64,000 nt of DNA. Source: Parcubacteria group bacterium GW2011_GWA1_56_13. GTDB lineage: Bacteria > Patescibacteriota > Minisyncoccia > Phycocordibacterales > Phycocordibacteraceae. Position 1 is the stretch's first letter; each line of letters opens with the position of its first letter. Below the pieces are notes generated by a model. The model saw nothing but the letters and a program-made list of their open reading frames with translations, had not been told where the DNA came from and did not search any database. This document shows positions 1-64,000 of this stretch, one piece after another. A program made the translations under genes and the position numbers. Location of the stretch: NCBI GenBank assembly GCA_001004905.1, contig LCRY01000002.1, positions 115,577-179,576 on the forward strand, read 5' to 3'.

Positions 1-154
1 GAGCCGGGAAAGGGCGGGCTCGATGATACGAAGTGGTTCCGGTTGCAGGACATCATTGACCTCAATTTCTACGATGATATGCTCCCCATCGTCACCGCGG
101 CCGTTCAAAAGCTGTTGGATAAAGCGAGCGATGAGAAAACTCCCTATGCCTGAT
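1..154 (+). CDS. 3' end of upstream ORF (C-terminal ~50 aa, ...DTKWFRLQDIIDL...), function not recognisable
   Basis: Open frame from window edge to TGA at 152-154, overlapping rnc start; no recognisable motif. Confidence 0.25.
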
Positions 155-835
155 TTCAATTCATTTGCGCAGAAACTCGGCCTCTCGTTCAAAAAACCCA
201 ACTTGTTCATCGAGGCGCTCACGCACCGTTCGTATCTGAATGAGCATCGCGAGTACGCCGGCAACCACAACGAACGGCTGGAATTCCTCGGCGACGCCGT
301 GCTCGAGCTTGCTGCGACAAATTTCCTTTTCAAGAAATTTCCGGCAAGTCCGGAAGGCGAGCTCACGAGCTACCGCGCCGCGCTCGTCAACACCGTTTCA
401 CTCGCCGCGCTCGGGCAGGCGCTTGGCATGAGCGACTATCTCCTGCTCTCCCGCGGCGAGGCGAAGGATGTCGGGCGTGCGCGCGAGGCGATACTCGCAG
501 ATGCGTTTGAGGCGGTCATTGGCGCGATCTATCTGGATGCCGGCTACGAAAGTGCCGAGGCGTTCATCGCGAAGAATTTGTACGGCAAAATAGACGAGGT
601 CATCGCGAAACGTTCCTACCAGGACGCAAAAAGCCGTTTTCAGGAGATCGCCCAGGAAAAACGCGGCATCACGCCGCGGTATGAGACGCTTTCGGAAGAA
701 GGACCCGACCATGCGAAACTCTTTACGGTCGCGGTGTGCATCGGTTCGGAGGAGATCGCGCGCGGCAGCGGTCAATCAAAGCAGGAAGCCGAACAATCAG
801 CGGCGGAACGTGCGTTGATGAAAACGAATTGGTGA
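131..835 (+). CDS. rnc: Ribonuclease III
   Basis: ALTHRSY...ERLEFLGDAV RNase III signature plus C-terminal dsRBD (GSGQSKQEAEQSAAERAL). Start at ATG 131 (MRKLPMPDF), not 23. Confidence 0.9.
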   Translation: MRKLPMPDFNSFAQKLGLSFKKPNLFIEALTHRSYLNEHREYAGNHNERLEFLGDAVLELAATNFLFKKFPASPEGELTSYRAALVNTVSLAALGQALGMSDYLLLSRGEAKDVGRAREAILADAFEAVIGAIYLDAGYESAEAFIAKNLYGKIDEVIAKRSYQDAKSRFQEIAQEKRGITPRYETLSEEGPDHAKLFTVAVCIGSEEIARGSGQSKQEAEQSAAERALMKTNW

Positions 836-1017
836 GCAAGCAGATTCGAACACTATGCGCGCCGTTGCGCCGGGACCGTTCGGTATCTCCGCATCAATCT
901 TTTATATTTTCACCACGCTCGTAATTGCATACGGTCGAATAAAGCGCAAAAACACCGATGGCATATGTAGTGTGCGGACAGGGAGGCGAAGCGGCACCGT
1001 GCGAGACGGCTGACGCG

Positions 1018-1923
1018 TCAGCTTTGTACGCTGATATTCTCTACCCGATAATCATCGAATTTGATGTCCATGAAATCGGTGCGGATGCCGGCAAGGTTGG
1101 GGCCGATGATGGGCGGCGTGCCGCCGTAATTCTTTCCGGTATCGGTCGCAGAAAGAACTTCGGACCATGGAACCCGACCGCTGCGCTGCACATAGAGAGA
1201 CAACGTGACGCCACCGCCTACGTTCGTTATCGTCGTCAATTTGAGCCCGAACCATTCGTCATGCGGCAAAAGATTTCTGCTCGATCCACCGCCGCTTACC
1301 GAATAAACGCCCGGAAACAGCTTCGCTTGCGCCATGGTATAATATCTTCCTCGGTATTTTTTCTTGATCACCGCGGTTCCATCGACGCGGATGCCGCCAT
1401 AATAGAGCGTCTCGCCATTTCCGTTGTAACGGCTCATAAATAAAATCCCGTTCGAAGCGCCCCGATTCTGGCTCGCGGAGAAATTGTCCCTGGCAATATA
1501 GAATTGCGCCTGCTGACTGAAATTCTCCCACCGGCTTTTTGTCAGGAGGCGGAACAGATTTTGCGGACGAAAACCGTTATCGGTATCAATGGAGCTGGAG
1601 CGTCCATATGCAATGCGCCACCGGTCCTGCGAAGGAAGCATATATTGCAGCGTTTCTCCGATGCCGTTTTCGATGATCATCTCGCCGCCGGACTCAAGGA
1701 ACCAGTACGGGCTCGGACTTTTCTCCGCACTCGTCGTTTCGTGCAGAATGCCGGGTGCGTTGAAAGAATAAATGAATGTGTCCGTATCCGCATGAGGGAC
1801 ATTCCGCTCGTTCCGTCCTCCGGCTGCGAACAGGAGAAGTGCCGTTATCAAGAAGCTCGAGAGGGTGATGCCGGACACGGTGAGGAGGACAATACGAAGG
1901 CGGAAGAACCACTCATGCGTCAT
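1018..1923 (-). CDS. Secreted/membrane-anchored hypothetical protein, last gene of EPS operon
   Basis: Start MTHEWFFRLRIVLLTVSGITL (TM/signal). ATGA overlap with upstream deacetylase stop. No known motif. Confidence 0.5.
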   Translation of the reverse strand: MTHEWFFRLRIVLLTVSGITLSSFLITALLLFAAGGRNERNVPHADTDTFIYSFNAPGILHETTSAEKSPSPYWFLESGGEMIIENGIGETLQYMLPSQDRWRIAYGRSSSIDTDNGFRPQNLFRLLTKSRWENFSQQAQFYIARDNFSASQNRGASNGILFMSRYNGNGETLYYGGIRVDGTAVIKKKYRGRYYTMAQAKLFPGVYSVSGGGSSRNLLPHDEWFGLKLTTITNVGGGVTLSLYVQRSGRVPWSEVLSATDTGKNYGGTPPIIGPNLAGIRTDFMDIKFDDYRVENISVQS

Positions 1924-3524
1924 AGGGACTCGACCGCGAGACGGGTGAGTATTGCCTGCGCCTCCCCGGCAGAGGGCGTCCATACCGTCGCGCCGACGCC
2001 GCCACTTCTCGAGATCCCGGCCACAGAGCCGGCGACCCTGACCCCATAGGCACTACAGCTCGCAGTATCGCCCTGCACCGACATGGAAAAATCCGCCTTT
2101 GCCGGCAGTGCGGGCGGGGCATATGGCTTGTAGGCGATAGTTTCCAGTTTTTCACCATCATGCCGCTCGAGATATATGCGGTTGTTGGAAAATGCGCATA
2201 CCACGTACGGCGCATATTGTGCCGTATACCGGGCTAGGAGGGAGAACGTGCCATACTTCCACTCAGCGGATGCGTTCATCTTATAATCCGTCCACGTACC
2301 GCTGCCATCAAGGAACGCGGACGCTCCGGTCGAATCTTTCGAGGCCGATAATTCGAGTCCCGTATCGTCCGGTCGTACCGTCCCCCAATTCGATTTCCAT
2401 GCGGGACCGAAGGTAAACGCAGTGTGGGGCAGCGATTTGACAACGCCGCCGTTGAGGACTTCGAGAAGATGCGAGCTGCTCCACGACGCGGTGGGTTCGA
2501 TGCGTTTTATGAGATGGACATCCGGGTCCGGATGATTGAAGAAATCTCCGTTACCCGGCCATGTTTGGTAGAAATCGAATGGGTAGATCGTGGGGACGAC
2601 GCGGCTCAGCAGGGTGTCCGCCTGCGGCGCATTTATGCTGTCCTGGCCCAGATCGTTCAGGGGATAGGCGAATCCATCGACTACGATGTCAAAATTATTC
2701 TCAAGCAGCGTTTTTGCGGCCGTCAAGTCATTGGTGACGCGCGTCACGAATTCCGCGGGGGTTTCAATTCGTCCCGCATCCGGCAGCCAGAAAAAATTCG
2801 AGAGAAAATGCTGTCCGGGGACGAGTGTGAGGTCTTGTGCGGTAGACGTAGCGATGGGGACGCTGTAGGTCAAGTGATCTTGGTCGCCATGGCTTTCCAG
2901 GTCCCACCGGCCGCTCTTCACCATGTAGTCGAGTTGCGACTTTGAGAGGTAGAAATCGTTGAGCGGAACGTCGCCGTTCCCCGGCATCGAGAAACCGGTG
3001 ATCACGAACATGACGGCTGTGTAGCCGAAGTCCTTTAGCAGTGGATCGGCTGAATATAACGCATCCGAGCGTCCGTCATCAAAGGTAAGAAGGAATGATT
3101 TATCGGGGACCGTCCCCGTCCCCTCCATAAACGCCTTGAATTGTTCCATCGTGATGGTATGCCAGCCGGCATCCCTGAGCGCCCGCATGTGTTCTACGAA
3201 TACACGCATCGGCGGCATGGAAGTGGAATCTCCCTCGCCGTGATAGAGGAGCACGGGAACGCTTCGTGCCGACACCACGGACGAAGTAGCCGACTGGGCT
3301 TCCGTTCTGGAGGAGCCGGTAACTGCCGCGAGTGCCGCTTCGGGAAGCTTGAACCGTACCAGATAGTACAGCTCAGCCCGCGCGCGCTGCGCACTGTCGG
3401 TGAATGCATGCATCGCCGGCCGAGCGGACGCCGCAATGAGGAACGTTGACACGGTCACGACGAGGAGCGCGAGAACAACGATACCAAGGAAGCCGATTTT
3501 TTTGTTTGAAAGATCAACGAACAT
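1920..3524 (-). CDS. Polysaccharide deacetylase (CE4/NodB-homology domain) with N-terminal TM anchor
   Basis: LLTFDDGRSD and ESHGDQDH motifs typical of NodB/PgaB-type deacetylases. N-terminal hydrophobic helix. Confidence 0.8.
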   Translation of the reverse strand: MFVDLSNKKIGFLGIVVLALLVVTVSTFLIAASARPAMHAFTDSAQRARAELYYLVRFKLPEAALAAVTGSSRTEAQSATSSVVSARSVPVLLYHGEGDSTSMPPMRVFVEHMRALRDAGWHTITMEQFKAFMEGTGTVPDKSFLLTFDDGRSDALYSADPLLKDFGYTAVMFVITGFSMPGNGDVPLNDFYLSKSQLDYMVKSGRWDLESHGDQDHLTYSVPIATSTAQDLTLVPGQHFLSNFFWLPDAGRIETPAEFVTRVTNDLTAAKTLLENNFDIVVDGFAYPLNDLGQDSINAPQADTLLSRVVPTIYPFDFYQTWPGNGDFFNHPDPDVHLIKRIEPTASWSSSHLLEVLNGGVVKSLPHTAFTFGPAWKSNWGTVRPDDTGLELSASKDSTGASAFLDGSGTWTDYKMNASAEWKYGTFSLLARYTAQYAPYVVCAFSNNRIYLERHDGEKLETIAYKPYAPPALPAKADFSMSVQGDTASCSAYGVRVAGSVAGISRSGGVGATVWTPSAGEAQAILTRLAVESL

Positions 3525-3526
3525 AC

Positions 3527-4798
3527 TTAGCGAGTCCCCCAGTGATTATCGGCGATGGTTACGACGGCCCACGGCAACTGCCACATGAGGATCACGGTGT
3601 AGAACCAATAGCTGACGACGGCGGGAAACCAGTTGCGGTCCTGAGTGTAAATGCGGTAGTAGACCCCGTGCAGGAGGAGCATGAGGAAAAGTCCGGAGAG
3701 ATAGATTATCGGCAGTATGCCGTAAAAAATGGGTTCCCACATCACGGCATGGACGAAGACGATCGGGGCCGCGAACGCGAGAAATATGTAGCTGTAGAAA
3801 AAGAGAGCGGCTACAGTGTCTTTCTTCCATATGAACGACGCGGCGATAAAAGTTTCGCGCACCCAGCTTTTCTTCCATCGCTGCTGTTGTTTCCGGTACG
3901 TTTTGAAATTGTTCGGAACCACGGTATACGCTTTTGCTTCGCTCGAATATGCCGCCCGATAATTGCGCAGTACGTAATTGGTGAGCGAACGGTCGTCTCC
4001 GAACGTACATTCTTTCCCGAGGAAGGTCTGGTGCAGCCATTCGTCAATGAACTCATCAAGATAACTCTTACGATACGCGCTGCAGCATCCGGGACAGCAG
4101 GTAACGATTCCGAAAATGGATTCGGCGGCTTTGTAGACCTTGAAAGCGATATAGTAGCGCAGCGCCTGCATTCTGGTGAGGACGTTTTCGTCGTGGTTAT
4201 AGACATCCGTGTGTCCGGAGACGGCCCCGATCTCGGGAATCGTAAAATACTTGACCAGGTGCCGCACGCACGATGGCTCGATAAAGCTGTCGCTGTCTAT
4301 GAAGATGACTATCTCGCTTCGGGAGCGTCTCACGCCTTCATGCATGCCGTGGCGCTTACCGCGATTTTGTTTCCAATCCACTACCTCCACCCGCGCGACA
4401 CGCGGCGCTATGTCGCGCGCCGCGCGCCGCATCTCGGCAAGCGTCGTATCGGTTGAACCGTCATTGATGGCGATTACCTCTATCTTCTCGCCGGGATAAT
4501 CCACTTCGCTGAAACGTCGAAGTGTTTCGTAGATATTCTCGCCTTCGTTCTTTGCCGGTACAACGAACGCGACGGTCGGCTCATAGTCGTTGGCCAGCGG
4601 GACGCTTCGATGCAGATAGGAGAGCAGAAACCGCGAAAAGATATACAGAACGATAAGGATGCTGTAAGTGCCGAAGAAGACATTGCGGTTTATGTAGTTC
4701 CCCGTCGCTATCTTGATGAGTATGACGACATAGATCAAGCCGAAGAAGACGAGCCAAAATCCCATATCCAGGAGTTTGCGATTGGAAGATTCATTCAT
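3527..4798 (-). CDS. Processive family-2 glycosyltransferase (HasA/NodC/PgaC/chitin-synthase-like)
   Basis: 2 N-terminal and several C-terminal TM helices. DGSTD, DSD, GDDRSLTN and QQQRW (QxxRW) motifs. ~420 aa like class I hyaluronan/chitooligosaccharide synthases. Confidence 0.85.
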   Translation of the reverse strand: MNESSNRKLLDMGFWLVFFGLIYVVILIKIATGNYINRNVFFGTYSILIVLYIFSRFLLSYLHRSVPLANDYEPTVAFVVPAKNEGENIYETLRRFSEVDYPGEKIEVIAINDGSTDTTLAEMRRAARDIAPRVARVEVVDWKQNRGKRHGMHEGVRRSRSEIVIFIDSDSFIEPSCVRHLVKYFTIPEIGAVSGHTDVYNHDENVLTRMQALRYYIAFKVYKAAESIFGIVTCCPGCCSAYRKSYLDEFIDEWLHQTFLGKECTFGDDRSLTNYVLRNYRAAYSSEAKAYTVVPNNFKTYRKQQQRWKKSWVRETFIAASFIWKKDTVAALFFYSYIFLAFAAPIVFVHAVMWEPIFYGILPIIYLSGLFLMLLLHGVYYRIYTQDRNWFPAVVSYWFYTVILMWQLPWAVVTIADNHWGTR

Positions 4799-4862
4799 AT
4801 AGCATATAGGTCAGGAGCGGATGCCGCGCTGTGCGTCGTCGGAGGAACTGTTCGCATGACAA

Positions 4863-6140
4863 TTATCTTCCGATACCGTGGTACGCTATCCCGCTTGCGA
4901 CGAATTCTTCCTTCGGAAGGCAGTTGCGTCCGTCGATAAGGACGCGGACGCCATGAGAAAGGAAGTCCTTTGGGGAAAGCGAACGGAAAACGCTATGGTC
5001 GGTGGCGATTACGGCGGCGTTGGCTCCGGAGAGGGCCTCTTCGAGCGAGTGTGCGGTAGATTGTTCCGGAACGAACGGGTCGAATTTCCGTACCTGCGCG
5101 CCGCCCCTGTTCAGTTCGGTTTCGATGGCAAGTGCGGGGCTCTCGCGCAGGTCAGGCACATCCCGCTTGTACGCGAGTCCCAAAAGCGCGACGGCCGCAC
5201 CCTTGAGCGGCATATTCTTGCGGCGCAACAACTGCTCCAAACGATTCACGGTATAGCGCGGCATCTCGTTGTTGATCTGTCGCGCGGCGATGAGGAAGCG
5301 GTGCTCGAAACCGTTCTCTTTTCCATAGCGGATCAGATAGTAGGGGTCGACGGGTATGCAGTGCCCTCCCACCCCGCAGCCGGGGAAGTGTGGCATGAAG
5401 GCAAAGGGTTTTGTCGAGGCCCCCCTGATGACGTGCATGATGTCAATGTCGGCCTTATCGAACGACATCGCCAGTTCATTCACGAACGCGATGTTAATGT
5501 CGCGGAACGCATTCTCGACCATTTTCACCGCCTCTGCCTCTTTCATCGAGTTCATCGGCGTCACGGAAGCATCGATCAAAGATTCATATAAGAGGATCGC
5601 GCGTGCGTTACTGGTCGGGCCTGCGCCGCCGATGACGCGCGGCAAGGTCCGCGTCGTCCATGTCGCGTCTCCCGGATTGACACGTTCGGGACAATGCGCG
5701 AATGAAAAATCCTTTTCACAGACGAGGCCCGATTCGCGCTCGAGGATGGGCAGAGCGACGCTCTCGCATACGCCGGGATTCACTGTCGATTCGATGACGA
5801 CAAGTGCGCCTTTCTTCAGATGTCGGCCGACCGCCGTGCACGCCCCTACGAGCGGAGCAAGATCGGGGACATGTTCCTCGTTCACCGGCGTCGGCACGCA
5901 GATAATATGGGTCAGCGCCTCATCCAGTATGCGCTCGTCAGAACTCAAGCGCATGCGGCTTTTCCGAAAAGCCCTCGACTCCTCGTTTGAGAGGAACGGT
6001 GCGTTCCTTCCCTGCAAAAGCGCGATTTTTATCTTGTCTATATCGAAACCGACGACGCGGTGGCCCCTCGATTCGGCAAGAATGGCGAGCGGCAATCCTA
6101 CATATCCGAGTCCGATAACCGCAATCGTTCCGGTACTCAC
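4863..6140 (-). CDS. UDP-glucose/GDP-mannose dehydrogenase family (Ugd/WecC-like nucleotide-sugar dehydrogenase)
   Basis: GTIAVIGLGYVGLP Rossmann motif and catalytic GGHC. Likely GTG start giving MSTGTIAVIGLG at 6140; alternative ATGs at 6236/6269. Confidence 0.8.
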   Translation of the reverse strand: MSTGTIAVIGLGYVGLPLAILAESRGHRVVGFDIDKIKIALLQGRNAPFLSNEESRAFRKSRMRLSSDERILDEALTHIICVPTPVNEEHVPDLAPLVGACTAVGRHLKKGALVVIESTVNPGVCESVALPILERESGLVCEKDFSFAHCPERVNPGDATWTTRTLPRVIGGAGPTSNARAILLYESLIDASVTPMNSMKEAEAVKMVENAFRDINIAFVNELAMSFDKADIDIMHVIRGASTKPFAFMPHFPGCGVGGHCIPVDPYYLIRYGKENGFEHRFLIAARQINNEMPRYTVNRLEQLLRRKNMPLKGAAVALLGLAYKRDVPDLRESPALAIETELNRGGAQVRKFDPFVPEQSTAHSLEEALSGANAAVIATDHSVFRSLSPKDFLSHGVRVLIDGRNCLPKEEFVASGIAYHGIGR

Positions 6141-6294
6141 GCTTTCCGCGGCAAAGTCGACGTGTGCTTCAGTCGGCGTGGGGTGTGCATCAGACAACGC
6201 TGTCACACGGGATTCGCGGGCGCTCCGTATATCCATAGGCCCCAACGCTAACAGGTACACGATGAACAACCAGTGAATGCGCTATACTCAAAGC

Positions 6295-8532
6295 ATGTTG
6301 AAGCGGTTGGAGATCGTCGGATTCAAATCATTCGCCAAGAAAACGGTCTTGGAGTTCGCGAGCGCGACCACGGCGATCGTCGGACCGAACGGTTCGGGCA
6401 AGTCGAATGTGGCCGAAGCGTTCCGTTTCGCGCTTGGTGAACAATCAATGAAAAGTATGCGTGGGAAGCGAGCGGAGGATCTTATTTGGGGCGGCTCGCA
6501 TTCGGTTCCTCGCGCAAACCGCGGCTCGGTCGCCATCACGTTCGATAATTCCCGCCTGCCTGCGCAGGCAGGCCGCTCGTTCAGGATTGATTTTGACGAG
6601 GTCGTGATCGAACGGGCGGTTTTTCGCGACGGCACGAGCGAGTACTCCATCAACGGCTCGCGTGTCCGCCTGCGCGATATTCATGAGCTCTTAGCGAGCG
6701 CTAACATCGGCGAAACGGGCCACCACATCATTTCCCAGGGCGAATCGGACAGGATTCTGCTCGCCAATGCGCAAGAGCGGCGCGCGATGCTTGAAGATGC
6801 GCTCGGGCTCAAACTGTACGAATTCAAAAAACAGGAAGCGGCTCGGAAGCTCCTCAAGACCGAAGAGAACATCGCACAGGTCAACTCGCTCCGGAGGGAA
6901 CTCGCGCCGCACCTGCGGTTCTTGGAAAGCCAGGTGAAAAAGCTTGAACGAGCCGAAGAGCTCAAAAACGGACTTGTCGGACTCGCGCAGACCTATTTTG
7001 CCATCGAGGACGCGTATATCGCGCAGGAAAAGTCGAGGGTTAGTGCGGAGAAGAAGCGTGCGGCGGAGCGGCTCGCCGTCGCGGATGCCGAATTGAACCG
7101 AATCGCGGACCCGAAGACGGCGGATCACGAGACCGTCAAGCGGACCGAGATGTTGCGGAAGGCGGAGCGGGAAGTCGCCGAACTCTCCGCAGAGCGGGCG
7201 GCCCTTTCGCGCAACATCGGTCGCGTCGAGGGAGCACTCGAAGAAGTGAAACGCCGCGCGACCGTCGTTGCGCGCGAGCCGTACGCGAAAGTGCCGCGCG
7301 AGGAGCTTGAAGCGTTGCATCACGAAGTCGAGCGGCAGGCCGAAAGTGCCATGGGTGCCGACGGTACTCCCGAGGCGTTGCGCGCCGCGCTCACGGCTAT
7401 CCGCTCCGCGGTCAAGGTCTTCTTTTCGCGGCACGGAGCACCGCGCGACGAACGGTTTTCGGATGAAGAGGAATCCGCGTTCAAGCTGGAGACGGAACAC
7501 GCGGAACTCCTGAAAAAATATACGGCGGTGTCCGCCGCTCTTGAGAAAGCGGAATCCATACGCGCGCGCACGCGCGAGGCGATGGTCGCCTACGAAGAGA
7601 CCGGCCGCGAAGACCGCCGCCGCATTCTCGATTTCGCTCAAGCGAAGGCGCACGAAGAAGGCATCGTCGTCACATGCGAAGCGCGCGAACACGAACTTGC
7701 GCTTCTCCACGAAGCGCTTGAACGCGACAAACGCGAGGCGGTCGCCCTTGCGGGCCCGGCGGCGACTTCGTACATACCGCTTGCGGCGATGTCGCCGGAG
7801 GAACGCAAGGTTCAGGAGGACCGCAAACGCGCCTTGGAACGTATGAAGATCCGGTTGGAAGAAGCGGGAGGCACCGGCGAGGAAATACGGAGGGAACACG
7901 CGGAAGTGGCGGAGCGCGAAGCGTTCCTCGCCAAGGAACTCGACGACCTGGCGAAGTCGGCGGCCGGACTCGCCGCTCTCATCGGTGATCTAGACGCCGA
8001 ACTCGCGAAACATTTCTCCGAAGGGCTTGCGAAGGTCAACGCATCGTTCGGCGAATACTTCGCGCTCATGTTCGGCGGCGGCGGCGCCCGGCTTACACTT
8101 GAGGAACCGGAAGAACCAGAAGAACTGGACGGGGAGGAACAGGAAGAAGCCGTTGATGAACCGCAACCCGAACGGCGGCCGGGCATAGAGATAGCGGTCA
8201 ATCTGCCGAAGAAGAAGGTACGGTCCCTGATGCAGCTTTCAGGCGGCGAGCGCGCTCTCACATCCATTGCGCTCATATTCGCGATGAGCCAGGTGAATCC
8301 GCCGCCATTTTTGATACTGGACGAGACCGACGCCGCGCTTGATGAAGCGAACAGTCGGCGCTACGGCGACATGATAGAGAATCTCGCGAAAAAATCCCAA
8401 CTCATCGTCATCACCCACAACCGCGAAACGATGAGCCGCACGAACGTTCTCTATGGCGTTACCATGGGCGGCGATGGCGTGAGCAAATTGCTCTCGGTCA
8501 AATTCGAGGAAGCGGTAGCGGTCGCGAAATAA
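6295..8532 (+). CDS. smc: SMC-family chromosome segregation ATPase, unusually short (~745 aa)
   Basis: N-terminus MLKRLEIVGFKSFA...IVGPNGSGKSN (Walker A). C-terminus LSGGERALTSIALIFA...LDETDAALD (signature/Walker B). Coiled-coil middle; no obvious glycine-rich hinge. Confidence 0.75.
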   Translation: MLKRLEIVGFKSFAKKTVLEFASATTAIVGPNGSGKSNVAEAFRFALGEQSMKSMRGKRAEDLIWGGSHSVPRANRGSVAITFDNSRLPAQAGRSFRIDFDEVVIERAVFRDGTSEYSINGSRVRLRDIHELLASANIGETGHHIISQGESDRILLANAQERRAMLEDALGLKLYEFKKQEAARKLLKTEENIAQVNSLRRELAPHLRFLESQVKKLERAEELKNGLVGLAQTYFAIEDAYIAQEKSRVSAEKKRAAERLAVADAELNRIADPKTADHETVKRTEMLRKAEREVAELSAERAALSRNIGRVEGALEEVKRRATVVAREPYAKVPREELEALHHEVERQAESAMGADGTPEALRAALTAIRSAVKVFFSRHGAPRDERFSDEEESAFKLETEHAELLKKYTAVSAALEKAESIRARTREAMVAYEETGREDRRRILDFAQAKAHEEGIVVTCEAREHELALLHEALERDKREAVALAGPAATSYIPLAAMSPEERKVQEDRKRALERMKIRLEEAGGTGEEIRREHAEVAEREAFLAKELDDLAKSAAGLAALIGDLDAELAKHFSEGLAKVNASFGEYFALMFGGGGARLTLEEPEEPEELDGEEQEEAVDEPQPERRPGIEIAVNLPKKKVRSLMQLSGGERALTSIALIFAMSQVNPPPFLILDETDAALDEANSRRYGDMIENLAKKSQLIVITHNRETMSRTNVLYGVTMGGDGVSKLLSVKFEEAVAVAK

Positions 8533-8534
8533 TC

Positions 8535-9848
8535 ATGGCGGCATTTGAATACTTCAAGACCAACGTAGAAAAAGCGGCAAGCTTGCTCGGACTATCGGAA
8601 GCAGAGCGAAAAGCGCTGGAGAAACCGGACCGCATCCTCCGGGCGGAGCTTGAAATAGAGATGGATGATGGAAAAAAGGAAAGGTTTCCTGCATACCGCG
8701 TCCAGTTCAATAACGCACGCGGCCCGTACAAGGGCGGCATCCGATTTCATCCGAACGCCGACGAGGACGAGGTGTCGGCGCTCGCCGCGATGATGGCGGT
8801 AAAGTGCGCCGTCGTTGGCATTCCCATGGGCGGCGGCAAGGGCGGCGTCGCCGTTGACCCGAAGAAGCTGTCGAGAGGTGAGATACATCGCCTCTCGCGC
8901 GCATACGTACGGGCATTCGCCGACAACTTAGGGCCCGATACCGATGTGCCAGCGCCGGACGTCTACACCAATCCGGAGATCATGGGTGTGATGCTCGATG
9001 AATATGAAAAGATCGTCGGGAAGAAGTCTCCTGCAATGATCACCGGCAAGCCGGTCGAGCTCGGCGGAAGCTTTGGCCGAGATACGGCGACCGCGGATGG
9101 CGCAATGGCGGTCCTCGAAGCGTTTTTCAAAGACCGCAGGTTCGATCCGAAATTCCTCACCGTTGCCATACAAGGAGTGGGGAACGCGGGTGCGCAGGCG
9201 GCGCGGCTCGCATGCGCGATGGGCATGAAAGTCGTTGCGCTCGCCGACTCGCATGGCACGCTCAAAAGCCGGCGTGGCATTGACGTCGAGAAAACGCTTT
9301 CAATAAAGGAGGAAAAAGGTTCGGTACGCGACCTATACTGCCAGGGCTCCGTCTGCGACGCAACGCGGCTTGCAGAGGACGATGCAGAGATCCTCGCGGC
9401 CGATGCGGTCATCGTCGCGCAAGCAGACGTGCTCATTCCGGCGGCGCTTGAGGAGCAGGTTCGCAAAGAAAACGCCCCGGACGTCACAGCAGACATCATT
9501 TTGGAGATCGCGAACGGCCCTGTCACTCCTGAGGCTGACGAAGTACTCGCGTCAAAAAATACGACCGTGATACCGGATGTGCTTGCGAATGCGGGCGGCG
9601 TGACGGTTTCCTATTTTGAATGGCTGCAAAATCGTTCCGGCGAGCACTGGACGAAAGAAGTTGTGCGTGCGCGGCTTTTGGAAACGATGACCAAGGCCTA
9701 TCGCGAGATCGCCGATTTCGCGAAGGAACGGGACATCACGCTGCGCGAAGCGGCCTACGCGCTCGCGCTTACGCGCATCATCGGGGCGATGAAAGCTCGG
9801 GAGAAGCTTCGGCCGAACGATTTCGCACGCGCTGATACGCCAATATAA
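8535..9848 (+). CDS. gdh: Glutamate dehydrogenase (Glu/Leu/Phe/Val dehydrogenase family)
   Basis: KGGIRFHPNADEDEV...GIPMGGGKGG active-site region and NAD(P)-binding GVGNAG. Confidence 0.9.
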   Translation: MAAFEYFKTNVEKAASLLGLSEAERKALEKPDRILRAELEIEMDDGKKERFPAYRVQFNNARGPYKGGIRFHPNADEDEVSALAAMMAVKCAVVGIPMGGGKGGVAVDPKKLSRGEIHRLSRAYVRAFADNLGPDTDVPAPDVYTNPEIMGVMLDEYEKIVGKKSPAMITGKPVELGGSFGRDTATADGAMAVLEAFFKDRRFDPKFLTVAIQGVGNAGAQAARLACAMGMKVVALADSHGTLKSRRGIDVEKTLSIKEEKGSVRDLYCQGSVCDATRLAEDDAEILAADAVIVAQADVLIPAALEEQVRKENAPDVTADIILEIANGPVTPEADEVLASKNTTVIPDVLANAGGVTVSYFEWLQNRSGEHWTKEVVRARLLETMTKAYREIADFAKERDITLREAAYALALTRIIGAMKAREKLRPNDFARADTPI

Positions 9849-10051
9849 ACCACTGGATGCCGGTAATGGTCTGCGATATCGCTGCGAGCCATAAATGGAG
9901 GGTTGCCATCGTTGCCGCCGCGATGAGTAAGATCAGGCCGGTTGAAATGCTGGAAGCGAGCGGCGGCTTCTCTTGTGCGCGCAGCATCGGGATGAGGGTT
10001 ATGCAGAAGAATATCTGAACTGCCGTAAGCGCGTAATCTTGCCACATATCT

Positions 10052-12004
10052 CTATGTTGCGGGGACGAAGTCCAATTCTTTTTCGGGAATTCGTGCGGCG
10101 ATGAGCTTCACGCGGATAGGATCGCCGAGCTGGAAGGCCTTTTTCGTGCGGCGCCCGACGAGGCGGTAGTGCTTTTCATCGTATTCAAAATAATCGTCAC
10201 CGACGTCCTTGATGCGTATCATGCCGTCGGCGTGCGTGGTCTGCTCTTCGACGTACAGTCCGCGTTCCGTAACGCCCGAAATAACGGCGTCGAATTCCTG
10301 GCCGACTTTGTCGGCCAAGAATTCGACCTGCTTCATTTTAATGGAATCGCGCTCGGCGTCGGAAGCCGCAACTTCGCGCTCGGACGCGTGAAGCGCGAGA
10401 GTGTCGAATTCCTGCATCTCCTGCGGAGTGATCGGAACGCCGCCTGCGTGCGCTTTGATGAGCCGGTGGATAACGAGGTCGGGATATCTGCGGATCGGAG
10501 AGGTGAAGTGCGTGTAGAAGTCGAAGCCCAGACCGAAGTGGCCGATGTTCTTCGTCGCGTACACCGCCTTCGCCATAGACCGCAACGTTGCGGTCTTTAT
10601 GAGATATTCTTCCGGCTTTCCCTTTACTCCCTCCAGGAGGCGGTTCAATTCGGCGCCCGTAACGCGGCCCGCCTGCGTTTTGAGGTTGTAGCCGAGGACG
10701 CGGAGGAAATGAGCGAGATTCTCGATACGATCGGTGTCCGGAGTTTCGTGGACGCGATAGAGGGAGGCGAAATGCGGCCCGCCGTTCGCCGTGAGTTCGG
10801 AGAGATATTTTGCGACCGCTTCGTTGGCGAGAAGCATGAAATCCTCGATAAGGAGGTTCGTCTCTTTCCGTTCCTTGAGAGTGATGGCGATGGGCTTGCC
10901 CTCGGCATTGAGCTTCACCTTGACCTCGGCGGTATCGAATTCTATGGCGCCCTTCGCCTGGCGGGACGTACGTATCTTTTTTGAAAGGTCGAGCAGTGTA
11001 GAAAGCTCCGCATGCATGACGCCCGTTCCCGCGTCGAGCACTTCTTGCGCCTCTTCGTACGTGAAGCGCTTCTTTGAATGGATGACCGTCTCACCGAACC
11101 AGGTATCGAGGATGCGCGCATCGCCGTCGAGCGTGAAGACCGCCGAGACCGCGAGCCGGTCCTCGTTCGGTCGGAGCGAGCAGAGGTCGTTGGAAAGTAT
11201 CTCGGGGAGCATCGGGATGGTGCGGTCAACGAGGTAGACGCTCGTGGCGCGGTGGACAGCTTCCTTATCGAGCGCGCTTCCGGGCTTTACGAAAAAAGAG
11301 ACGTCGGCGATATGAACACCGACTTCCGTCGTGTTGTCCGGAAGGGCGCGTACCGAAAGGGCGTCGTCGAAATCCTTCGCGTCAAAGGGGTCAATGGTGC
11401 ACGTCGCGATTCCCCTGAAATCGCGACGTTTTGGGTTCTTCGCTTCATCGGCGAGCGTGAGGCGTCCGTGTTTTTCAAGATATTCCGCATCGGCGACGGC
11501 GCCGGGAGGGAAGTCGCTCGCGAACCCTTGCCCGAGCGCCAGCGCGCGCATTTCGGTTTCGTGCACGCCGGCCTTGCCGATAACCTCTTCAATAGTACCG
11601 AGCGGATACTCCTTATCAGCGGGCCACTCCCCGAGGCGCACAAGAAGTTTGTCGCCGAGATGCGCATTGCCCCTATCCATAATAACGATAGGGACATGCA
11701 TCTTCTTATAGTCGGGCGCAAGCAGGGTGAGCCCATTTTCTTCAATGAGCGTACCGACGAACGTCTCGCGCGCGCGGGAAATTATTTCGACTACCTTGCC
11801 TGCCGCTCTGGGGGGCATCCGCCCCGAGGGATCGCGATATGCGCCTGCCGGAGCGACCTTCACGATGTCTCCCGAAAGGGCGTGATTCGTCCACTCGCTT
11901 GGGATAAGCAGGTCCTCCGTGTCTTCGCCCACGGGAAAAAACCCGATGCCTTTCCGGGTCATCGTTATCGGACCCTCGTATATGATGTTCGCATCTGCCG
12001 ACAT
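10052..12004 (-). CDS. rnr: Ribonuclease R / RNase II family 3'-5' exoribonuclease
   Basis: 650 aa with cold-shock/OB N-terminus, RNB catalytic core and C-terminal S1-like region (GMIRIKDVGDDYFEYDE). Confidence 0.88.
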   Translation of the reverse strand: MSADANIIYEGPITMTRKGIGFFPVGEDTEDLLIPSEWTNHALSGDIVKVAPAGAYRDPSGRMPPRAAGKVVEIISRARETFVGTLIEENGLTLLAPDYKKMHVPIVIMDRGNAHLGDKLLVRLGEWPADKEYPLGTIEEVIGKAGVHETEMRALALGQGFASDFPPGAVADAEYLEKHGRLTLADEAKNPKRRDFRGIATCTIDPFDAKDFDDALSVRALPDNTTEVGVHIADVSFFVKPGSALDKEAVHRATSVYLVDRTIPMLPEILSNDLCSLRPNEDRLAVSAVFTLDGDARILDTWFGETVIHSKKRFTYEEAQEVLDAGTGVMHAELSTLLDLSKKIRTSRQAKGAIEFDTAEVKVKLNAEGKPIAITLKERKETNLLIEDFMLLANEAVAKYLSELTANGGPHFASLYRVHETPDTDRIENLAHFLRVLGYNLKTQAGRVTGAELNRLLEGVKGKPEEYLIKTATLRSMAKAVYATKNIGHFGLGFDFYTHFTSPIRRYPDLVIHRLIKAHAGGVPITPQEMQEFDTLALHASEREVAASDAERDSIKMKQVEFLADKVGQEFDAVISGVTERGLYVEEQTTHADGMIRIKDVGDDYFEYDEKHYRLVGRRTKKAFQLGDPIRVKLIAARIPEKELDFVPAT

Positions 12005-12036
12005 TTCCCGTACTCTAGCAATATAACCCCGCTTCT

Positions 12037-12084
12037 GCTATACCACCACACCAACTTTGCGCTGAAGTTGGTGTGGTGGTATAG
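12037..12084. repeat. Perfect 20-bp-stem inverted repeat (ctataccaccacaccaactt ... aagttggtgtggtggtatag) in rnr/rpsP divergent region
   Basis: Exact reverse-complement arms with a 7-nt loop. Right arm carries TGgTATAGT, an extended -10 located 7 nt before the rpsP ATG. Confidence 0.45.
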
Positions 12085-12092
12085 TCGCCCTC

Positions 12093-12581
12093 ATGTTGAT
12101 GATACGATTTCAGCGCATCGGCCGGACCAATGATCCGGCATTTCGCATTGTCGTGCTCGAAAAGGAGCGCGCGGCAAAGACGGGCAATATCGTCGAACTT
12201 CTCGGCACCTACAATCCGCGGAGCAAGGCGCTGACATTGGATGAGGCGAAAGTAAAGGGATGGCTCGCCAAAGGCGCCCAGCCGACCGGCTCCATTCATA
12301 ATCTTCTCATCACGAAGGGTGTTATACAGGGAAAGAAGGTGAACGTGCTCTCCAAGAAGACGCCGCAGAAAGGGGAGAGTGCGGAGCCCGCACCTGCTGT
12401 GCCGACGACCGAGAAGGAAGCCGTCCCGACGGAAGCGCCGACCGAAGCGGAAATAATCGCCGAAGTCGCAGGTACTGACGAGGGAAGCGCGGTTCCCGCC
12501 GAGAAAGCTCCGGAAGAGACGCCTGTAACGGAAGACGTGTCCGCCGAAGCTTCGGCGAAGGAGGAGAAACCGGCCGCGTAA
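12093..12581 (+). CDS. rpsP: 30S ribosomal protein S16 with ~75-aa Ala/Glu/Pro/Thr-rich C-terminal extension
   Basis: MLMIRFQRIGRTNDPAFRIVV...LGTYNP matches the S16 N-terminal domain. Low-complexity acidic tail. Confidence 0.85.
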   Translation: MLMIRFQRIGRTNDPAFRIVVLEKERAAKTGNIVELLGTYNPRSKALTLDEAKVKGWLAKGAQPTGSIHNLLITKGVIQGKKVNVLSKKTPQKGESAEPAPAVPTTEKEAVPTEAPTEAEIIAEVAGTDEGSAVPAEKAPEETPVTEDVSAEASAKEEKPAA

Positions 12582-12616
12582 CTATCATCCGCCAGTTGGC
12601 GGACTAACATACCCCC

Positions 12617-12946
12617 ATGGAACCAGACCAAGCATTTCTCGAATACGCCGTCAAAGCCCTCGCCGACCACCCCGAATCGGTCGAGACCACCCGCACCATC
12701 GACCAGATGGGCGTCCTCCTCACGCTTACCGTTCATCCCGAGGACATGGGCAAGATCATCGGCAAAGGCGGAAAGACGGCCGAGGCCCTCCGTATCCTCC
12801 TCCGGGTCGTCGGTATGAAGGGGAATGCGCGCGTTAATTTGAAAATAAACGAACCCGTCGGCGGCAAACGGGACCTCTCCGACGCCTCGACAAAGGAAAG
12901 CGATCGTGGGAACAAGACCGTCGATGATGTGGTTGATGAGATGTAG
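12617..12946 (+). CDS. KH-domain RNA-binding protein (YlqC/UPF0109-like)
   Basis: GKIIGKGGKTAEALR KH GXXG loop. Conserved position between rpsP and trmD. Confidence 0.75.
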   Translation: MEPDQAFLEYAVKALADHPESVETTRTIDQMGVLLTLTVHPEDMGKIIGKGGKTAEALRILLRVVGMKGNARVNLKINEPVGGKRDLSDASTKESDRGNKTVDDVVDEM

Positions 12947-12966
12947 CAATCGCATCTCAATGCCTA

Positions 12967-13001
12967 CCATTTCCTTATTGCGAATCTTTTGCGTTTAGAT
13001 A
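12967..13001 (+). promoter_or_regulatory. Conserved 35/36-nt promoter-region motif, copy 1 (upstream of trmD)
   Basis: ccatttccttattgcgaatcttttgcgtttagata; near-identical copy at 43626-43661 upstream of zur. Confidence 0.4.
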
Positions 13002-13005
13002 CATC

Positions 13006-13680
13006 ATGATGCGATTCCATCTCATCACGCTTTTCGAGGACGAGTGCGACGCGTACCTTTCGGCGTCCATTGTCGGCCGCGCTCGGAAAGAGAAAAAGAT
13101 ATCGGTCGCCTATCAAAACCCGCGCGATTTTGTAGATAACAAATGGGGAAAAGTCGATGAGCGCCCGTACGGCGGCGGCCCCGGGATGGTAATGTCCGCA
13201 ATGCCCGTTGCCCGTGCTGTTCAACGGGCATTGCGGATCCCGACGAGTCCGCGAGGAGGGATGAAGAAAAGCAGGGCGGTGATTATCTGGTTCTCTCCAA
13301 GCGCGAAGCAATTCACGAACAAAGATGCCGATGCGCTCGCGAAATACGGCGATATCGCGCTCGTCTGCGGCCGCTATGAGGGCATTGACGAACGCGCGAA
13401 GAAAATCCTGAAGACGCTCGCGCCGGTCAAAGAGTTTGCGGTGGGCGAAGCCGTCTACACGGGCGGAGAGGTCCCGGCGCTCGCCGTGGTGGACGCGGTT
13501 ACGCGCCGCCTGCCGGGCGTGCTCGGCAAGGATGCATCAGTGGAAGAACGCCGCATCGCCTCCCGCGCCGTCTACACCCGCCCAGAAACTATTGAATATA
13601 AGAAGAAAAAATATCAAGTACCCAAAGTCCTCCAAACGGGACATCACGCCAACATCAACGCCTGGCGCCAAAAGAGGTAA
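13006..13680 (+). CDS. trmD: tRNA (guanine37-N1)-methyltransferase
   Basis: SPOUT/TrmD motifs: ERPYGGGPGMVM, LVCGRYEGIDER. Confidence 0.9.
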   Translation: MMRFHLITLFEDECDAYLSASIVGRARKEKKISVAYQNPRDFVDNKWGKVDERPYGGGPGMVMSAMPVARAVQRALRIPTSPRGGMKKSRAVIIWFSPSAKQFTNKDADALAKYGDIALVCGRYEGIDERAKKILKTLAPVKEFAVGEAVYTGGEVPALAVVDAVTRRLPGVLGKDASVEERRIASRAVYTRPETIEYKKKKYQVPKVLQTGHHANINAWRQKR

Positions 13681-13700
13681 TACAGAAGGCGCCATTCTGC

Positions 13701-13727
13701 ATTTAGGACACGCCGTGTCCTAAATGG
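13701..13727 (+). terminator. Hairpin (11-bp stem atttaggacac/gtgtcctaaat) downstream of trmD
   Basis: Perfect inverted repeat 21 nt after the trmD stop; weak T-tract. Confidence 0.35.
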
Positions 13728-13840
13728 GTCTTGACCGGCCATAACGCGAACATTGACGAATGGAGGAAAATCAAGCAGAATTCTCATCGAAGTTCGGAGT
13801 ACCTTCCCACACAACTTACAACCATTGAGGGAGAACTGGA

Positions 13841-14131
13841 ATGTTCGCAAAATCGATGTGTTTTATTAAAGTATCGATGTCTGAGGTACGGCATGTAAAT
13901 GTGATTGATTGGTATGGGCCTTATAAAAACGAAATAGAAGCCAAAAGACATCTCTTCAAGAATCACTGGGGACACGTCCCGCAGAAAGATTGCTGGTATG
14001 CGGATATCCCATACAGCGATAATGAGGCAGACGGAACCTACAGGCTAGAAGCAAGGATAGAAATCCTTCCCACATTCCCCAGAAAGAAACTGCATGTAAA
14101 CGGTCAGCCAGACCGGAGATATGAAGAATAA
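13841..14131 (+). CDS. Hypothetical small protein (96 aa) in an AT-rich islet
   Basis: SD GAGGGAG 7 nt before the ATG and a strong intrinsic terminator directly after. Local GC ~42%. Confidence 0.5.
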   Translation: MFAKSMCFIKVSMSEVRHVNVIDWYGPYKNEIEAKRHLFKNHWGHVPQKDCWYADIPYSDNEADGTYRLEARIEILPTFPRKKLHVNGQPDRRYEE

Positions 14132-14138
14132 GGCCTCG

Positions 14139-14167
14139 CCCCGTCCCAAGGACGGGGTCGCTTTTAT
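14139..14167 (+). terminator. Rho-independent terminator (ccccgtcc-loop-ggacgggg then CTTTTAT)
   Basis: GC-rich 8-bp stem plus T-tract immediately after the 13841-14131 stop. Confidence 0.6.
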
Positions 14168-14176
14168 CCCCAGGGG

Positions 14177-14210
14177 GTTGCCGCGAAAGGGCGATATGCT
14201 ATACTCGCAT
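14177..14210 (+). promoter_or_regulatory. Candidate sigma-70 promoter for rpoB (TTGCCG - 16 nt - TATACT); long 5' leader
   Basis: -35/-10-like hexamers ~160 nt upstream of the rpoB ATG. Confidence 0.3.
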
Positions 14211-14370
14211 TTATAAGATACGAGTGAGTCACGGAGGGCGGGGTAAACGATGCATCATCGGGCCGTCGGGCCTTCATACGGGAACCGAAGAAAACGCATA
14301 AGCGAAAGCGGATTTGTTTCCGTGCGTTCGTGTTTCTATATTTCCATTTTTATTAATTCACGCCACCCAC

Positions 14371-17300
14371 ATGTACAAAAACATCGTTCAGAAGACATTT
14401 GGTGCGTATCGAGCTCCCTCGGTTCCGTTCCCGGACCTCGTTGGGCACCAGCGGTCTTCGTTCGACTGGCTTTTAAAGGACGGCCTCGCGGAGCTTTTTA
14501 AGGAATTTTCCCCGATATCCGATTATTCGGGAAAGAAATTCGAATTACGGTTCGAAAGTTTTGAGATAGGAGAGCCGAAATACGACGAAGAGTTCGCGCG
14601 CGCCAATATGCGCACCTACGAGGCGCCGATAAAGGCGACGGTCAAGCTCGTCAACAAAACCTTCGGTTCGGAGAAGTCGCAGGAAATATTCCTCGCGGAC
14701 ATGCCGATGATGACGCCGCACGGCTCATTCATCGTTTCTGGCGTGGAGCGCGCCATCGTGCCCCAGCTCGCCCGCAGTTTCGGAGCGTTCTTCGTTTCGG
14801 AGCTTATCCGCGGCAAACCGTTCTTCGGCGCGAAGATCATCCCGCTCCGGGGCGTCTGGATAGAGTTCGATTCGGAAGCCGACGGCGCCATTTTCGTGAA
14901 GATAGACCGCAAGCGCAAATTCCCCATTACCCAGCTTCTGACCGTGTTCGGCGGCGGTCTCGGCGAGACGCTCACCAAGCATTTCGCCAAGGACTCGCTC
15001 GCTCTTTCGGCCATCAAGGCCACGCTCGAACACGACGAAGCGAAGTCAATCGAGGAAGCGTATATCGAGATACACCGCCGCATGCGCGACGGCGACCTCG
15101 CGACGCCCGAGAACGCGAAGAACTTCGTACAGTCGCTCTTCTCGGTGGAACGCTACGACCTCGGAAAGGTCGGCCGCCACCGCCTCAACGCCCGTTTCGG
15201 CCTCCCGACCACCGAGAAAGCGCTTGAGAAGCGCATATTGTCCCTTCCGGATTTCGTCCGCATCATTTCGGAGATAACGAAACTGAATGCCGATCCGTCG
15301 GCGCGTCCGGACGATATCGACCACCTGGGTTTCCGCCGCGTGCGCTTCGTCGGCGAGCTCCTCCAGTCCCGCATGCGGGTGGGCATGAGCCGCATGAAGC
15401 GAAATATCCAGGACCGCATGTCCACCATCGAGAGCGAAACGACGCTTCCCATGGCGCTCGTCAATCCGCGGCCCTTCCATGCGTCCGTTCACGAATTCTT
15501 CACCGCCAATCAGCTTTCGCAATTCATGGATCAGCAGAATATCCTCGCCGAACTAGAGAACATGCGCACGCTCTCCGCGCTCGGTCCCGGCGGCCTCACG
15601 CGCGAACGGGCGGGCTTCGAGGTGCGCGACGTGCATCCTTCCCACTACGGACGCCTCTGTCCCATCCACACGCCGGAAGGCCAGAACATCGGCCTCATTC
15701 TCCGTCTCGCGACCCACGCGCGCACGAACGACTTCGGCGTCATCGAGACCCCGTACGTCAAGGTAAAAAATGGCAAGACGACCGACGAGATCGTGTATCT
15801 CAATGCGCTCGACGAAGAGCTTGAATACATCGCGCATGGCGCGACCAAGCTCGACGAGCATGGCCGCATCCGCACCGACTTCGTGGAAGCCCGCCACAAG
15901 GGCGACCCCATTATCGTCGCGCGCGAGGCGGTGACGCTCATGGACGCTTCCACCTACCAGATGTTCTCCATCGCCACCGCGATGATCCCGTTCGTTGACC
16001 ATGATGATGCGAACCGCGCGCTCATGGGTTCAAACATGCAGAAACAGGCGACTCCGGTTTTGATCCCGGAGATACCGCTCGTTGCTACCGGCATCGAGGC
16101 GCATGCCGCCCGCTCGACCGGCCGCCTCGTTCTCGCCGAAGAAGCGGGCGAGGTCTCGCAGGTGGATGCGCGCCGCATCGTCGTAAAAAACAAGGACGGA
16201 AAAGCCAAGGAATACCGCCTTCAGGGCCTTACCCAGACCAACCAAAACTCCGCATTCATGCAGAGGCCGTCGGTCGTGCTCGGCGACAAAGTGAAGAGGG
16301 GCGCAGTGCTCGCCGACAACTCTTCCACCGACCAGGGACAGCTCGCCCTCGGGCAGAACGTGCGCGTTGCCTTCATGAGCTGGAACGGCGCGAACTACGA
16401 GGACGCGATCATCATTTCCGAACGCCTCGTTGAAGAGGCGAAGTTCACGACCGTCCATATCGAGGACTTCGACTGCGTGGTGCGCGACACAAAGCTCGGT
16501 CCCGAGACGACGACGCACGACATCCCGAACGTCGGCGAGCTCCGGCTGAAGAATCTCGACGAAGAGGGCGTCATCCGCATCGGCGCGGAAGTGCGCCCCG
16601 GCGATATTCTCGTCGGCAAAGTAACGCCGAAGGGCGAGACCCAGCTTACTCCGGAGGAGCGCCTTCTGCGCAGTATCTTCGGCGACAAGGCGAAGGATGT
16701 GAAAGACACCAGTTTGCGCATGGAGGGTGGGAAGCGCGGCCGCGTCATCGGAGTTCGCGTGTTCTCGCGCGAAAAAGGCGACCAGCTTGAGAGCGGCATT
16801 ATCAAGAAGATTGTCGTTACGGTGGCGCAGGTACGGAACGTTTCGGTCGGCGACAAGCTCGCGGGACGCCACGGCAACAAAGGCGTCATCAGCCGCGTGC
16901 TTCCCGTATGCGATATGCCGTACGATAAGGACGGCAATCCGGTAGACCTCATTCTCACGCCGCTCGGCGTTCCCTCCCGCATGAATCTCGGGCAGATACT
17001 CGAGATGCATCTCGGACTTGCGGCGCATACGCTCAACTATCAGGCCGTCGTGCCGCCGTTCGCGGGCGCGACCGCCGAGGAGATCCGCGACGAGCTCGTT
17101 TCCGCCGGCTTCGACCGCGGCGGGAAGATGCAGCTTTTCGACGGCCGCTCGGGTGACGCGTTCGCCCAGACCATCGCGGTCGGCTACATGTATATCCTCA
17201 AATTGCATCACATGGTGGAGGACAAGATCCACATGCGCTCCATCGGTCCTTACTCGCTCATCACCCAGCAGCCCTTGGGCGGCAAAGCGCAGAACGGCGG

Positions 17301-17547
17301 ACAGCGCTTCGGCGAGATGGAAGTATGGGCCCTCCTCGGCTACGGAGCCGCGTACACCCTGCGCGAGATGCTCACTATTAAATCGGACGACATCCAAGGC
17401 CGTTCCGCCGCCTTCGACGCCATCGTAAAAGGCGAGCCCATCAGCCACACCGGCACACCCGCGTCCTTCGCTGTGCTTACCAACCAGATCCGCGGCCTCG
17501 CGCTCGATGTGGAGCCGTTGAACCTGCCGCCGGAGCCGGCCGCGTAA
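14371..17547 (+). CDS. rpoB: DNA-directed RNA polymerase subunit beta
   Basis: Conserved rpoB blocks throughout (e.g. ...GRHGNKGV..., rifampicin region). Start MYKNIVQKTFG at 14371; the ORF-track start at 14314 is an upstream extension. Confidence 0.95.
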   Translation: MYKNIVQKTFGAYRAPSVPFPDLVGHQRSSFDWLLKDGLAELFKEFSPISDYSGKKFELRFESFEIGEPKYDEEFARANMRTYEAPIKATVKLVNKTFGSEKSQEIFLADMPMMTPHGSFIVSGVERAIVPQLARSFGAFFVSELIRGKPFFGAKIIPLRGVWIEFDSEADGAIFVKIDRKRKFPITQLLTVFGGGLGETLTKHFAKDSLALSAIKATLEHDEAKSIEEAYIEIHRRMRDGDLATPENAKNFVQSLFSVERYDLGKVGRHRLNARFGLPTTEKALEKRILSLPDFVRIISEITKLNADPSARPDDIDHLGFRRVRFVGELLQSRMRVGMSRMKRNIQDRMSTIESETTLPMALVNPRPFHASVHEFFTANQLSQFMDQQNILAELENMRTLSALGPGGLTRERAGFEVRDVHPSHYGRLCPIHTPEGQNIGLILRLATHARTNDFGVIETPYVKVKNGKTTDEIVYLNALDEELEYIAHGATKLDEHGRIRTDFVEARHKGDPIIVAREAVTLMDASTYQMFSIATAMIPFVDHDDANRALMGSNMQKQATPVLIPEIPLVATGIEAHAARSTGRLVLAEEAGEVSQVDARRIVVKNKDGKAKEYRLQGLTQTNQNSAFMQRPSVVLGDKVKRGAVLADNSSTDQGQLALGQNVRVAFMSWNGANYEDAIIISERLVEEAKFTTVHIEDFDCVVRDTKLGPETTTHDIPNVGELRLKNLDEEGVIRIGAEVRPGDILVGKVTPKGETQLTPEERLLRSIFGDKAKDVKDTSLRMEGGKRGRVIGVRVFSREKGDQLESGIIKKIVVTVAQVRNVSVGDKLAGRHGNKGVISRVLPVCDMPYDKDGNPVDLILTPLGVPSRMNLGQILEMHLGLAAHTLNYQAVVPPFAGATAEEIRDELVSAGFDRGGKMQLFDGRSGDAFAQTIAVGYMYILKLHHMVEDKIHMRSIGPYSLITQQPLGGKAQNGGQRFGEMEVWALLGYGAAYTLREMLTIKSDDIQGRSAAFDAIVKGEPISHTGTPASFAVLTNQIRGLALDVEPLNLPPEPAA

Positions 17548-17569
17548 TTTATTTATTTCTCTCACCCTT

Positions 17570-20500
17570 ATGGCATTCACTCCCCGCAAATTTCCGCCCC
17601 GCGACACCTGGAATGGGCTGCGTCTCGCGCTCGCCTCGCCGGAACGCATCCTCGCATGGTCGTCCGGCGAAGTGACCAAACCCGAGACCATCAACTACCG
17701 CACCCAGCGCTCCGAAAAGCACGGACTTTTCGACGAGAAAATATTCGGTCCCGAAAAGGACTATGAATGCTACTGCGGCAAATATAAGGGCATCCGCTAC
17801 AAAGGCATCGTCTGCGACAAGTGCGGCGTGGAGATAACCCGTTCCATAGTCCGGCGCGAGCGCATGGGCCACATCGAACTGTGCACGCCGGTCGCGCACA
17901 TCTGGTTCCTGCGGAGCGTTCCTTCACGGATGGCGCTCTTGCTCGGTGCCTCCGCAACGGATATAGAGAAGGTCGTTTATTTCGCCGGCTACATCGTTTC
18001 CAAGATCGCCGAGGACGAAAAAAAGCGCCTTTTGACCGAACTCGAAGGCGAATATAAATCGAAATACAAGTCGCTTACCAGCGATAAAGAGCGTGATGCA
18101 TTGAAAGAGAAAATGACGCTCACGAAGGCGGAGATCGAGAGCGTCGTCGTCGGCAAAGTTCTTGACGAGCTCGAATACCACCGTTTCTCGGTGAAATACG
18201 GCGGGCTTTTCGAGGCGCGCATCGGTGCGGAAGCCATTTACGACATTTTCTGCAAGCTTGACCTGAAAGAACTCGAGAAGACACTTTCCGCACGCTATCA
18301 GCATGCGGGCACTGCCGAGCGCGAGAAGCTCGCGAAACGCCTTTCGCTTATTGCCGGACTCATCGCCTCCGGTGTGCGCCCCGAATGGCTCTTCCTTACG
18401 CGCATCCCCGTCATCCCGCCTGCGCTTCGGCCGATGGTCGCGCTTGAAGGCGGCCGCCACGCGACCTCCGACGTGAACGACCTTTACCGCCGTGTCATCA
18501 ACCGCAACAACCGTTTGAAGAAACTCATAGACATCCACGCGCCGGAAGTCATTCTCCGCAACGAAAAGCGCATCCTCCAAGAGGCGGTTGACGCTCTTTT
18601 GGACAATTCCATCCGCAAGAGCGGCGCCTCCGCGGGCGCCATGACGCTCGCCCAGCGCCGACCGCTCAAATCGCTCGCCGACTACCTGAAAGGAAAGCAG
18701 GGGTATTTCCGCCAGAACCTTCTCGGAAAACGCGTGGATTACTCGGGCCGTTCGGTCATCGTCGTCGGCCCCGATCTGGAGCTCGACGAATGCGGTTTGC
18801 CCAAACACATGGCGCTCGAGCTCTTCCGCCCGTTCGTCATCGCCGGTCTTCTCGATCGCGAACTTGCCTTCAACATTCGCGGCGCAGGCCGTCTCATCGA
18901 GGACGGCGTCGCGGAGGTGTGGGAGATCCTTGAAGAGGCCATCGCCGGTAAATATGTGCTCCTCAACCGCGCACCGACCCTGCACCGGCAGGGCATCCAA
19001 GCGTTCCGCCCGCAGCTTATCGAAGGCGACGCCATTCAGCTCCACCCGCTCGTGTGCAACGCGTTCAATGCCGACTTTGACGGCGACCAGATGGCCGTGC
19101 ACGTTCCGCTCTCGGAGGAAGCGCAGTGGGAGGCGAAGAATGTCATGAGCGCCAACAAGAATATCCTGAAGCCGGGCTCGGGCGACATGATCGTGCTCAC
19201 CGGGAAGCCGTTGGACATCATCCTCGGCGTGTACTGGCTCACGAAAGCGGTAGAGAAAGCGAAGGGCGAGGGCGAACACTTCGCATCGCCGAACGCGGCC
19301 ATTCTCGCGTCCGAATACGGCGCCGTCGATCTGCGCGCCAAGATCAAGGTCCTGCCAGTTTCCGGCAAAGAAAAATACGCGACCTTCGAGAATCGTCCGT
19401 TCGAGACGACCGTCGGGCGCCTTCTCTTCAACACCGTCCTTCCCGCCGACTACCCGTTCATCAACGAGACCATCACGAAGAAAGTCCTCTCGCGCATCGT
19501 CACCGACTGCATTACGCGCTATGGGCTCGATGCCGTGCCGGGCATCGTCAATAAGGTGAAACGCTTCGGCTTCGATTACGCGACCCGCTCTGGCATCTCA
19601 TGGGCGATCAACGATGTTTCCGTGCCGAAAGAGAAGACCCGCATCATTGATGGCGCCGTCGCAAAGGTCGCCGCTCTGGAGAAGGATTACCAAAACGGTC
19701 TCTTGTCCGAGGAAGAAAAGCGCCGTATGGCCATCGAGATATGGCAGGGCGCCAAGCAGGCGGTTGAGGAGGAGGTCGCGCTTGAACTTGACCCCATGGG
19801 TTCCGTCGCCGATATGGTGAGAAGCGGCGCGCGCGGAACGCTCGGCAACCTGACCCAGATGGCCGGCATGAAAGGCCTCATCCAGAACACGGCCGGCGTG
19901 ACCATCGAAGTGCCCATCATATCTTCGATGATCGAGGGGTTGAATCCCATCGAATACTTCATGAGCACCCACGGCGCGCGCAAAGGACTTACCGACACCG
20001 CGCTCGGGACCGCGAAGGCGGGTTACCTCACGCGCCGCCTCTTTGACGTGGCGCAGGATTCCATCGTGACCGAGAAGGACTGCGGCACCGCACGCGGCGT
20101 GAAGATCAATCGGATGAGCGCTTCCGGCATTCAGATCAATTACGCGGAGGCGCTTCGCGGCCGCGTGCTTGCGGAAGACGCAAAAGACCAGGACGGAACC
20201 GTCCTGTTCAAGAAAGGGCACTACCTTTCCAAGGGAGACGCCGAAGCTCTTGACGCTTCTTCGATCGCCACGGTCGTCTCGCGCTCGCCGATGTCCTGCG
20301 AGACGCGCTATGGCGTGTGCCAGACCTGCTACGGCATGGACCTTACGACGCAGGAATTGGTAGACCTCGGCGAAGCGGTCGGCACGGTCGCCGCGCAGGC
20401 CATCGGCGAGCCGGGCACCCAGCTCACGATGCGCACCTTCCACGCCGGCGGCGTCGCATCCATCGGCGGCGACATCACGAGCGGCCTCCCGCGCGTCGAG

Positions 20501-21289
20501 GAAGTGTTCGAGAAGCGCTCGCCGAAGAATCCGGCGGTCATATCAAAATCCGACGGCCTGGTCGCGGAGATAAAGGAAGAAGGGCGTGAGAAAGTTATCG
20601 TCGTCGCTCCGACGGCGGGGCAGGGCAAAAAGGACGGTTCGGCATACGAATACCTCGCGCCGTATCCGCGCGTGCCGCTCGTTAAAGCGGGCGATACGGT
20701 AGTGAGAGGGCAGATTTTGACCGACGGTTCCGCCGACCTCGACGATCTGTTCGAGTACGCGGGCCGCGCGGTAGTGCAGGAATATATCATCACCGAAGCG
20801 TCGAAGATCTACGAGATGCAGGGCGCATCCGTATCGCGCAAGCACCTGGAAGTGGTGGTGAAGCAGATGTTCTCGCGCGTGAAGATCACCGATGCCGGCG
20901 ACACCGACCATTCGGTCGGCGACGTCGTCGAGGATTGGGAATTCGCGAAAGTGATGGCGGAGATGGAAGGAGCGGACAAAATGGCGCCGAAGGCGCGCGA
21001 GATCGTACTTGGCATCAAGGAGAGCGCGCTCTCGCGCCGTTCGTTCCTCTCGGCGGCGTCCTTCGAACAGACGACGAAAATACTCATTAATGCGGCACTG
21101 CGGGGTTCCGTTGACCGCTTGCGCGGCCTCAAAGAGAACGTCATCCTCGGGCGACTTATTCCTTCCGGCACCGGCTTTGCGGGGAGCCAGAAGCACGCGC
21201 ACATTACGAAACTCCAGTCGGAGCGTCCGCCGTCCTCGGCCCCGTCCCGCACCACCAGTTTCGCCCCGCGCCAAACCCGCGCGCTCTAG
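17570..21289 (+). CDS. rpoC: DNA-directed RNA polymerase subunit beta'
   Basis: Zn-finger CYCGKYK...CDKCGVE, the NADFDGD catalytic motif, and trigger loop/bridge helix regions. Confidence 0.95.
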   Translation: MAFTPRKFPPRDTWNGLRLALASPERILAWSSGEVTKPETINYRTQRSEKHGLFDEKIFGPEKDYECYCGKYKGIRYKGIVCDKCGVEITRSIVRRERMGHIELCTPVAHIWFLRSVPSRMALLLGASATDIEKVVYFAGYIVSKIAEDEKKRLLTELEGEYKSKYKSLTSDKERDALKEKMTLTKAEIESVVVGKVLDELEYHRFSVKYGGLFEARIGAEAIYDIFCKLDLKELEKTLSARYQHAGTAEREKLAKRLSLIAGLIASGVRPEWLFLTRIPVIPPALRPMVALEGGRHATSDVNDLYRRVINRNNRLKKLIDIHAPEVILRNEKRILQEAVDALLDNSIRKSGASAGAMTLAQRRPLKSLADYLKGKQGYFRQNLLGKRVDYSGRSVIVVGPDLELDECGLPKHMALELFRPFVIAGLLDRELAFNIRGAGRLIEDGVAEVWEILEEAIAGKYVLLNRAPTLHRQGIQAFRPQLIEGDAIQLHPLVCNAFNADFDGDQMAVHVPLSEEAQWEAKNVMSANKNILKPGSGDMIVLTGKPLDIILGVYWLTKAVEKAKGEGEHFASPNAAILASEYGAVDLRAKIKVLPVSGKEKYATFENRPFETTVGRLLFNTVLPADYPFINETITKKVLSRIVTDCITRYGLDAVPGIVNKVKRFGFDYATRSGISWAINDVSVPKEKTRIIDGAVAKVAALEKDYQNGLLSEEEKRRMAIEIWQGAKQAVEEEVALELDPMGSVADMVRSGARGTLGNLTQMAGMKGLIQNTAGVTIEVPIISSMIEGLNPIEYFMSTHGARKGLTDTALGTAKAGYLTRRLFDVAQDSIVTEKDCGTARGVKINRMSASGIQINYAEALRGRVLAEDAKDQDGTVLFKKGHYLSKGDAEALDASSIATVVSRSPMSCETRYGVCQTCYGMDLTTQELVDLGEAVGTVAAQAIGEPGTQLTMRTFHAGGVASIGGDITSGLPRVEEVFEKRSPKNPAVISKSDGLVAEIKEEGREKVIVVAPTAGQGKKDGSAYEYLAPYPRVPLVKAGDTVVRGQILTDGSADLDDLFEYAGRAVVQEYIITEASKIYEMQGASVSRKHLEVVVKQMFSRVKITDAGDTDHSVGDVVEDWEFAKVMAEMEGADKMAPKAREIVLGIKESALSRRSFLSAASFEQTTKILINAALRGSVDRLRGLKENVILGRLIPSGTGFAGSQKHAHITKLQSERPPSSAPSRTTSFAPRQTRAL

Positions 21290-21300
21290 AGCTTCGCGCC

Positions 21301-21392
21301 GCGTGCGATTTTTGAGCACAGCGTAATTTTCTGCTGAAAATTCGCTCCGCTCTCGCGCCATCGCGCTGCGAGAGTCCCAAAAATCGCACGCG
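21301..21392. repeat. ~90-bp palindromic (MITE/RPE-like) element, copy A, intergenic rpoC-dnaG
   Basis: Terminal inverted repeats cgcGTGCGATTTTTG / CAAAAATCGCACgcg and internal ATTTTCtgctGAAAAT palindrome. Second copy at 32251-32338. Confidence 0.6.
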
Positions 21393-21412
21393 GTGCTTCA
21401 CTTAAAATATAA

Positions 21413-21450
21413 AAACGGCGCGGAACCTTGGAAGGTTCTCGCGCCGCCTG
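21413..21450 (-). terminator. Intrinsic terminator for minus-strand small ORF (hairpin + TTTTTATATTTT on minus strand)
   Basis: cggcgcggaacc...ggttctcgcgccg hairpin followed on the minus strand by a T-run. Confidence 0.4.
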
Positions 21451-21463
21451 TCTCGACGATACG

Positions 21464-21622
21464 TCACCATCGCTTTAAGAAGATCCATATAAGAGCGATG
21501 ATGCCGCCCAGCAGAACCATGGTTCCGATGAGATTGGATGAATCGGGTATCCGAATGATGTACATCCCAAGACCGATGTCGCCAATCGCAAGCGTTCCGA
21601 GCACTAACGGTTCGATTTTCAT
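21464..21622 (-). CDS. Small membrane protein (52 aa, 2 predicted TM). Not in the ORF track
   Basis: MKIEPLVLGTLAIGDIGLGMYIIRIPDSSNLIGTMVLLGGIIALIWIFLKRW. SD GGAGGGG 2-4 nt before the ATG; followed by a terminator. Confidence 0.4.
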   Translation of the reverse strand: MKIEPLVLGTLAIGDIGLGMYIIRIPDSSNLIGTMVLLGGIIALIWIFLKRW

Positions 21623-21709
21623 CGCCCCTCCAAGAGTTGAGCTAAATTAATGATTGCATTTATTTCCAGGCCTGTCAAATGTTTGTAAAACGCGGTAAAC
21701 TCAACTGAA

Positions 21710-23389
21710 ATGGCCACCGACAGCGTCGCGCAGATCAAGGAGCGCTTGAACATACAGGACATCATTGCTCCATACGTGAAGCTCAAGAGAGCGGGCAGAT
21801 CGCTCGTGGGTCTGTGCCCGTTCCATAAAGAAAAGACGCCGAGTTTCCATGTCAGCCCCGAGCGCGGCACGTGGCATTGTTTCGGTTGCGGGCTCGGCGG
21901 CGACGGCTTCTCGTTCATCGAAAAAGTCGAAGGAGTGGATTTCAAAGGAGCTCTGAAAATACTGGCGGAGAAGGCGGGTGTCACTATCGAGTATCAGGGA
22001 AGCGGAAATCGCGAAGACGCGTCGAAAAAAGAGCGCCTACGCTCCCTTATGAGCCGTGCAAGCGAATGGTATGCGGGCAAGCTCCCGGGGAGCCCGGCCG
22101 AAGCGTATGCGAAAGCGCGCAGCATGACCGAAGAAACCATCCGCGCGTGGCGCCTCGGCCACGCCCCGGAGGCGTGGCGCGCGCTCCTTGAGGCGCTCAC
22201 GACTGAAGGGTTCACGATAGAAGAACTCCTTTCCACCGGACTTATCAAGGAGGCAGACGGCAAAAAAGGCACGTACTACGACCGCTTCCGCAACCGGCTC
22301 GTGTTCCCGATACGCGACACCGCCGGTCGCGTCGTCGCGTTTACCGGTCGCGCCCTTGCCGCGGACGACCAGGCGAAGTATCTCAATAGTCCGGAAACGG
22401 AGCTCTATCATAAATCCGAGATACTTTTCGGCATGGACTCCGCGAAGGACGCGATACGGACGCGCAAGTTCACGATGCTCGTCGAAGGGCAGATAGACGT
22501 CCTGCTTGCGCACCAGGCGGGCTTTCAGAACGCCGTGGCGCTCTCGGGCACGGCTCTCTCCGAGAAACATCTTGCCCTCATGAAGCGTTATAGCGAGAAT
22601 CTCATGCTTATTCTCGACGCCGACATGGCGGGCCTCAAGGCGACCGCGCGCTCGGCGGAACTGGCCCTGCGGCACGGCCTACGCGTGAAGGCGGTCCGGC
22701 TCCCGACAGGGAAGGACCCGGCGGACCTCGTCAAAGAAGACGCAAAAGAGTTTGCCAAGCGCGTCGCCGCGGCAAAACCAATCGTCGAGTTCTTTCTCGC
22801 GGAGCTTGCGGAGAAAGAGCATGACTCGCACCGCCTCTTGCGGTCCGCCGAAGAGATAGTACTTCCGCTCATACGCGCCATGCCGAGCCCCATGGAGCGC
22901 GAACACTTTACGCAATCAACGGCGCGCGTGCTCGGCTTAAGCACTGAGGCGGTCCGCGAATCCCTCGCGAAATTGCCGCAGGTGCATGCGGAAGAATCCA
23001 TGAAGCGCGCAGGTACCGCCGAAACCGCGAAGCGTTCCGCGCGCCAGTTGCGCGAGGAAATGCTTCTGGCCGTTGTCCACGTGTATCCCGGTACCCCGCT
23101 TGCAGAGCGCATCAAGTCAGAGTATTGTCGAATTACTGGAGCCCATCAGCTTCCCGCTGACGTCCCTCAAGAACCGGCCCTCTTCCAAGCGGAACAGGCA
23201 TTCGGCGAGGAACCTGCGGAAGAAGCGGGAGATGAGCTTCTTCGCGCCTTTGAAGAAGCGACTATTCGCGAGGCGTATCAAGAAGCAGTCACACGGTTGC
23301 GAAGGGCCGAAGCCGCGCTCGATGCGGCGGCGGTTCAAAGTGCACAGGAAGCGTGCGCCGTGCTCTCGGCGCGTCTCTCGGTATTTTGA
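21710..23389 (+). CDS. dnaG: DNA primase
   Basis: CHC2 zinc finger [13 protein letters not shown]...HCFGCG. TOPRIM region ([18 protein letters not shown]). Confidence 0.9.
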
Positions 23390-23424
23390 CAGCAGACCCC
23401 GAGTTTCCCGTCTCCATTTTTGGA

Positions 23425-24648
23425 ATGGCAAAATCTACCGTAAAAAAGAAGAGGAAAATGCATACAACCGCAAAGAAGCGGGGGGCTAAGCGCGCGCCCG
23501 CCGGCAAGCGTCGCGCGCAGCCGAAGCGCACCAAAAAGCACGTCCTGCGCGCGGCGGTGCGGGGAGCAAAGGCAAAAGCGGACTCGCAGAAAGCGCTTTC
23601 GGCGGATGCGCTCATCGAAAAAGGGAAAGAGCGGGGCTATGTCACTTACAGTGAGATCCTGAAATCGTTCCCGCATGTCGAGGACGACGTCGATTTTCTC
23701 GAATCGCTGTACGAGCGTTTTGCGGTCGCCGGCGTTGATGTGCTTGAAGGCGGCATGCTCGAAGATGCCGCGAACGAATATCTCGCGACGCGCAACATCA
23801 AGGACCGTCATTCCACCGGATACGACTCCATCCAGATCTACCTGCGCGAGATCGGCCAATACCCCCTTCTCACCGCCGCCGAAGAACGCGAGCTCGCGAA
23901 GCGCATCGAAAAGGGCGATGCCGAAGCGCGCAATATTCTCGCGCGCAGCAACCTGCGCCTTGTGGTTTCCATCGCAAAGAAATATGTGGGACGCAGCCCC
24001 GATCTCACGCTTCTCGACCTCATTCAGGAAGGAAATCTGGGACTCTTCCGCGCGGTGGACAAGTTCGACTGGAAAAAGGGGTACAAATTCTCGACCTATG
24101 CGACGTGGTGGATCCGCCAGGCCATCACGCGCGCGCTTGCCGACCAGTCCCGTACCATCCGCATTCCCGTCCACATGGTGGAGACCATCGCAAAGTACAA
24201 ACAGGTCTCACGTCGCCTCTCGCAGGCGCTCGGCCGCGAACCGCAGGCGGAGGAGATAGCGATAGAAATGGGGGTGGAGCCGGAAAAGATCTACCAGATA
24301 GAAAAGATAAACCAGGACACGCTTTCTCTCGAAAATCCGGTCGGCTCCGACGACGACGAGCGGTCAACGCTCGGCGATTTCATTCCCGACGATAAGATAC
24401 CGTCGCCCGTGCAGGAATCCTCCGAGCGCATTCTTGCGGAACAGGTGCGTACCATCCTCACCGACCTCTCGCCGAAAGAGCGCAAGATACTCGAAATGCG
24501 CCACGGCCTTATGGACGGCATTTACCATACGCTCGAAGAAGTGGGGAAGGAGTTCGGCGTCACCCGCGAGCGCATCCGCCAGATCGAAGCGAAAGCGCTG
24601 GAGAAAATCCGCACCCACGAACGCGCCCGCCACCTGAAGTCGTATTGA
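23425..24648 (+). CDS. rpoD: RNA polymerase sigma-70 factor (primary sigma)
   Basis: Region 2 [13 protein letters not shown], regions 3-4, and 4.2 [27 protein letters not shown]. Start MAKSTVKKK at 23425, overlapping the dnaG 3' end. Confidence 0.9.
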
Positions 24649-24658
24649 AAATAAATAA

Positions 24659-24686
24659 CGCGCAGGGGAAGAAATGTCCCTGCGCG
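24659..24686. terminator. Bidirectional hairpin terminator between rpoD (+) and ORF 24706-25182 (-)
   Basis: cgcgcaggg...ccctgcgcg stem with a T-rich tract on the minus side (rc of ttgaaaataaataa). Confidence 0.45.
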
Positions 24687-24705
24687 TCTTAGCGTGTGCC
24701 GTCTG

Positions 24706-25182
24706 CTACCAGGTCGGTATCAGCGGGCCGCCCATCGTATCGGCCTCTCCGAGCAATGACCCGTTGAAGCGGATGAGTTCGTGGCCCCGAAAGGGCTTAT
24801 TGAAGGCGCCTTTCGCACTGTTCCGGTAGGTCACGTTCACGAGAGCGAACGTCTGCTGTCCGCGCCCGCCGAGCCAATGCCTTTGCTGGTACGCTCCGCG
24901 AAGAGCCGCTTCCAGGCAGGGCATAGCCCTCTCGTCATATTGTCCTTTTGTGTACATGTCCCAGATCGGCTCCCCGTTGTAGAGGATTGCGACCGCCCGT
25001 GAGAAGCCGTTGCCGGACGGATTCACGAGCGTCTTGATCCTGACTGTCCATGGCGACCGTACGTAGTCCTCTTGTCCGCTCACCATCGCTTCGAAAAAGA
25101 TGCGCAGGGCATCAGCCCACAGGTTCGGCAGGTGGGCCTGCGATAATTCAGTACTGCCCGCCAGCTTCATATTCGTCTCCAT
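24706..25182 (-). CDS. Hypothetical protein (158 aa)
   Basis: Coding-like composition and a flanking terminator; no recognised motif. Confidence 0.4.
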   Translation of the reverse strand: METNMKLAGSTELSQAHLPNLWADALRIFFEAMVSGQEDYVRSPWTVRIKTLVNPSGNGFSRAVAILYNGEPIWDMYTKGQYDERAMPCLEAALRGAYQQRHWLGGRGQQTFALVNVTYRNSAKGAFNKPFRGHELIRFNGSLLGEADTMGGPLIPTW

Positions 25183-25362
25183 GTCCTCTCCTCTGTTTCT
25201 GGACCGGTTGTATGGGATAAGAGCAGAATCTCTGTTTCGTTTATAACCGAATGACGGCCTACTGTCAAGGTTTTTTCATCCAAAAGCCGTGTGGAGCGCG
25301 GGATATCTCGCAAAAAGAGTGGGGCTCCCGCGAAATGGTTCGCGAGAGCCCCTGCGGCTGAT

Positions 25363-25590
25363 TCAGTCCGCGGCTTGTTTGAACGATACTACCGCTCCGG
25401 CTACGAGTGCCGCCAAAAGCGCGAGAGCGAGAAAGGACACCCAGTCGATCGAAACGTCTCGTAAGGCGTCGGTTATCTCCGGCGGCGTAAACGGAGCGAG
25501 CATGGTCACCGGCATCGCTATCGCCACGAACGTGGTGATCATCGCCGACGCTATGCGTTCGAACGGCGAACGACAGTCTGTCTTTTTCAA
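25363..25590 (-). CDS. Small hypothetical membrane protein (75 aa)
   Basis: Two hydrophobic segments. Imperfect hairpin (ggggctcccgcgaa/ttcgcgagagcccc) with T-run on the minus strand downstream. Confidence 0.35.
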   Translation of the reverse strand: MKKTDCRSPFERIASAMITTFVAIAMPVTMLAPFTPPEITDALRDVSIDWVSFLALALLAALVAGAVVSFKQAAD

Positions 25591-25680
25591 AGTATTCCCC
25601 CTTTCGTTTCACTGCATATCCCGGAGAGTCGGGCGGCAGAGAGACCTGCCAGGAACTGAAGCATTCCCGCTTATTTACGC

Positions 25681-26670
25681 ATGATTAATAAAAAGCGTCA
25701 AGTGTCTGGTATACTTCACGATATGGAGCGGAGGAAGAAAGTGCATGCAAAAAAACCGGCGCTTCCCATCAAGCACTGGAGCCATTCGTCGCTCATGTCG
25801 TTTTTGCGCAATCCGTTGGCCTGGTACAAGCGGTACGTCGAGGAGGTATACGATACGCCTTCCACGCCGGCTTCCATCGTCGGCCGCGCCGGGCACCTGG
25901 CGCTCGAGCATTTCTACCGCCAAGTGAGCGAGCGTCAGGCGCAAGTTGAAAATTTTGCGCCTGGCCGAGCGAACGCTGGAGGAAACACTTTTTCGGAAAA
26001 TGTACTGAAAAAGTGTTATCGGGGCGCGGACAAGGAATCGGCGATGCAAAAAGGCCTCGCCTATATCCGAGGCATCGGGGATTTCGAGATCGATTTCAAG
26101 AAGGCCAAGACGCGCCGCGCGAAAAAAGAAAAGCGCAAAGCGATGGAACAGGAATATCTGCGCGCCGTTTCGTTCTATCTGGAGCGCCCGCCGAGGCACA
26201 AGGTGCTCGGCGTTGAAGTGAAGGGCCTGGTTGAAGTGGATGGCCTTCCGCTTCCCATCAAGGCGGTTTCTGACCTCGTCGTCGCTTCGCGCGTAGAGCG
26301 GGGCGCCGTGGACATCGTGGACCACAAATTCGTCGCCTCCTTCAGCAAAGGAGGCGCGGCGAAGGCGCTTTTTATCATCCAGGCCATTTTCAATTACTAC
26401 ACGGTGCAGGAGATGTTCGGGAAGCCGGTGCGCCGCTTCCTCGTCTACGAATGCAAAAAGACGAGGAACGCCGACGGAGGTCCGCAGATGCGGCGCTACG
26501 AAATAGATTTCCGCAAGCATGCGGAGGACTTTACGGTGTTCCATCGCCTGGTGAATGACGCGACGAAGGAAATATCCCGGCGGCGCCTGTATCTGCCGAA
26601 CCCCTCCGACATGTTTGAAGGTGATAATTCTTTTGATATCTATCGTCTTGAATTAATTGACGACGAGTAA
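25681..26670 (+). CDS. PD-(D/E)XK nuclease superfamily protein (RecB/Cas4-like nuclease domain, no Cys cluster)
   Basis: N-terminal HWSHSSLMSFLRNPLAWYKRYV and later VDIVDHK (D..(D/E)xK-like) resemble the PDDEXK_1 family. The antisense 289-aa ORF is Arg-rich and spurious. Confidence 0.5.
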   Translation: MINKKRQVSGILHDMERRKKVHAKKPALPIKHWSHSSLMSFLRNPLAWYKRYVEEVYDTPSTPASIVGRAGHLALEHFYRQVSERQAQVENFAPGRANAGGNTFSENVLKKCYRGADKESAMQKGLAYIRGIGDFEIDFKKAKTRRAKKEKRKAMEQEYLRAVSFYLERPPRHKVLGVEVKGLVEVDGLPLPIKAVSDLVVASRVERGAVDIVDHKFVASFSKGGAAKALFIIQAIFNYYTVQEMFGKPVRRFLVYECKKTRNADGGPQMRRYEIDFRKHAEDFTVFHRLVNDATKEISRRRLYLPNPSDMFEGDNSFDIYRLELIDDE

Positions 26671-26724
26671 AGTAAAAGGCGGCCCTTCTCTAAGAGGCCG
26701 CCAGTGTTTCCAAACGCGAACTGT

Positions 26725-27555
26725 CTAGCTCCAATACCCACGCACTTGTTCCAGTAATCTCTTCGCGACATTGACATTTTTCCGTGTCGAGAATCGGGAG
26801 AAAAACCGTGGATGTAGTTCTGGAGTTACGGAGCCTTTCCAGCCGCTCGCTTGCACGTGCTGGCAGAACTCGCGGATGTCCAGAACACCATCATCCAACC
26901 AAAGATTGCGGCCGCCACGATTGCCCCTGGCGGGACTGAAGTTGTTGAGGTGGATTTCCCGTACCAGATGACGGTATTTGTCGAAGAAGTCGACAAGGCG
27001 TTTCATCAGAACAGCGGGTGGAACACCCACCAGGTTTTCCACGCCGTGCTTCCCAATCTGGTATTCGAGCAAGTGCTGAGTGTCCAGAGTAAGGGATATT
27101 TCATGTTCACCCACGGCGTCTATGAATTCCTCGAACGGACAATTGTAGTTGCCGTTCGGAACCGTAGTTGCCGTCTGAAGGGTCCAGTTCGGATGAACTC
27201 GTCGGTTCTTTACGACCTCTCGCCAATGGTAACCATAGGCAACCACAAGCTCTGTCGCATCACCGAACTGATCTTCAAGCGAAGCGTCAACAGGCAAGAG
27301 TCCGCCCCACAGTGCCGGAATGCGTATCTCCGGGTGAGTAACATCGGAATTCCAGTCCAGAGCTTCGTGCAGATGTAGCTCAAGCTGGCGGACGGTGGCG
27401 TTCTCGCGGTACCGCTCCAAAGAAGGATAACTCCACAAGAAGCGGAACCGGAACATTTCAAGACCATCGAAACCGGCCTGTTCTGCGATATCCATAGCGG
27501 TCACCGCTGAAGCAGGGAACACAGACAGTGATTGCAGAAAGAACTTCTGGGACAC
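26725..27555 (-). CDS. Xylose-isomerase-like TIM-barrel protein (sugar phosphate isomerase/epimerase family)
   Basis: AMDIAEQAGFDGLEM and EIHLNN...LWLDDGVLD resemble AP_endonuc_2/TIM-barrel family motifs. Confidence 0.45.
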   Translation of the reverse strand: MSQKFFLQSLSVFPASAVTAMDIAEQAGFDGLEMFRFRFLWSYPSLERYRENATVRQLELHLHEALDWNSDVTHPEIRIPALWGGLLPVDASLEDQFGDATELVVAYGYHWREVVKNRRVHPNWTLQTATTVPNGNYNCPFEEFIDAVGEHEISLTLDTQHLLEYQIGKHGVENLVGVPPAVLMKRLVDFFDKYRHLVREIHLNNFSPARGNRGGRNLWLDDGVLDIREFCQHVQASGWKGSVTPELHPRFFSRFSTRKNVNVAKRLLEQVRGYWS

Positions 27556-27659
27556 GGGCCCTCCTTCTAATGTAGTAGGGTAAGAAAACTATGAGCCATC
27601 ATGGCCCAGCGCTACTACTTGTATATCATGTTGAGCGCATTTGTCAACCAGCAAACAGT

Positions 27660-28319
27660 CTATGGAGTGTTTCCGAGGGCCTGGTCGACGAGCTGCTTCA
27701 CAATGTCGTAGGGGTAAGCGACATCCATAACGACCGGGTCCTTGCCGTTGGCTAAAATAATGGAAAAAGGAGTTCCCACGGCACCCATGTCAAGCGCGTT
27801 CTGACGGTCGGCCGTGATGCGCGCGTCAAGCGCGGCAGAGACGCTCGCATAACAGGTCGCGAAGGCGTTACCCGAGAGGCCTATTGAAGAGGCGAGCTCC
27901 CCGTAGCGAGAAGAGTCAACCGGCTGGTTGGCAAAGAGTGCATTGGCGAATTTCCAGAAACCGTCCTCGCCAGCGACTTCCCCGGCGCATTCGGCGGCTT
28001 TCGCATGCGACAGGGCATTGGGGTGTATTTCAGAAAGCGGGAAGTGCCGAAAGACCCACGCGACACGGCCGCTCGTGCCCGCGTTCGCGATTATCTGGTG
28101 CAGCGCGTCATGGAAGCCTCTGCAGTACGTGCAGTCGAAGTCGGAATATTCGATTATCATTACCGGCGCCGCCGGATTGCCGAGAATGTGATCGGAGATG
28201 CCGACGGGCCGCACGAGCGCCGGGTTGCCGGCCGTCTTCGGCATCGAGGCGTACACCGCCATCGCGACGATGATCCCGCCGGCAACTATGGCGAGCGGGA
28301 TCATGAAGGAAGGTCTCAT
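27660..28319 (-). CDS. DsbA-like thiol:disulfide oxidoreductase, membrane-anchored
   Basis: N-terminal TM helix and a thioredoxin fold with the CTYC active site. Confidence 0.7.
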   Translation of the reverse strand: MRPSFMIPLAIVAGGIIVAMAVYASMPKTAGNPALVRPVGISDHILGNPAAPVMIIEYSDFDCTYCRGFHDALHQIIANAGTSGRVAWVFRHFPLSEIHPNALSHAKAAECAGEVAGEDGFWKFANALFANQPVDSSRYGELASSIGLSGNAFATCYASVSAALDARITADRQNALDMGAVGTPFSIILANGKDPVVMDVAYPYDIVKQLVDQALGNTP

Positions 28320-28382
28320 GCTTCGAAGTGTAGCACCAAAGAGAAAAGCGGAGGGAATGCCTCCGCTTTCGAACCGCCGCTG

Positions 28383-28760
28383 TCATTTTTTGTTCGCGGC
28401 CCCGAACAGTTCCTGTATGCTCGGCCTGATGATATTGCCGCCGCTGATCGGGCGGTTCCCCCACATCGCGCGGTACAGGAACCGGACCGCTTTAGCGCCA
28501 CGTATCTCGCCCCCGACGCCGACGTGGGGGCTGAGGTGCAGCGCAAGTATCCTGCACCCGAGCGAGCGCGCCGCCTGACAGACCTTCTCCTCCGTCGGCG
28601 CCGGAGCATCGAGCACGGCCTGGATGGCTGCGTGGAGCTTTCGCCCCACTTCTGCAACCGTCTCTTCTTCCTTCCGCTCCCTTTGGCTCGCAAATCCGAG
28701 TAATGTCCCCTGTCCCATTCCCGCCTCCTTTTGGCCTGGTTGTACGACAAAAAACTTCAC
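28383..28760 (-). CDS. Hypothetical protein (125 aa)
   Basis: Only non-degenerate ORF filling the 490-nt gap between the dsbA-like and exonuclease genes on the same strand. Confidence 0.3.
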   Translation of the reverse strand: MKFFVVQPGQKEAGMGQGTLLGFASQRERKEEETVAEVGRKLHAAIQAVLDAPAPTEEKVCQAARSLGCRILALHLSPHVGVGGEIRGAKAVRFLYRAMWGNRPISGGNIIRPSIQELFGAANKK

Positions 28761-28811
28761 GCCAGCTTCAGTATATAACGTTTCCGTCCCGCGCGAAACG
28801 TTGACCGCGCG

Positions 28812-29393
28812 TTACAGCGGCAGCGCATGAGTCATTGCCGGCCCGCGCGAGGCGCCCGGAACCCACAGCGAAGTATCCAGTTTGATGTCGCGGATGTCGC
28901 GCAGGTCTTTGTACTTGAGGATGCCATGCTGGAGCGCATAGTCGTAGAGTTCCCGCGTGAGCCGCACGTCCTCGATGCAGTAATCGCGCACCTGCTCCTT
29001 CTTTCCTTCCTTCCACCATTCGCTCGCTTTCATGCCGTCGCCCGATTTACTCTTGCCCAGCGTCGCTTCGGCGAGCGACTGGAGGCGGATGCGCCGCCCA
29101 AGCACTTTCTGTACCTCGCTCATAAGATCGAGGGAATACACGTGCGAGAGATCGCCCGGGTAATAGCGGTTGAGGAGCGGAATATCAAACGTGTCCGAAT
29201 TGAATCCGACGAGCATATCGGTGCGTTCGAGAATGGGCCACAGCTTGTGCAGATCCTCTTTGAAATACGATGAGTATTCGCCCGTATCGGAGTCGTGAAT
29301 GGCCACGACGGTGAGTTCCTGCTCGTTCACGTCAATGCGCCCGCGCACCATGGAGTCGGTCACGGATTCGATATCAAAAGTCACGACGCGCAT
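28812..29393 (-). CDS. DnaQ-like 3'-5' exonuclease (RNase H-like fold)
   Basis: Exo I motif VTFDIESV, later HDSDTG...FNSDTFD acidic motifs. 4-nt gap to hisS. Confidence 0.6.
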   Translation of the reverse strand: MRVVTFDIESVTDSMVRGRIDVNEQELTVVAIHDSDTGEYSSYFKEDLHKLWPILERTDMLVGFNSDTFDIPLLNRYYPGDLSHVYSLDLMSEVQKVLGRRIRLQSLAEATLGKSKSGDGMKASEWWKEGKKEQVRDYCIEDVRLTRELYDYALQHGILKYKDLRDIRDIKLDTSLWVPGASRGPAMTHALPL

Positions 29394-29397
29394 GATA

Positions 29398-30633
29398 TCA
29401 GTCGTTTGAGCGGAGGCGCGCGGTCAGTGCCGCCACGTTCATCTCGGATTCCTCGCCGGTCGCGAGGATTTTCATGCGCACCGTTTTCCGCGCCACCTCA
29501 TCCGCGCCATAGGCGACGAAGAGCGGGATGCCGCGCTTCACGGCATCCCTTATCTGGTCGCCCAGCGCGCGACCGGTCAGATTGACGAAAATGTGTCCGC
29601 CGTCCCTGCGCAGAGCGTCGGCAAAGCTCTGTGCGGCGGGAATATCGCCTGCGGTCGGTGTGCCCAGATACAGCTGGGGGCGGCCCGCGCGGGACTCCTG
29701 TACGAAGCCATGCGTTTTCAGGAAGTCGGCGAGCGTGACATCGCCGAGCGCGAAGCCGACCGCCGGAATGGGGTCCCCGCCCCAAAGCGCGACGAGGCCG
29801 TCGTAGCGGCCGCCGCCGAACAGGGAACGCGGGTTCGCCGGGTTCGTGTCGAAGACCTCGAACACCATGCCGGTGTAGTAATCGAAGCCGCGCGTGATAC
29901 CCGCATCAAAAACAGCATTGCCAACCCCGCGTTCCTTGAGCGTCGCGACAAGCGCCTGGACGGGTTTCGGGTCGATGAGAGAAAGGGGATCCGTGCTGGA
30001 TATCGCCTCCGACGCGGCCTTGAATTCCTCGGGACGCATTTTCGCTCTTTTGTCCAAAAGTCGGATGTACCGCCGGATATCGTCGCCCGCAAGACCGGCC
30101 GCCGCGCACGCGGCGTTCAGAAGCGAACGCGAACTGATGCGAATGATGAAATCTTTTTCAGACGCGCCGAACGCCTTCAGTATCTCCGAAGCAAGCCGCA
30201 CTATCTCGATGTCCGCCTCGCCTTCGGGGAGCCCGATCAGGTCTATGTCCGCCTGATAGAACTCGCGCAGGCGGCCTTTCTGGGGCCGTTCGTAGCGGAA
30301 CCGGTTGCCGACGGAGAACCACCGGAGCGGGAACGCGAGCTCGCGGCGCTTGGCCGCGACCATGCGCGCGAGAGTCGGCGTCATTTCCGGCCGCAAGGTT
30401 ACGGGCCGGTCGCCGCGGTCGGTAAAGGTATAGGTCTGCTCGTTCACTATCTCCTCGGAGGTCTTCGCTTCGTAGAGTTCGGCGCGCTCAAGCGGGGAGG
30501 CGTTGTATTCTTCGTAGCCCCAGAGGGAGAGCACTTCCCGGATACGCGCGAACATCGTATCCATCCGCGCCCAATCGCTCGGATAAAAATCGCGGACGCC
30601 CTTGTAGGGGTCGGTGGAAAGAGGCGCGGACAT
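29398..30633 (-). CDS. hisS: Histidine--tRNA ligase
   Basis: Class II aaRS motifs (RPEMTPTLARM, FRYERPQKGRLREFYQ, GGGRYD) and a C-terminal anticodon-binding domain. Confidence 0.9.
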   Translation of the reverse strand: MSAPLSTDPYKGVRDFYPSDWARMDTMFARIREVLSLWGYEEYNASPLERAELYEAKTSEEIVNEQTYTFTDRGDRPVTLRPEMTPTLARMVAAKRRELAFPLRWFSVGNRFRYERPQKGRLREFYQADIDLIGLPEGEADIEIVRLASEILKAFGASEKDFIIRISSRSLLNAACAAAGLAGDDIRRYIRLLDKRAKMRPEEFKAASEAISSTDPLSLIDPKPVQALVATLKERGVGNAVFDAGITRGFDYYTGMVFEVFDTNPANPRSLFGGGRYDGLVALWGGDPIPAVGFALGDVTLADFLKTHGFVQESRAGRPQLYLGTPTAGDIPAAQSFADALRRDGGHIFVNLTGRALGDQIRDAVKRGIPLFVAYGADEVARKTVRMKILATGEESEMNVAALTARLRSND

Positions 30634-30797
30634 ACGGCGATTTTATCACGAACCGCTATTCACTGCGCATTGATTGACAGTTCTTTCCCAAAGGACAATT
30701 ATGATTACAGCTTTGGAAGGGAGGTGATCTCGACCCCATCTCATCGCCGGGATATGGCGAGGTAGAGTTCTTGTCCGGATTGACCGTCGGACCGCTT

Positions 30798-30825
30798 GAG
30801 CCGCATTTGTGCGGCTCTTTTTTAT
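30798..30825 (+). terminator. Orphan plus-strand intrinsic terminator (gagccgca-tttg-tgcggctc + TTTTTTAT) between two minus-strand genes
   Basis: Perfect 8-bp GC stem and a 7-T tract on the plus strand only; no plus-strand CDS upstream. Confidence 0.5.
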
Positions 30826-31358
30826 ACTCCCGTCGTTTTGGGATCGATGGAAACGTATTTCAAAATAACGTCGCGCATGACTTCGGGGTGCGGTATGCCG
30901 TGCATGGTGAACTCGATGTCTTCGGCCGCGGTCTGCACCTTTATGTCTCCGATGCCCAGTAGGGAAGGAAGCACGCCCTCCACGTTGGTCGTTACGTCTT
31001 GCACGCGCGAGAGAAACAAACTCGAGACCTCGCGGGAGAAGTATCGCCGTTGCTTGATGTCCACGATGCGATGATTGGTAAGCACCCACACGTTCAAAAA
31101 ATATCGCGTGAACGCGCCCCAGGCGCTGGTCCATGTCACCAGGAGCCAGACGCCCAGTACGGCGCGGGGGAGCGGCATCGAGAAGTTGAAAAATGCGGCG
31201 TAGGGTGCAAACGGCGGGGCAAATGCGAGCAATTTCGGAAGCGCGAACGGGATGACTGCGATGATGGCATACGGTAGCATCCCCGCAAGGAAAAGGAACC
31301 AGTGTTTGCGGGCCTGAAGCACGACGTGCTCGCCCGGCTCAAGTTCGAATTCTTTCAT
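30822..31358 (-). CDS. Bacterial PH-domain (YdbS/YdbT, DUF304-like) membrane protein
   Basis: Start MKEFELEPGEHVVLQARKHWF, two TM helices, then a bPH-like C-terminal part. The ORF-track N-terminal extension is rejected. Confidence 0.5.
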   Translation of the reverse strand: MKEFELEPGEHVVLQARKHWFLFLAGMLPYAIIAVIPFALPKLLAFAPPFAPYAAFFNFSMPLPRAVLGVWLLVTWTSAWGAFTRYFLNVWVLTNHRIVDIKQRRYFSREVSSLFLSRVQDVTTNVEGVLPSLLGIGDIKVQTAAEDIEFTMHGIPHPEVMRDVILKYVSIDPKTTGV

Positions 31359-31365
31359 ACGGTGT

Positions 31366-31644
31366 TCATGGCAGGTACTGGGAGAGGAAGGAGGCGTTAC
31401 CGGAAAGCGCATAGCCGATGAGCGCCAGGGAGATGAGCAGATGCGCCGCAATAGCCGGAAAGGCGGCCCACGAGGCGTGCGAATACTGCAGCCAATGGTA
31501 AACGGCGACAATGGTATAGACCACCCAAAAGGCGAAAACGACGTAGAGGAACCATTCAATCGCGACGCCGGCAGAAACGCCGTCGGGCAGAAGCGCGGCC
31601 AGAGACGTGGGAAGAGAGAACGGCTGCAGCGGCTGATCGGGCAT
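31366..31644 (-). CDS. Small hypothetical membrane protein
   Basis: Start MPDQPLQPF; three hydrophobic segments; same strand and tight spacing in the prmC operon. Confidence 0.35.
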   Translation of the reverse strand: MPDQPLQPFSLPTSLAALLPDGVSAGVAIEWFLYVVFAFWVVYTIVAVYHWLQYSHASWAAFPAIAAHLLISLALIGYALSGNASFLSQYLP

Positions 31645-31740
31645 TGCGGGAATTATAACCCATGAGATAACACGTCTTTGATGGTGTGAACTGTCTCGCG
31701 GCACATCAGAAATCGCATGAAATTGTTGTCTTGCGAGAAA

Positions 31741-32547
31741 TTATCTCACGGGTCGAACTACGATAATGCGCGGCTTATCGTACTGGTCGGTGCGTATCGC
31801 GGCTGGAAGACCTTGTCGCGCGAACAGCGCGCACACGGCTTCCGCGTGGCTCGTGTCGCATTCTATCCACGCGACGCCTCCTGTTGCGAGATGTTTCGGG
31901 AGGTCTTTCGCGATGCGGCGGATGACTGCAAGGCCGTCGTCTCCGGCGTACAGCGCGCCGCTCGGCTCGTACTCGGCGACGCTCGACGGAAGCACTTGGT
32001 TGGCGGGCACATAGGGCGGGTTCGCGGCGATGATATCAAACTGCATGCCGGCGAAAGGTTCAAAGAGGTCGCCGATGCGCACATCCGCGCGCGAGCTGTC
32101 GAGGCCGTTCTCGCGTATGTTCTTTCGAATGATTGCCTCGTGCGCGGGGTCGAGCTCGCCGAAATACACCTGTGCGTTCGGCAGGCGCGCGAGCGGCGCA
32201 CAGCCGATAGCGCCGCTTCCGGCACAGAGGTCAAGGAAGTGCAGTTCATGAGTGCGATTTCCGGGCACAGAATCATTTTCTGCTGAAAATGTTCTTCCTG
32301 CTCGATCCGTCGATCTGTGCAGAGTCCCAGAAATCGCACTCATGAGCTGCTCCGTCCACCATTCCGTTTCGGGGCGGGGAATGAGCGGTTTCGAGTCCAG
32401 ATAGATTTTCAGGCCGAGAAAGGGCTGCCAGCCGATGACGTATGCGAGCGGCTCGCCGCGGACGAGCCGCTCGCGGTCCGCTTCGTATGCCGGTGTGCGG
32501 AGGCCGCCGTATTTCTCGTCCAATAGCAGCCGTTCATCTCGGGTCAT
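31741..32547 (-). CDS. prmC: Release-factor glutamine N5-methyltransferase (HemK) carrying an in-frame palindromic-element insertion
   Basis: LDLCAGSGAIG SAM motif, NPPY catalytic motif, PRPETE linker. Linker region expanded by ~25-30 aa that coincide with repeat copy B. Confidence 0.85.
   Translation of the reverse strand: MTRDERLLLDEKYGGLRTPAYEADRERLVRGEPLAYVIGWQPFLGLKIYLDSKPLIPRPETEWWTEQLMSAISGTLHRSTDRAGRTFSAENDSVPGNRTHELHFLDLCAGSGAIGCAPLARLPNAQVYFGELDPAHEAIIRKNIRENGLDSSRADVRIGDLFEPFAGMQFDIIAANPPYVPANQVLPSSVAEYEPSGALYAGDDGLAVIRRIAKDLPKHLATGGVAWIECDTSHAEAVCALFARQGLPAAIRTDQYDKPRIIVVRPVR
32251..32338. repeat. ~88-bp palindromic element, copy B, located inside the prmC reading frame
   Basis: tcatgaGTGCGATTTcc...ATTTTCTGCTGAAAAT...ccagAAATCGCACtcatga; ~75% identical to copy A (21301-21392) with the same architecture. 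Confidence 0.6.
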
Positions 32548-32561
32548 AATGGGAAAACTAG

Positions 32562-32605
32562 CACAAAAAAAAACAACACGCGGCCCCGAAAGGCCGCGTG
32601 TTGTT
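32562..32605 (-). terminator. Intrinsic terminator of the RRM-protein gene (14-bp stem aacaacacgcggcc/ggccgcgtgttgtt; T9 on minus strand)
   Basis: Perfect 14-bp stem; the A9 tract on plus equals a U9 tract after the hairpin on the minus-strand transcript. Confidence 0.65.
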
Positions 32606-32622
32606 TTCTCGGCGAGAGAAAA

Positions 32623-32991
32623 TTAGTATCCGCCGCGGCCATAGCCGCCGCCACCGCCGTATCCGCCGCGCTCACCGCCTCCGAAACCGCCTTCGCGGCG
32701 CGGAGGACGCTCGCCTTGCGGACGAGCAAAGGAAACGGAGAGCGTGCGCCCGTCCATCTCCTTGCCATCCCAACGATCTATCGCCGCCTGTGCCTCCGCT
32801 TCGGAGGACATTTCGACGAAGCCGAAGCCGCGCGAGCGGCCCGTCATGCGATCGCTGATAATGCTCGCGGACACGACCGAGCCGGCCTCACCAAAGGCCT
32901 TCTTAAGGTCATCTTCCGTCGAGCGGTAGGGAATACCGCCCACGTAGAGCTTGTTTCCCTGAACACCACCTGCTGACTGCTGATTATCCAT
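32623..32991 (-). CDS. RRM-domain RNA-binding protein with Gly/Arg-rich tail
   Basis: RNP-2 LYVGGIPY and RNP-1 RGFGFVEM motifs. C-terminal GGYGGGGGYGRGG repeats. Confidence 0.8.
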   Translation of the reverse strand: MDNQQSAGGVQGNKLYVGGIPYRSTEDDLKKAFGEAGSVVSASIISDRMTGRSRGFGFVEMSSEAEAQAAIDRWDGKEMDGRTLSVSFARPQGERPPRREGGFGGGERGGYGGGGGYGRGGY

Positions 32992-33143
32992 GTATTGGAT
33001 TTAACTGATTAACCTCGCCGAAACTGAACACGTGTGGTCTTGTGGACCCTGCGACGCTCGAATACTCTGCGAGTTGGGGGAGTATGACAGGAATATGCTC
33101 GGAACGCAAGCGGCGTAACGGCGCGCTGGGGATAATACCCGTC

Positions 33144-33917
33144 GGGCAATACAAGGTTCCACCTTGTATTGCCCGGCGGTGATAAGATTATCGGCATGAA
33201 TAGAAAAATTTCTTTTGCCGAAGGGGAGTACTATCACGTTTACAGCAGGGGAGTCGAAAAACGCAAAATTTTTTTGGATGGCAAAGATCGGGAGCGCTTC
33301 CAGGCGCTTTTATTTTTGTGCAATGGTTCAAAACCAGTTGTGTATAGATTGATACAAGGTTCCACCTTGTATCAAACTGATGTGGGGGAAAAGATTGTCG
33401 CCGTCGGTGCCTATGCGTTTATGCCGAATCATATTCACATCTTGGTCAAGGAAATTTCAGAAAATGGCATTACTGAATTCATGCGGAAAGTGAACACTGC
33501 CTATTCAATGTATTTCAATAAAAAATACGAGAGAGTCGGGCCTCTTTTCCAAGGTACTTTTGCCGCTGAACATGTAACCCGAGATGAGCACTTGAAATAT
33601 TTATTTGCCTACATCCACTTAAATATCGTAAAACTCATCGAGCCAAAATGGAAAGAAGAGGGAATTAAAGATCTGAAAAAAGCGAGAGGGTATCTTGAAG
33701 CGTACCCGTTTTCGAGTTATTCGAGCTACACCGGGAAAGTGCGCAAGGAAGATACCATATTGTCAAAAAATGAGTTCCCAAAATATTTCTCGCATCAACA
33801 TGATTTCAAAGATTTTGTTGACGAATGGCTCACATTCGGCCCGCAAAATTTTGACCCGTAGCACAGAATTCCAGTACAAGGTGGAACCTTGTAATACAAG
33901 GTTCCACCTTGTACTGT
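33144..33917 (+). mobile_element. REP-associated tyrosine transposase (RAYT) unit: tnpA_REP gene flanked by REP hairpins
   Basis: REP hairpins gggcaatacaagg-ttcca-ccttgtattgccc at 33144-33176, an internal copy at 33351-33373, and a double inverted copy (44-bp perfect palindrome) at 33873-33917. Local GC ~45%. Confidence 0.7.
33196..33861 (+). CDS. IS200/IS605-family Y1 (HUH) transposase, REP-associated (TnpA_REP/RAYT)
   Basis: YHVYSRGV N-terminal motif, HUH motif MPNHIHILV, catalytic Tyr region AYSMYFNKKY. Start MNRKISFAEGEYYH. Confidence 0.8.
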   Translation: MNRKISFAEGEYYHVYSRGVEKRKIFLDGKDRERFQALLFLCNGSKPVVYRLIQGSTLYQTDVGEKIVAVGAYAFMPNHIHILVKEISENGITEFMRKVNTAYSMYFNKKYERVGPLFQGTFAAEHVTRDEHLKYLFAYIHLNIVKLIEPKWKEEGIKDLKKARGYLEAYPFSSYSSYTGKVRKEDTILSKNEFPKYFSHQHDFKDFVDEWLTFGPQNFDP

Positions 33918-34232
33918 CTTGTGGTGGAAGGAACACGACAGAGTATTGGAAAAGCGCAAGTTCTTAAAAAAAGAAGTGGGGATAAGCGTTTAAACGTCGC
34001 ATCATGAAGGGCGTTACGCGCGGAAGTGTATAACTTTCGCCGTAGCGTGGCGTATTTACTAGCTTTTATTGGATGTCCACATATCCACAGGCCAAGCCGC
34101 TTGACCTACATGTTGATTTTATGAAGAGAAAGCGTATGGTTCGCATGTTAGGGGCAATAGACCTCCAAAAGGCCTTTCTTACGAGACCTCCAAGGGGCCG
34201 CCTTTATTAAAGTGCATAGCGCTTCATTAACC

Positions 34233-37037
34233 ATGAACTCTAAATATTTCGGTTTTGCACTCGGTGCGGTTCTCGCATTCGGCGCCGCCGCTCCTCTCGC
34301 GTTCGCGCAAGCGACATTGAACGTTATTCCGTTTGAACTGTCCTATACAGAAGGAGAAGCAACTGCTGAGTGGTCGAATGCTGAATTTAAAAACGGCAGT
34401 CACTCAATTTACCTGCAGACTACAGGGGAACAGGGTGCGGAGGGAAGAATTAGGATTGAGTTCCCTACAGTGACAACTCTAGAAGACATAACCTCAATCT
34501 CTTGGTGGACTAATACTGTCGGTGGTTATCCAGCGCATCTTGATATTACTCTCGAAACTAATGATGTGAATCAAAGTATGTTGACGGCAGAGATGGCCTA
34601 TAATAATGGTGATTGGGCAGGGAGCGCCACTACAGGTCAATGGCTTCAGACCTTTGAGTTAGCAGCAAACGATGGTGCTGGAGAAATAAATGATAATACA
34701 GTGTTTTGGGTAGCTAAATTAGGAGCTGGTGATCAGGATGCTCCATGGGGGACTCTTGCTAATTGGAAAGCTGGGCAAGTTGCGAACGATCCAGGTGGGG
34801 AACTTTCCAGTACGGAAATAAATTCAAGCACCCCCGTTTCTTTTGTTGAAATAGAAATTGACAACTGGATTAATCAATCTGAGGCATATGTTGATGGGAT
34901 TACCGTAAATGGTGTCACATACTATGGTCTCATTCAAGACGCAATTAACGCCGCAACTTCTGGCGACACGGTCAATGTCGCGGCGGGGACGTATACTGAA
35001 CCCATAGCGCGAGTTGCGGCTTGTGGAAATGAACCATCCTCTCTGTGTATAGATAAATCGCTTACGCTTCGCGGAGACCCTGGCGATGCCGCCGCTGGTC
35101 CCGGTTCAGATGCACCGGTTCTTGACGGTGCTGGTCTCGACGACGGTTCCGCAATCGCCTTGCTTCGCGACGGAAGCCCGATTTCCAATGTCATCATAGA
35201 AGGATTCATTATAAGAAACTACACGAATCCTAATGAGCAAGGCGGCACTGGGAGCGGTGTCATTGCTTGGAATACAGACGCTTCAAGCATTACTATTCAG
35301 GACAATTCATTTGAAGACCTTGGATGGAATGGAGTATTAGTGGGAAGCGATGACGACAGTGTCCAATCTGGCTGGACCGTTCAAAACAATGTGATTGATA
35401 ACGCTGCTTATGCTGGTGTTGAGTTGACAAACGTTACTAATTCTACCGTTTCGGGCAACACGATTACCGTTTCCAACGGCACCTGGGATGTCGGCGATTC
35501 TGGTGTCGGTATTGAAGTTGCGGTCCGTGACAATGGAACCGGTGTAACCGCTGGAGATACAATTGGTGTCACCGTATCCGGCAACACTATAACGGGCGGC
35601 GGTGCTGATGCACGGGCTGGTATCAATATCCTCTCGCGCGCATATCAAGCGACGTCAGATGCGTGGTTGATGAACGTAACGATAGAGGATAATACCGTTG
35701 ACGGAATTACGCCTCGCGGTATCCTTGTGGCCGCCGAACAGCGTAATGGGGGAGCCGCTTCTATTGCCGCACTTCACCTGTCAGGTAACACCGTCTCTAA
35801 TAATGAAGTAGGTATTGCGGTCGGCGTTCCCACAGGTTCAAGCGGAGTTAATGGCGGATATGAGCTACTCGTAAATGGCAATTCTGTATCTGGAAATACA
35901 GGTTCCGGAGTCCAAAACGCTTCTGGCGTCTTGTTTGATGCCACCAACAACTGGTGGGATGACGCGACGGGTCCTTCGGGAGAAGGAACGGGTAGCGGAG
36001 ATATGGTATCAACCGATGTTTCGTTCTTGCCGTGGTACGGCAATTCCTCGTTCCTGCCGCCAGGGACGGTTCCGGCTCCGGTCATCAGCCCGGAGAGCTC
36101 GTCGTTCCGCGTCTCCGTTGACGTGACGATTGGCGACTCCGTATCCGGCTCGACCGTTCATTACACGACGGACGGCACGACGCCCACGTGCAGTTCTGAC
36201 ACGTATACGGACGGGCAGGTACTGCACTTCAGTCAGCCGGTAACGGTCAATGCCATCCGTTGCGATTCCGGCGGCGCGGCAGTCCCGTCGGCCGTGTCGA
36301 GCGCGACCTACACCATAGCGAATAGCGGCGGCGGAGGCGGCGGAACTGCGACAGCAGCTACCGTAGCCCAGGCAGCAACGACTCCGGCGGCGACCCAGAC
36401 AGCCACGACGCCCGCAGTGACGACTCCGGCAGGCCAAGTGCTCGGTGCCGAGGCGTTCAACTTCACGGGTGACCTCCACATGAGCTCCTCGGGTTCGGAT
36501 GTAACCGAACTCCAAAAGGTCCTCATCGCCGCAGGGTTCGACATTCCGGCCATCACGAAGGGCGGCATAGCGTACGGCTATTTCGGTGGTCAGACGCTCG
36601 CGGCGGTCATCGCGTACCAAAAGGCGAACGGCGTCACCTCGACGGGCTACGTCGGCACGCTTACGCGTGCCGTGCTCAACAAGGGCGCGACGCCTTCAAC
36701 CGGTACGGCGGCCACGTCGGCGGCCGGCACGAAGCCCATGTTCACCAAGGCCCTCACGGTCGGCGTGCGCGATGCCGACGTGACGGCGCTCCAGCAATAT
36801 CTGACCGATAACGGCTTCTACAGCGGGCCCGTCACCGGCTACTTCGGCACGCTGACGAAAGCGGCGGTCCAGATATACCAGAAAGAGAAGGGAATCGCAC
36901 AGACCGGCGTCGTCGGCCCTCTGACCCGCGCCGAGCTCAACAAGGGCAAGGTCACGACGACGAATTCCGCGGCGGGCAGTACGGTCCTCACGGGCTCGGC
37001 GACGACCACTCCCGCTTCGGGAATGTCGGCCTACTGA
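34233..37037 (+). CDS. Secreted right-handed beta-helix (PbH1/pectate-lyase-fold) protein with two C-terminal peptidoglycan-binding (PG_binding_1) domains
   Basis: Signal peptide MNSKYFGFALGAVLAFGAAAPLAFAQA. Repeated GNTITG / SGNTVSNN beta-helix turns. Two LQKVL...GYFGGQT...YQKANG PG-binding repeats. Confidence 0.75.
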   Translation: MNSKYFGFALGAVLAFGAAAPLAFAQATLNVIPFELSYTEGEATAEWSNAEFKNGSHSIYLQTTGEQGAEGRIRIEFPTVTTLEDITSISWWTNTVGGYPAHLDITLETNDVNQSMLTAEMAYNNGDWAGSATTGQWLQTFELAANDGAGEINDNTVFWVAKLGAGDQDAPWGTLANWKAGQVANDPGGELSSTEINSSTPVSFVEIEIDNWINQSEAYVDGITVNGVTYYGLIQDAINAATSGDTVNVAAGTYTEPIARVAACGNEPSSLCIDKSLTLRGDPGDAAAGPGSDAPVLDGAGLDDGSAIALLRDGSPISNVIIEGFIIRNYTNPNEQGGTGSGVIAWNTDASSITIQDNSFEDLGWNGVLVGSDDDSVQSGWTVQNNVIDNAAYAGVELTNVTNSTVSGNTITVSNGTWDVGDSGVGIEVAVRDNGTGVTAGDTIGVTVSGNTITGGGADARAGINILSRAYQATSDAWLMNVTIEDNTVDGITPRGILVAAEQRNGGAASIAALHLSGNTVSNNEVGIAVGVPTGSSGVNGGYELLVNGNSVSGNTGSGVQNASGVLFDATNNWWDDATGPSGEGTGSGDMVSTDVSFLPWYGNSSFLPPGTVPAPVISPESSSFRVSVDVTIGDSVSGSTVHYTTDGTTPTCSSDTYTDGQVLHFSQPVTVNAIRCDSGGAAVPSAVSSATYTIANSGGGGGGTATAATVAQAATTPAATQTATTPAVTTPAGQVLGAEAFNFTGDLHMSSSGSDVTELQKVLIAAGFDIPAITKGGIAYGYFGGQTLAAVIAYQKANGVTSTGYVGTLTRAVLNKGATPSTGTAATSAAGTKPMFTKALTVGVRDADVTALQQYLTDNGFYSGPVTGYFGTLTKAAVQIYQKEKGIAQTGVVGPLTRAELNKGKVTTTNSAAGSTVLTGSATTTPASGMSAY

Positions 37038-37115
37038 TCGGTTTTCTCCACATAAACAACCCCCGCTTCGGCGGGGGTTGTTTATTTGTGAGATTCATTG
37101 TATCGTGATGACCAC

Positions 37116-38114
37116 ATGAAGGAACCTCGCAAGCCGCTCAAGCACCATCTCCACGACTATTTTTTTCCGCACGAGCGCAACCAGTACCGCCCGCATCTCT
37201 TCAGCAGCGCGTCCATCGCGGCGCTCGTCGTCGCGGTCGTCATGTTCGAGAGCGCGTATCTCGTGCAGACGAAATTCGTCTTTTTCAACACCGATTTCTT
37301 GGCGTCCGTATTGCCAGCGACGCTCGCCGCGCTCACGAACCAGGACCGCGCGATGAACAATCTCTCCGGCGTTACCGAGGACCCGCTTCTCGACCAGGCG
37401 GCGCAGGCGGCCGCGCTCGACATGGCGGCCAAGGGATATTTCGCTCACGTCTCTCCCGACGGGAAAACTCCGTGGTACTGGCTCGAGCAGGTCGGCTACA
37501 CATACAGCTACGCGGGACAGAACCTCGCCGTCAACTTCACCGATTCGGAGAATGTCGAATCGGCATGGATGGCTTCAGCGCCGCATCGCGCGAATATCAT
37601 GAAGCCGCAATACACGCACATCGGCTTCGGCACGGCAAACGGAATGTATGAAGGGCGGATGACCACCTTCGTCGTCGAATTTTTCGCGACCCCGGCGGCA
37701 GCGGCGGAGAAGACGGCGCTCGCAACACCGGCAGTGCCGGCAAAAACGGCGCTCGCAACACCGGCTCCAAAGGCGCCCACCTCCACCTCTCCCGTCAAGG
37801 TGCTCGGTTCGCAGGTCGACCAGCCGGGTGCGGCAGCGAGCGCCCCGGCAAGCGCTTCGCCGAATTGGCTCGCGCGTCTGCTCGCTTCGCCCCTCAATAC
37901 GCTCATCGCCATCTTTTCCATTCTGTTCTCGGTCATTGCGGCGGCGGGCATCATTGCGATTCTCATGCGGATGAAAGTCCCGCATCCAAGCGTACTCGTC
38001 GGCAGCGCGCTCGTGCTTGCGCTCATCGGCATTTCGACGCTGTTCAATTTCGAACTCGCAGGCCCGGTGCAGTTAAACGCTCAACCCGCGAGCGTAGAAG
38101 CGGCATTACCGTAG
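37116..38114 (+). CDS. CAP/SCP (PR-1-like, YkwD-type) domain protein with N- and C-terminal TM segments
   Basis: CAP motifs YAGQNLA and HYT-like PQYTHIGFG. Ala/Pro-rich linker and a C-terminal hydrophobic helix. Confidence 0.65.
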   Translation: MKEPRKPLKHHLHDYFFPHERNQYRPHLFSSASIAALVVAVVMFESAYLVQTKFVFFNTDFLASVLPATLAALTNQDRAMNNLSGVTEDPLLDQAAQAAALDMAAKGYFAHVSPDGKTPWYWLEQVGYTYSYAGQNLAVNFTDSENVESAWMASAPHRANIMKPQYTHIGFGTANGMYEGRMTTFVVEFFATPAAAAEKTALATPAVPAKTALATPAPKAPTSTSPVKVLGSQVDQPGAAASAPASASPNWLARLLASPLNTLIAIFSILFSVIAAAGIIAILMRMKVPHPSVLVGSALVLALIGISTLFNFELAGPVQLNAQPASVEAALP

Positions 38115-38175
38115 GTTCCCCCGCGAGGGTGGGGATAAGGACGAGCGCCGCATACCTCCGTACTACGATTATTGG

Positions 38176-39387
38176 ATGCAGGAGCGCAAGGTCGCCGAAA
38201 TACTGGCGCGGCCCGCCATCTCCATTATCGAGCTGGTGGACGCGCTCATCGAGCATGCGCACACGCGCAGCGCCTCGGACATCCACATTGACCCGAGCCG
38301 CGCCGATATGCGCGTGCGCTTTCGCATTGACGGCGTACTGCAGGAAGTCCGTCAGCTGCCGAAGCGCATCCACTCCGAAATAATCGCGCGCATCAAGGTC
38401 ATGGCGGGCATGCGTACCGACGAGCATCAGGCCACGCAGGACGGGCGTTTTCGGCATGAGTGCGTAAACGGCGACACGCTCGATATCCGCGTTTCCATTG
38501 CCCCGACGTATCACGGAGAGAATGCCGTCCTGCGCCTGCTCTCCAATCACGCCGCCGCCTTCACGCTCGAGATGCTCGGCTTTAGCGATGCCGACCGCCG
38601 GAAGATACACGCGGCCATCAAGCGCCCTCACGGCATGATACTTTCCACGGGCCCGACCGATTCGGGCAAGACCACGACCCTCTACACGCTCATTCGAATG
38701 CTCAATTCGCCCGACGTTTCCATCGTTACCGTCGAAGACCCCATCGAATACGCGATCGACCAGGTGGAGCAGATACAGGTCGCGCCGCGCACTGGGCTGA
38801 CCTTCGCAAACGGTCTCCGCTCCATCCTGCGCCAAGACCCGAACATCATCATGGTCGGGGAAATACGCGACGCGGAAACGGCCGCCATCGCCGTCAATAC
38901 CGCGCTCACCGGGCACCTGCTGCTTTCGACGCTCCACACAAGCGACGCCGCCACCACGCTTCCGCGCCTCCTCGACATGGGCGTCGACGCCTACCTCGTG
39001 GCGTCCACGGTCAATATCGCCATCGGCCAGCGGCTGGTCCGCAGGATCTGCCCGTCATGCAAAACAGAAATGGCCATCACCGACGCGGCAGAAAAGACGC
39101 TCGCGGCCATCCCGCTTACGGAACCAATTGAGAGAGGCGCCGTTTTTTATCGCGGCAAAGGATGTAGCGCGTGCGGCGGCTCCGGATACGCGGGGCGACT
39201 GTGTATCAGCGAGGTGCTCGCGGCCGACCAGGGCATCCGCGAAGCCATCATGCGGCAAGCGTCGAGCGCGGAGATACGCACACTCGCCATCCATGGCGGC
39301 ATGACGACGATGCTCGAAGACGGAGTGCGCAAAGCGCGCAGGGGACATACGACCATCGAAGAGGTGCTCCGCGTCGTGTATGAGTAG
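38176..39387 (+). CDS. pilB: Type IV pilus / type II secretion assembly ATPase (GspE/PilB family, N-terminally minimal)
   Basis: Walker A LSTGPTDSGKTTTLY, Asp/His boxes, and the tetracysteine CPSCK...CSACGGSG typical of PilB/GspE. Confidence 0.85.
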   Translation: MQERKVAEILARPAISIIELVDALIEHAHTRSASDIHIDPSRADMRVRFRIDGVLQEVRQLPKRIHSEIIARIKVMAGMRTDEHQATQDGRFRHECVNGDTLDIRVSIAPTYHGENAVLRLLSNHAAAFTLEMLGFSDADRRKIHAAIKRPHGMILSTGPTDSGKTTTLYTLIRMLNSPDVSIVTVEDPIEYAIDQVEQIQVAPRTGLTFANGLRSILRQDPNIIMVGEIRDAETAAIAVNTALTGHLLLSTLHTSDAATTLPRLLDMGVDAYLVASTVNIAIGQRLVRRICPSCKTEMAITDAAEKTLAAIPLTEPIERGAVFYRGKGCSACGGSGYAGRLCISEVLAADQGIREAIMRQASSAEIRTLAIHGGMTTMLEDGVRKARRGHTTIEEVLRVVYE

Positions 39388-40459
39388 CGCGTTCTCGCCG
39401 TCGGCGTTCGTCCGCTTCTCGACGAAGGAGCGGACGTTTTTCGCCAAGCGCATGTCGTTTCTGGTAAAGGCGGGCATACCGCTCGTCGAGAGCTTGCACC
39501 TTATCCGCATGCAGACGAAGTCGCGAACCAAGAAAGGCGTGTATGACGCGGTCATCGCCGACGTGTCGAACGGGCAGTACCTCTCGACGAGCATGGGAAA
39601 GTTCAAGCGGCTTTTTGGCGACTTTTCCATCGGCCTCATTCGCGTGGGGGAGGAAAGCGGCATCTTGAGCCAGAATCTCGAGTACCTCGCGGAGGAACTC
39701 CAGAAAAAGCAGGCGCTCGAGCGCAAGGTCATCGGCACGCTCATCTATCCCGTTTTCATCATCGTGGCGACGCTCGGTGTGAGCACGGTGCTCACGGCGT
39801 ACATCTTTCCCAAACTCATGCCGATATTCACCAGCTTGCATATGACCCTCCCGCTCACGACCCGCGTGCTCATCGCGGTCTCGGCGTACCTGCGCGATTG
39901 GGGCGTTGCTACGTTCTTCGCTCTTATCGCATGCGCTGGCGCACTTGTATTCATTCGATACAGATTCGAACGCGTGCGCCTGTGGGGCGACCGCATGCTG
40001 CTACGCGTTCCGCTTGCAGGTAGCGTCGCGCGCGCATACAACCTTACGAATTTTTGCCGCACGCTCGGCCTCTTGCTGCGGAGCGGCGTTCCGCTCTTCG
40101 ATGCGATGGAGATAACCGGAGAAACGACCAAGAATCGCGTGTACCGGAAAGCATGCGCAAGTATCGCGTCGAGGATCATGCGCGGCGAATCTGTCTCGCG
40201 CGGCATGAGCGAGCGCCCCGACCTCTTTCCCGACACGCTCACGCATCTCGTCGCGGTGGGAGAGAAGACCGGCAATCTTTCCTCGACACTCACCTATCTC
40301 GGAGAGCTGTATGAAGAAGAAGTGGGAGAACTGACAAAAGGTCTTTCGAACTCCATAGAGCCGGCACTCATGGTGGTGATGGGGCTTTTAGTCGGGCTTA
40401 TTGCCGTGTCGGTCATTACGCCGATATATGAAATAACCCAACATTTGGGTCCGCGATAG
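39380..40459 (+). CDS. pilC: Type IV pilus platform protein (GspF/PilC family)
   Basis: Two T2SSF repeats and three TM helices; 8-nt overlap with pilB. Confidence 0.85.
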   Translation: MSSAFSPSAFVRFSTKERTFFAKRMSFLVKAGIPLVESLHLIRMQTKSRTKKGVYDAVIADVSNGQYLSTSMGKFKRLFGDFSIGLIRVGEESGILSQNLEYLAEELQKKQALERKVIGTLIYPVFIIVATLGVSTVLTAYIFPKLMPIFTSLHMTLPLTTRVLIAVSAYLRDWGVATFFALIACAGALVFIRYRFERVRLWGDRMLLRVPLAGSVARAYNLTNFCRTLGLLLRSGVPLFDAMEITGETTKNRVYRKACASIASRIMRGESVSRGMSERPDLFPDTLTHLVAVGEKTGNLSSTLTYLGELYEEEVGELTKGLSNSIEPALMVVMGLLVGLIAVSVITPIYEITQHLGPR

Positions 40460-40461
40460 GT

Positions 40462-40887
40462 ATGCGCAGACGTGGTTTTACTCTGATAGAAATAATCATT
40501 GTCGTCGCGATATTCTCCGTTCTCATTTCACTCGGCCTTTTCATGAGCATGGAGACCCTTCGCGGCACGCTCAACCGTTCCGAGCGCGACATCGTGGTGA
40601 GCGCGCTGCAAAAGGCGCGCAGCCGGGCGCTTGCGAATATGCAGCAAGCGCCATGGGGCGTGTGCTACATCGCGCCCGACTACATCGTCTTCCGCGGTTT
40701 CGAGTGCGCTCCCGGACTGCCGACGAACGAAACCGTTCCGGCAAACACCGCGAATTCCATCGTGTTTCCTTCGCCCATAGTTTTCTCACAGCTTTCGGCA
40801 ACGACCACCGGCGGTTCCATAACGATCGCGCAGGACGGGCGCACCGCGACGATAACCGTCAATCAAGAGGGCATGATCGACTGGTAA
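40462..40887 (+). CDS. Type IV pilin/pseudopilin with class III signal (MRRRGFTLIEIIIVVAIFSVL)
   Basis: Prepilin peptidase cleavage motif G/FTLIE with Glu+5 and a hydrophobic N-terminal helix. Confidence 0.75.
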   Translation: MRRRGFTLIEIIIVVAIFSVLISLGLFMSMETLRGTLNRSERDIVVSALQKARSRALANMQQAPWGVCYIAPDYIVFRGFECAPGLPTNETVPANTANSIVFPSPIVFSQLSATTTGGSITIAQDGRTATITVNQEGMIDW

Positions 40888-41068
40888 AACAAGTCGCCCG
40901 TCCTGCGGCGGGTGACTACCAGGTGTTTTTCTGGATAAGGATGCGGCCTCCGCCGCGCAATTTCTAATTCGGTCACTCAGCCCCGAAGCAGCATTCCGGG
41001 GCATCGTGACCGAGGCCAGTGAATAAAAAGACCCCGCCGTAGCAGGGTCCTCTCGTTTCGCGCGGCCG

Positions 41069-41659
41069 TCAGAATGAAAAGTTGACGGCAAACAACACGG
41101 TTGATTTTTTCTCGGTACCTTCCTCCTCGTCAAGGCGAGGAACGCTCCCGCGAAGCGCAGCGGCCCATATGCTCACATTCTTTGTGAGCGCGTATTCGAC
41201 CCGCGGGCCGATACCAATATCGCGCTCGGTCATGCCGCCGATACTAAAGCGGTCGCCGATGTCGTACACGGCGTGGACGCGGTACCAGCGGCCGGAACCG
41301 CCCGACTCGAAGACGCCGAACGAATGGAACCGGTCGGTCTCGACCGAGAAGAAGGCGCTTCGCATGGACGAAGGCGGCTGATTCTCGCGTCCCACCCCGA
41401 CACCGAGCTGAAGCCAATCGGTCGGCTTCCAGTACGGGCCCGCATAGATGTTGCGGTAACGGTCGCTCAATGCGACGGCAGAAGCAAACCATCCGACTGA
41501 CGGTGACAGTTCGCGCTCGTACCAGCCGATGACCTCCGAAGGTCCGCGGCTCGCCTCTCGAGCCTCCACCCAGAGGCCGAGTTCCTTTTCTTCCTCGGCC
41601 CCAAAAGCGGGGAACGCGATGAACAACAACATCCCTAGTAAGAACCATTTGCTTTTCAT
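41069..41659 (-). CDS. Secreted hypothetical protein, possibly a small beta-barrel (C-terminal ...VNFSF)
   Basis: Signal peptide MKSKWFLLGMLLFIAFPAFGA, alternating hydrophobic pattern, terminal Phe. Terminator gaccctgctacggcggggtc + T-run on minus at ~41030-41050. Confidence 0.4.
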   Translation of the reverse strand: MKSKWFLLGMLLFIAFPAFGAEEEKELGLWVEAREASRGPSEVIGWYERELSPSVGWFASAVALSDRYRNIYAGPYWKPTDWLQLGVGVGRENQPPSSMRSAFFSVETDRFHSFGVFESGGSGRWYRVHAVYDIGDRFSIGGMTERDIGIGPRVEYALTKNVSIWAAALRGSVPRLDEEEGTEKKSTVLFAVNFSF

Positions 41660-41765
41660 TGCCCACCTCCCTATAGGATCGGCGCTCAACTTCAGCACTC
41701 TTGGAAGAATAGCATAGTTGAATATATTTGTCAAGAACCGCGAATAACGAGGTATACTCTCGCTA

Positions 41766-42257
41766 ATGGGAAACCCGCAATCAGTGCTCCACGAGGTCGC
41801 GATAACGGCCATCATCGCGAAGGACGGAAAATATCTCATCACGCGCCGCGCGAAGACAAAAAAGCGGTTCCCGGGCAAATGGACCGTGCCGGGCGGCAAG
41901 CTCGAAACGAGCGACTATATGCGGTTCTCGAAAGACACTCACGACTATTGGTACAACGTCCTCGAGTGCGTTCTCCACAGAGAAGTACAGGAGGAAGTAG
42001 GTCTCGCGATAAAAAATATCGAGTACGTAACCTCGCTCGCGACCGTGCATGCCGACGGCGCGCCATCGCTCGTCATTTCCTGCATGGCGGACTGGGACAG
42101 CGGGGACGTAACGCTCGACAAAAAAGAGGCGGACGCATACGCCTGGGTGACGCCCGAGGAAGCCGGATCGTACGACCTCATCGCGGGCATCCAGGAGGAG
42201 ATACAAATGGCGGACGCGCGGCGCAAGGGCGAACGATCGGAGTGGAAGCGGTCATAA
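41766..42257 (+). CDS. NUDIX hydrolase
   Basis: Nudix box GGKLETSDYMRFSKDTHDYWYNVLECVLHREVQEEVGL. Confidence 0.8.
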   Translation: MGNPQSVLHEVAITAIIAKDGKYLITRRAKTKKRFPGKWTVPGGKLETSDYMRFSKDTHDYWYNVLECVLHREVQEEVGLAIKNIEYVTSLATVHADGAPSLVISCMADWDSGDVTLDKKEADAYAWVTPEEAGSYDLIAGIQEEIQMADARRKGERSEWKRS

Positions 42258-42290
42258 CATACAACAGCGGCCGCGCAGAGCGCGGCCGGG

Positions 42291-42761
42291 TCAGACAAAG
42301 AAAGGAAAGAAGACGACTCGCGGTTTCTTGTTGCGCGGCCGGTGGTATACATGCGCTCGGAACTTCTCTCCTTGAACTGCGCGGAGAAACCATTCGCGGT
42401 CGAGCTCGGGCATGAGCTGAAGCGGGATATCTTTAACGGGATACCAGCATGGCGTCATGGTCTCCGTTTCGCGCGGGCTGTCCTTGAAGTAGCTCGTGTG
42501 GAAGACGTGCAGTTCGAGATCCGGCACATCCGCCACTATGTAGGAGACGATAACGGCCACTCGCTCCAGTTTTCTCGGGTTGAGCAGAATGCCGGCTTCG
42601 TTGTGGGCCGCGCGCACCAGACACTGGGCAAGTGTCTCGTTCTTCTGCTGTTTCGCGCCCGGTCCGCTTAGCGAGCTTCCTCCGACTTCCGCCTCAGCCC
42701 TCTTTACGCCGAGCAGGACCTGGTTCCACCGCGTGATGATGCCAAACGTTGCGATTTCCAC
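42291..42761 (-). CDS. NUDIX hydrolase (MutT-like)
   Basis: GAKQQKNETLAQCLVRAAHNEAGI approximates the Gx5Ex7REUxEExGU Nudix motif. SD GGAGGAG before the ATG. Confidence 0.65.
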   Translation of the reverse strand: MEIATFGIITRWNQVLLGVKRAEAEVGGSSLSGPGAKQQKNETLAQCLVRAAHNEAGILLNPRKLERVAVIVSYIVADVPDLELHVFHTSYFKDSPRETETMTPCWYPVKDIPLQLMPELDREWFLRAVQGEKFRAHVYHRPRNKKPRVVFFPFFV

Positions 42762-42813
42762 GGGCTCCTCCCTTCAGTGTATTGATCCGCCGGTATGGTA
42801 TCATCGCCCGCAT

Positions 42814-43542
42814 ATGGATACAAACACAACGGGCAACAAGTACTTTTTACCAACAGCGGTCATAGTCGCAGGCCTCGTTATCGCCGGCGCGGTCGTGTGG
42901 AATGGCTCGCGCTCTCCGTCCGGGACAGGCGGGACGGGGACGGCGCCGCGAGCCAGTATCAAAGATGTGAAAACGGAGGGAGAGCCGTTCATTGGAGCGG
43001 CCTCGGCGCCGGTCACCATCGCGTTCTGGAGCGATTTCCAGTGCCCATACTGCAAGGCGTTCGAGGTAGGTCATAAGGATATCCCGACGCCGGCGGCGCT
43101 TCCCGACATCATCAAGAATTACGTTGACACCGGCAAAGTAAGGATAGTTTTCAAGGACGTCGTATTTCTCAGTCCGCGAATGGGTACCGACTCAATGACG
43201 GGTGCCGTCTATAACCAGTCCGTTTGGAAGCTTTACCCGGATACGTATTTCGCCTGGCGTACGGCGATATTCAACGCCCAGGACGAAGAGGGAGGAGGCT
43301 TCGGCAACGCGGCGTCCATCGACAAACTCAATGCAACCATCCCCGGTCTTGATGCGGCGAAGATCGCGGCGGATGTGAGTGCCAATCGCGCCGCGTATGA
43401 GAAGCACGCGAATGACGTAACCGCCGAAGCACAGAAGCTTGGCGTGGACGCAACGCCGTCCATCATTGTCGGCGATTCTCTCATCAAGGGCGCATATCCA
43501 TACGCCACCTTCCAGGCGGCGCTTGATGCGGCTCTAAAGTAA
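42814..43542 (+). CDS. DsbA-like thiol:disulfide oxidoreductase, membrane-anchored (CPYC)
   Basis: N-terminal TM and a thioredoxin fold with a CPYC active site. Start MDTNTTGNKY at 42814, preceded by a TGgTATCAT extended -10. Confidence 0.7.
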   Translation: MDTNTTGNKYFLPTAVIVAGLVIAGAVVWNGSRSPSGTGGTGTAPRASIKDVKTEGEPFIGAASAPVTIAFWSDFQCPYCKAFEVGHKDIPTPAALPDIIKNYVDTGKVRIVFKDVVFLSPRMGTDSMTGAVYNQSVWKLYPDTYFAWRTAIFNAQDEEGGGFGNAASIDKLNATIPGLDAAKIAADVSANRAAYEKHANDVTAEAQKLGVDATPSIIVGDSLIKGAYPYATFQAALDAALK

Positions 43543-43561
43543 GCTGGTTCGACAGACGAAA

Positions 43562-43597
43562 AGCGCGGTACCGCCAGGCGGTACCGCGCTTTTTGTA
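43562..43597 (+). terminator. Strong intrinsic terminator (14-bp stem agcgcggtaccgcc/ggcggtaccgcgct + TTTTGTATAT)
   Basis: Perfect palindrome with a following T tract 20 nt after the dsbA-like stop. Confidence 0.65.
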
Positions 43598-43625
43598 TAT
43601 TCGGCTATTTTTCCCCGCCGTCGTG

Positions 43626-43661
43626 CCATTTTCTTATTGCGAATCTTTTGCATTTAGGATA
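43626..43661 (+). promoter_or_regulatory. Conserved 36-nt promoter-region motif, copy 2 (upstream of zur)
   Basis: ccattttcttattgcgaatcttttgcatttaggata; 33/35 identical (+1 indel) to 12967-13001. Confidence 0.4.
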
Positions 43662-43671
43662 GCATGCACGG

Positions 43672-44097
43672 ATGCAGATCTCGGTTACATCATCCGGCCG
43701 GCACGCGGATATGCTGCGCCATGCCGGTTTCAGGGCGACCTACGGCCGCGTGGCGCTCCTTGAGATGCTTGCGCACGCGCGCAAGCCGGTTCGAGTAGAA
43801 ACGGCCGCAAAGGCGGTGCGAGGAAAGCTCGACCTCACCAACACCTACCGGGCGCTCGAGGCGCTCCGCAGAGTGGGCCTCGTCCGCCGCGTGGACCTGG
43901 GGCACGCCCACACGCACTACGAGCTTGCGGAAGGAAAGCATCACCACCATCTGGTCTGCGACTCATGCGGGAAGGTCGCGGATGTCGAGATACAGGAAAA
44001 AGAAATGGAGCGCGCGGCGCTCCGGGCCGCGCGCGATTTCAAAAGCGTTCGGGCTCATTCGCTCGAGTTCTTCGGGCTTTGCAACGCCTGCGTATGA
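43672..44097 (+). CDS. zur: Fur-family metalloregulator (probably Zur, given the adjacent ZIP transporter)
   Basis: DNA-binding wHTH then the HHHLVCDSCGK...C..C metal-site motifs. ATGA overlap with the downstream ZIP gene. Confidence 0.75.
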   Translation: MQISVTSSGRHADMLRHAGFRATYGRVALLEMLAHARKPVRVETAAKAVRGKLDLTNTYRALEALRRVGLVRRVDLGHAHTHYELAEGKHHHHLVCDSCGKVADVEIQEKEMERAALRAARDFKSVRAHSLEFFGLCNACV

Positions 44098-44837
44098 CCG
44101 ACATTTGGCTCTACACGCTCGTCAGTGTCGCCGCCGTCAGCCTCGTTTCGCTTATCGGGATCCTTGCGTTGGGGATCAAGCAGGAGCTCCTCCAGCGTAT
44201 CCTGTTCTATCTCATTAGTTTTTCCGCCGGCGCGCTCCTGGGCGACGTATTCATCCACATCCTTCCGGAACTCATGGAGGGAGAATCGGCTTTGCAAAAC
44301 GGCGGTTACGTCCTTGCCGGCATCGTACTGTTCTTCGTGCTCGAACGCGTCCTTCTGTGGCATCACTCGCATACCTCCCACGAAGAAAAGGTGCACTCGA
44401 TGGTGTATCTCACGATCGTCGGGGATGCGCTCCATAACCTCCTCGACGGCGTCGCGATCGCCGCGGCCTTTCTCGCGAGCGTCCCTGTCGGCGTCGCCAC
44501 GGCCGGCGCGATCATTTTCCATGAGGTCCCGCAGGAGATAGGACAATTCGCCATTTTGGTGCATGGCGGTTGGAGCAGAAAGAAGGCGTTGCTCTACAAT
44601 TTCTTCTCCGCGCTCACGGCGATCGTAGGAGCGGTCGCGGCTCTCCTTTTCTCCAGGCGTTTTACCGAGGCCCCGACGGTACTTCTTGGGTTGGGAGCGG
44701 CGAGCTTCATCTATATCGCGATGTCGGATCTGATCCCGGAACTCCAGAAAGAGTCCCATATGCATAGATCGGTGCTGCAGCTCATCTGGATGATCGCCGG
44801 TATCGGTGTCATGGCGTCGTTATTGTTGCTTGAATAG
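44094..44837 (+). CDS. zupT: ZIP-family zinc transporter (ZupT-like)
   Basis: 8 TM helices. Metal-binding HNLLDG and HEVPQEIG motifs characteristic of ZupT. Start MTDIWLY at 44094, not the extended 43965. Confidence 0.85.
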   Translation: MTDIWLYTLVSVAAVSLVSLIGILALGIKQELLQRILFYLISFSAGALLGDVFIHILPELMEGESALQNGGYVLAGIVLFFVLERVLLWHHSHTSHEEKVHSMVYLTIVGDALHNLLDGVAIAAAFLASVPVGVATAGAIIFHEVPQEIGQFAILVHGGWSRKKALLYNFFSALTAIVGAVAALLFSRRFTEAPTVLLGLGAASFIYIAMSDLIPELQKESHMHRSVLQLIWMIAGIGVMASLLLLE

Positions 44838-44853
44838 GTTGGCGCAGACGTCT

Positions 44854-44861
44854 GGTATAAT
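44854..44861 (+). promoter_or_regulatory. Extended -10 (TGgTATAAT) 6 nt upstream of an ATG: leaderless promoter example
   Basis: Same arrangement at rpsP (TGgTATAGT), Nudix 41766 (TATACT+7), ATPase 46398 (TATACT+7), smc (TATACT+6), dsbA 42814 (TGgTATCAT+8), hisS minus strand (TGaTAAAAT+4), dnaG (TAAACT+8). Confidence 0.35.
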
Positions 44862-44867
44862 CATTTC

Positions 44868-45200
44868 ATGAAGTTATTTTTTCACTGGTTCATCGCGGCT
44901 CTCGCCATCGGCATCGCGGCGTACGTTGTGCCCGGTGTCACCGTCACGCCGGTGAGCGCGCTCATCGCGGCGGTCGTGCTCGGCGCATTGAACCTTTTCA
45001 TCCGCCCGATCCTCATGATCCTCACGCTTCCGATAACCATTCTCACGCTCGGTCTCTTTTCGCTCGTTATCCACGCGTTCCTTGTTCTGCTTGCAAGCTA
45101 TCTCGTACCGGAATTCACCGTTGCGAACTTCACGGCCGCCCTTCTGTTCGCGCTCGTTCTCGCGGTCATCAACTGGGTCTTTCACCTCTGGAGCCGCTAA
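44868..45200 (+). CDS. 4-TM membrane protein of the phage holin IV / DUF360 (YvlD-like) family
   Basis: Four hydrophobic helices in 110 aa with the pattern typical of PF04020. TGgTATAAT extended -10 6 nt before the ATG. Confidence 0.55.
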   Translation: MKLFFHWFIAALAIGIAAYVVPGVTVTPVSALIAAVVLGALNLFIRPILMILTLPITILTLGLFSLVIHAFLVLLASYLVPEFTVANFTAALLFALVLAVINWVFHLWSR

Positions 45201-45274
45201 TATATTGAGGACGCGAGGCGGTTTTGCTATAGTCGAATTTGGCTCTTTTGTTACGGAAAGGGAGGAGGCGTCAC

Positions 45275-45478
45275 ATGGCCAATGGTTATCCGCTCGAACC
45301 GCTTCCTTGCGGCATAGAGACGGAAAAAGGTTTACAGTGCCCGCATTGCGGGGAAATCGGCCCTCACGAACGTCGCGCTTCTGCGCGTAACGAGGAGGGG
45401 GAAAGAGTATCGCGCTGGCAATGCGTCAGATGTCTCAGGTTTTTCGCTGACCCGTCGGAAGAAGATTCAGTGGCATAA
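45275..45478 (+). CDS. Small Cys4 zinc-ribbon protein (paralog 1)
   Basis: CxxxxxxxxxCPHC ... CVRC. SD GGAGGAG 7 nt before ATG 45275. Confidence 0.45.
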   Translation: MANGYPLEPLPCGIETEKGLQCPHCGEIGPHERRASARNEEGERVSRWQCVRCLRFFADPSEEDSVA

Positions 45479-45504
45479 ATAACCAACTCTAGGGAGGGGC
45501 ATTC

Positions 45505-45714
45505 ATGGGAACTTTCACGCCAAGTGCGGTGGGATTGGAAAGGGGGAAATTCGTGTACGAGAAGCTCATGTGCCCGTACAACGGCTGCAGCAATCCGTTT
45601 ACTACGCACACTCATCTAGAGACCTGGGTGCCGGATGAGAAGGGTGAGAAGCATCGTCTCATACAGTGCGGAGGTTGCAGAAAAATCCTCTTGCATCCGT
45701 ATCCAGATGTATGA
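45505..45714 (+). CDS. Small Cys4 zinc-ribbon protein (paralog 2)
   Basis: CPYNGC ... CGGC. SD GGGAGGGG before the ATG. Shares a ...EKGE...(Q)C..C(R/L).. pattern with paralog 1. Confidence 0.45.
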   Translation: MGTFTPSAVGLERGKFVYEKLMCPYNGCSNPFTTHTHLETWVPDEKGEKHRLIQCGGCRKILLHPYPDV

Positions 45715-45729
45715 GAAACAAAAACCGTT

Positions 45730-45760
45730 CAAGACCGCCGTAGGCGGTCTTTTGTTTTAT
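45730..45760. terminator. Bidirectional intrinsic terminator (aagaccgcc-gta-ggcggtctt flanked by T-rich tracts on both strands)
   Basis: Perfect 9-bp stem with TTGTTTTAT after it on plus and a T-run on minus; between convergent Zn-ribbon and dedA genes. Confidence 0.6.
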
Positions 45761-46374
45761 ACCGCGCGCTTGCCGCGCGCGAAATTGAGGAAAAGAGGCA
45801 AGAAGGAGATAATGACGATGGCAAGCGAAAGGGGCAGGATGTATGTCTCGCTGTTGGGAATTATCGAACCAAGGAAGAATCCGAGCGATATCATACCTGC
45901 GCCCCAGAGGCACCCGCCGAGCGCGTTGTAGGCGAGAAAAGTGCGGTAGTTCATGCTTCCGATGCCGGCGAGGATGGGCGCGATGGTGCGCACGATGGGA
46001 ACGAAGCGCGCGAGTACGACCGCGCGCCCGCCATAGGCCTGGTAGAAGCGCTCCGTGCGCCGCAGGTATTCCTGCTTGAAGAAGCGCGAGTCCTTGCGCT
46101 TGAAAAAATTGGCACCCACGTTCGCACCGAACCAATACCCGACCGAATCACCGATTATCGCCGCAAGGACGACGGACACGATAAGGGGAGCCAATGCGAG
46201 CACCCCGCCGCCGGAGAGAAGTCCTGCAGCGAAGAGCAGGGAATCGCCCGGAAAGAAAATACCAAAGAGAAGGCCGCTCTCGGCGAAGACGATGAGAGCG
46301 ATGCCGATGTAGCTCCCCGTTTTTACGATGGCTACCGGGTCCAGATTTATACACGCGTAAATGAAATCGAGCAT
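45757..46374 (-). CDS. DedA/VTT-domain family membrane protein
   Basis: FFPGDSLLFAAGLL and ...ARFVPIVRTIAPILAG DedA signature regions. Start MLDFIY at 46374. Confidence 0.8.
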   Translation of the reverse strand: MLDFIYACINLDPVAIVKTGSYIGIALIVFAESGLLFGIFFPGDSLLFAAGLLSGGGVLALAPLIVSVVLAAIIGDSVGYWFGANVGANFFKRKDSRFFKQEYLRRTERFYQAYGGRAVVLARFVPIVRTIAPILAGIGSMNYRTFLAYNALGGCLWGAGMISLGFFLGSIIPNSETYILPLSLAIVIISFLPLFLNFARGKRAV

Positions 46375-46397
46375 TCTCGTGGAGTATACTGTAATAA

Positions 46398-49172
46398 ATG
46401 GAGTCAACGCCGAAGTTGTCCACGCCCGAAGAGGAACTCGCGTATTTGCGCGAGCAAGTAACGCGTAAAGAGGCCGAGCTCGCCCTCCGACAGAGCTCAG
46501 AACAAGCCGGTGCGGAGCAGGCAACGATCATTTCGGAGACGGTTCGTGAACACCACGCGGCTCCCGCCGAGATACTCGCGCCGCAATACCGCATAAGCGA
46601 AGCGACGAAGAAGAGCGAAGCGGACGCGATACGCGCCGAACTCAACCTCGGCCGAAGCGAACAGGCGATACAGGGCCTCCAGCGGACGATGGAGGAAAAA
46701 GGGATAAAGAACGCGCTCGCAGTGCTTGAAAAGCTTCATGACCCGCACGTAACGGATGATTTTCATCGGTATCTCGTGCGCCATATCGCGGCAGGACTTC
46801 CGGCTCCCGGCGTTGATGAAAAAACACCCCGATTTCAGGCGCTCCGCATGACGCTGTACGAGATCGCCCTTCCAGGGGCAAAAAGCGTCGAAGCGCACGA
46901 GCGCGCAAAAACCCTGAAAGAGCTCATCTCCGGCATGGAGCAGTTCTATGCGGGACTTCTTTCGGTGAAAGACGCTTCGATGGGCGAGCCGCACTACTAT
47001 GCGCTTGAGCTCGCCGTGCCCGCCAACAGTCCCGAGCTCCAATTCTATGCGGCGGTGCCGAACGGGAAAAAGAATCTTTTTGAAAAGCAACTCCTTGCGG
47101 TATTTCCCGACGCGCATCTGGTGCCACAGACCTCCGATTACAATATCTTCGCTCCGGGCGGCACATCGCTCGCTTCCACCGCCCGTTTCGCGGAACATCC
47201 GGCACTCCCTTTAAAGGATTACACTGAGTTTGATTACGATCCGCTGAACACGATCACGAACGCATTCGCAAAAATAGAACAGGCGGGGGAGGGGGCGGCA
47301 CTCCAGATCATCATCGAGCCCCGCGCCGAGCGGCACGTGACGCATTATCGGAAAATACTTCACGCGCTTCGGAAGGGAGAGAAGCATACGGCGGCATTTT
47401 CGACGCCGGAGACGGCATTCGGCGAGATCGCGCGCGATATCGGCCGGACGCTCTTCCGGAGCAAGCCCAAAGACGAACAAAAGGCAAAAGAGGCCGAGAC
47501 GCGCCAGATCGAGGCGAACAAGACGCATATCGAGCAGGTGGAGAAAAAAATCGCCGCGCCCATCGTCGGTGCCACCATCCGGCTCGTTGCCTCCTCGAGC
47601 GATGCGCGTAAGGCGGAACAGGTGCTCGGCGAGCTCGAGGCGGCGTTCAATCAATTCGCCAATACGCAGGGAAATCGGCTCGAATTCGCACGCGCTACCC
47701 CGCGGCAGGCGCAGAGTGTTTTCGAGGATTTTTCCTTCCGCCTCCCGAATCTCTCTGCGCTCCCGCTCTCGCTTCGCGAGCTCACGACGCTCTACCATTT
47801 CCCGCCGTCGGGCATCGAAAGTTCGCCGCATTTGAGGCAGGCGCGCTTTACGCACGCCCCCGCGCCGCTTTCCTTACCGCATGCGGGCACTCTGCTTGGC
47901 GTGAACGTGTACCGCGGGGAGCGGACGGAGATCCGCATTGAACCGGAGGACCGCCTGCGCCATCTCTATATCATCGGTCAGACCGGCACCGGCAAGACGG
48001 GGCTCATGAAGTCAATGATCATCCAAGATATCGCCGCGGGCGAAGGATGCTGTTTCATTGACCCGCACGGCACCGACATTCTGGATATTCTCGCCTCTGT
48101 GCCGCCCGAACGTTACAAGGACGTCATTTATTTCGACCCCGCAGACCTGTCCCGCCCGTTCGGCCTCAACTTTCTGGAATACGACTTCTCGCGCCCGGAG
48201 CAGAAGACCTTCATCGTGAACGAGCTTCTGATGATATTTAAGCGGCTGTATGGCGACGTGCCGGAGAGCATGGGTCCGGCTTTCGAACAATACTTCCGCA
48301 ACGCGACCCAGCTCGTGATGGAAGACCCTGCGAGCGGTTCAACCATGCTCGACATTGCTCGCGTGCTTTCCAACGCAGAATTCCGGCGCCAGAAGCTTGC
48401 GAAAAGCATGAACCCAATCGTGAATCAGTTCTGGAACGAGATAGCGACGAAGGCCGGAGGCGAAGCGTCGCTCGAAAATATCGTGCCGTATATCACGAAC
48501 AAGTTCGACGACTTCACCGCGAACGACTTTATACGGCCCATCATCGGCCAGCAGGACTCGTCCTTCAAGTTCCGCGAGGTCATGGACACGAAGAAGATAC
48601 TGCTCGTCAATCTCTCCAAGGGACGCCTGGGTGAACGGAACGCGAACCTGCTCGGCCTCGTCATCGTGGGGAAGCTCTTCATGGCCGCGCTCTCTCGCGC
48701 CGACAATCCGCGCGCAGCGCATGCTCCGTTCTATCTCTACATAGACGAATTCCAGAACGTCACCACCGATTCTATTCCCGGAATCCTTTCGGAGGCACGC
48801 AAGTACAAGCTCGCTCTCACTCTTGCGCACCAGTTCCTCGCCCAGATAGAAGAGAGGGCGCGGGATGCCGTCTTCGGCAACGTTGGCAACATGGCGGTCT
48901 TCCGCGTTGGCGAAGAGGACGCTGAATTCTTCGCCAAGCAATTCGCGCCGGTCTTTGAGGCGCTCGATTTCGTCAATATCGAGAACCGCAGCGCATATAT
49001 GAGGATACTCGCGAAGGGCATTCCGCAGAAACCATTCGACCTAAGGACCGCCGATTTGCCCGCAGGAAATCCCACGCAAGTGGACGACCTTATCCAGCTT
49101 TCGTCACTCACGTACGGCCGCGACCATGCTACAGTTGAAAGCATGATACGAGAGCGTTATCTCTCGCATTAA
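46398..49172 (+). CDS. FtsK/HerA-superfamily ATPase of the VirB4/VirD4 (TraG) clade with a ~480-aa N-terminal domain of unknown function
   Basis: Walker A IIGQTGTGKTGLM and Walker B YLYIDEFQNV. Arg finger EARKYKLALTLAHQFLAQ (TraG-D_C-like Q motif). No TM helices. TATACT -10 7 nt before the ATG. Confidence 0.7.
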   Translation: MESTPKLSTPEEELAYLREQVTRKEAELALRQSSEQAGAEQATIISETVREHHAAPAEILAPQYRISEATKKSEADAIRAELNLGRSEQAIQGLQRTMEEKGIKNALAVLEKLHDPHVTDDFHRYLVRHIAAGLPAPGVDEKTPRFQALRMTLYEIALPGAKSVEAHERAKTLKELISGMEQFYAGLLSVKDASMGEPHYYALELAVPANSPELQFYAAVPNGKKNLFEKQLLAVFPDAHLVPQTSDYNIFAPGGTSLASTARFAEHPALPLKDYTEFDYDPLNTITNAFAKIEQAGEGAALQIIIEPRAERHVTHYRKILHALRKGEKHTAAFSTPETAFGEIARDIGRTLFRSKPKDEQKAKEAETRQIEANKTHIEQVEKKIAAPIVGATIRLVASSSDARKAEQVLGELEAAFNQFANTQGNRLEFARATPRQAQSVFEDFSFRLPNLSALPLSLRELTTLYHFPPSGIESSPHLRQARFTHAPAPLSLPHAGTLLGVNVYRGERTEIRIEPEDRLRHLYIIGQTGTGKTGLMKSMIIQDIAAGEGCCFIDPHGTDILDILASVPPERYKDVIYFDPADLSRPFGLNFLEYDFSRPEQKTFIVNELLMIFKRLYGDVPESMGPAFEQYFRNATQLVMEDPASGSTMLDIARVLSNAEFRRQKLAKSMNPIVNQFWNEIATKAGGEASLENIVPYITNKFDDFTANDFIRPIIGQQDSSFKFREVMDTKKILLVNLSKGRLGERNANLLGLVIVGKLFMAALSRADNPRAAHAPFYLYIDEFQNVTTDSIPGILSEARKYKLALTLAHQFLAQIEERARDAVFGNVGNMAVFRVGEEDAEFFAKQFAPVFEALDFVNIENRSAYMRILAKGIPQKPFDLRTADLPAGNPTQVDDLIQLSSLTYGRDHATVESMIRERYLSH

Positions 49173-49176
49173 ACCT

Positions 49177-51687
49177 ATGGCCAAACAAGAACGGCCCCCC
49201 CGTAAAATCAAAAGAGGACCCGAGATGTCTCCTGCTGCGCCTAAGACCACGGTGGGCATTGCTTTGGAAGAAGCGATTAAGAAAAATGGCGGTTGGCACC
49301 CGAATGGGTCCGAGGATGAGGCGCAGGCGGAAGCGGTACGGCGGTGGGAAAACGAAGGAGGAAGGATAGTCGAGGAGCCGAAAACGGAGAAGCGGGCAGA
49401 ACAAGCGTCGGAGAACATAGAGGAATTTCGAGACCTTATACATAAGGCGATAGAAAATCCGCCGGAAACGCCTGCACCGAACCGATTTTCAGGACCCGCA
49501 GAGGCTGCCTATCGTGAACTTGCTGAAATTACGAGAAGAGCAGGGGTTAAACCGGAAGATTTGGATGAAAAAGTGTGGAAGGGTGCTAACGCGGCGCTGG
49601 ATAAGGTCAAAAGATTCGCTCAATTGCGCTCTGAAACGCAGGATAAGGAGAAAATAAAGCAGCTAGATGAGCGGATTCGACAGGCGACCGCCAGTTTGGT
49701 AAGTAGAAAAATGAGAGAGAAAATTGAAAAAGCAGCGCGAGAGACTCTAGAAAAAGAAAAATCGAAAGTAAAAACCGAGGTGGCGGGTGCTACAGATGCA
49801 ACTACAAAGGTCAACTCTAAGGCGGAGTCTGAGGCGCCACATCCGGAAGAAGACGGCGGCGACGCGGTGCCGCCTGAGCAGTCGAAGGCAGAACGGGAGA
49901 ATCTCTACGAACTTTACACGAGAAAGCAGAGGGAAAATGCCGCACCTGCTGACTCGATAGCGGCGGAACCGGCAACTCCCAAGTCAGCAGAACAACTGCA
50001 AGCCGAAAACGAGATGCTGCGGAGAATAGGAAAAAAGCTTTCCGCTACAGAGATGAGGGAGCCGACACAAGAGGAAGTCGGACACATGGCTGTCAGTCCG
50101 GAAGATGTTCCGGAACACATCCGGGAACGTCTCGCCGCCGAGGGCACGAGAAGCGAGATGGTCGAGCGTCTGAAAGGCGTAGTCCGAAGCGCGCAAGGGA
50201 AGCTGTACGAAGCGGGTGTTGCGGCGCAGGAAAAAATCGCGTGGTGGAAGAGCTCCGAAGAGCATCTTGTCCGGCGCTCGGCGGAATTGGATGCCGAGGC
50301 GGCGGAGATTGGCTGGGTGGAAAGCGAGTTCAGGAAATGGGGCGAGCGCTATAACAAAGTCGGCTGGAAGACGAAACTCGCTGTAGGCCTTGCTCTTGGT
50401 ATCGGAGCAGGACTTTCCGCACCTGTCTCGATGCCTATGGCCGCTGCTTGCCTGTTTGGCGTCGCAGCCCAGCGCATCCTCGGTCTCTCGACGATGTATC
50501 TGAAATACGAGAAGGTATTCCAAGATCAAAAATGGGGGAAGGAGCGTGCCATGCTGAATGCAATTGGATATTCCGCCCTCATGACCGCGGGCACGATGTA
50601 CGCGGTACAAAAAATCAGCGATGCCGACATAGTCAGCCGCGTCCGCGAATGGCTTGCCGATAAGCTGGGACACCAGACGCCGCCGAGGCCGGAAGTATCG
50701 CAGCCGATGGTTACAACGGGTACGGGTCCCGGTGCAGAGATACCGCCGCTCACCGTCCATGCGGCGCCCGGGCAAGGTTACGAGTACATGCTGCAGCGGA
50801 TGTGGGAACAGTTGCAGGACAAGGGCCTCGACCCGAACCGGTATCCCGAAGGCAGCGATATTCGGCAGCTGCTTGAAACGGCGCCGCAAGATATCGACAA
50901 GGTCGTGCATCAGCTTGCGAGCGACCCGAGCCATGGCTTCTTCAGGCCCGACGGCACAAGCGCGCCCATCGGAAAAGGCGATATTCTGGCGTTCAACACG
51001 GGCGGCCAGATACTGCACATAAACCCCGAAGGCGTGGCCGGCGTTCACGCGGCTATCGAAGCGCCTGTGCCGGTCTACCATCCGGAAGTTCCTACTCCCG
51101 CGTCCGCAGTGCCGCTTCCCGAACAGGTCGTCCCCGCGCAAGATCCGGTAGCGAACATAGACCTCACTCCCGGCCAACAGGCAGTACAAGAAGGAACGCA
51201 GGCCGCGGTCACCGCGGCCCCGCCCCCTGAAGCGATGCCGCGAGAGCCCGAACACATACTCTTGCGCGACAGCTCCGGCAACCCGGTCACCGACAGCTCC
51301 GGGAACCCGGTCCGCTCGCAATTCCCCGAACACGCCGCATCCATTGAGGCGCCTATTGCGAACGCCGAGGTCGTCTCAAATCAGTTCGGTCTCGCGATAC
51401 CGGTCACCGAACCGCATATCTACGGTGACGAGGGCGGACAGCAGATACTTGTGTACGGCGGGACGCCGCAAGAGCAGCTGAAGGCGATGCAGGACTTTCT
51501 CATAAAAAATCCGGGCAAAGTCGTTTTCGGCACCGATCCTTCCGGGAAATACCGCATTCCCTGGGGGCTCGTGGAAGGGGAATTATCGCCTATCGGCCAG
51601 CCAGTGCGCACGAGCGGCTTCTTCGGATTCTTTTCGTCCTTTATGGAAGCGCCCGGAGCGGATGAACTAAAGCAGCTTATTAAATAA
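49177..51687 (+). CDS. Large hypothetical membrane protein (836 aa): charged coiled-coil N-terminus, 3 central TM helices, Pro-rich C-terminus
   Basis: Coding-like composition with a purine-rich 5' part. TM segments LAVGLALGIGAGL, AAACLFGVAAQRIL, AIGYSALMTAGTMYAV. 4-nt gap after the ATPase gene. Confidence 0.55.
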   Translation: MAKQERPPRKIKRGPEMSPAAPKTTVGIALEEAIKKNGGWHPNGSEDEAQAEAVRRWENEGGRIVEEPKTEKRAEQASENIEEFRDLIHKAIENPPETPAPNRFSGPAEAAYRELAEITRRAGVKPEDLDEKVWKGANAALDKVKRFAQLRSETQDKEKIKQLDERIRQATASLVSRKMREKIEKAARETLEKEKSKVKTEVAGATDATTKVNSKAESEAPHPEEDGGDAVPPEQSKAERENLYELYTRKQRENAAPADSIAAEPATPKSAEQLQAENEMLRRIGKKLSATEMREPTQEEVGHMAVSPEDVPEHIRERLAAEGTRSEMVERLKGVVRSAQGKLYEAGVAAQEKIAWWKSSEEHLVRRSAELDAEAAEIGWVESEFRKWGERYNKVGWKTKLAVGLALGIGAGLSAPVSMPMAAACLFGVAAQRILGLSTMYLKYEKVFQDQKWGKERAMLNAIGYSALMTAGTMYAVQKISDADIVSRVREWLADKLGHQTPPRPEVSQPMVTTGTGPGAEIPPLTVHAAPGQGYEYMLQRMWEQLQDKGLDPNRYPEGSDIRQLLETAPQDIDKVVHQLASDPSHGFFRPDGTSAPIGKGDILAFNTGGQILHINPEGVAGVHAAIEAPVPVYHPEVPTPASAVPLPEQVVPAQDPVANIDLTPGQQAVQEGTQAAVTAAPPPEAMPREPEHILLRDSSGNPVTDSSGNPVRSQFPEHAASIEAPIANAEVVSNQFGLAIPVTEPHIYGDEGGQQILVYGGTPQEQLKAMQDFLIKNPGKVVFGTDPSGKYRIPWGLVEGELSPIGQPVRTSGFFGFFSSFMEAPGADELKQLIK

Positions 51688-51695
51688 CGCATGCT

Positions 51696-52028
51696 ATGAT
51701 GACACCCATGCAGGATGAACTGACCGCCGCTATCGCCGCCGAACTCGGGATAGCGGGGCTTCCGAAGGAGCAGCAACAGACCTTGATAGGGGAGTTCGGC
51801 GAGGTCGCGCTCAAAGCCGCGACCTTGTCGGTCGTCGGCAAGCTTGCTCCGGAAAAGCGTGATGAGTTCGGGAAACTCGCGCAGGCGGGCGACGCAGGAG
51901 CGGTCAAAGCGTTCCTCGATAGGGAAGTCCCGGGCCATGAGGAAACTGCAAAAGCGGCTGTCGCCGAGGAGGTGAAGCGCTTTAAGGCCTTCCAGGTCGC
52001 AGATACTGACGCAGGAAGTACGCCGTAG
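51696..52028 (+). CDS. Small hypothetical protein (110 aa, Ala/Glu-rich)
   Basis: 8-nt gap after the preceding gene and internally repetitive helical pattern; no known motif. Confidence 0.4.
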   Translation: MMTPMQDELTAAIAAELGIAGLPKEQQQTLIGEFGEVALKAATLSVVGKLAPEKRDEFGKLAQAGDAGAVKAFLDREVPGHEETAKAAVAEEVKRFKAFQVADTDAGSTP

Positions 52029-52058
52029 TATACTTGCGCCATTAACCATTACCATACT

Positions 52059-52568
52059 ATGCAACCAACCCAAACCGGCATCGCAGTCGCACTTGCACTT
52101 GTCGTCGTTTCATTATTCTTTATCGTTCCCGGTCTTTGGCCATTCGGAGCAGTGACCGCTTCGAACGAAGCGGTTCTCGGAGCCAGCACGGAAACGGAAA
52201 CCACAACTACCATGCCAACCGAACCCGTGACAGAACTTATGGTGAAGGATGAGACCGTCGGCAGCGGCGCCGTTGCCGCCGTCGGAGACACCGTGACGGT
52301 GAATTATGTCGGCTCGCTTACGAACGGCACCGTCTTTGACGCTTCCGCGAACCACGGTTCCGCCGGCTTCACGTTCACGCTCGGAGCGGGACAGGTCATC
52401 AAGGGTTGGGACCAGGGTATCGCCGGCATGAAAGAGGGAGGGAAGCGCGTGCTCATTATTCCCGCGTCGCTCGCGTACGGCTCACAAGCGGTCGGGGATG
52501 CCATTCCGGCAAATTCCACCCTCGTTTTTGAAGTGGAACTCTTGAAGGTGCAGAAAGCGGCTCGATAG
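52059..52568 (+). CDS. FKBP-type peptidyl-prolyl cis-trans isomerase with N-terminal TM anchor
   Basis: FKBP core GDTVTVNYVGSLTNGTVFDAS...FTLGAGQVIKGWDQGI...LVFEVELL. Confidence 0.8.
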   Translation: MQPTQTGIAVALALVVVSLFFIVPGLWPFGAVTASNEAVLGASTETETTTTMPTEPVTELMVKDETVGSGAVAAVGDTVTVNYVGSLTNGTVFDASANHGSAGFTFTLGAGQVIKGWDQGIAGMKEGGKRVLIIPASLAYGSQAVGDAIPANSTLVFEVELLKVQKAAR

Positions 52569-52572
52569 AGAG

Positions 52573-52605
52573 CAAAAAAATAAAAAAGCGGGCCTTGACG
52601 CCCGC
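52573..52605 (-). terminator. Intrinsic terminator of the lipoprotein gene (gcgggc/gcccgc stem, long T-run on minus strand)
   Basis: The A15-rich tract on plus (52574-52587) becomes a U-tract after the hairpin on the minus transcript. Confidence 0.5.
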
Positions 52606-52607
52606 GC

Positions 52608-53132
52608 CTACTGTCTGAGCACCCGCACCGAGGACATGAAGTTTGCCATCATGTTCTGGGAACAGTTCTCGAAACTGTACTTCTTGGAGCCGATGGAGCG
52701 GATGCCGGTGCCGACTCCCGAGGCAGCCGCCACCGTGCCGACGTACTCGGCGTACTCGTCCGGGATGGCGCGCGGGAATGCGTGCGCGCCGATTCCAGCG
52801 CCGATATACCCGAGGACGCCGTAGAGCGCCCCGTCAGAGACGACGGCGACCAGATTGCTCGGGTGGGTCGCGTCGGCGTAGATCCGGCATACGCGTTCCC
52901 CTTCGGCGATCGCGGCGAGCTGGTTTTGCGTCACCTCGCCCTTGACGAAGAAATTCATCGCCAACGCATCACCGTCGAGCATCCAGTTCGGGACCTGCTG
53001 GTCGTGGACCACCATCGTCCCGTTCTGGCCGTTTATATTAAACGGCACGCGTATGACCTTCCCGGGTCCGGCACACGCGCCGAGCAGCATACCGGTCGCC
53101 AAAATGGCGATCACCTTCAACTTTTTTCTCAT
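52608..53132 (-). CDS. Putative lipoprotein (hypothetical)
   Basis: MRKKLKVIAILATGMLLGAC: lipobox-like LGAC with Cys+1. Confidence 0.5.
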   Translation of the reverse strand: MRKKLKVIAILATGMLLGACAGPGKVIRVPFNINGQNGTMVVHDQQVPNWMLDGDALAMNFFVKGEVTQNQLAAIAEGERVCRIYADATHPSNLVAVVSDGALYGVLGYIGAGIGAHAFPRAIPDEYAEYVGTVAAASGVGTGIRSIGSKKYSFENCSQNMMANFMSSVRVLRQ

Positions 53133-53246
53133 CCCAAAGACCTCCATTTCGGGACCAGCTCACAATGAGCCAGCCAACCGCTGAAACCATCTTACTCCAT
53201 TATTATGATTTGTCAATATATAGCGAATGCGGTACCGTGGCAGACA

Positions 53247-54464
53247 ATGAGCTCAATTCATTTCGCTGTCGAACAACGCGCGCCAATGGGCGGCGCGCGC
53301 GTAGGGACCCTCACCACGCCGCACGGCGTCATCCGGACGCCCACGTTCGCGCCAGTCGGAACGAAAGCGACCGTGAAGGGCATTTTACCCGAACAACTAA
53401 AAGCGCTCGGCGCCGAAGTGGTGCTTGCGAACACCTATCATCTCTACCTTCAGCCGGGCGAAACAATCGTGCGGGACGCCGGCGGACTCGGGAAATTCAT
53501 GGGCTGGACAGGTCCGACCATGACCGATTCGGGCGGCTTTCAGGTGTTCTCGCTCGGTGCCGCGTTCGGGAAAACCGTCTCGAAGTTCGTGAAGGAGGAT
53601 ACTCCGGCGGAAGAGTCGCTCGCCGTATACGACGAAAGCGTCGCAAGCCAGCATGGTCAGCTCGCAATCATTGACGACGAGGGCGTCTCCTTCACCTCGC
53701 ATCTCGACGGCTCGTTGCACCGCTTCACGCCGGAGCGGTCGGTCGAGATACAGCACGCGCTCGGCGCGGACATATTCTTCGCGTTCGACGAGTGCACATC
53801 GCCCACCGAACCATATGCATATCAAAAAGAGGCGATGGAACGCACGCATCGGTGGGCCGAGCGTAGTTTGAAGGCGCACCGGCAGAACCTCGATGCCGCG
53901 AAGCGTCAGGCCATCTTCGGCATCGTGCAGGGCGGCCGCCACGAGGACCTGCGAAGCGTATCCGCCAGCGAGATCTCATCGCTCGGATTCGATGGTATCG
54001 GCATCGGCGGCTCATTCAGCAAAGAAGACATGCGCGGCGCCCTTTCTGCCGCGGTTGCCGAACTTCCCGAGGAACTGCCTCGGCACTTTCTGGGCATCGG
54101 CGAGCCGGGCGATATTCTGGAAGGCATTGCGAACGGGATGGACCTTTTCGACTGCGTCGCGCCGACGCGGCTCGGCCGCCACGGCTCCATCTATACGAAA
54201 CACGGGCTCATCCATCTCAAGGGCGAACAATATCGCAGCGATTTTTCGCCACTTGATCCTGAGACGCCCGTCATTGGCGTGGAAGGATTCACGCGCGCCT
54301 ATGTTGCGCACCTCATTCGTGCCAAGGAAATGCTCGGCGCCGTCATCGCGTCCATGCACAATGTCGGCTTCATCCTCAACCTCGTTGCTGGCGCGCGCGA
54401 GGCCATTTGCAACGGCAATTTCGACGCATACCGAACAGAGTTCATTGCTCAATACCGGAAATAG
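53247..54464 (+). CDS. tgt: Queuine tRNA-ribosyltransferase
   Basis: GVIRTPTFAPVGT, LANTYHL, FDCVAPTRLGRHG TGT motifs. The C-terminal CxCxxC zinc-site position reads PVIGVEG (see findings). Confidence 0.88.
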   Translation: MSSIHFAVEQRAPMGGARVGTLTTPHGVIRTPTFAPVGTKATVKGILPEQLKALGAEVVLANTYHLYLQPGETIVRDAGGLGKFMGWTGPTMTDSGGFQVFSLGAAFGKTVSKFVKEDTPAEESLAVYDESVASQHGQLAIIDDEGVSFTSHLDGSLHRFTPERSVEIQHALGADIFFAFDECTSPTEPYAYQKEAMERTHRWAERSLKAHRQNLDAAKRQAIFGIVQGGRHEDLRSVSASEISSLGFDGIGIGGSFSKEDMRGALSAAVAELPEELPRHFLGIGEPGDILEGIANGMDLFDCVAPTRLGRHGSIYTKHGLIHLKGEQYRSDFSPLDPETPVIGVEGFTRAYVAHLIRAKEMLGAVIASMHNVGFILNLVAGAREAICNGNFDAYRTEFIAQYRK

Positions 54465-54506
54465 GCAACGGCCTGCATTTTGCAGGCCGCCCGTTTCGCC
54501 CCGGCG

Positions 54507-54710
54507 TCATTTGACCGCTGCGAGAAGCATTTCCTCCGCTTTTTCGCGCGGCACATTGAGAGCGAGCATGACACCCGCTACAGCTAGCCCATACAATTCA
54601 TGCGTATGGGCCTTGCCAAGCGGCTCGAATGCCGCGCCGGAAGTCGTCATGTAGTGGACACGACGGGCGACCTTTTCCTTGCTTGAGATCGATGCGGCAG
54701 TTACGGACAT
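54507..54710 (-). CDS. Hypothetical small protein (67 aa)
   Basis: Only ORF in the tgt-uvrB gap; weak support. Confidence 0.2.
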   Translation of the reverse strand: MSVTAASISSKEKVARRVHYMTTSGAAFEPLGKAHTHELYGLAVAGVMLALNVPREKAEEMLLAAVK

Positions 54711-54781
54711 ACACCCTCCCTTTCAGTATGTGTGCGAGGTGACCGCTTATACAGTATAGTGTAGAGTCCTTATGTCAAGGT

Positions 54782-56860
<2,079 letters not shown>

Positions 56861-56957
56861 GCTCGCGGCACTTCGGCCTAATCCCTGTCCACACTGGGCC
56901 GATGGACCTCGATAGCGCCGCGACGCCCATGCGCTACAATTGACGCAGTATTAATAT

Positions 56958-57448
56958 ATGCAAATTTCCTCACAAGAGCTGGCCCGATCACTTAAGATAC
57001 TCATCCTCGCGCTCGTTCTCGCTATTGCTCTTTCCGTCGGAACGGCATACGTTCGCGCATGGACAGGACCCACCGGCACCGCACCCTCCAACAACACGGC
57101 CCCGCCGATAAACACGAGCGCCACGGCACAGACGAAGGCGGGAGGTATCAATTTTCAGAACTACGCCCACTTCACCGGCTACGGCACCGATTCCTGGTCT
57201 ATCTCGACCCAAATAACACCAATAGGATGAATTACGTGGTGGCGGACAATCTCTACGTATACGGCACCGTCCGCGGCGGCAGTTATGGATTTGGAGGGAT
57301 GTACGTAGACGTAGATGGTTACTGCACTGGCATAAACGGCAGGGTCCTCAACCCATTTACGGGATGGTGTAGCTGTCCAGCAGGTTTTACTAGCGCGCTT
57401 CTTAACGTCAATCAGGGAAATAATCTTATCTATTATTGCTATAAGTGA
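56958..57448 (+). pseudogene. Frameshifted paralog of the secreted Cys-rich protein 58098-58616
   Basis: Frame 1 (56958-57230) matches paralog residues 1-70 (AWTGPTGTAPSNNTAPPINTSATAQTK). Homology continues in the -1 frame from ~57194 (LVYLDPNNTNRMNYVVADNLYVYG vs YYLDPNGTSRVGQANADNTYTYG) to the stop at 57448. Confidence 0.5.
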
Positions 57449-57567
57449 TTGAAGTCGGGTGTTCGTGAAATTTCAGGACGCTTTCGCGCCTATTCTTATC
57501 CACACAGTGACGATATGGTCGACACTGTAAGGGTATACAATTGAGCGCAGTGCAACCACCGTCCACC

Positions 57568-58095
57568 ATGAGAAAGGCGTTGCCGTTCGTCTTTATAGTC
57601 ATCGCTGTCGCTGCGGGGTGGCAGCTGGGCCGCTGGCAGGCCCTTGAATCGGCAAAAGCGCGCCTTGCGGCGTATCAGTTGCTGCCCGTTCCATTAGATT
57701 CTAAGAACGTTTTCGGCACCATCGCCGACATTGACGGAAGCACGCTTTCCATTCGCACCTCATACACGAATCCGCTCGAGGATGCGGCGAACATAGTCAG
57801 TGTTGCCATTACCGATTCCACGACTATTGAGGGAGTTGAGATGAAAACCCAGAAAGTGTTCGATGCCGAGATTCAGAATTTTGCAAAAACCGCAAAAACA
57901 AGTTCTACAACGCCATTATCACCACCCGAGCCGTTCTTGCGACAGGCGCTCAAAGCGTCCGACCTACTTGTTGGTCAGTCCGTATCGGTGATTACGGCGG
58001 AAAACGCGGTAGGCGCGCGGCGCGTCACGGCGGTCTCGATACTCGTCAGTGCGCAGCCACCCACTGCGGCCACGTCCACGACTAAGTCGGATTAG
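57568..58095 (+). CDS. Membrane-anchored hypothetical protein
   Basis: Start MRKALPFVFIVIAVAAGW (TM). Sits between the two Cys-rich paralogs; 2-nt gap to the next gene. Confidence 0.4.
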   Translation: MRKALPFVFIVIAVAAGWQLGRWQALESAKARLAAYQLLPVPLDSKNVFGTIADIDGSTLSIRTSYTNPLEDAANIVSVAITDSTTIEGVEMKTQKVFDAEIQNFAKTAKTSSTTPLSPPEPFLRQALKASDLLVGQSVSVITAENAVGARRVTAVSILVSAQPPTAATSTTKSD

Positions 58096-58097
58096 CC

Positions 58098-58616
58098 ATG
58101 ACCATTCCTCCCAAAAAGCCGTTACGTTCCCTCGCGACGCCCATTCTCGCGCTTGTGCTCGGCGTCGGCCTCTCCATCGGCGCCACGTATGTCTACGCCT
58201 GGACCGGCCCCACCGGCACCGCTCCGAACAACAACACGCCCCCGCCGATAAACACGAGCGCCACGGCGCAAACGAAGTCGGGGGGATTGACGGCTGGCTG
58301 GATGCAAGCGCCGATTTTCTACGATTCTAACAACGCCGGCTACTACCTCGACCCGAACGGCACGAGCCGGGTGGGCCAGGCGAACGCCGACAACACCTAC
58401 ACGTACGGCAACGAGAACGCAAACGACTACTATGTCCGTGCCGTAGGCAGATGGGCGAGCGCCCCCGCCGTTTCCATGGATTGCTATGATACGGGATATT
58501 ATCAGGGTAACTATTGTGATGGTGGTGGATATAAATTTTGCAGAACCTGTGTGAATAACACCTGCTCAAATTATGTCATGATTAGCAACACTTGCGGAGG
58601 AATGGGTTCCATTTGA
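58098..58616 (+). CDS. Secreted cysteine-rich protein (signal peptide ...ATYVYA|WTGPTGTAP; 6+ Cys in the C-terminal 45 aa)
   Basis: Sec-type signal with an AxA site; paralog of 56958-57448. C-terminal CYDTGYYQGNYCDGGGYKFCRTCVNNTCSNYVMISNTCGG. Confidence 0.55.
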   Translation: MTIPPKKPLRSLATPILALVLGVGLSIGATYVYAWTGPTGTAPNNNTPPPINTSATAQTKSGGLTAGWMQAPIFYDSNNAGYYLDPNGTSRVGQANADNTYTYGNENANDYYVRAVGRWASAPAVSMDCYDTGYYQGNYCDGGGYKFCRTCVNNTCSNYVMISNTCGGMGSI

Positions 58617-58631
58617 ACAAACGAATAAAAA

Positions 58632-59945
58632 ATGAAACCGCAGCACGAACACTTTCTCTCGCATGCCATCCGGTCCGTTTTCCTGCTAGCGGTGGTTGTT
58701 TTTGCTTCCTATTATTTTTCCGTATCGTACCTGCCCCGTGCACAGGCGAGCGCGACCGATTCGCTCTCGGGTTATGCCTGGAGCGACAACGTCGGCTGGA
58801 TATCGTTCAACTGTACCAACACCGGCAGCTGCGGGACTTCGAATTATGGCGTCACGGTAAACCCCACGAACGGCGAAATGTCTGGTTACGCTTGGAGCGA
58901 CAATGTCGGATGGTTCTCCTTCCAGCCGGGGGACGTGGCCGGATGCCCGCAGGCGCCCTGTACGCCAAAAGTAAATCAGGGGAACGGAACGGTTACCGGG
59001 TGGTTCCGCGCCCTTGCGAACGGCGGCGGCTGGGACGGCTGGGTGTCGCTCTCCGGCGTAACAGTAAGCGGGGTAGCATTTGCCGGTTATGCTTGGGGCT
59101 CGGACGTTGTGGGGTGGGTGAGCATGAGCGGAGTGATGAATACGTTTACCGCGCCCACGGTTTCCTGTTCGGGCGCCCCTTCAACCGCGTACATCGGCCA
59201 GCAGGTTACCTGGAGCTCCTCAGTATCCGGCGGTTCCGGAAGCTATACCTATAGTTGGAGCGGGACAGACGGTCTTTCCGGCACGAGCGCCTCGACTCAA
59301 AAAACCTATTCGACGACCGGCACGAAACAGGGAACAATCGCCGTTACGGATACTGTCTCGGGACAGACCTCGTCCGCTTCCTGCAATGCAGGTGTAGGCG
59401 TGAGCGTCCAATCCTGCAGCGCCTCGCTTTCCGCGAACCCGACGACCGTTGAAGAAGGGCAGAACACGACGCTCTCTTGGAACGTTCCGGGCGGCTCGTC
59501 TTGTGCGGCTTCTTGCTCCGGCAGCGGATTCAACACGGGCGGCGCGCTCTCCGGCTCGACGAACGCCTCTGTCCCTCCAACTCCGCCGTCCACTTCCTAC
59601 GGCCTTACCTGTTCCGGCGGCACGTATGGTCCGCCGCCGCCGGTGAACGTCACCGTCAGCGTCGTCACTCCAACGGCAACCATTACCGCGAACGGCCAAT
59701 CCAATTCCGCGCGCGTGAATCCCAATACTCCTAACAACACTACCGTCGCATGGTCATCCACGAACGCCTCGTCGTGCGCCGTTACCAAAAACGGTAACGC
59801 CTGGAGAAACGGCCTCAGCGACCCCGGCAGGACCGATTCGGTCACGACCCAGAGCACCTACGCGCTCGACTGCGTGAATGACCACGGCACGCACGCGACC
59901 GACTCCGTCATCGTAAACGTGATACCTGGCTTCCAGGAGTTCTAG
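58632..59945 (+). CDS. Secreted repeat protein: 3x [10 protein letters not shown](I/F)SF repeats followed by Ser/Thr-rich Ig-like (…SWS…G/…C…) modules
   Basis: Signal/[31 protein letters not shown]. Three ~45-aa repeats. Downstream repeats [33 protein letters not shown]. Confidence 0.6.
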
Positions 59946-60037
59946 TATGGCAGCGTCTCTCCCCGCCGGATTGGCCCCGAAACGGGCCAAATGCTATAGT
60001 GCTACCGTACCTGCCCCGCCACGGGCAGGAAATTTCA

Positions 60038-62710
<2,673 letters not shown>

Positions 62711-62742
62711 GTATTCACGCACGTGATATTCTGAATTCAACT

Positions 62743-63930
62743 ATGCAAGTAGCACTGCAGTCCAATATTTGGAAGTACACAGTGCTTCTCGTTACCAATA
62801 AGCGGGTATTCGTTGCTATACTCGGCGTGTATTACCTCACGATTCCTGGGGTAACTCCTTTTTGGATAGGCATTTTCTTGCTTGCAGGGAATGGTGCATC
62901 GTTTATTTTTGATATCCCAAGTAGTTACATAGCAGATAGGATTGGTCATAAACAAGCAATCGTGTTGTCGCGGGGCATTATATTCTTTTCAACTTTTTTC
63001 TTCCTATTTGCCACGAACGTGTTGTGGCTCGTCATGGGCTCAATACTGCTAAGTATGGGTTTTGCCTTTTTGAGCGGCGTCGGCAGTGCATTCATGCATG
63101 AAACCATGCGCGGACTCAACCGCGACAATGAATACACTGCAGTCATGGGAAAAGTCAGTTCCGTCGGGTTTTTTATCCCTGCAATTATGGCGGCCATTGT
63201 GCCATTTTCCGTCAGCATCAGTTATAAAATTCCATTTATTATCATGCTCGGTCTTGATGTCGTAGGTCTTATCATGGCCCTGTCTCTCGTTCGTCCGGCA
63301 GTGAGTCCCGAGCATGTCGCAGAGGTAAGCGAGACCAAGTTTCTTGAAGTCATCCGTCAGGGTCTTGCTCTGCGCTTCTTCCGTATCGCGACTTTTTCCG
63401 GCGTAGTCAGTGCTCTTATTTACGCAGTAGATGGGTTCCGCGGCCCATATCAACTCTTGCTAGGCATACCGGTCATATGGTTCGGAATATTTTTTGGCAC
63501 AGGACGTGCTCTAGCCGCGCTACTCCTTGCTTACAGCGGCAAGATACGTCACCTGATCGGTAATGTGTACTCATTCCAGCGAGTACAAATCCTTGTGTAC
63601 GGGGCGTTACTTCTCATTCTCGGCCTCATTTCAAACCCTTGGATAGTGGTTATTGTGTTCGTCTTGGATAACGCTCTTCGATATGGATTAAGCCAGGTTG
63701 ACACGGGATATCAGCTCGATATTATTCGGAATCATAAATTTAAAGCGACACTCATTTCTGCGGGTAATCAAATACAAAACGTTATCTCAATGTGCGCCGT
63801 CGGTACAATCGGTATTTCCATAGAACGCTTCGGTTATCAACTCTCGTTTCTCATATTTGCTATTGTATTTCTTGCCATTCAGATTCCGCTCCATTTATTT
63901 ACGTACCGCAACCGTCTTCTAATCGGTTAG
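62743..63930 (+). CDS. MFS-type transporter in an AT-rich (~45% GC) island
   Basis: ~11-12 TM helices. MFS motif A-like ADRIGHKQ. GC far below the flanking DNA. Confidence 0.7.
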   Translation: MQVALQSNIWKYTVLLVTNKRVFVAILGVYYLTIPGVTPFWIGIFLLAGNGASFIFDIPSSYIADRIGHKQAIVLSRGIIFFSTFFFLFATNVLWLVMGSILLSMGFAFLSGVGSAFMHETMRGLNRDNEYTAVMGKVSSVGFFIPAIMAAIVPFSVSISYKIPFIIMLGLDVVGLIMALSLVRPAVSPEHVAEVSETKFLEVIRQGLALRFFRIATFSGVVSALIYAVDGFRGPYQLLLGIPVIWFGIFFGTGRALAALLLAYSGKIRHLIGNVYSFQRVQILVYGALLLILGLISNPWIVVIVFVLDNALRYGLSQVDTGYQLDIIRNHKFKATLISAGNQIQNVISMCAVGTIGISIERFGYQLSFLIFAIVFLAIQIPLHLFTYRNRLLIG

Positions 63931-63932
63931 AT

Positions 63933-64000
63933 ATGCAAAAAAGAGAACTGCATAAATATAATCTGCCAGATGTGCCGGGGGTGTACCTCTTTTTGCAAAA
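63933..64000 (+). CDS. uvrC: Excinuclease ABC subunit C, N-terminal fragment (window edge)
   Basis: MQKRELHKYNLPDVPGVYLF matches the UvrC GIY-YIG N-terminus (L.(D)LP..PGVYlf). Confidence 0.5.
   Translation, partial: MQKRELHKYNLPDVPGVYLFLQ

Follow-up and report, generated by a model that had tools for sequence, protein, structure and literature searches.

The locus lies within a 64-kb window (the whole stretch of DNA analysed) from the core chromosome of a Candidatus Kaiserbacteria (CPR/Patescibacteria) bacterium. Three open reading frames stand in tandem on the plus strand and encode an ATPase, a membrane protein, and a small acidic protein. Coordinates of the genes and their internal features are given in Table 1. 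The genes are separated by gaps of 4 and 8 nt, and recomputed reading frames reproduce the positions, lengths (924, 836, and 110 aa) and spacing given in the initial annotation. All three are genuine genes and not chance reading frames, each being backed by homologues or a family HMM. More than 1,100 homologues are known for the ATPase, which is identical to an NCBI protein entry from a Candidatus Kaiserbacteria bacterium; 11 homologues of the membrane protein were retrieved.

Table 1. Genes and features of the module, numbered from the first nucleotide of the window.
Feature	Residues	Position (nt)	Strand	Basis
Divergent DedA/VTT gene		45757-46374	-	
Promoter-like site, ATGAAA-18 nt-TATACT		46361-46390	+	Consensus scan only, weak
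Soluble T4CP-type ATPase, three regions	924 aa	46398-49172	+	Homologues, Pfam, AF2
u141 all-helical domain	1-140	46398-46817	+	Local HMM from separate genes
DUF8128 (PF26449) alpha/beta domain	145-495	46830-47882	+	Precomputed Pfam annotation, AF2 secondary structure
TrwB/VirD4-like nucleotide-binding domain (NBD)	496-924	47883-49169	+	Pfam, hhalign, Foldseek
Walker A, GQTGTGKT	527-534	47976-47999	+	
All-alpha insert in NBD	601-716	48198-48545	+	AF2 model only
Walker B, FYLYIDEFQ	778-786	48729-48755	+	
SEARKYKLALTLAHQFLAQ (RKYK...AHQFLAQ)	798-816	48789-48845	+	
Membrane protein	836 aa	49177-51687	+	Hydropathy, homologues
Only cross-lineage conserved region of membrane protein	321-434	50137-50478	+	hhalign
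Acidic Ala/Glu-rich helical protein, DUF5663 (PF18908)	110 aa	51696-52028	+	Family HMMs

The module is flanked by housekeeping genes, with FKBP, tgt, uvrB, and uvrA nearby in the window. In other orders the ATPase is found within the arrangement secY-adk-map-ATPase-ndk. The GC content of the ATPase gene is host-like. No relaxase, VirB4, VirB6, or VirB8 is present among the 33 larger reading frames scanned in the window, which has about 20 smaller ones besides, in agreement with the earlier remark that a relaxase, VirB6, and VirB8 are not evident; the same scan places no nuclease, methylase, or integrase near the module. Among the characterised neighbours in a subset of related loci, where most neighbouring genes lack annotation, no T4SS, relaxase, or channel genes adjoin the module. 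The short gaps between the three genes indicate co-translation, and a single operon is the best explanation of the arrangement.

The ATPase consists of a fused helical domain, DUF8128, and the NBD, and its AF2 model has a mean pLDDT of 84.8. The N-terminal 480 residues had previously been described as a single unassignable domain but are in fact two units, a fused partner domain (u141) followed by DUF8128. The u141 domain carries the conserved motif EKGIKNAL...DPH..DDFHR.LV, and searches of the PDB and Pfam returned no relative of it. DUF8128 is assigned from the precomputed Pfam annotation that the identical protein and every homologue listed carry, and a profile search of the PDB and Pfam returned no relative. 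In the AF2 model this domain has a low-confidence helical insert (aa 330-384), and a conserved LYHFP motif marks its end. The Walker A, Walker B, and TraG/TraD-type RKYK...AHQFLAQ motifs, all claimed beforehand, could be located in the NBD, and their residues are invariant or nearly so across 150 homologues. The modelled NBD also contains an all-alpha insert of six helices between strands 576-579 and 734-738. The ATPase has no transmembrane (TM) helix, as had been proposed; its highest 19-residue Kyte-Doolittle (KD19) hydropathy value is 1.55, at aa 748-769, a stretch that the AF2 model shows as a helix buried within the ATPase fold. Conservation of the ATPase tracks that of UvrB in the same genomes (82, 80, 76, and 71% identity versus 84, 83, 81, and 79%), and the NBD alone is 85-87% identical. 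With the family clustered at 50% identity and each cluster counted once, 5,302 representatives match at E<1e-30.

The ATPase belongs to the VirD4/TrwB (T4CP) class and not to the VirB4, FtsK, or HerA classes, which narrows the VirB4/VirD4-clade placement made initially. It passes the Pfam cutoffs for both TraG-D_C (25.9 bits, cutoff 22) and TrwB_AAD_bind (23.4 bits, cutoff 20.5). The family profile aligns with TrwB residues 115-392 over 267 columns (hhalign 95.5%, E=1.4e-8), and Foldseek superposes the AF2 model on TrwB with a target-normalised TM-score (TMt) of 0.63-0.67; Cag-beta is also matched. The strongest NCBIfam matches are to TraD and to VirD4-like CD1115, the latter spanning aa 518-842, with scores far under the curated TraD/VirD4 equivalog cutoffs (TIGR03743, 49.7 versus 366; TIGR03754, 34.8 versus 647; NF045973, 34.8 versus 250). 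As in T4CPs (VirD4/TrwB/TraD, Pfam T4SS-DNA_transf), the P-loop NBD combines Walker A and B motifs, the RK...Q motif, and the all-alpha insert, and both presumably work as hexameric motors at the membrane. The protein differs from T4CPs in having DUF8128 (~350 aa) and the fused 140-aa helical domain ahead of the NBD, in lacking linked relaxase or T4SS genes, and in being chromosomal and vertically inherited. T4CPs typically have two N-terminal TM helices, whereas the window ATPase has none and its unfused relatives have one.

Membership of the other classes was rejected on several grounds. VirB4 proteins (TrwK) have a similar two-part plan, in which an alpha/beta region of ~400 aa at the N-terminus precedes the P-loop domain, some 800 aa in total, and full-length TrwK gives the top Foldseek matches (E=5.7e-13, ~910-937 alignment columns) but with poor TM-scores of 0.28-0.32. 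VirB4 models score 11.6 bits against a cutoff of 643 (TIGR00929) and 14.5 against 590 (NF045975), hhalign with TrwK reaches 11.9% and covers the Walker A region alone, DUF8128 aligns with TrwK at 0.2%, and the VirB3, VirB6, and VirB8 neighbours of VirB4 are missing. There is no Pfam FtsK_SpoIIIE match at E<=0.1. Firm clustering with FtsK, the outcome that the initial annotation had set against its own reading, does not occur, since hhalign gives 95.5% with TrwB but 24% with the FtsK motor of E. coli, in a 58-column stretch confined to the surroundings of Walker B. The alternative suggestion of a HerA-like system is likewise unsupported: DUF87 scores 20.0 bits, below its cutoff of 23.2, there is no NurA-like neighbour, and Foldseek TMt values for HerA (0.49-0.53) are lower than those for TrwB.

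The first 140 residues of the ATPase correspond to a protein that is encoded separately in other lineages. An HMM built from the separate u141 genes matches aa 1-139 of the window ATPase with E=5.9e-39. The same HMM matches in 64 of 81 ATPase loci, where the domain is fused to the ATPase in 42 and forms a gene of its own in 22. In these other Patescibacteria the separate protein (~140 aa) is encoded directly upstream of the ATPase, its gene ending between -4 and 183 nt before it. An N-terminal TM helix is present in the unfused, shorter ATPases and absent from the fused ones. The ATPase gene of the window has therefore arisen by fusion, with loss of the membrane anchor, and the occurrence of u141 in both states constitutes a Rosetta-stone fusion.

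The 836-aa protein has the general layout described for it initially, namely a K/E-rich helical N-terminal region, central TM segments, and a Pro-rich C-terminal part. Residues 1-398 form the K/E-rich helical region, which is cytoplasmic in a topology oriented by the positive-inside rule alone. A 33-aa hydrophobic hairpin (aa 401-433) and a further TM segment (aa 458-477) follow. The C-terminal part (aa 481-836), which we infer to be extracytoplasmic, contains 43 prolines and two small folded domains (aa 525-620 and 735-836). The protein evolves rapidly, being 28-32% identical to relatives whose UvrB is 79-84% identical. Conservation is concentrated in the juxtamembrane and TM core (aa 321-480), and the part shared between lineages contains the motifs WWKSSEEHL... 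and F.K.GE.YNK..WKTKLAVG and a hydrophobic hairpin ending in QR. Over this part the Kaiserbacteria-type profile aligns with a Moranbacteria-type profile of 32 sequences at 97.9% (hhalign, E=3.3e-13, 99 columns; 94% and E=1.2e-7 in a first pass). No relatives were found in Pfam, NCBIfam, the PDB, or Foldseek searches. Energy transducers of the VirB10/TonB type, which span the envelope, are bitopic proteins coupled to an inner-membrane ATPase, and VirB10 senses ATP use by VirD4. The 836-aa protein resembles them in that a membrane anchor follows the cytoplasmic N-terminus and a Pro-rich spacer leads to a folded domain at the C-terminus. No homology to VirB10/TonB was detected, and, unlike them, the protein has a ~400-aa coiled-coil cytoplasmic part, makes approximately three membrane passes, and occurs in a monoderm host.

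The small protein, initially considered unassignable, is placed in DUF5663 by transitive homology. Its own score against the Pfam model is 18.2 bits (E=0.0038), under the gathering score of 23.7, but it matches a local family HMM with E=1.7e-32, and relatives linked by that HMM pass the cutoff (27.8, 29.1, and 25.1 bits); one homologue carries a precomputed Pfam annotation.

The window genes represent a conserved four-part module that is found across deeply diverged lineages and is permuted and fused in the window. Starting from the ATPase, DUF5663 adjoins it in 17 of 81 loci and in two gene orders, while in the other 64, the majority of these Paceibacteria loci, the ATPase has no membrane protein/DUF5663 pair inside 8 kb; there the pair can be dispensed with, lies elsewhere in the genome, or is missing. 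Metagenomes were also searched independently from the DUF5663 side. Of the 40 loci obtained, 27 have at least 1.5 kb of downstream sequence, and 26 of these contain the ATPase. These metagenome loci have the order large membrane protein, DUF5663, helical protein, ATPase. Of the 29 DUF5663-seeded loci with 1.5 kb or more of upstream sequence, 25 match the membrane-protein HMM; three of the remaining four were looked at, and each has an upstream reading frame of 785-1124 aa. Linkage persists through a change in gene order and ~60% sequence divergence. The conservation of neighbourhood among relatives that the initial annotation had singled out for checking is borne out by this co-occurrence in distant lineages. 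Its coupling of three genes stands insofar as the same families occur together in two orders; the parts are four, however, and their adjacency is not universal.

We propose that the operon encodes a Patescibacteria-specific coupling complex built around the VirD4/TrwB-class ATPase, a reading to which we assign an even chance as a whole. In functional terms, a membrane-tethered coupling or translocation motor complex is most likely, and the earlier suggestion that the genes may form a translocation module of reduced or novel type is plausible. Beyond a conserved module with a T4CP-type ATPase, each mechanistic step is our inference. By analogy with T4CPs, the ATPase would assemble as a hexameric motor. 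Having lost its own anchor, it would be tethered to the membrane by the 836-aa protein, whose cytoplasmic coiled-coil half would probably contact the fused helical domain. The 836-aa protein would span the membrane, and its two small domains, which evolve fast, might reach the surface on Pro-rich linkers through the cell wall in the manner of VirB10/TonB. DUF5663 may be an adaptor or regulator of the ATPase or, less likely, its cargo. ATP-driven recruitment of a macromolecular substrate, protein or nucleic acid, would end with the substrate being pushed across the envelope. The complex may feed the chromosomal T4SS of the phylum, which is encoded elsewhere without its own coupling protein, or it may serve a partner of its own; we favour the former only slightly.

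The Legionella Dot/Icm coupling complex follows the same logic, in which a T4CP ATPase is combined with a dedicated membrane partner and small adaptors. In that system DotL acts with DotM, DotN, IcmS/IcmW, and LvgA, and small acidic adaptors are encoded together with the T4CP. The likeness is one of architecture only. The Dot/Icm partners have no sequence or fold similarity to those described here (a single match between a DUF5663 member and IcmW, E=0.046, is noise), and the membrane partner of the window module is much larger, with an extracytoplasmic Pro-rich half.

Patescibacteria, which live at the expense of other cells, account for a large part of bacterial diversity. Their essential T4SS cluster, as described for Southlakia, has no recognizable coupling protein (PMC10633639). 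Surveys have just counted thousands of "orphan" VirD4 homologues: 5,713 VirD4-type homologues occur in 2,918 of 3,035 genomes, with only 148 near virB4, and the authors suggest that the orphans were possibly exapted (PMC12102498). The T4CP homologue of S. epibionticum, whether or not of the DUF8128 type, is reported to be non-essential in Tn-seq (PMC12102498), which counts against our proposal. Our analysis gives the orphans a defined architecture (helical partner domain, DUF8128, T4CP-type NBD) and conserved company in the form of DUF5663 and an envelope-spanning protein that evolves fast, with a gene order that is permuted between lineages. Three uncharacterised families are thereby merged into one testable complex. 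Should this complex turn out to be the coupling component that the T4SS lacks, or a transporter in its own right, it would be central to the episymbiotic way of life.

Other readings of the module were weighed against this proposal. It is unlikely that the genes encode an autonomous, T4SS-independent type VII-like secretion system, in which a hexameric ATPase is docked on a conduit of oligomerised membrane protein and DUF5663 serves as cargo or cargo chaperone. The EssC/EsxA layout combines a helical protein of ~100 aa with bitopic membrane proteins and a P-loop ATPase that forms hexamers, and the resemblance speaks for such a system, as do the self-contained four-gene cassette with no T4SS genes close by and the very rapid evolution of the surface part of the membrane protein. 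VirD4-type homologues also occur in more genomes than VirB4 (2,918 versus 2,417; PMC12102498), which argues against an obligatory T4SS partnership. The ATPase, however, is not of the FtsK/EssC type, and its one NBD is of the T4CP type. DUF5663 lacks a WXG motif, its member in the window is free of tryptophan, and there is no sign of DUF5663 leaving the cell. About three TM segments in each subunit, and no match to a known channel fold, make a weak case for a conduit. We regard as doubtful the broader view that the cassette is an unrecognised, Patescibacteria-specific and T4SS-independent envelope translocation machine, whose T4CP-derived motor on a fast-evolving, surface-reaching protein would let episymbionts move host nucleic acids or effectors to or from the host.

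The ATPase might alternatively pump or remodel DNA or RNA, in uptake of host nucleic acid, chromosome handling, or repair, with the membrane protein merely positioning it, which we consider improbable. T4CPs such as TrwB are DNA-dependent ATPases, and the module stands beside uvrB and uvrA in the window. The DUF8128 plus T4CP-like architecture also occurs in Bacillus phage proteins (phage G gp156, phage JL S5MSQ0, PHROG 5156), which match the ATPase over 710 columns (hhalign 100%, E=2.7e-57) and in Foldseek (E=3.8e-40, TM 0.59/0.60), with E=1.7e-63 for PHROG 5156. These proteins differ from the window module in having no u141 domain, large membrane partner, or DUF5663 neighbour. The neighbour in phage G is a VirB-like ATPase, the gene lies within the early or replication region of temperate B. 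cereus phages, and one homologue is annotated "DNA helicase or translocase"; the absence of partners and the location hint at a role in DNA handling. CPR bacteria also rely on host nucleotides, and a 2026 preprint describes feeding on host RNA. Against such a motor, no DNA-binding domain was found in any of the proteins, adjacency to uvrAB is limited to Kaiserbacteria-type loci (secY, adk, map, and ndk are the neighbours elsewhere), the phylum already has ComEC-based competence, and membership of FtsK and HerA fails. The phage homologues could also be cited for an anti-phage defence system or conjugative-element remnant with a HerA/T4CP-like ATPase, as could weak PADLOC matches to mad8 (E=2.8e-12), DndH, and HerA. 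Those matches are confined to the generic P-loop domain, and the housekeeping-level conservation, stable synteny, host-like GC, and lack of a nuclease, methylase, integrase, or relaxase among the scanned neighbours make this origin very unlikely; the ATPase is near-universal in the phylum, whereas defence islands and mobile elements are patchy. There is, finally, only a slim chance that the genes are neighbours by synteny alone with no functional link. Close relatives do keep many unrelated housekeeping genes syntenic, and the pair is not adjacent in the 64 ATPase-side loci, but the linkage outlasts rearrangement and divergence, was recovered independently from the DUF5663 side, and involves a partner that is both fused and unfused and gaps that indicate co-translation.

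A consensus promoter scan returned four sites where 2.7 were expected. One of these lies upstream of the ATPase, where it extends into the first codons of the divergent DedA/VTT gene. Its end is 7 nt away from the ATG of the ATPase, which suggests that the mRNA may be leaderless.

Sequence comparisons point to a conserved module of four parts: a T4CP-type ATPase (type IV coupling protein, the VirD4/TrwB/TraD class), a large membrane protein, a small DUF5663-family protein, and u141, an all-helical protein of about 140 aa. We read the module as four-part because linkage holds in two gene orders and membrane-protein profiles align across lineages. In the window two parts are fused and the order is permuted, and the two downstream genes are conserved partners of the ATPase. 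The three genes occupy the positions reported in the initial annotation, with gaps of 4 and 8 nt (table), and a database entry for a Candidatus Kaiserbacteria bacterium (455-kb contig) holds an ATPase identical to the window's.

The ATPase carries the motifs claimed for it, GQTGTGKT (aa 527-534), FYLYIDEFQ (aa 778-786) and SEARKYKLALTLAHQFLAQ (aa 798-816), all invariant or almost invariant across 150 aligned sequences. TraG-D_C and TrwB_AAD_bind score over the Pfam threshold, and DUF87 falls below it. In NCBIfam the top-ranking models, TraD families and the VirD4-like CD1115 family, all score far under their curated cutoffs; VirB4 models give about 12-15 bits. With hhalign, a profile built from 30 diverse members of the family was set against reference proteins. 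The T4CP R388 TrwB scored 95.5% (E = 1.4e-8, 267 columns), against 11.9% (E = 0.0025, 81 columns) for the VirB4 protein R388 TrwK and 24% (E = 8e-4, 58 columns) for the E. coli FtsK motor. Because hhalign favours TrwB over both, we place the ATPase in the VirD4-type clade. The VirD4 half of the proposed VirB4/VirD4 assignment is thereby retained and the VirB4 half dropped; the FtsK clustering that had been named as counting against it was not found.

An AF2 model based on 150 homologues (mean pLDDT 84.8) divides the protein into three domains: helical at aa 10-132, alpha/beta at aa 151-465, and P-loop at aa 498-924, the last containing an all-alpha insert (aa 601-716). In Foldseek the ATPase domain gave target-normalised TM-scores of 0.63-0.67 with TrwB; the best E-value went to full-length VirB4/TrwK, yet with poor TM-scores of 0.28-0.32. 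The N-terminal 480 aa, initially considered unassignable, can be divided between fused u141 (aa 1-140, by HMM) and DUF8128 (PF26449, aa ~145-495, precomputed Pfam annotation). Sequence profiles did not confirm that DUF8128 is related to the N-terminal domain of VirB4, and u141 has no relatives in PDB or Pfam. The ATPase has no TM helix, as described; its sole hydrophobic peak (aa 748-769) is a helix within the ATPase fold.

ORFs were analysed locally in 80 loci taken from GTDB species representatives; fusion counts are over 81 loci. The ATPase occurs in a short form of ~790-850 aa with a TM helix at its start (Moranbacteria, Falkowbacteria, Komeilibacteria, Azambacteria and others) and a long form of ~905-935 aa without one (Kaiserbacteria, including the window, Adlerbacteria, Taylorbacteria, Nomurabacteria and others). 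The short form is directly preceded by u141 as a ~140-aa gene, and the u141 HMM matches the N-terminal ~139 residues of long-form proteins (E = 5.9e-39 for the window), with the aligned motif EKG(I/V)..A(L/V)...(D/N)P(H/Y)..D.FH..L. It is fused in 42 of 81 loci and separate in 22, ending -4 to 183 nt before the ATPase; seven of the other 17 start less than 150 nt from a contig end, so that upstream sequence is missing. The u141-ATPase gene is a Rosetta-stone fusion, and with fusion the ATPase has lost the membrane anchor of its short form.

The order is ATPase, a 580-1045-aa central-TM protein and DUF5663 in Kaiserbacteria-, Adlerbacteria- and L041/L069-type loci, and an 850-1020-aa central-TM protein, DUF5663, u141 and ATPase in Moranbacteria-type loci. 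As an independent test of linkage, metagenomes were scanned with five Moranbacteria-type DUF5663 proteins, yielding 40 loci (33-79% identity). Of 27 loci extending at least 1.5 kb downstream, 26 have the ATPase; of 29 extending at least 1.5 kb upstream, 25 match the membrane-protein HMM. The three non-matching loci inspected (the fourth is locus L125) each have an ORF of 785-1124 aa right upstream, which in two of them contains a central TM segment. The expected co-occurrence of the three genes in other genomes is thus borne out by the two orders and the metagenome loci, and is limited among ATPase-side loci, where the 110-aa protein's family adjoins the ATPase in 17 of 81 (local HMM).

Nomurabacteria/Taylorbacteria-type loci have the ATPase without the pair, in the order secY-adk-map-ATPase-ndk-RNase J. 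In genomes of these two types and of the Zambryskibacteria type (L009-L033 type loci) the gene comes after the ribosomal-protein cluster, at its secY-adk-map end, a strikingly "core" site for a T4CP homologue. Recurrent neighbours of ~198 and ~258 aa were rejected as partners: read by eye, their sequences resemble Ndk and methionine aminopeptidase, and we regard them as housekeeping synteny because scans identified other genes of the same loci as SecY, Adk and RNase J. Moranbacteria-type loci have, just past the ATPase, a convergent protein of ~740-910 aa with one central TM and no Pfam match (table), which recurs in L096, L098, L105 and L114 and may be a fifth, lineage-specific component; the window has no homologue.

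The layout described for the 836-aa protein was recovered, with a K/E-rich helical N-terminal half, central TMs and a proline-rich C-terminal part. Its membrane segments are a 33-residue hydrophobic hairpin (aa 401-433) and a further TM (aa 458-477), and flanking K/R counts fit an N-in, C-out topology. AF2 modelled the protein poorly (pLDDT 57), with confidence only at aa 525-620 and 735-836, two small folded domains in the C-terminal half with Pro-rich linkers between. The protein has no match in Pfam, NCBIfam, PHROG or PADLOC; a profile search against PDB was empty, Foldseek against PDB returned nothing below E = 0.8, and detectable homologues number 11 among 5.8 billion proteins. Kaiserbacteria-type and Moranbacteria-type profiles align at 97.9% in hhalign (E = 3.3e-13, 99 columns; first pass 94%) over the pre-membrane helix, an F.K.GE.YNK..WK.KL motif and the hydrophobic hairpin. 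The large proteins nevertheless change very rapidly: identity of the window protein to orthologues is 28-32%, over part-length, in genomes whose UvrB is 79-84% identical, and the C-terminal half appears to evolve like a surface-exposed protein. The Kaiserbacteria ATPase is 80-85% identical over more than 100 clusters, equalling UvrB, and its nucleotide-binding domain (NBD) alone 85-87%.

The 110-aa protein had also been called unassignable; several relatives pass the Pfam threshold for DUF5663, and the window protein itself lies just below it. It is small, helical and acidic (18 D+E vs 12 K+R). The DUF5663 profile (alignment A5) matches staphylococcal protein A Z-domain repeats at E = 7e-9 summed over 4 repeats, single Z-domains giving E 0.02-0.7. 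The match runs through an "LP.L.EEQ...I" helix motif and is probably a motif-level likeness to a three-helix bundle, not a sign of homology.

Since its T4CP-type NBD has intact catalytic residues, the ATPase would be a hexameric, membrane-associated, NTP-driven motor. Its anchoring may have been taken over by another protein, because the TM helix is lost exactly where u141 is fused. The obvious candidate would be the adjacent 836-aa protein, whose ~400-aa coiled-coil half and K/R-rich juxtamembrane motif are predicted to face the cytoplasm. The DUF5663 protein could serve as an adaptor or regulator of the ATPase, and less probably as cargo; IcmS/IcmW and CagZ are adaptors or regulators for their T4CPs.

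A plausible client would be the Patescibacteria type IV secretion system (T4SS), whose essential cluster has no recognizable coupling protein (PMC10633639). As initially stated, no T4SS or relaxase genes occur among the 33 ORFs scanned in the window. Patescibacteria VirD4-type homologues number 5,713 in 2,918 of 3,035 genomes, almost never near virB4; their authors propose exaptation, and the Southlakia homologue is reported non-essential (PMC12102498). An autonomous, T4SS-independent role of the module is a serious rival to service of the T4SS, because T4CP homologues occur in more genomes than VirB4 (2,918 vs 2,417; PMC12102498). We consider it unlikely that the module works at the interface of symbiont and host as a translocation machine independent of the T4SS. 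The substrate may be protein or nucleic acid; the siting of phage homologues in early or replication regions leans towards DNA.

The window ATPase resembles a T4CP in its predicted way of working but differs in having no TM anchor, no T4SS/relaxase linkage and scores under curated cutoffs. The layout of the 836-aa protein recalls VirB10 or TonB, and the Legionella DotL coupling complex is the module's closest analogue in concept, with no homology found; no known relatives of the module partners were found. The ATPase family itself was known before, as Pfam DUF8128 and in "orphan T4CP" counts. Searches of the library used returned no papers mentioning DUF8128 or DUF5663, and we found no account of u141 as a fused or unfused partner, of the conserved membrane protein, of the link to DUF5663 or of the permuted cassette.

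An exhaustive search gave 20,726 representatives of the ATPase family at E<1e-3 and 5,302 at E<1e-30, with a common core at query residues ~150-920. Bacillus phages carry the same DUF8128 + ATPase architecture: hhalign matches phage G gp156 at 100% probability (E = 2.7e-57, 710 columns), PHROG 5156 matches at E = 1.7e-63, and Foldseek against BFVD reached E = 3.8e-40 (phage JL TM 0.59/0.60). In phage G, gp156 directly follows gp155, labelled VirB-like by depositors. Temperate B. cereus-group phages (L126, L127) carry the homologue among early genes, close to those for the repressor, recombination and replication, under the wrong label "lipid A export/MsbA". Family members of 1,200-2,000 aa were considered as ATPase-membrane protein fusions and rejected, the extension being a Pro/Ala-rich tail without TM segments. 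Five homologues (P0185, P0189, P0190, P0194, P0204; 1,270-2,000 aa) have an N-terminal TM helix, DUF8128, ATPase and a 450-1,200-aa low-complexity Pro/Ala-rich tail ending in a conserved motif, L(A/S)PGE(V/I)(Y/F)(V/I)D..GNV..G. Another, P0177 (1,210 aa), has the T4CP-like ATPase domain twice in tandem after an unrelated N-terminal region.

Features of the module, its surroundings and related loci
Feature	Sequence	Position	Strand	Remark
ATPase	window	46398-49172	+	924 aa
Membrane protein	window	49177-51687	+	836 aa
DUF5663-family protein	window	51696-52028	+	110 aa
DedA/VTT-family gene	window	45757-46374	-	205 aa; divergent; start 23 nt from ATPase ATG
Beta-helix protein	window	34212-37037		941 aa
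CAP/SCP-domain protein	window	37098-38114		precedes type IV pilus set
PilB-like T2SSE ATPase	window	38176-39387		type IV pilus gene set (38.2-40.9 kb), ~6 kb upstream of module
PilC-like T2SSF	window	39380-40459		type IV pilus gene set
GspH-like pseudopilin	window	40462-40887		type IV pilus gene set
Antisense ORF	window	49984-51333	-	spurious
Antisense ORF	window	51680-52042	-	120 aa; opposite DUF5663 gene; spurious
Convergent protein	L049	10347-12830	-	
Convergent protein	L054	6017-8422	-	
Convergent protein	L055	11870-14449	-	
Convergent protein	L080	10792-13290	-	
Example of secY-adk-map-ATPase region	L010	4922-12209		
Example of secY-adk-map-ATPase region	L011	2411-3682		
gp155/gp156 locus	L083 (phage G)	3249-7391		

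Elsewhere the window carries genes of the core chromosome (rpoB, rpoC, dnaG, rpoD, smc, RNase R, tgt, uvrB, uvrA). The type IV pilus genes were rejected as module partners, given that unrelated genes (DsbA-like, ZIP transporter, holin_4_2) intervene and the two close relatives examined have no pilus genes in precomputed annotation. Long antisense ORFs (up to 449 aa), which arise from the 58% GC content, overlap real genes and have no homologues. The ATPase mRNA may be leaderless, since a TATACT -10-like box ends 7 nt before the ATG; a second TATACT box, in the stretch 52006-52059, lies upstream of the FKBP gene. The 941-aa protein combines a right-handed beta-helix, a chitobiase C-terminal domain and two peptidoglycan-binding domains, and may be a surface or cell-wall-acting enzyme. 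Its gene, possibly acquired horizontally, lies within the window's lowest-GC part (32-36 kb; 0.49-0.52 vs ~0.58).

Follow-up and report, generated by a model that had tools for sequence, protein, structure and literature searches.

A four-gene Patescibacteria cassette that may encode surface fibres for cell contact

What do four genes for exported proteins do between uvrB and uvrA in an ultra-small bacterium, Parcubacteria/Kaiserbacteria GW2011_GWA1_56_13? The question is of wider interest: to our knowledge, the means by which ultra-small Patescibacteria (CPR) recognise and attach to their hosts are largely unknown, and we know of type IV pili as the main attachment factor documented so far, only in cultivated Saccharibacteria. 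From our analysis of the window, the whole stretch of 64,000 nucleotides in which these genes lie, and of related proteins and loci elsewhere, we consider it moderately probable that the locus is a conserved Patescibacteria cassette for surface fibres that follow the design of phage receptor-binding proteins and serve contact with a host or another cell.

Four exported products between uvrB and uvrA

A sequence-only reading of the window had described an island between uvrB and uvrA with two signal-peptide paralogs, a transmembrane protein and a repeat protein, and that description was borne out in part, with the corrections given below. The space between uvrB (54782-56860) and uvrA (59999-62710) is filled by four genes, all on the + strand, in the order F1 (fibre 1), T (membrane-anchored), F2 (fibre 2) and R (GYAWS-repeat/Ig-like). 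All four products have a predicted Sec-type hydrophobic N-terminal segment. The island is flanked by tgt, uvrB, uvrA and an MFS gene. As only 2 nt separate T from F2 and 15 nt separate F2 from R, these three genes probably form one transcription unit. Two -10-like TACAAT hexamers lie on the + strand, one 17 nt upstream of the F1 ATG (56935..56940) and one 27 nt upstream of the T ATG (57536..57541). The first was read by eye, and the consensus scan called no full sigma-70 site there; across the island, promoter and terminator matches were no more frequent than expected from shuffled sequence.

Scans of the four proteins against Pfam, NCBIfam and PHROG returned nothing usable; the only matches were a borderline one of R to PKD_4 and a spurious one to cEGF over 8 residues. 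When F1, F2, R and the profiles A1 and A5 were searched against PDB sequences, no significant match for F or T came up. Homology to housekeeping secreted enzymes, named in advance as the sign of a wrong reading, did not appear for any island protein.

F2 (58098..58616, + strand, KKW43567) is intact, with 172 aa. Its signal peptide (aa 1-34) is followed by the N-terminal module (N-module; 58200-58277), one copy of a YYLDPNGTS repeat (58341-58367) and a type-B Cys-rich tip with six cysteines (58482-58595), all on the + strand. F1 is divided between two frames of the + strand. Its 5' ORF (56958..57230, KKW43564) encodes the signal peptide (aa 1-34) and then the N-module (W35-K60, 57060-57137), ending prematurely after 90 aa owing to a frameshift. 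The 3' part, in another frame (57200..57448), carries a tail-fibre-type repeat, YLDPNNTNR, and a type-A Cys-rich tip (GGSYGFGGMY...CSCPAGF...YYCYK). The sequence-only reading had silently joined the two frames and treated this paralog as a whole gene; it also counted five to seven cysteines, where the actual numbers are four in intact F1 and six in F2.

The frameshift reflects a gap of 82 nt that are present in the intact allele, with the junction CCTGGT|CTATCTC at 57198..57199 (+ strand). Three assemblies (L008, L009 and L010) carry the 82 nt that the window lacks after position 57198 and are otherwise 100% identical to it; the intact F1 orthologue P0005 is 190 aa long. Programmed frameshifting was considered and rejected, as the existence of the intact allele identifies the gap as the cause.

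The paralogy of F1 and F2 is visible in the DNA as a 172-nt direct repeat (74%), and the module WTGPTGTAP(S/N)NNT(A/P)PPINTSATAQTK(A/S)G is identical in 26 of 29 residues and 75 of 87 nt. The earlier claim of a conserved module after the signal peptide thus stands; the cleavage motif given with it, AxA|W, does not, as the leaders end in V-R-A|W (F1) and V-Y-A|W (F2). Both have a positively charged n-region, an h-region of about 15-20 aa and small residues at -3 and -1, with KD19 hydrophobicity maxima of 2.58 (F1) and 1.94 (F2). On these Sec and signal peptidase I criteria, which draw on sequence alone, we infer cleavage at V-x-A|W. There is no Cys before residue 129 in either protein, nor a lipobox Cys, for which reason a lipoprotein reading was rejected; a sortase-substrate reading failed for lack of LPXTG. 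No LPXTG, SLH or lipobox anchoring motif is evident on F or R.

Mature F1 and F2 would be very short, about 140-155 aa. Peptidase_S74 is absent from them, with no Pfam match even at E<=10; they have no PHROG match at E<=0.1 and no Shufflon_N match at E<=10. The AlphaFold2 monomer of F2, from an 11-sequence alignment, was poor (pLDDT 49) and gives no fold evidence, so a fold search was skipped.

T (57568..58095, + strand) has 175 aa, a single-pass N-terminal membrane anchor, a large extracytoplasmic ectodomain, no Cys and a Pro/Thr-rich tail. Its start, ATG 57568, agrees with public records. T had no match in Pfam, NCBIfam or the PDB, and a word-indexed homologue search yielded only three close relatives; distant ones were found with phmmer on fetched loci.

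R (58632..59945, + strand) is an exported repeat protein of 437 aa, with a leader (aa 1 to about 40) and the C-terminus ...PGFQEF. It comprises an all-beta domain of GYAWSxNxGWISF repeats (~58758-59141), a putative PKD-like Ig domain (59151-59381) and two further putative Ig-like domains (~59403-59942), all on the + strand. The PKD_4 match (residues 174-250, E 6e-6) reaches 26.7 bits against a cut-off of 27, and the R family profile matches Ig-like proteins of the PDB (9ncf_S, 2e-10; 9c2d_S, 1e-5). The N-terminal GYAWS domain matched no family or profile. Its predicted model was confident, and Foldseek found nothing in the PDB or BFVD better than E 0.55-0.57, with TM <=0.45, so no fold was assigned; the domain appears to be an uncharacterised fold. 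PEF-CTERM was rejected as an explanation of the C-terminal EF, since no TM helix follows it.

The N-module and the proteins that carry it

The sequence-only reading had proposed a genome-wide search for the WTGPTGTAP module. Carried beyond the genome, a profile search with the N-module found 7,551 clusters (50% identity) with a WTGPTGTAP-type module at E<=1e-3, and 2,124 at <=1e-10, nearly all from Patescibacteria. With the same module in so many protein clusters, the likeness of F1 and F2 is far beyond chance.

The strict motif lies about 25-35 aa from the N-terminus in 117 of the 144 top members. The consensus of 153 sequences is W-T-x-P-T-x-x-P-P-x-G-N-x-x-A-P-I-N-x-x-x-x-x-Q-x-K-x-G-x-L, and the defining pattern is a leader ending in [VA]-x-A, then W-T-x-P-T-x-x-P-P-x-G-N-x-x-A-P-[ILV]-N-x5-Q-x-K-x-G, which both window paralogs fit. 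Variation is almost absent at A, W, P, P, N, P, N, Q, K and G. The conserved element is proline-rich and about 28-30 aa long, and conservation falls off after G-x-L. The leader is itself unusually conserved, position -1 being A in 147 of 153 sequences and -3 being V or A in 130, and every family member has a predicted signal peptide. As the module follows the predicted cleavage site, it belongs to the mature protein. N-glycosylation sequons were rejected as the reason for its conservation, only the Asn being kept and not N-x-S/T.

No Pfam, NCBIfam or PHROG model covers the N-module, and full-text searches of the literature, with motif strings and for tail fibres or S74 in CPR, brought up no description of the family. 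For curated models, then, the earlier statement that no family is recognisable was right; it missed that homologues link these proteins to fibres of the tail-fibre type. The C-termini of the 144 members are hypervariable and include Peptidase_S74 in 15, Shufflon_N in seven, Gly_rich_2 in four and phage tail Collar in one. P0017, a relative with 53% identity to F1 over 153 aa, has S74 at its C-terminal end and 45 PHROG matches (best 2.6e-38, tail-fibre), some reaching back to residue 57. Another, P0142, combines more than ten copies of the shared YYxDPxGxS repeat with S74, and its repeats align with Shufflon_N positions 233-287. The window proteins are linked by sequence to tail fibres only through homologues with which they have the N-module and one repeat in common. 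The family is multi-copy, with at least six F genes in one MAG over two loci (L027 and L051).

The number of cysteines after the module is even and non-zero in 120 of the 144 members and odd in five. Such Cys-rich tips suggest extracytoplasmic disulfides, and the earlier claim that this domain needs disulfide formation gains support from the even counts and from a DsbA-like gene in the window. The latter (42580..43542, + strand), outside the island, encodes a thioredoxin-fold protein (Thioredoxin_4 2e-22, DSBA 1.7e-10) that is a candidate oxidase for the tips; two DsbA-like proteins had been mentioned, and this is the one we checked and confirmed.

Genomic settings of the cassette

The sequence-only reading missed that the four-gene cassette is conserved in other contexts, so that the island is more than a local one. 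A second F-T-F-R cassette follows secY/adk/map in another MAG, its T and R being 51% and 46% identical to those of the window; the order F-T-(small ORF)-R recurs at loci L002 and L004, and at L006 an S74 fibre stands with R. Among 80 independent loci retrieved by the N-module alone, 41 have an R homologue no more than 5 kb from F, in 39 of them directly next to it, and about half have no R in that range; of the 38 loci whose flanks are complete, 20 have one. T is present in 11 of the 80, and no other neighbour family exceeds 13 loci. The R-F pair also occurs on contigs of roughly 1 Mb that are labelled 'Alphaproteobacteria' (L055 and L069).

These settings bear on whether the fibres are tail-fibre genes left in the chromosome by a prophage or tailocin. 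Relatives do match tail-fibre PHROGs and Peptidase_S74, the 9c2d protein matched at 1e-5 by the Ig-like domains of the R family is a phage tail protein, and IS200-type Y1 transposases adjoin the cassette in two other genomes. However, a Sec signal peptide is present in all members, although virion proteins that assemble in the cytoplasm can do without one; no further phage gene is found in the island or the flanks examined; and the cassette is kept across many Patescibacteria in housekeeping contexts. With no relative in IMG/VR or among 50,697 phage records, signal peptides throughout and housekeeping flanks, the family is cellular rather than viral, and we give the remnant explanation very little credence.

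The sequence-only reading had offered adhesins, toxins and bacteriocin-like effectors as possible roles. An adhesin fits best, as relatives end in receptor-binding or tail-fibre domains, and toxin or bacteriocin activity found no positive evidence. If F1 and F2 were secreted disulfide-rich toxins or bacteriocin-like effectors, T would be the immunity protein and the N-terminus an export or processing leader. The small size, Cys-richness and Sec export of the mature proteins would suit this, as would a small membrane protein encoded between the F1 and F2 genes and a strongly conserved leader, such as some bacteriocin leader families have. Yet the conserved part falls after the predicted cleavage site, the module-bearing relatives end in S74, Collar, Gly_rich_2 or tail-fibre repeats and not in toxin domains, T has a large ectodomain and accompanies F far less often than R does, and the island has no dedicated ABC exporter or peptidase. 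We regard a toxin system as unlikely.

Known fibres, proposed docking and tip exchange

We rate the MAT (mosaic adhesive trimer) fibre proteins of Bdellovibrio bacteriovorus (Caulton et al. 2024, PMC10769870) as the closest known system, judging by layout and description. Like the F family, they are cellular, non-phage fibre proteins with a signal peptide, present in multiple copies per genome, with a conserved region directly after the signal peptide, then a stalk and diverse tips, of which some but not all carry the S74 chaperone/protease. Their bearer lives on other bacteria, as that of the F family presumably does. The differences are also clear. In MAT proteins the conserved N-terminal element spans about 130 aa and is a beta-rich domain, where F has a proline-rich module of about 28-30 aa; the bacterium that carries F belongs to the Patescibacteria and has a Gram-positive-like envelope; the window members, which lack S74, are tiny, at ~150 aa when mature; and the F family has a gene link to a GYAWS/Ig-like protein and to a TM protein that is not described for MAT.

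Phage tail fibres and tailspikes that end in the S74 intramolecular chaperone, such as the T5 L-shaped fibre and the K1F endosialidase, share with F relatives the S74 domain (15 of 144), tail-fibre PHROG matches to 1e-38 and a YYxDPxGxS-type stalk repeat. The window proteins differ in having Sec signal peptides and neither S74 nor a PHROG match, and the family occurs outside phage genomes, with an N-terminus unlike the baseplate-attachment domain of any known phage family.

The PilV shufflon adhesins of IncI plasmid thin pili (Shufflon_N, PF04917) likewise join a constant N-terminus to alternative C-terminal tips, which in PilV set partner-cell specificity, and tip exchange is also shown by the mosaic fibre described below. 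Might F proteins be PilV-like tip adhesins of a type IV pilus, the N-terminus inserting in the pilus and the C-termini picking the partner as in the R64 shufflon? The layout and the Shufflon_N matches in seven of 144 members speak for it; a pilM-like gene is located some 2.3 kb away from the L006 cassette, and PMC11623550 presents type IV pili as the best-documented attachment organelle of Patescibacteria. But the Shufflon_N matches are confined to the repeat zone (profile 233-287) and do not involve the pilin N-terminus. F1 and F2 have no Shufflon_N match and no prepilin (class III) leader, their hydrophobic segment preceding the A|W processing site and G|[FM]xxxE being absent, and there is no site-specific recombinase in the island. 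A pilus-tip role is thus very unlikely.

A cell-contact fibre of the kind we favour would work as follows. After Sec export and cleavage by signal peptidase I at V-x-A|W, F1 and F2 would expose the nearly invariant proline-rich module, followed by a short stalk that holds a single YDxNNxGYYLDPxGTS repeat of the tail-fibre/shufflon type and by a small disulfide-stabilised tip that differs between the two. In adenovirus fibres a short conserved N-terminal tail docks into a conserved base protein and is followed by a repeat shaft and a variable knob. If F proteins work as phage and adenovirus fibres do, the constant module may serve for docking or assembly and the variable tip may bind the ligand; the adenovirus comparison is one of principle only, with no sequence or evolutionary kinship, and docking of the module to R or T is hypothetical. 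R, with its GYAWS domain and Ig-like stalk, and T would be the most likely docking or anchoring partners. The fibres would trimerise, form disulfides, dock to R or T and adhere, and with them a presumably episymbiotic bacterium would attach to its host or partner cell or recognise it; adhesion and this lifestyle are assumed by analogy with cultivated Patescibacteria. The family probably supplies exchangeable host-binding fibres of the cell.

It seems unlikely that the four products are structural parts of the envelope, wall-spanning, S-layer-associated or an appendage scaffold, with no role in cell recognition and with C-termini that vary to evade immunity or phages. Export of all four, multiple F copies per genome and the Ig-like stalk domains of R would fit such parts, and frameshifting deletion alleles would suit selection for loss of a phage receptor. 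Against this, tip domains shared with phage receptor-binding proteins and a constant N-terminus joined to a variable C-terminus are the hallmark of binding fibres. This explanation overlaps with that of contact fibres, and sequence by itself cannot separate the two.

A bolder version of the fibre hypothesis, which we hold tentatively as possible rather than probable, is that F, R and T form an undescribed Sec-dependent surface appendage found only in Patescibacteria, in which the invariant N-peptide fits phage-like, exchangeable receptor-binding tips into a GYAWS socket with a novel fold, kept at the membrane by T. If so, the tip repertoire and its on/off state, set by mosaic and deletion alleles, would determine which hosts are open to the episymbiont. 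The family offers concrete, testable candidates for host-specificity determinants, being large, nearly phylum-restricted, unannotated and built like phage receptor-binding proteins. The constant N-module makes it simple to pick out such proteins by sequence in any CPR genome, and if the docking model is true, tip repertoires could help to predict host range from metagenomes.

Specificity may be diversified through gene loss and through tip swapping between paralogs. F1 is inactivated in the window assembly and, by a frameshifting deletion (delta-19), in a second allele, so that part of the population, at least, can apparently do without it. Tip swapping, as judged by comparing strains rather than from an invertible segment, does appear to take place: a related strain has the order uvrB-T-F-R with a single fibre, which shows 79% identity to F1 over its first 130 aa and has a tip of the F2 type.

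Four genes between uvrB and uvrA

An exact-sequence match places the source of the window, Parcubacteria group bacterium GW2011_GWA1_56_13, in the Candidatus Kaiserbacteria lineage. Between uvrB (54782-56860) and uvrA (59999-62710) lies an island of four genes on the + strand: F1 (56958-57230, continued in another frame to 57448) and F2 (58098-58616), which encode fibre paralogs, T (57568-58095), which encodes a membrane-anchored protein, and R (58632-59945), which encodes a GYAWS-repeat/Ig-like protein. The gaps are only 2 nt between T and F2 and 15 nt between F2 and R, and the island is flanked by housekeeping genes (tgt, an FKBP isomerase, an MFS transporter). Scanning all four proteins against Pfam, NCBIfam and PHROGs gave no match except a borderline PKD_4 in R. 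Identical TACAAT hexamers at 56935-56940, 17 nt 5' of the F1 start codon, and 57536-57541, 27 nt 5' of T, suggest two putative promoters, one for F1 alone and one for T-F2-R. The second hexamer is overlapped by a TTG (57541) that is listed as another possible start of T.

The hydrophobic leaders of F1 and F2 (KD19 maxima 2.58 and 1.94) end in VRA↓W or VYA↓W and are followed by a common N-terminal module (N-module), AWTGPTGTAP(S/N)NNT(A/P)PPINTSATAQTK(A/S)G. The sequence-only reading had described two secreted paralogs with a common N-terminus and 5-7 cysteines. The common N-terminus is real, with 26 of 29 residues and 75 of 87 nt identical, and there is a 172-nt direct repeat (74%). The F1 ORF, though, stops at 90 aa with its Cys-rich end in a different frame, and the cysteines number four in F1 and six in F2, so that reading is partly confirmed.

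GenBank splits F1 into two fragments, KKW43564 and KKW43565. Three other assemblies from the same population match the window at 100% wherever they align, apart from an additional 82 nt following position 57198, and in these F1 is intact at 190 aa. The sister assembly GWB1_57_6 has instead lost 19 nt inside the F1 N-module, with identical surrounding DNA. This delta-19 allele is also found in the independent Logan assembly SRR29904084, so one assembler alone cannot account for it. In otherwise identical DNA (window 57100-57200, L094:1380-1760, L095:502-882) F1 thus has three states, intact (7 contigs), delta-19 and delta-82, both deletions causing a frameshift. As delta-82 was observed in the window's assembly only, it could be a real allele or an assembly error. 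F1 is present in the population in intact and inactivated forms, a pattern suggesting that one fibre has been lost repeatedly. A related strain (L091, 1231-3679) has the order uvrB-T-F-R, with a single fibre that shares 79% identity with F1 over its N-terminal 130 aa and carries a tip of the F2 type. This mosaic is evidence for recombination between fibre paralogs, by which tips appear to be exchanged.

A family of putative secreted fibres

We built a family profile from 11 relatives, found by a word-indexed search with intact F1, and ran it against 1.84 billion representative proteins. At E<=1e-3 it matched 7,551 clusters, of which 2,124 passed <=1e-10. The strict motif lies 25-35 residues from the N-terminus in 117 of the 144 top members. 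Across 153 sequences the residues A(-1), W(+1), P, PP, N, P, N, Q, K and G are all but invariant, V or A occupies position -3, and the leader, LALxLSxGxSYVxA, is conserved to a degree unusual for a signal peptide. The sequence after the module is hypervariable and lengths range from 78 to 1,237 aa (median 245 aa), with the F1-type C-terminal tip signature CP-x-G-[FY]...aromatic-C-x-K found again in many of them. Cysteines after the module are even in number and non-zero in 120/144 members, and odd in only 5/144, which speaks for extracytoplasmic disulfide pairing. A DsbA-like gene in the window (42580-43542; Thioredoxin_4 2e-22, DSBA 1.7e-10), adjoining a gene for a ZIP zinc transporter (43965-44837), fits with disulfide bonds being formed outside the cytoplasm of this organism. 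Small size and cysteines would also suit toxins or bacteriocins, which the sequence-only reading had proposed alongside adhesins, but nothing further supports that identity and we consider it very unlikely.

Pfam domains among the 144 members were Peptidase_S74 (15), Shufflon_N (7), Gly_rich_2 (4), phage tail Collar (1) and collagen IV C4 (1). One relative, P0017, is 53% identical to F1 across 153 aa and ends in the tail-fibre chaperone S74. It matches 45 tail-fibre PHROGs (best 2.6e-38), some of the matches reaching back to residue 57, inside the region common with F1. Another, P0142, combines the N-module, more than ten YDxNNxGYYxDPxGxS repeats and S74; each repeat can be aligned with the lone repeat in F1, and the repeats match Shufflon_N positions 233-287. 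Beside these relatives the window fibres are minimal members of the family, made up of the N-module, a lone repeat and a small tip rich in Cys. Were they PilV-like pilus adhesins, a prepilin leader would be expected; they lack one, making the identification highly improbable. There is only the slimmest chance that the cassette is a prophage remnant, given the signal peptides on family members, the housekeeping gene contexts and the absence of relatives from IMG/VR and from 50,697 phage records.

When one genome per species was scanned, 80 loci emerged, almost all of them labelled Patescibacteria (Kaiser-, Nomura-, Yonath-, Taylor-, Nealson- and Moraniibacteria, Paceibacterota and 'uncultured Saccharibacteria' MAGs). 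Oddly labelled fibre contigs (L055, L069, L052, L058, L043, L073, L076) are assigned to Alphaproteobacteria (about 1 Mb), Hyphomicrobium, Bdellovibrionales and Pacearchaeota, and an R-F pair is present in L058 and L069. The 'Pacearchaeota' contigs have bacterial genes, among them those for GroEL, NusA, trigger factor and ClpP, and are therefore mislabelled. The few others may be high-GC CPR contigs placed in the wrong bin or the result of horizontal transfer.

R, T and the cassette in other genomes

The R family has at least 1,391 clusters, every one labelled hypothetical; an 'AWA1' label on R appears spurious. Its conserved part is an N-terminal domain of three or four GYAWSxNxGWISF-type repeats (window 58758-59141), for which there is no Pfam or NCBIfam model. 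AlphaFold2, with 66 sequences, gave a confident all-beta model (pLDDT 82.8, pTM 0.78) that had no significant Foldseek match (in PDB and BFVD, best E 0.55 and 0.57, TM <=0.45), and the predicted fold may be undescribed. In PDB, the family's C-terminal Ig-like domains have matches to 9ncf_S (2e-10) and to the phage tail protein 9c2d_S (1e-5). The motif P-x-[FWY]-x-E-[FIL]-COOH closes about 30 of 45 R homologues at the loci (L012-L090), and no TM segment comes after it. Of 66 aligned homologues, 37 have EF as their last residues, and the window R ends in PGFQEF (59925-59945). T consists of a single N-terminal TM helix and a ~130-aa ectodomain in which a PP(E)PF motif is conserved, often with a Pro-rich tail; it matched nothing in any library searched.

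The MAG GCA_030699625 carries F-T-F-R after secY-adk-map, with 51% identity to the window T and 46% to R. At each of three loci reached via R homologues, R is preceded by an N-module fibre gene; a T homologue is also present at two, and one of the fibres bears S74. Among the 80 loci, which were retrieved by the N-module alone, an R homologue lies within 5 kb of F, on either side, in 41 and is adjacent in 39; with complete flanks the count is 20/38. T is found in 11 of the 80, and 78 loci hold 121 fibre ORFs. All other neighbour families are housekeeping, each in at most 13 loci. For a family with a few copies per ~1-Mb genome we put chance adjacency at a few percent at most, which is our estimate rather than a computed control.

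IS200/IS605-type Y1 transposase genes adjoin or lie near the cassette in two other genomes (L001:9978-10640 and L002:1126-1836), with none in the window island, and may be connected with its varied genomic contexts. In one MAG only, a pilM-like (PilM_2/FtsA) gene (L006:9695-10786) lies ~2.3 kb from the fibre-R cassette, with three small ORFs between, and the cassette may be connected to type IV pilus genes.

A possible role in attachment

The fibre family and its cassette are solid. For their function we infer host-cell attachment or recognition, given the architecture, tip domains of the phage type and the fact that cultivated Patescibacteria live as episymbionts. The fibres would be exported by Sec and cut by SPase I at VxA↓W, the tip would fold oxidatively, possibly via the DsbA-like protein, and the chains would oligomerise, probably as trimers like their S74-bearing relatives. 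The invariant module would dock to a conserved envelope partner, for which gene linkage makes R the best candidate, with T as membrane anchor. The variable tips would then bind ligands on another cell, their repertoire modulated by tip shuffling and gene inactivation, a step of which the observed part is the L091 mosaic and the delta-19 and delta-82 alleles alone. A purely structural role in the envelope seems unlikely to us.

A full-text literature search with motif strings and CPR plus tail-fibre terms found no description of the N-module family. The closest described system is the MAT fibre family of Bdellovibrio (PMC10769870). Displayed on the surface of this predator, its members have a signal peptide and a conserved N-terminal domain ahead of the fibre, and their tips are diverse, some with S74 and others lacking it. 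The fibres described here differ in their phylum, in a conserved N-module of ~30 aa, in having minimal members and in their linkage to R and T.

Elsewhere in the window, two adjacent large + strand ORFs (46398-49172, 924 aa; 49177-51687, 836 aa) matched nothing in Pfam at E<=1e-5. Downstream of uvrA, GC falls from ~0.58 to 0.43-0.49 across the MFS transporter gene (62743-63930), and this segment (62500-64000) may be compositionally foreign.
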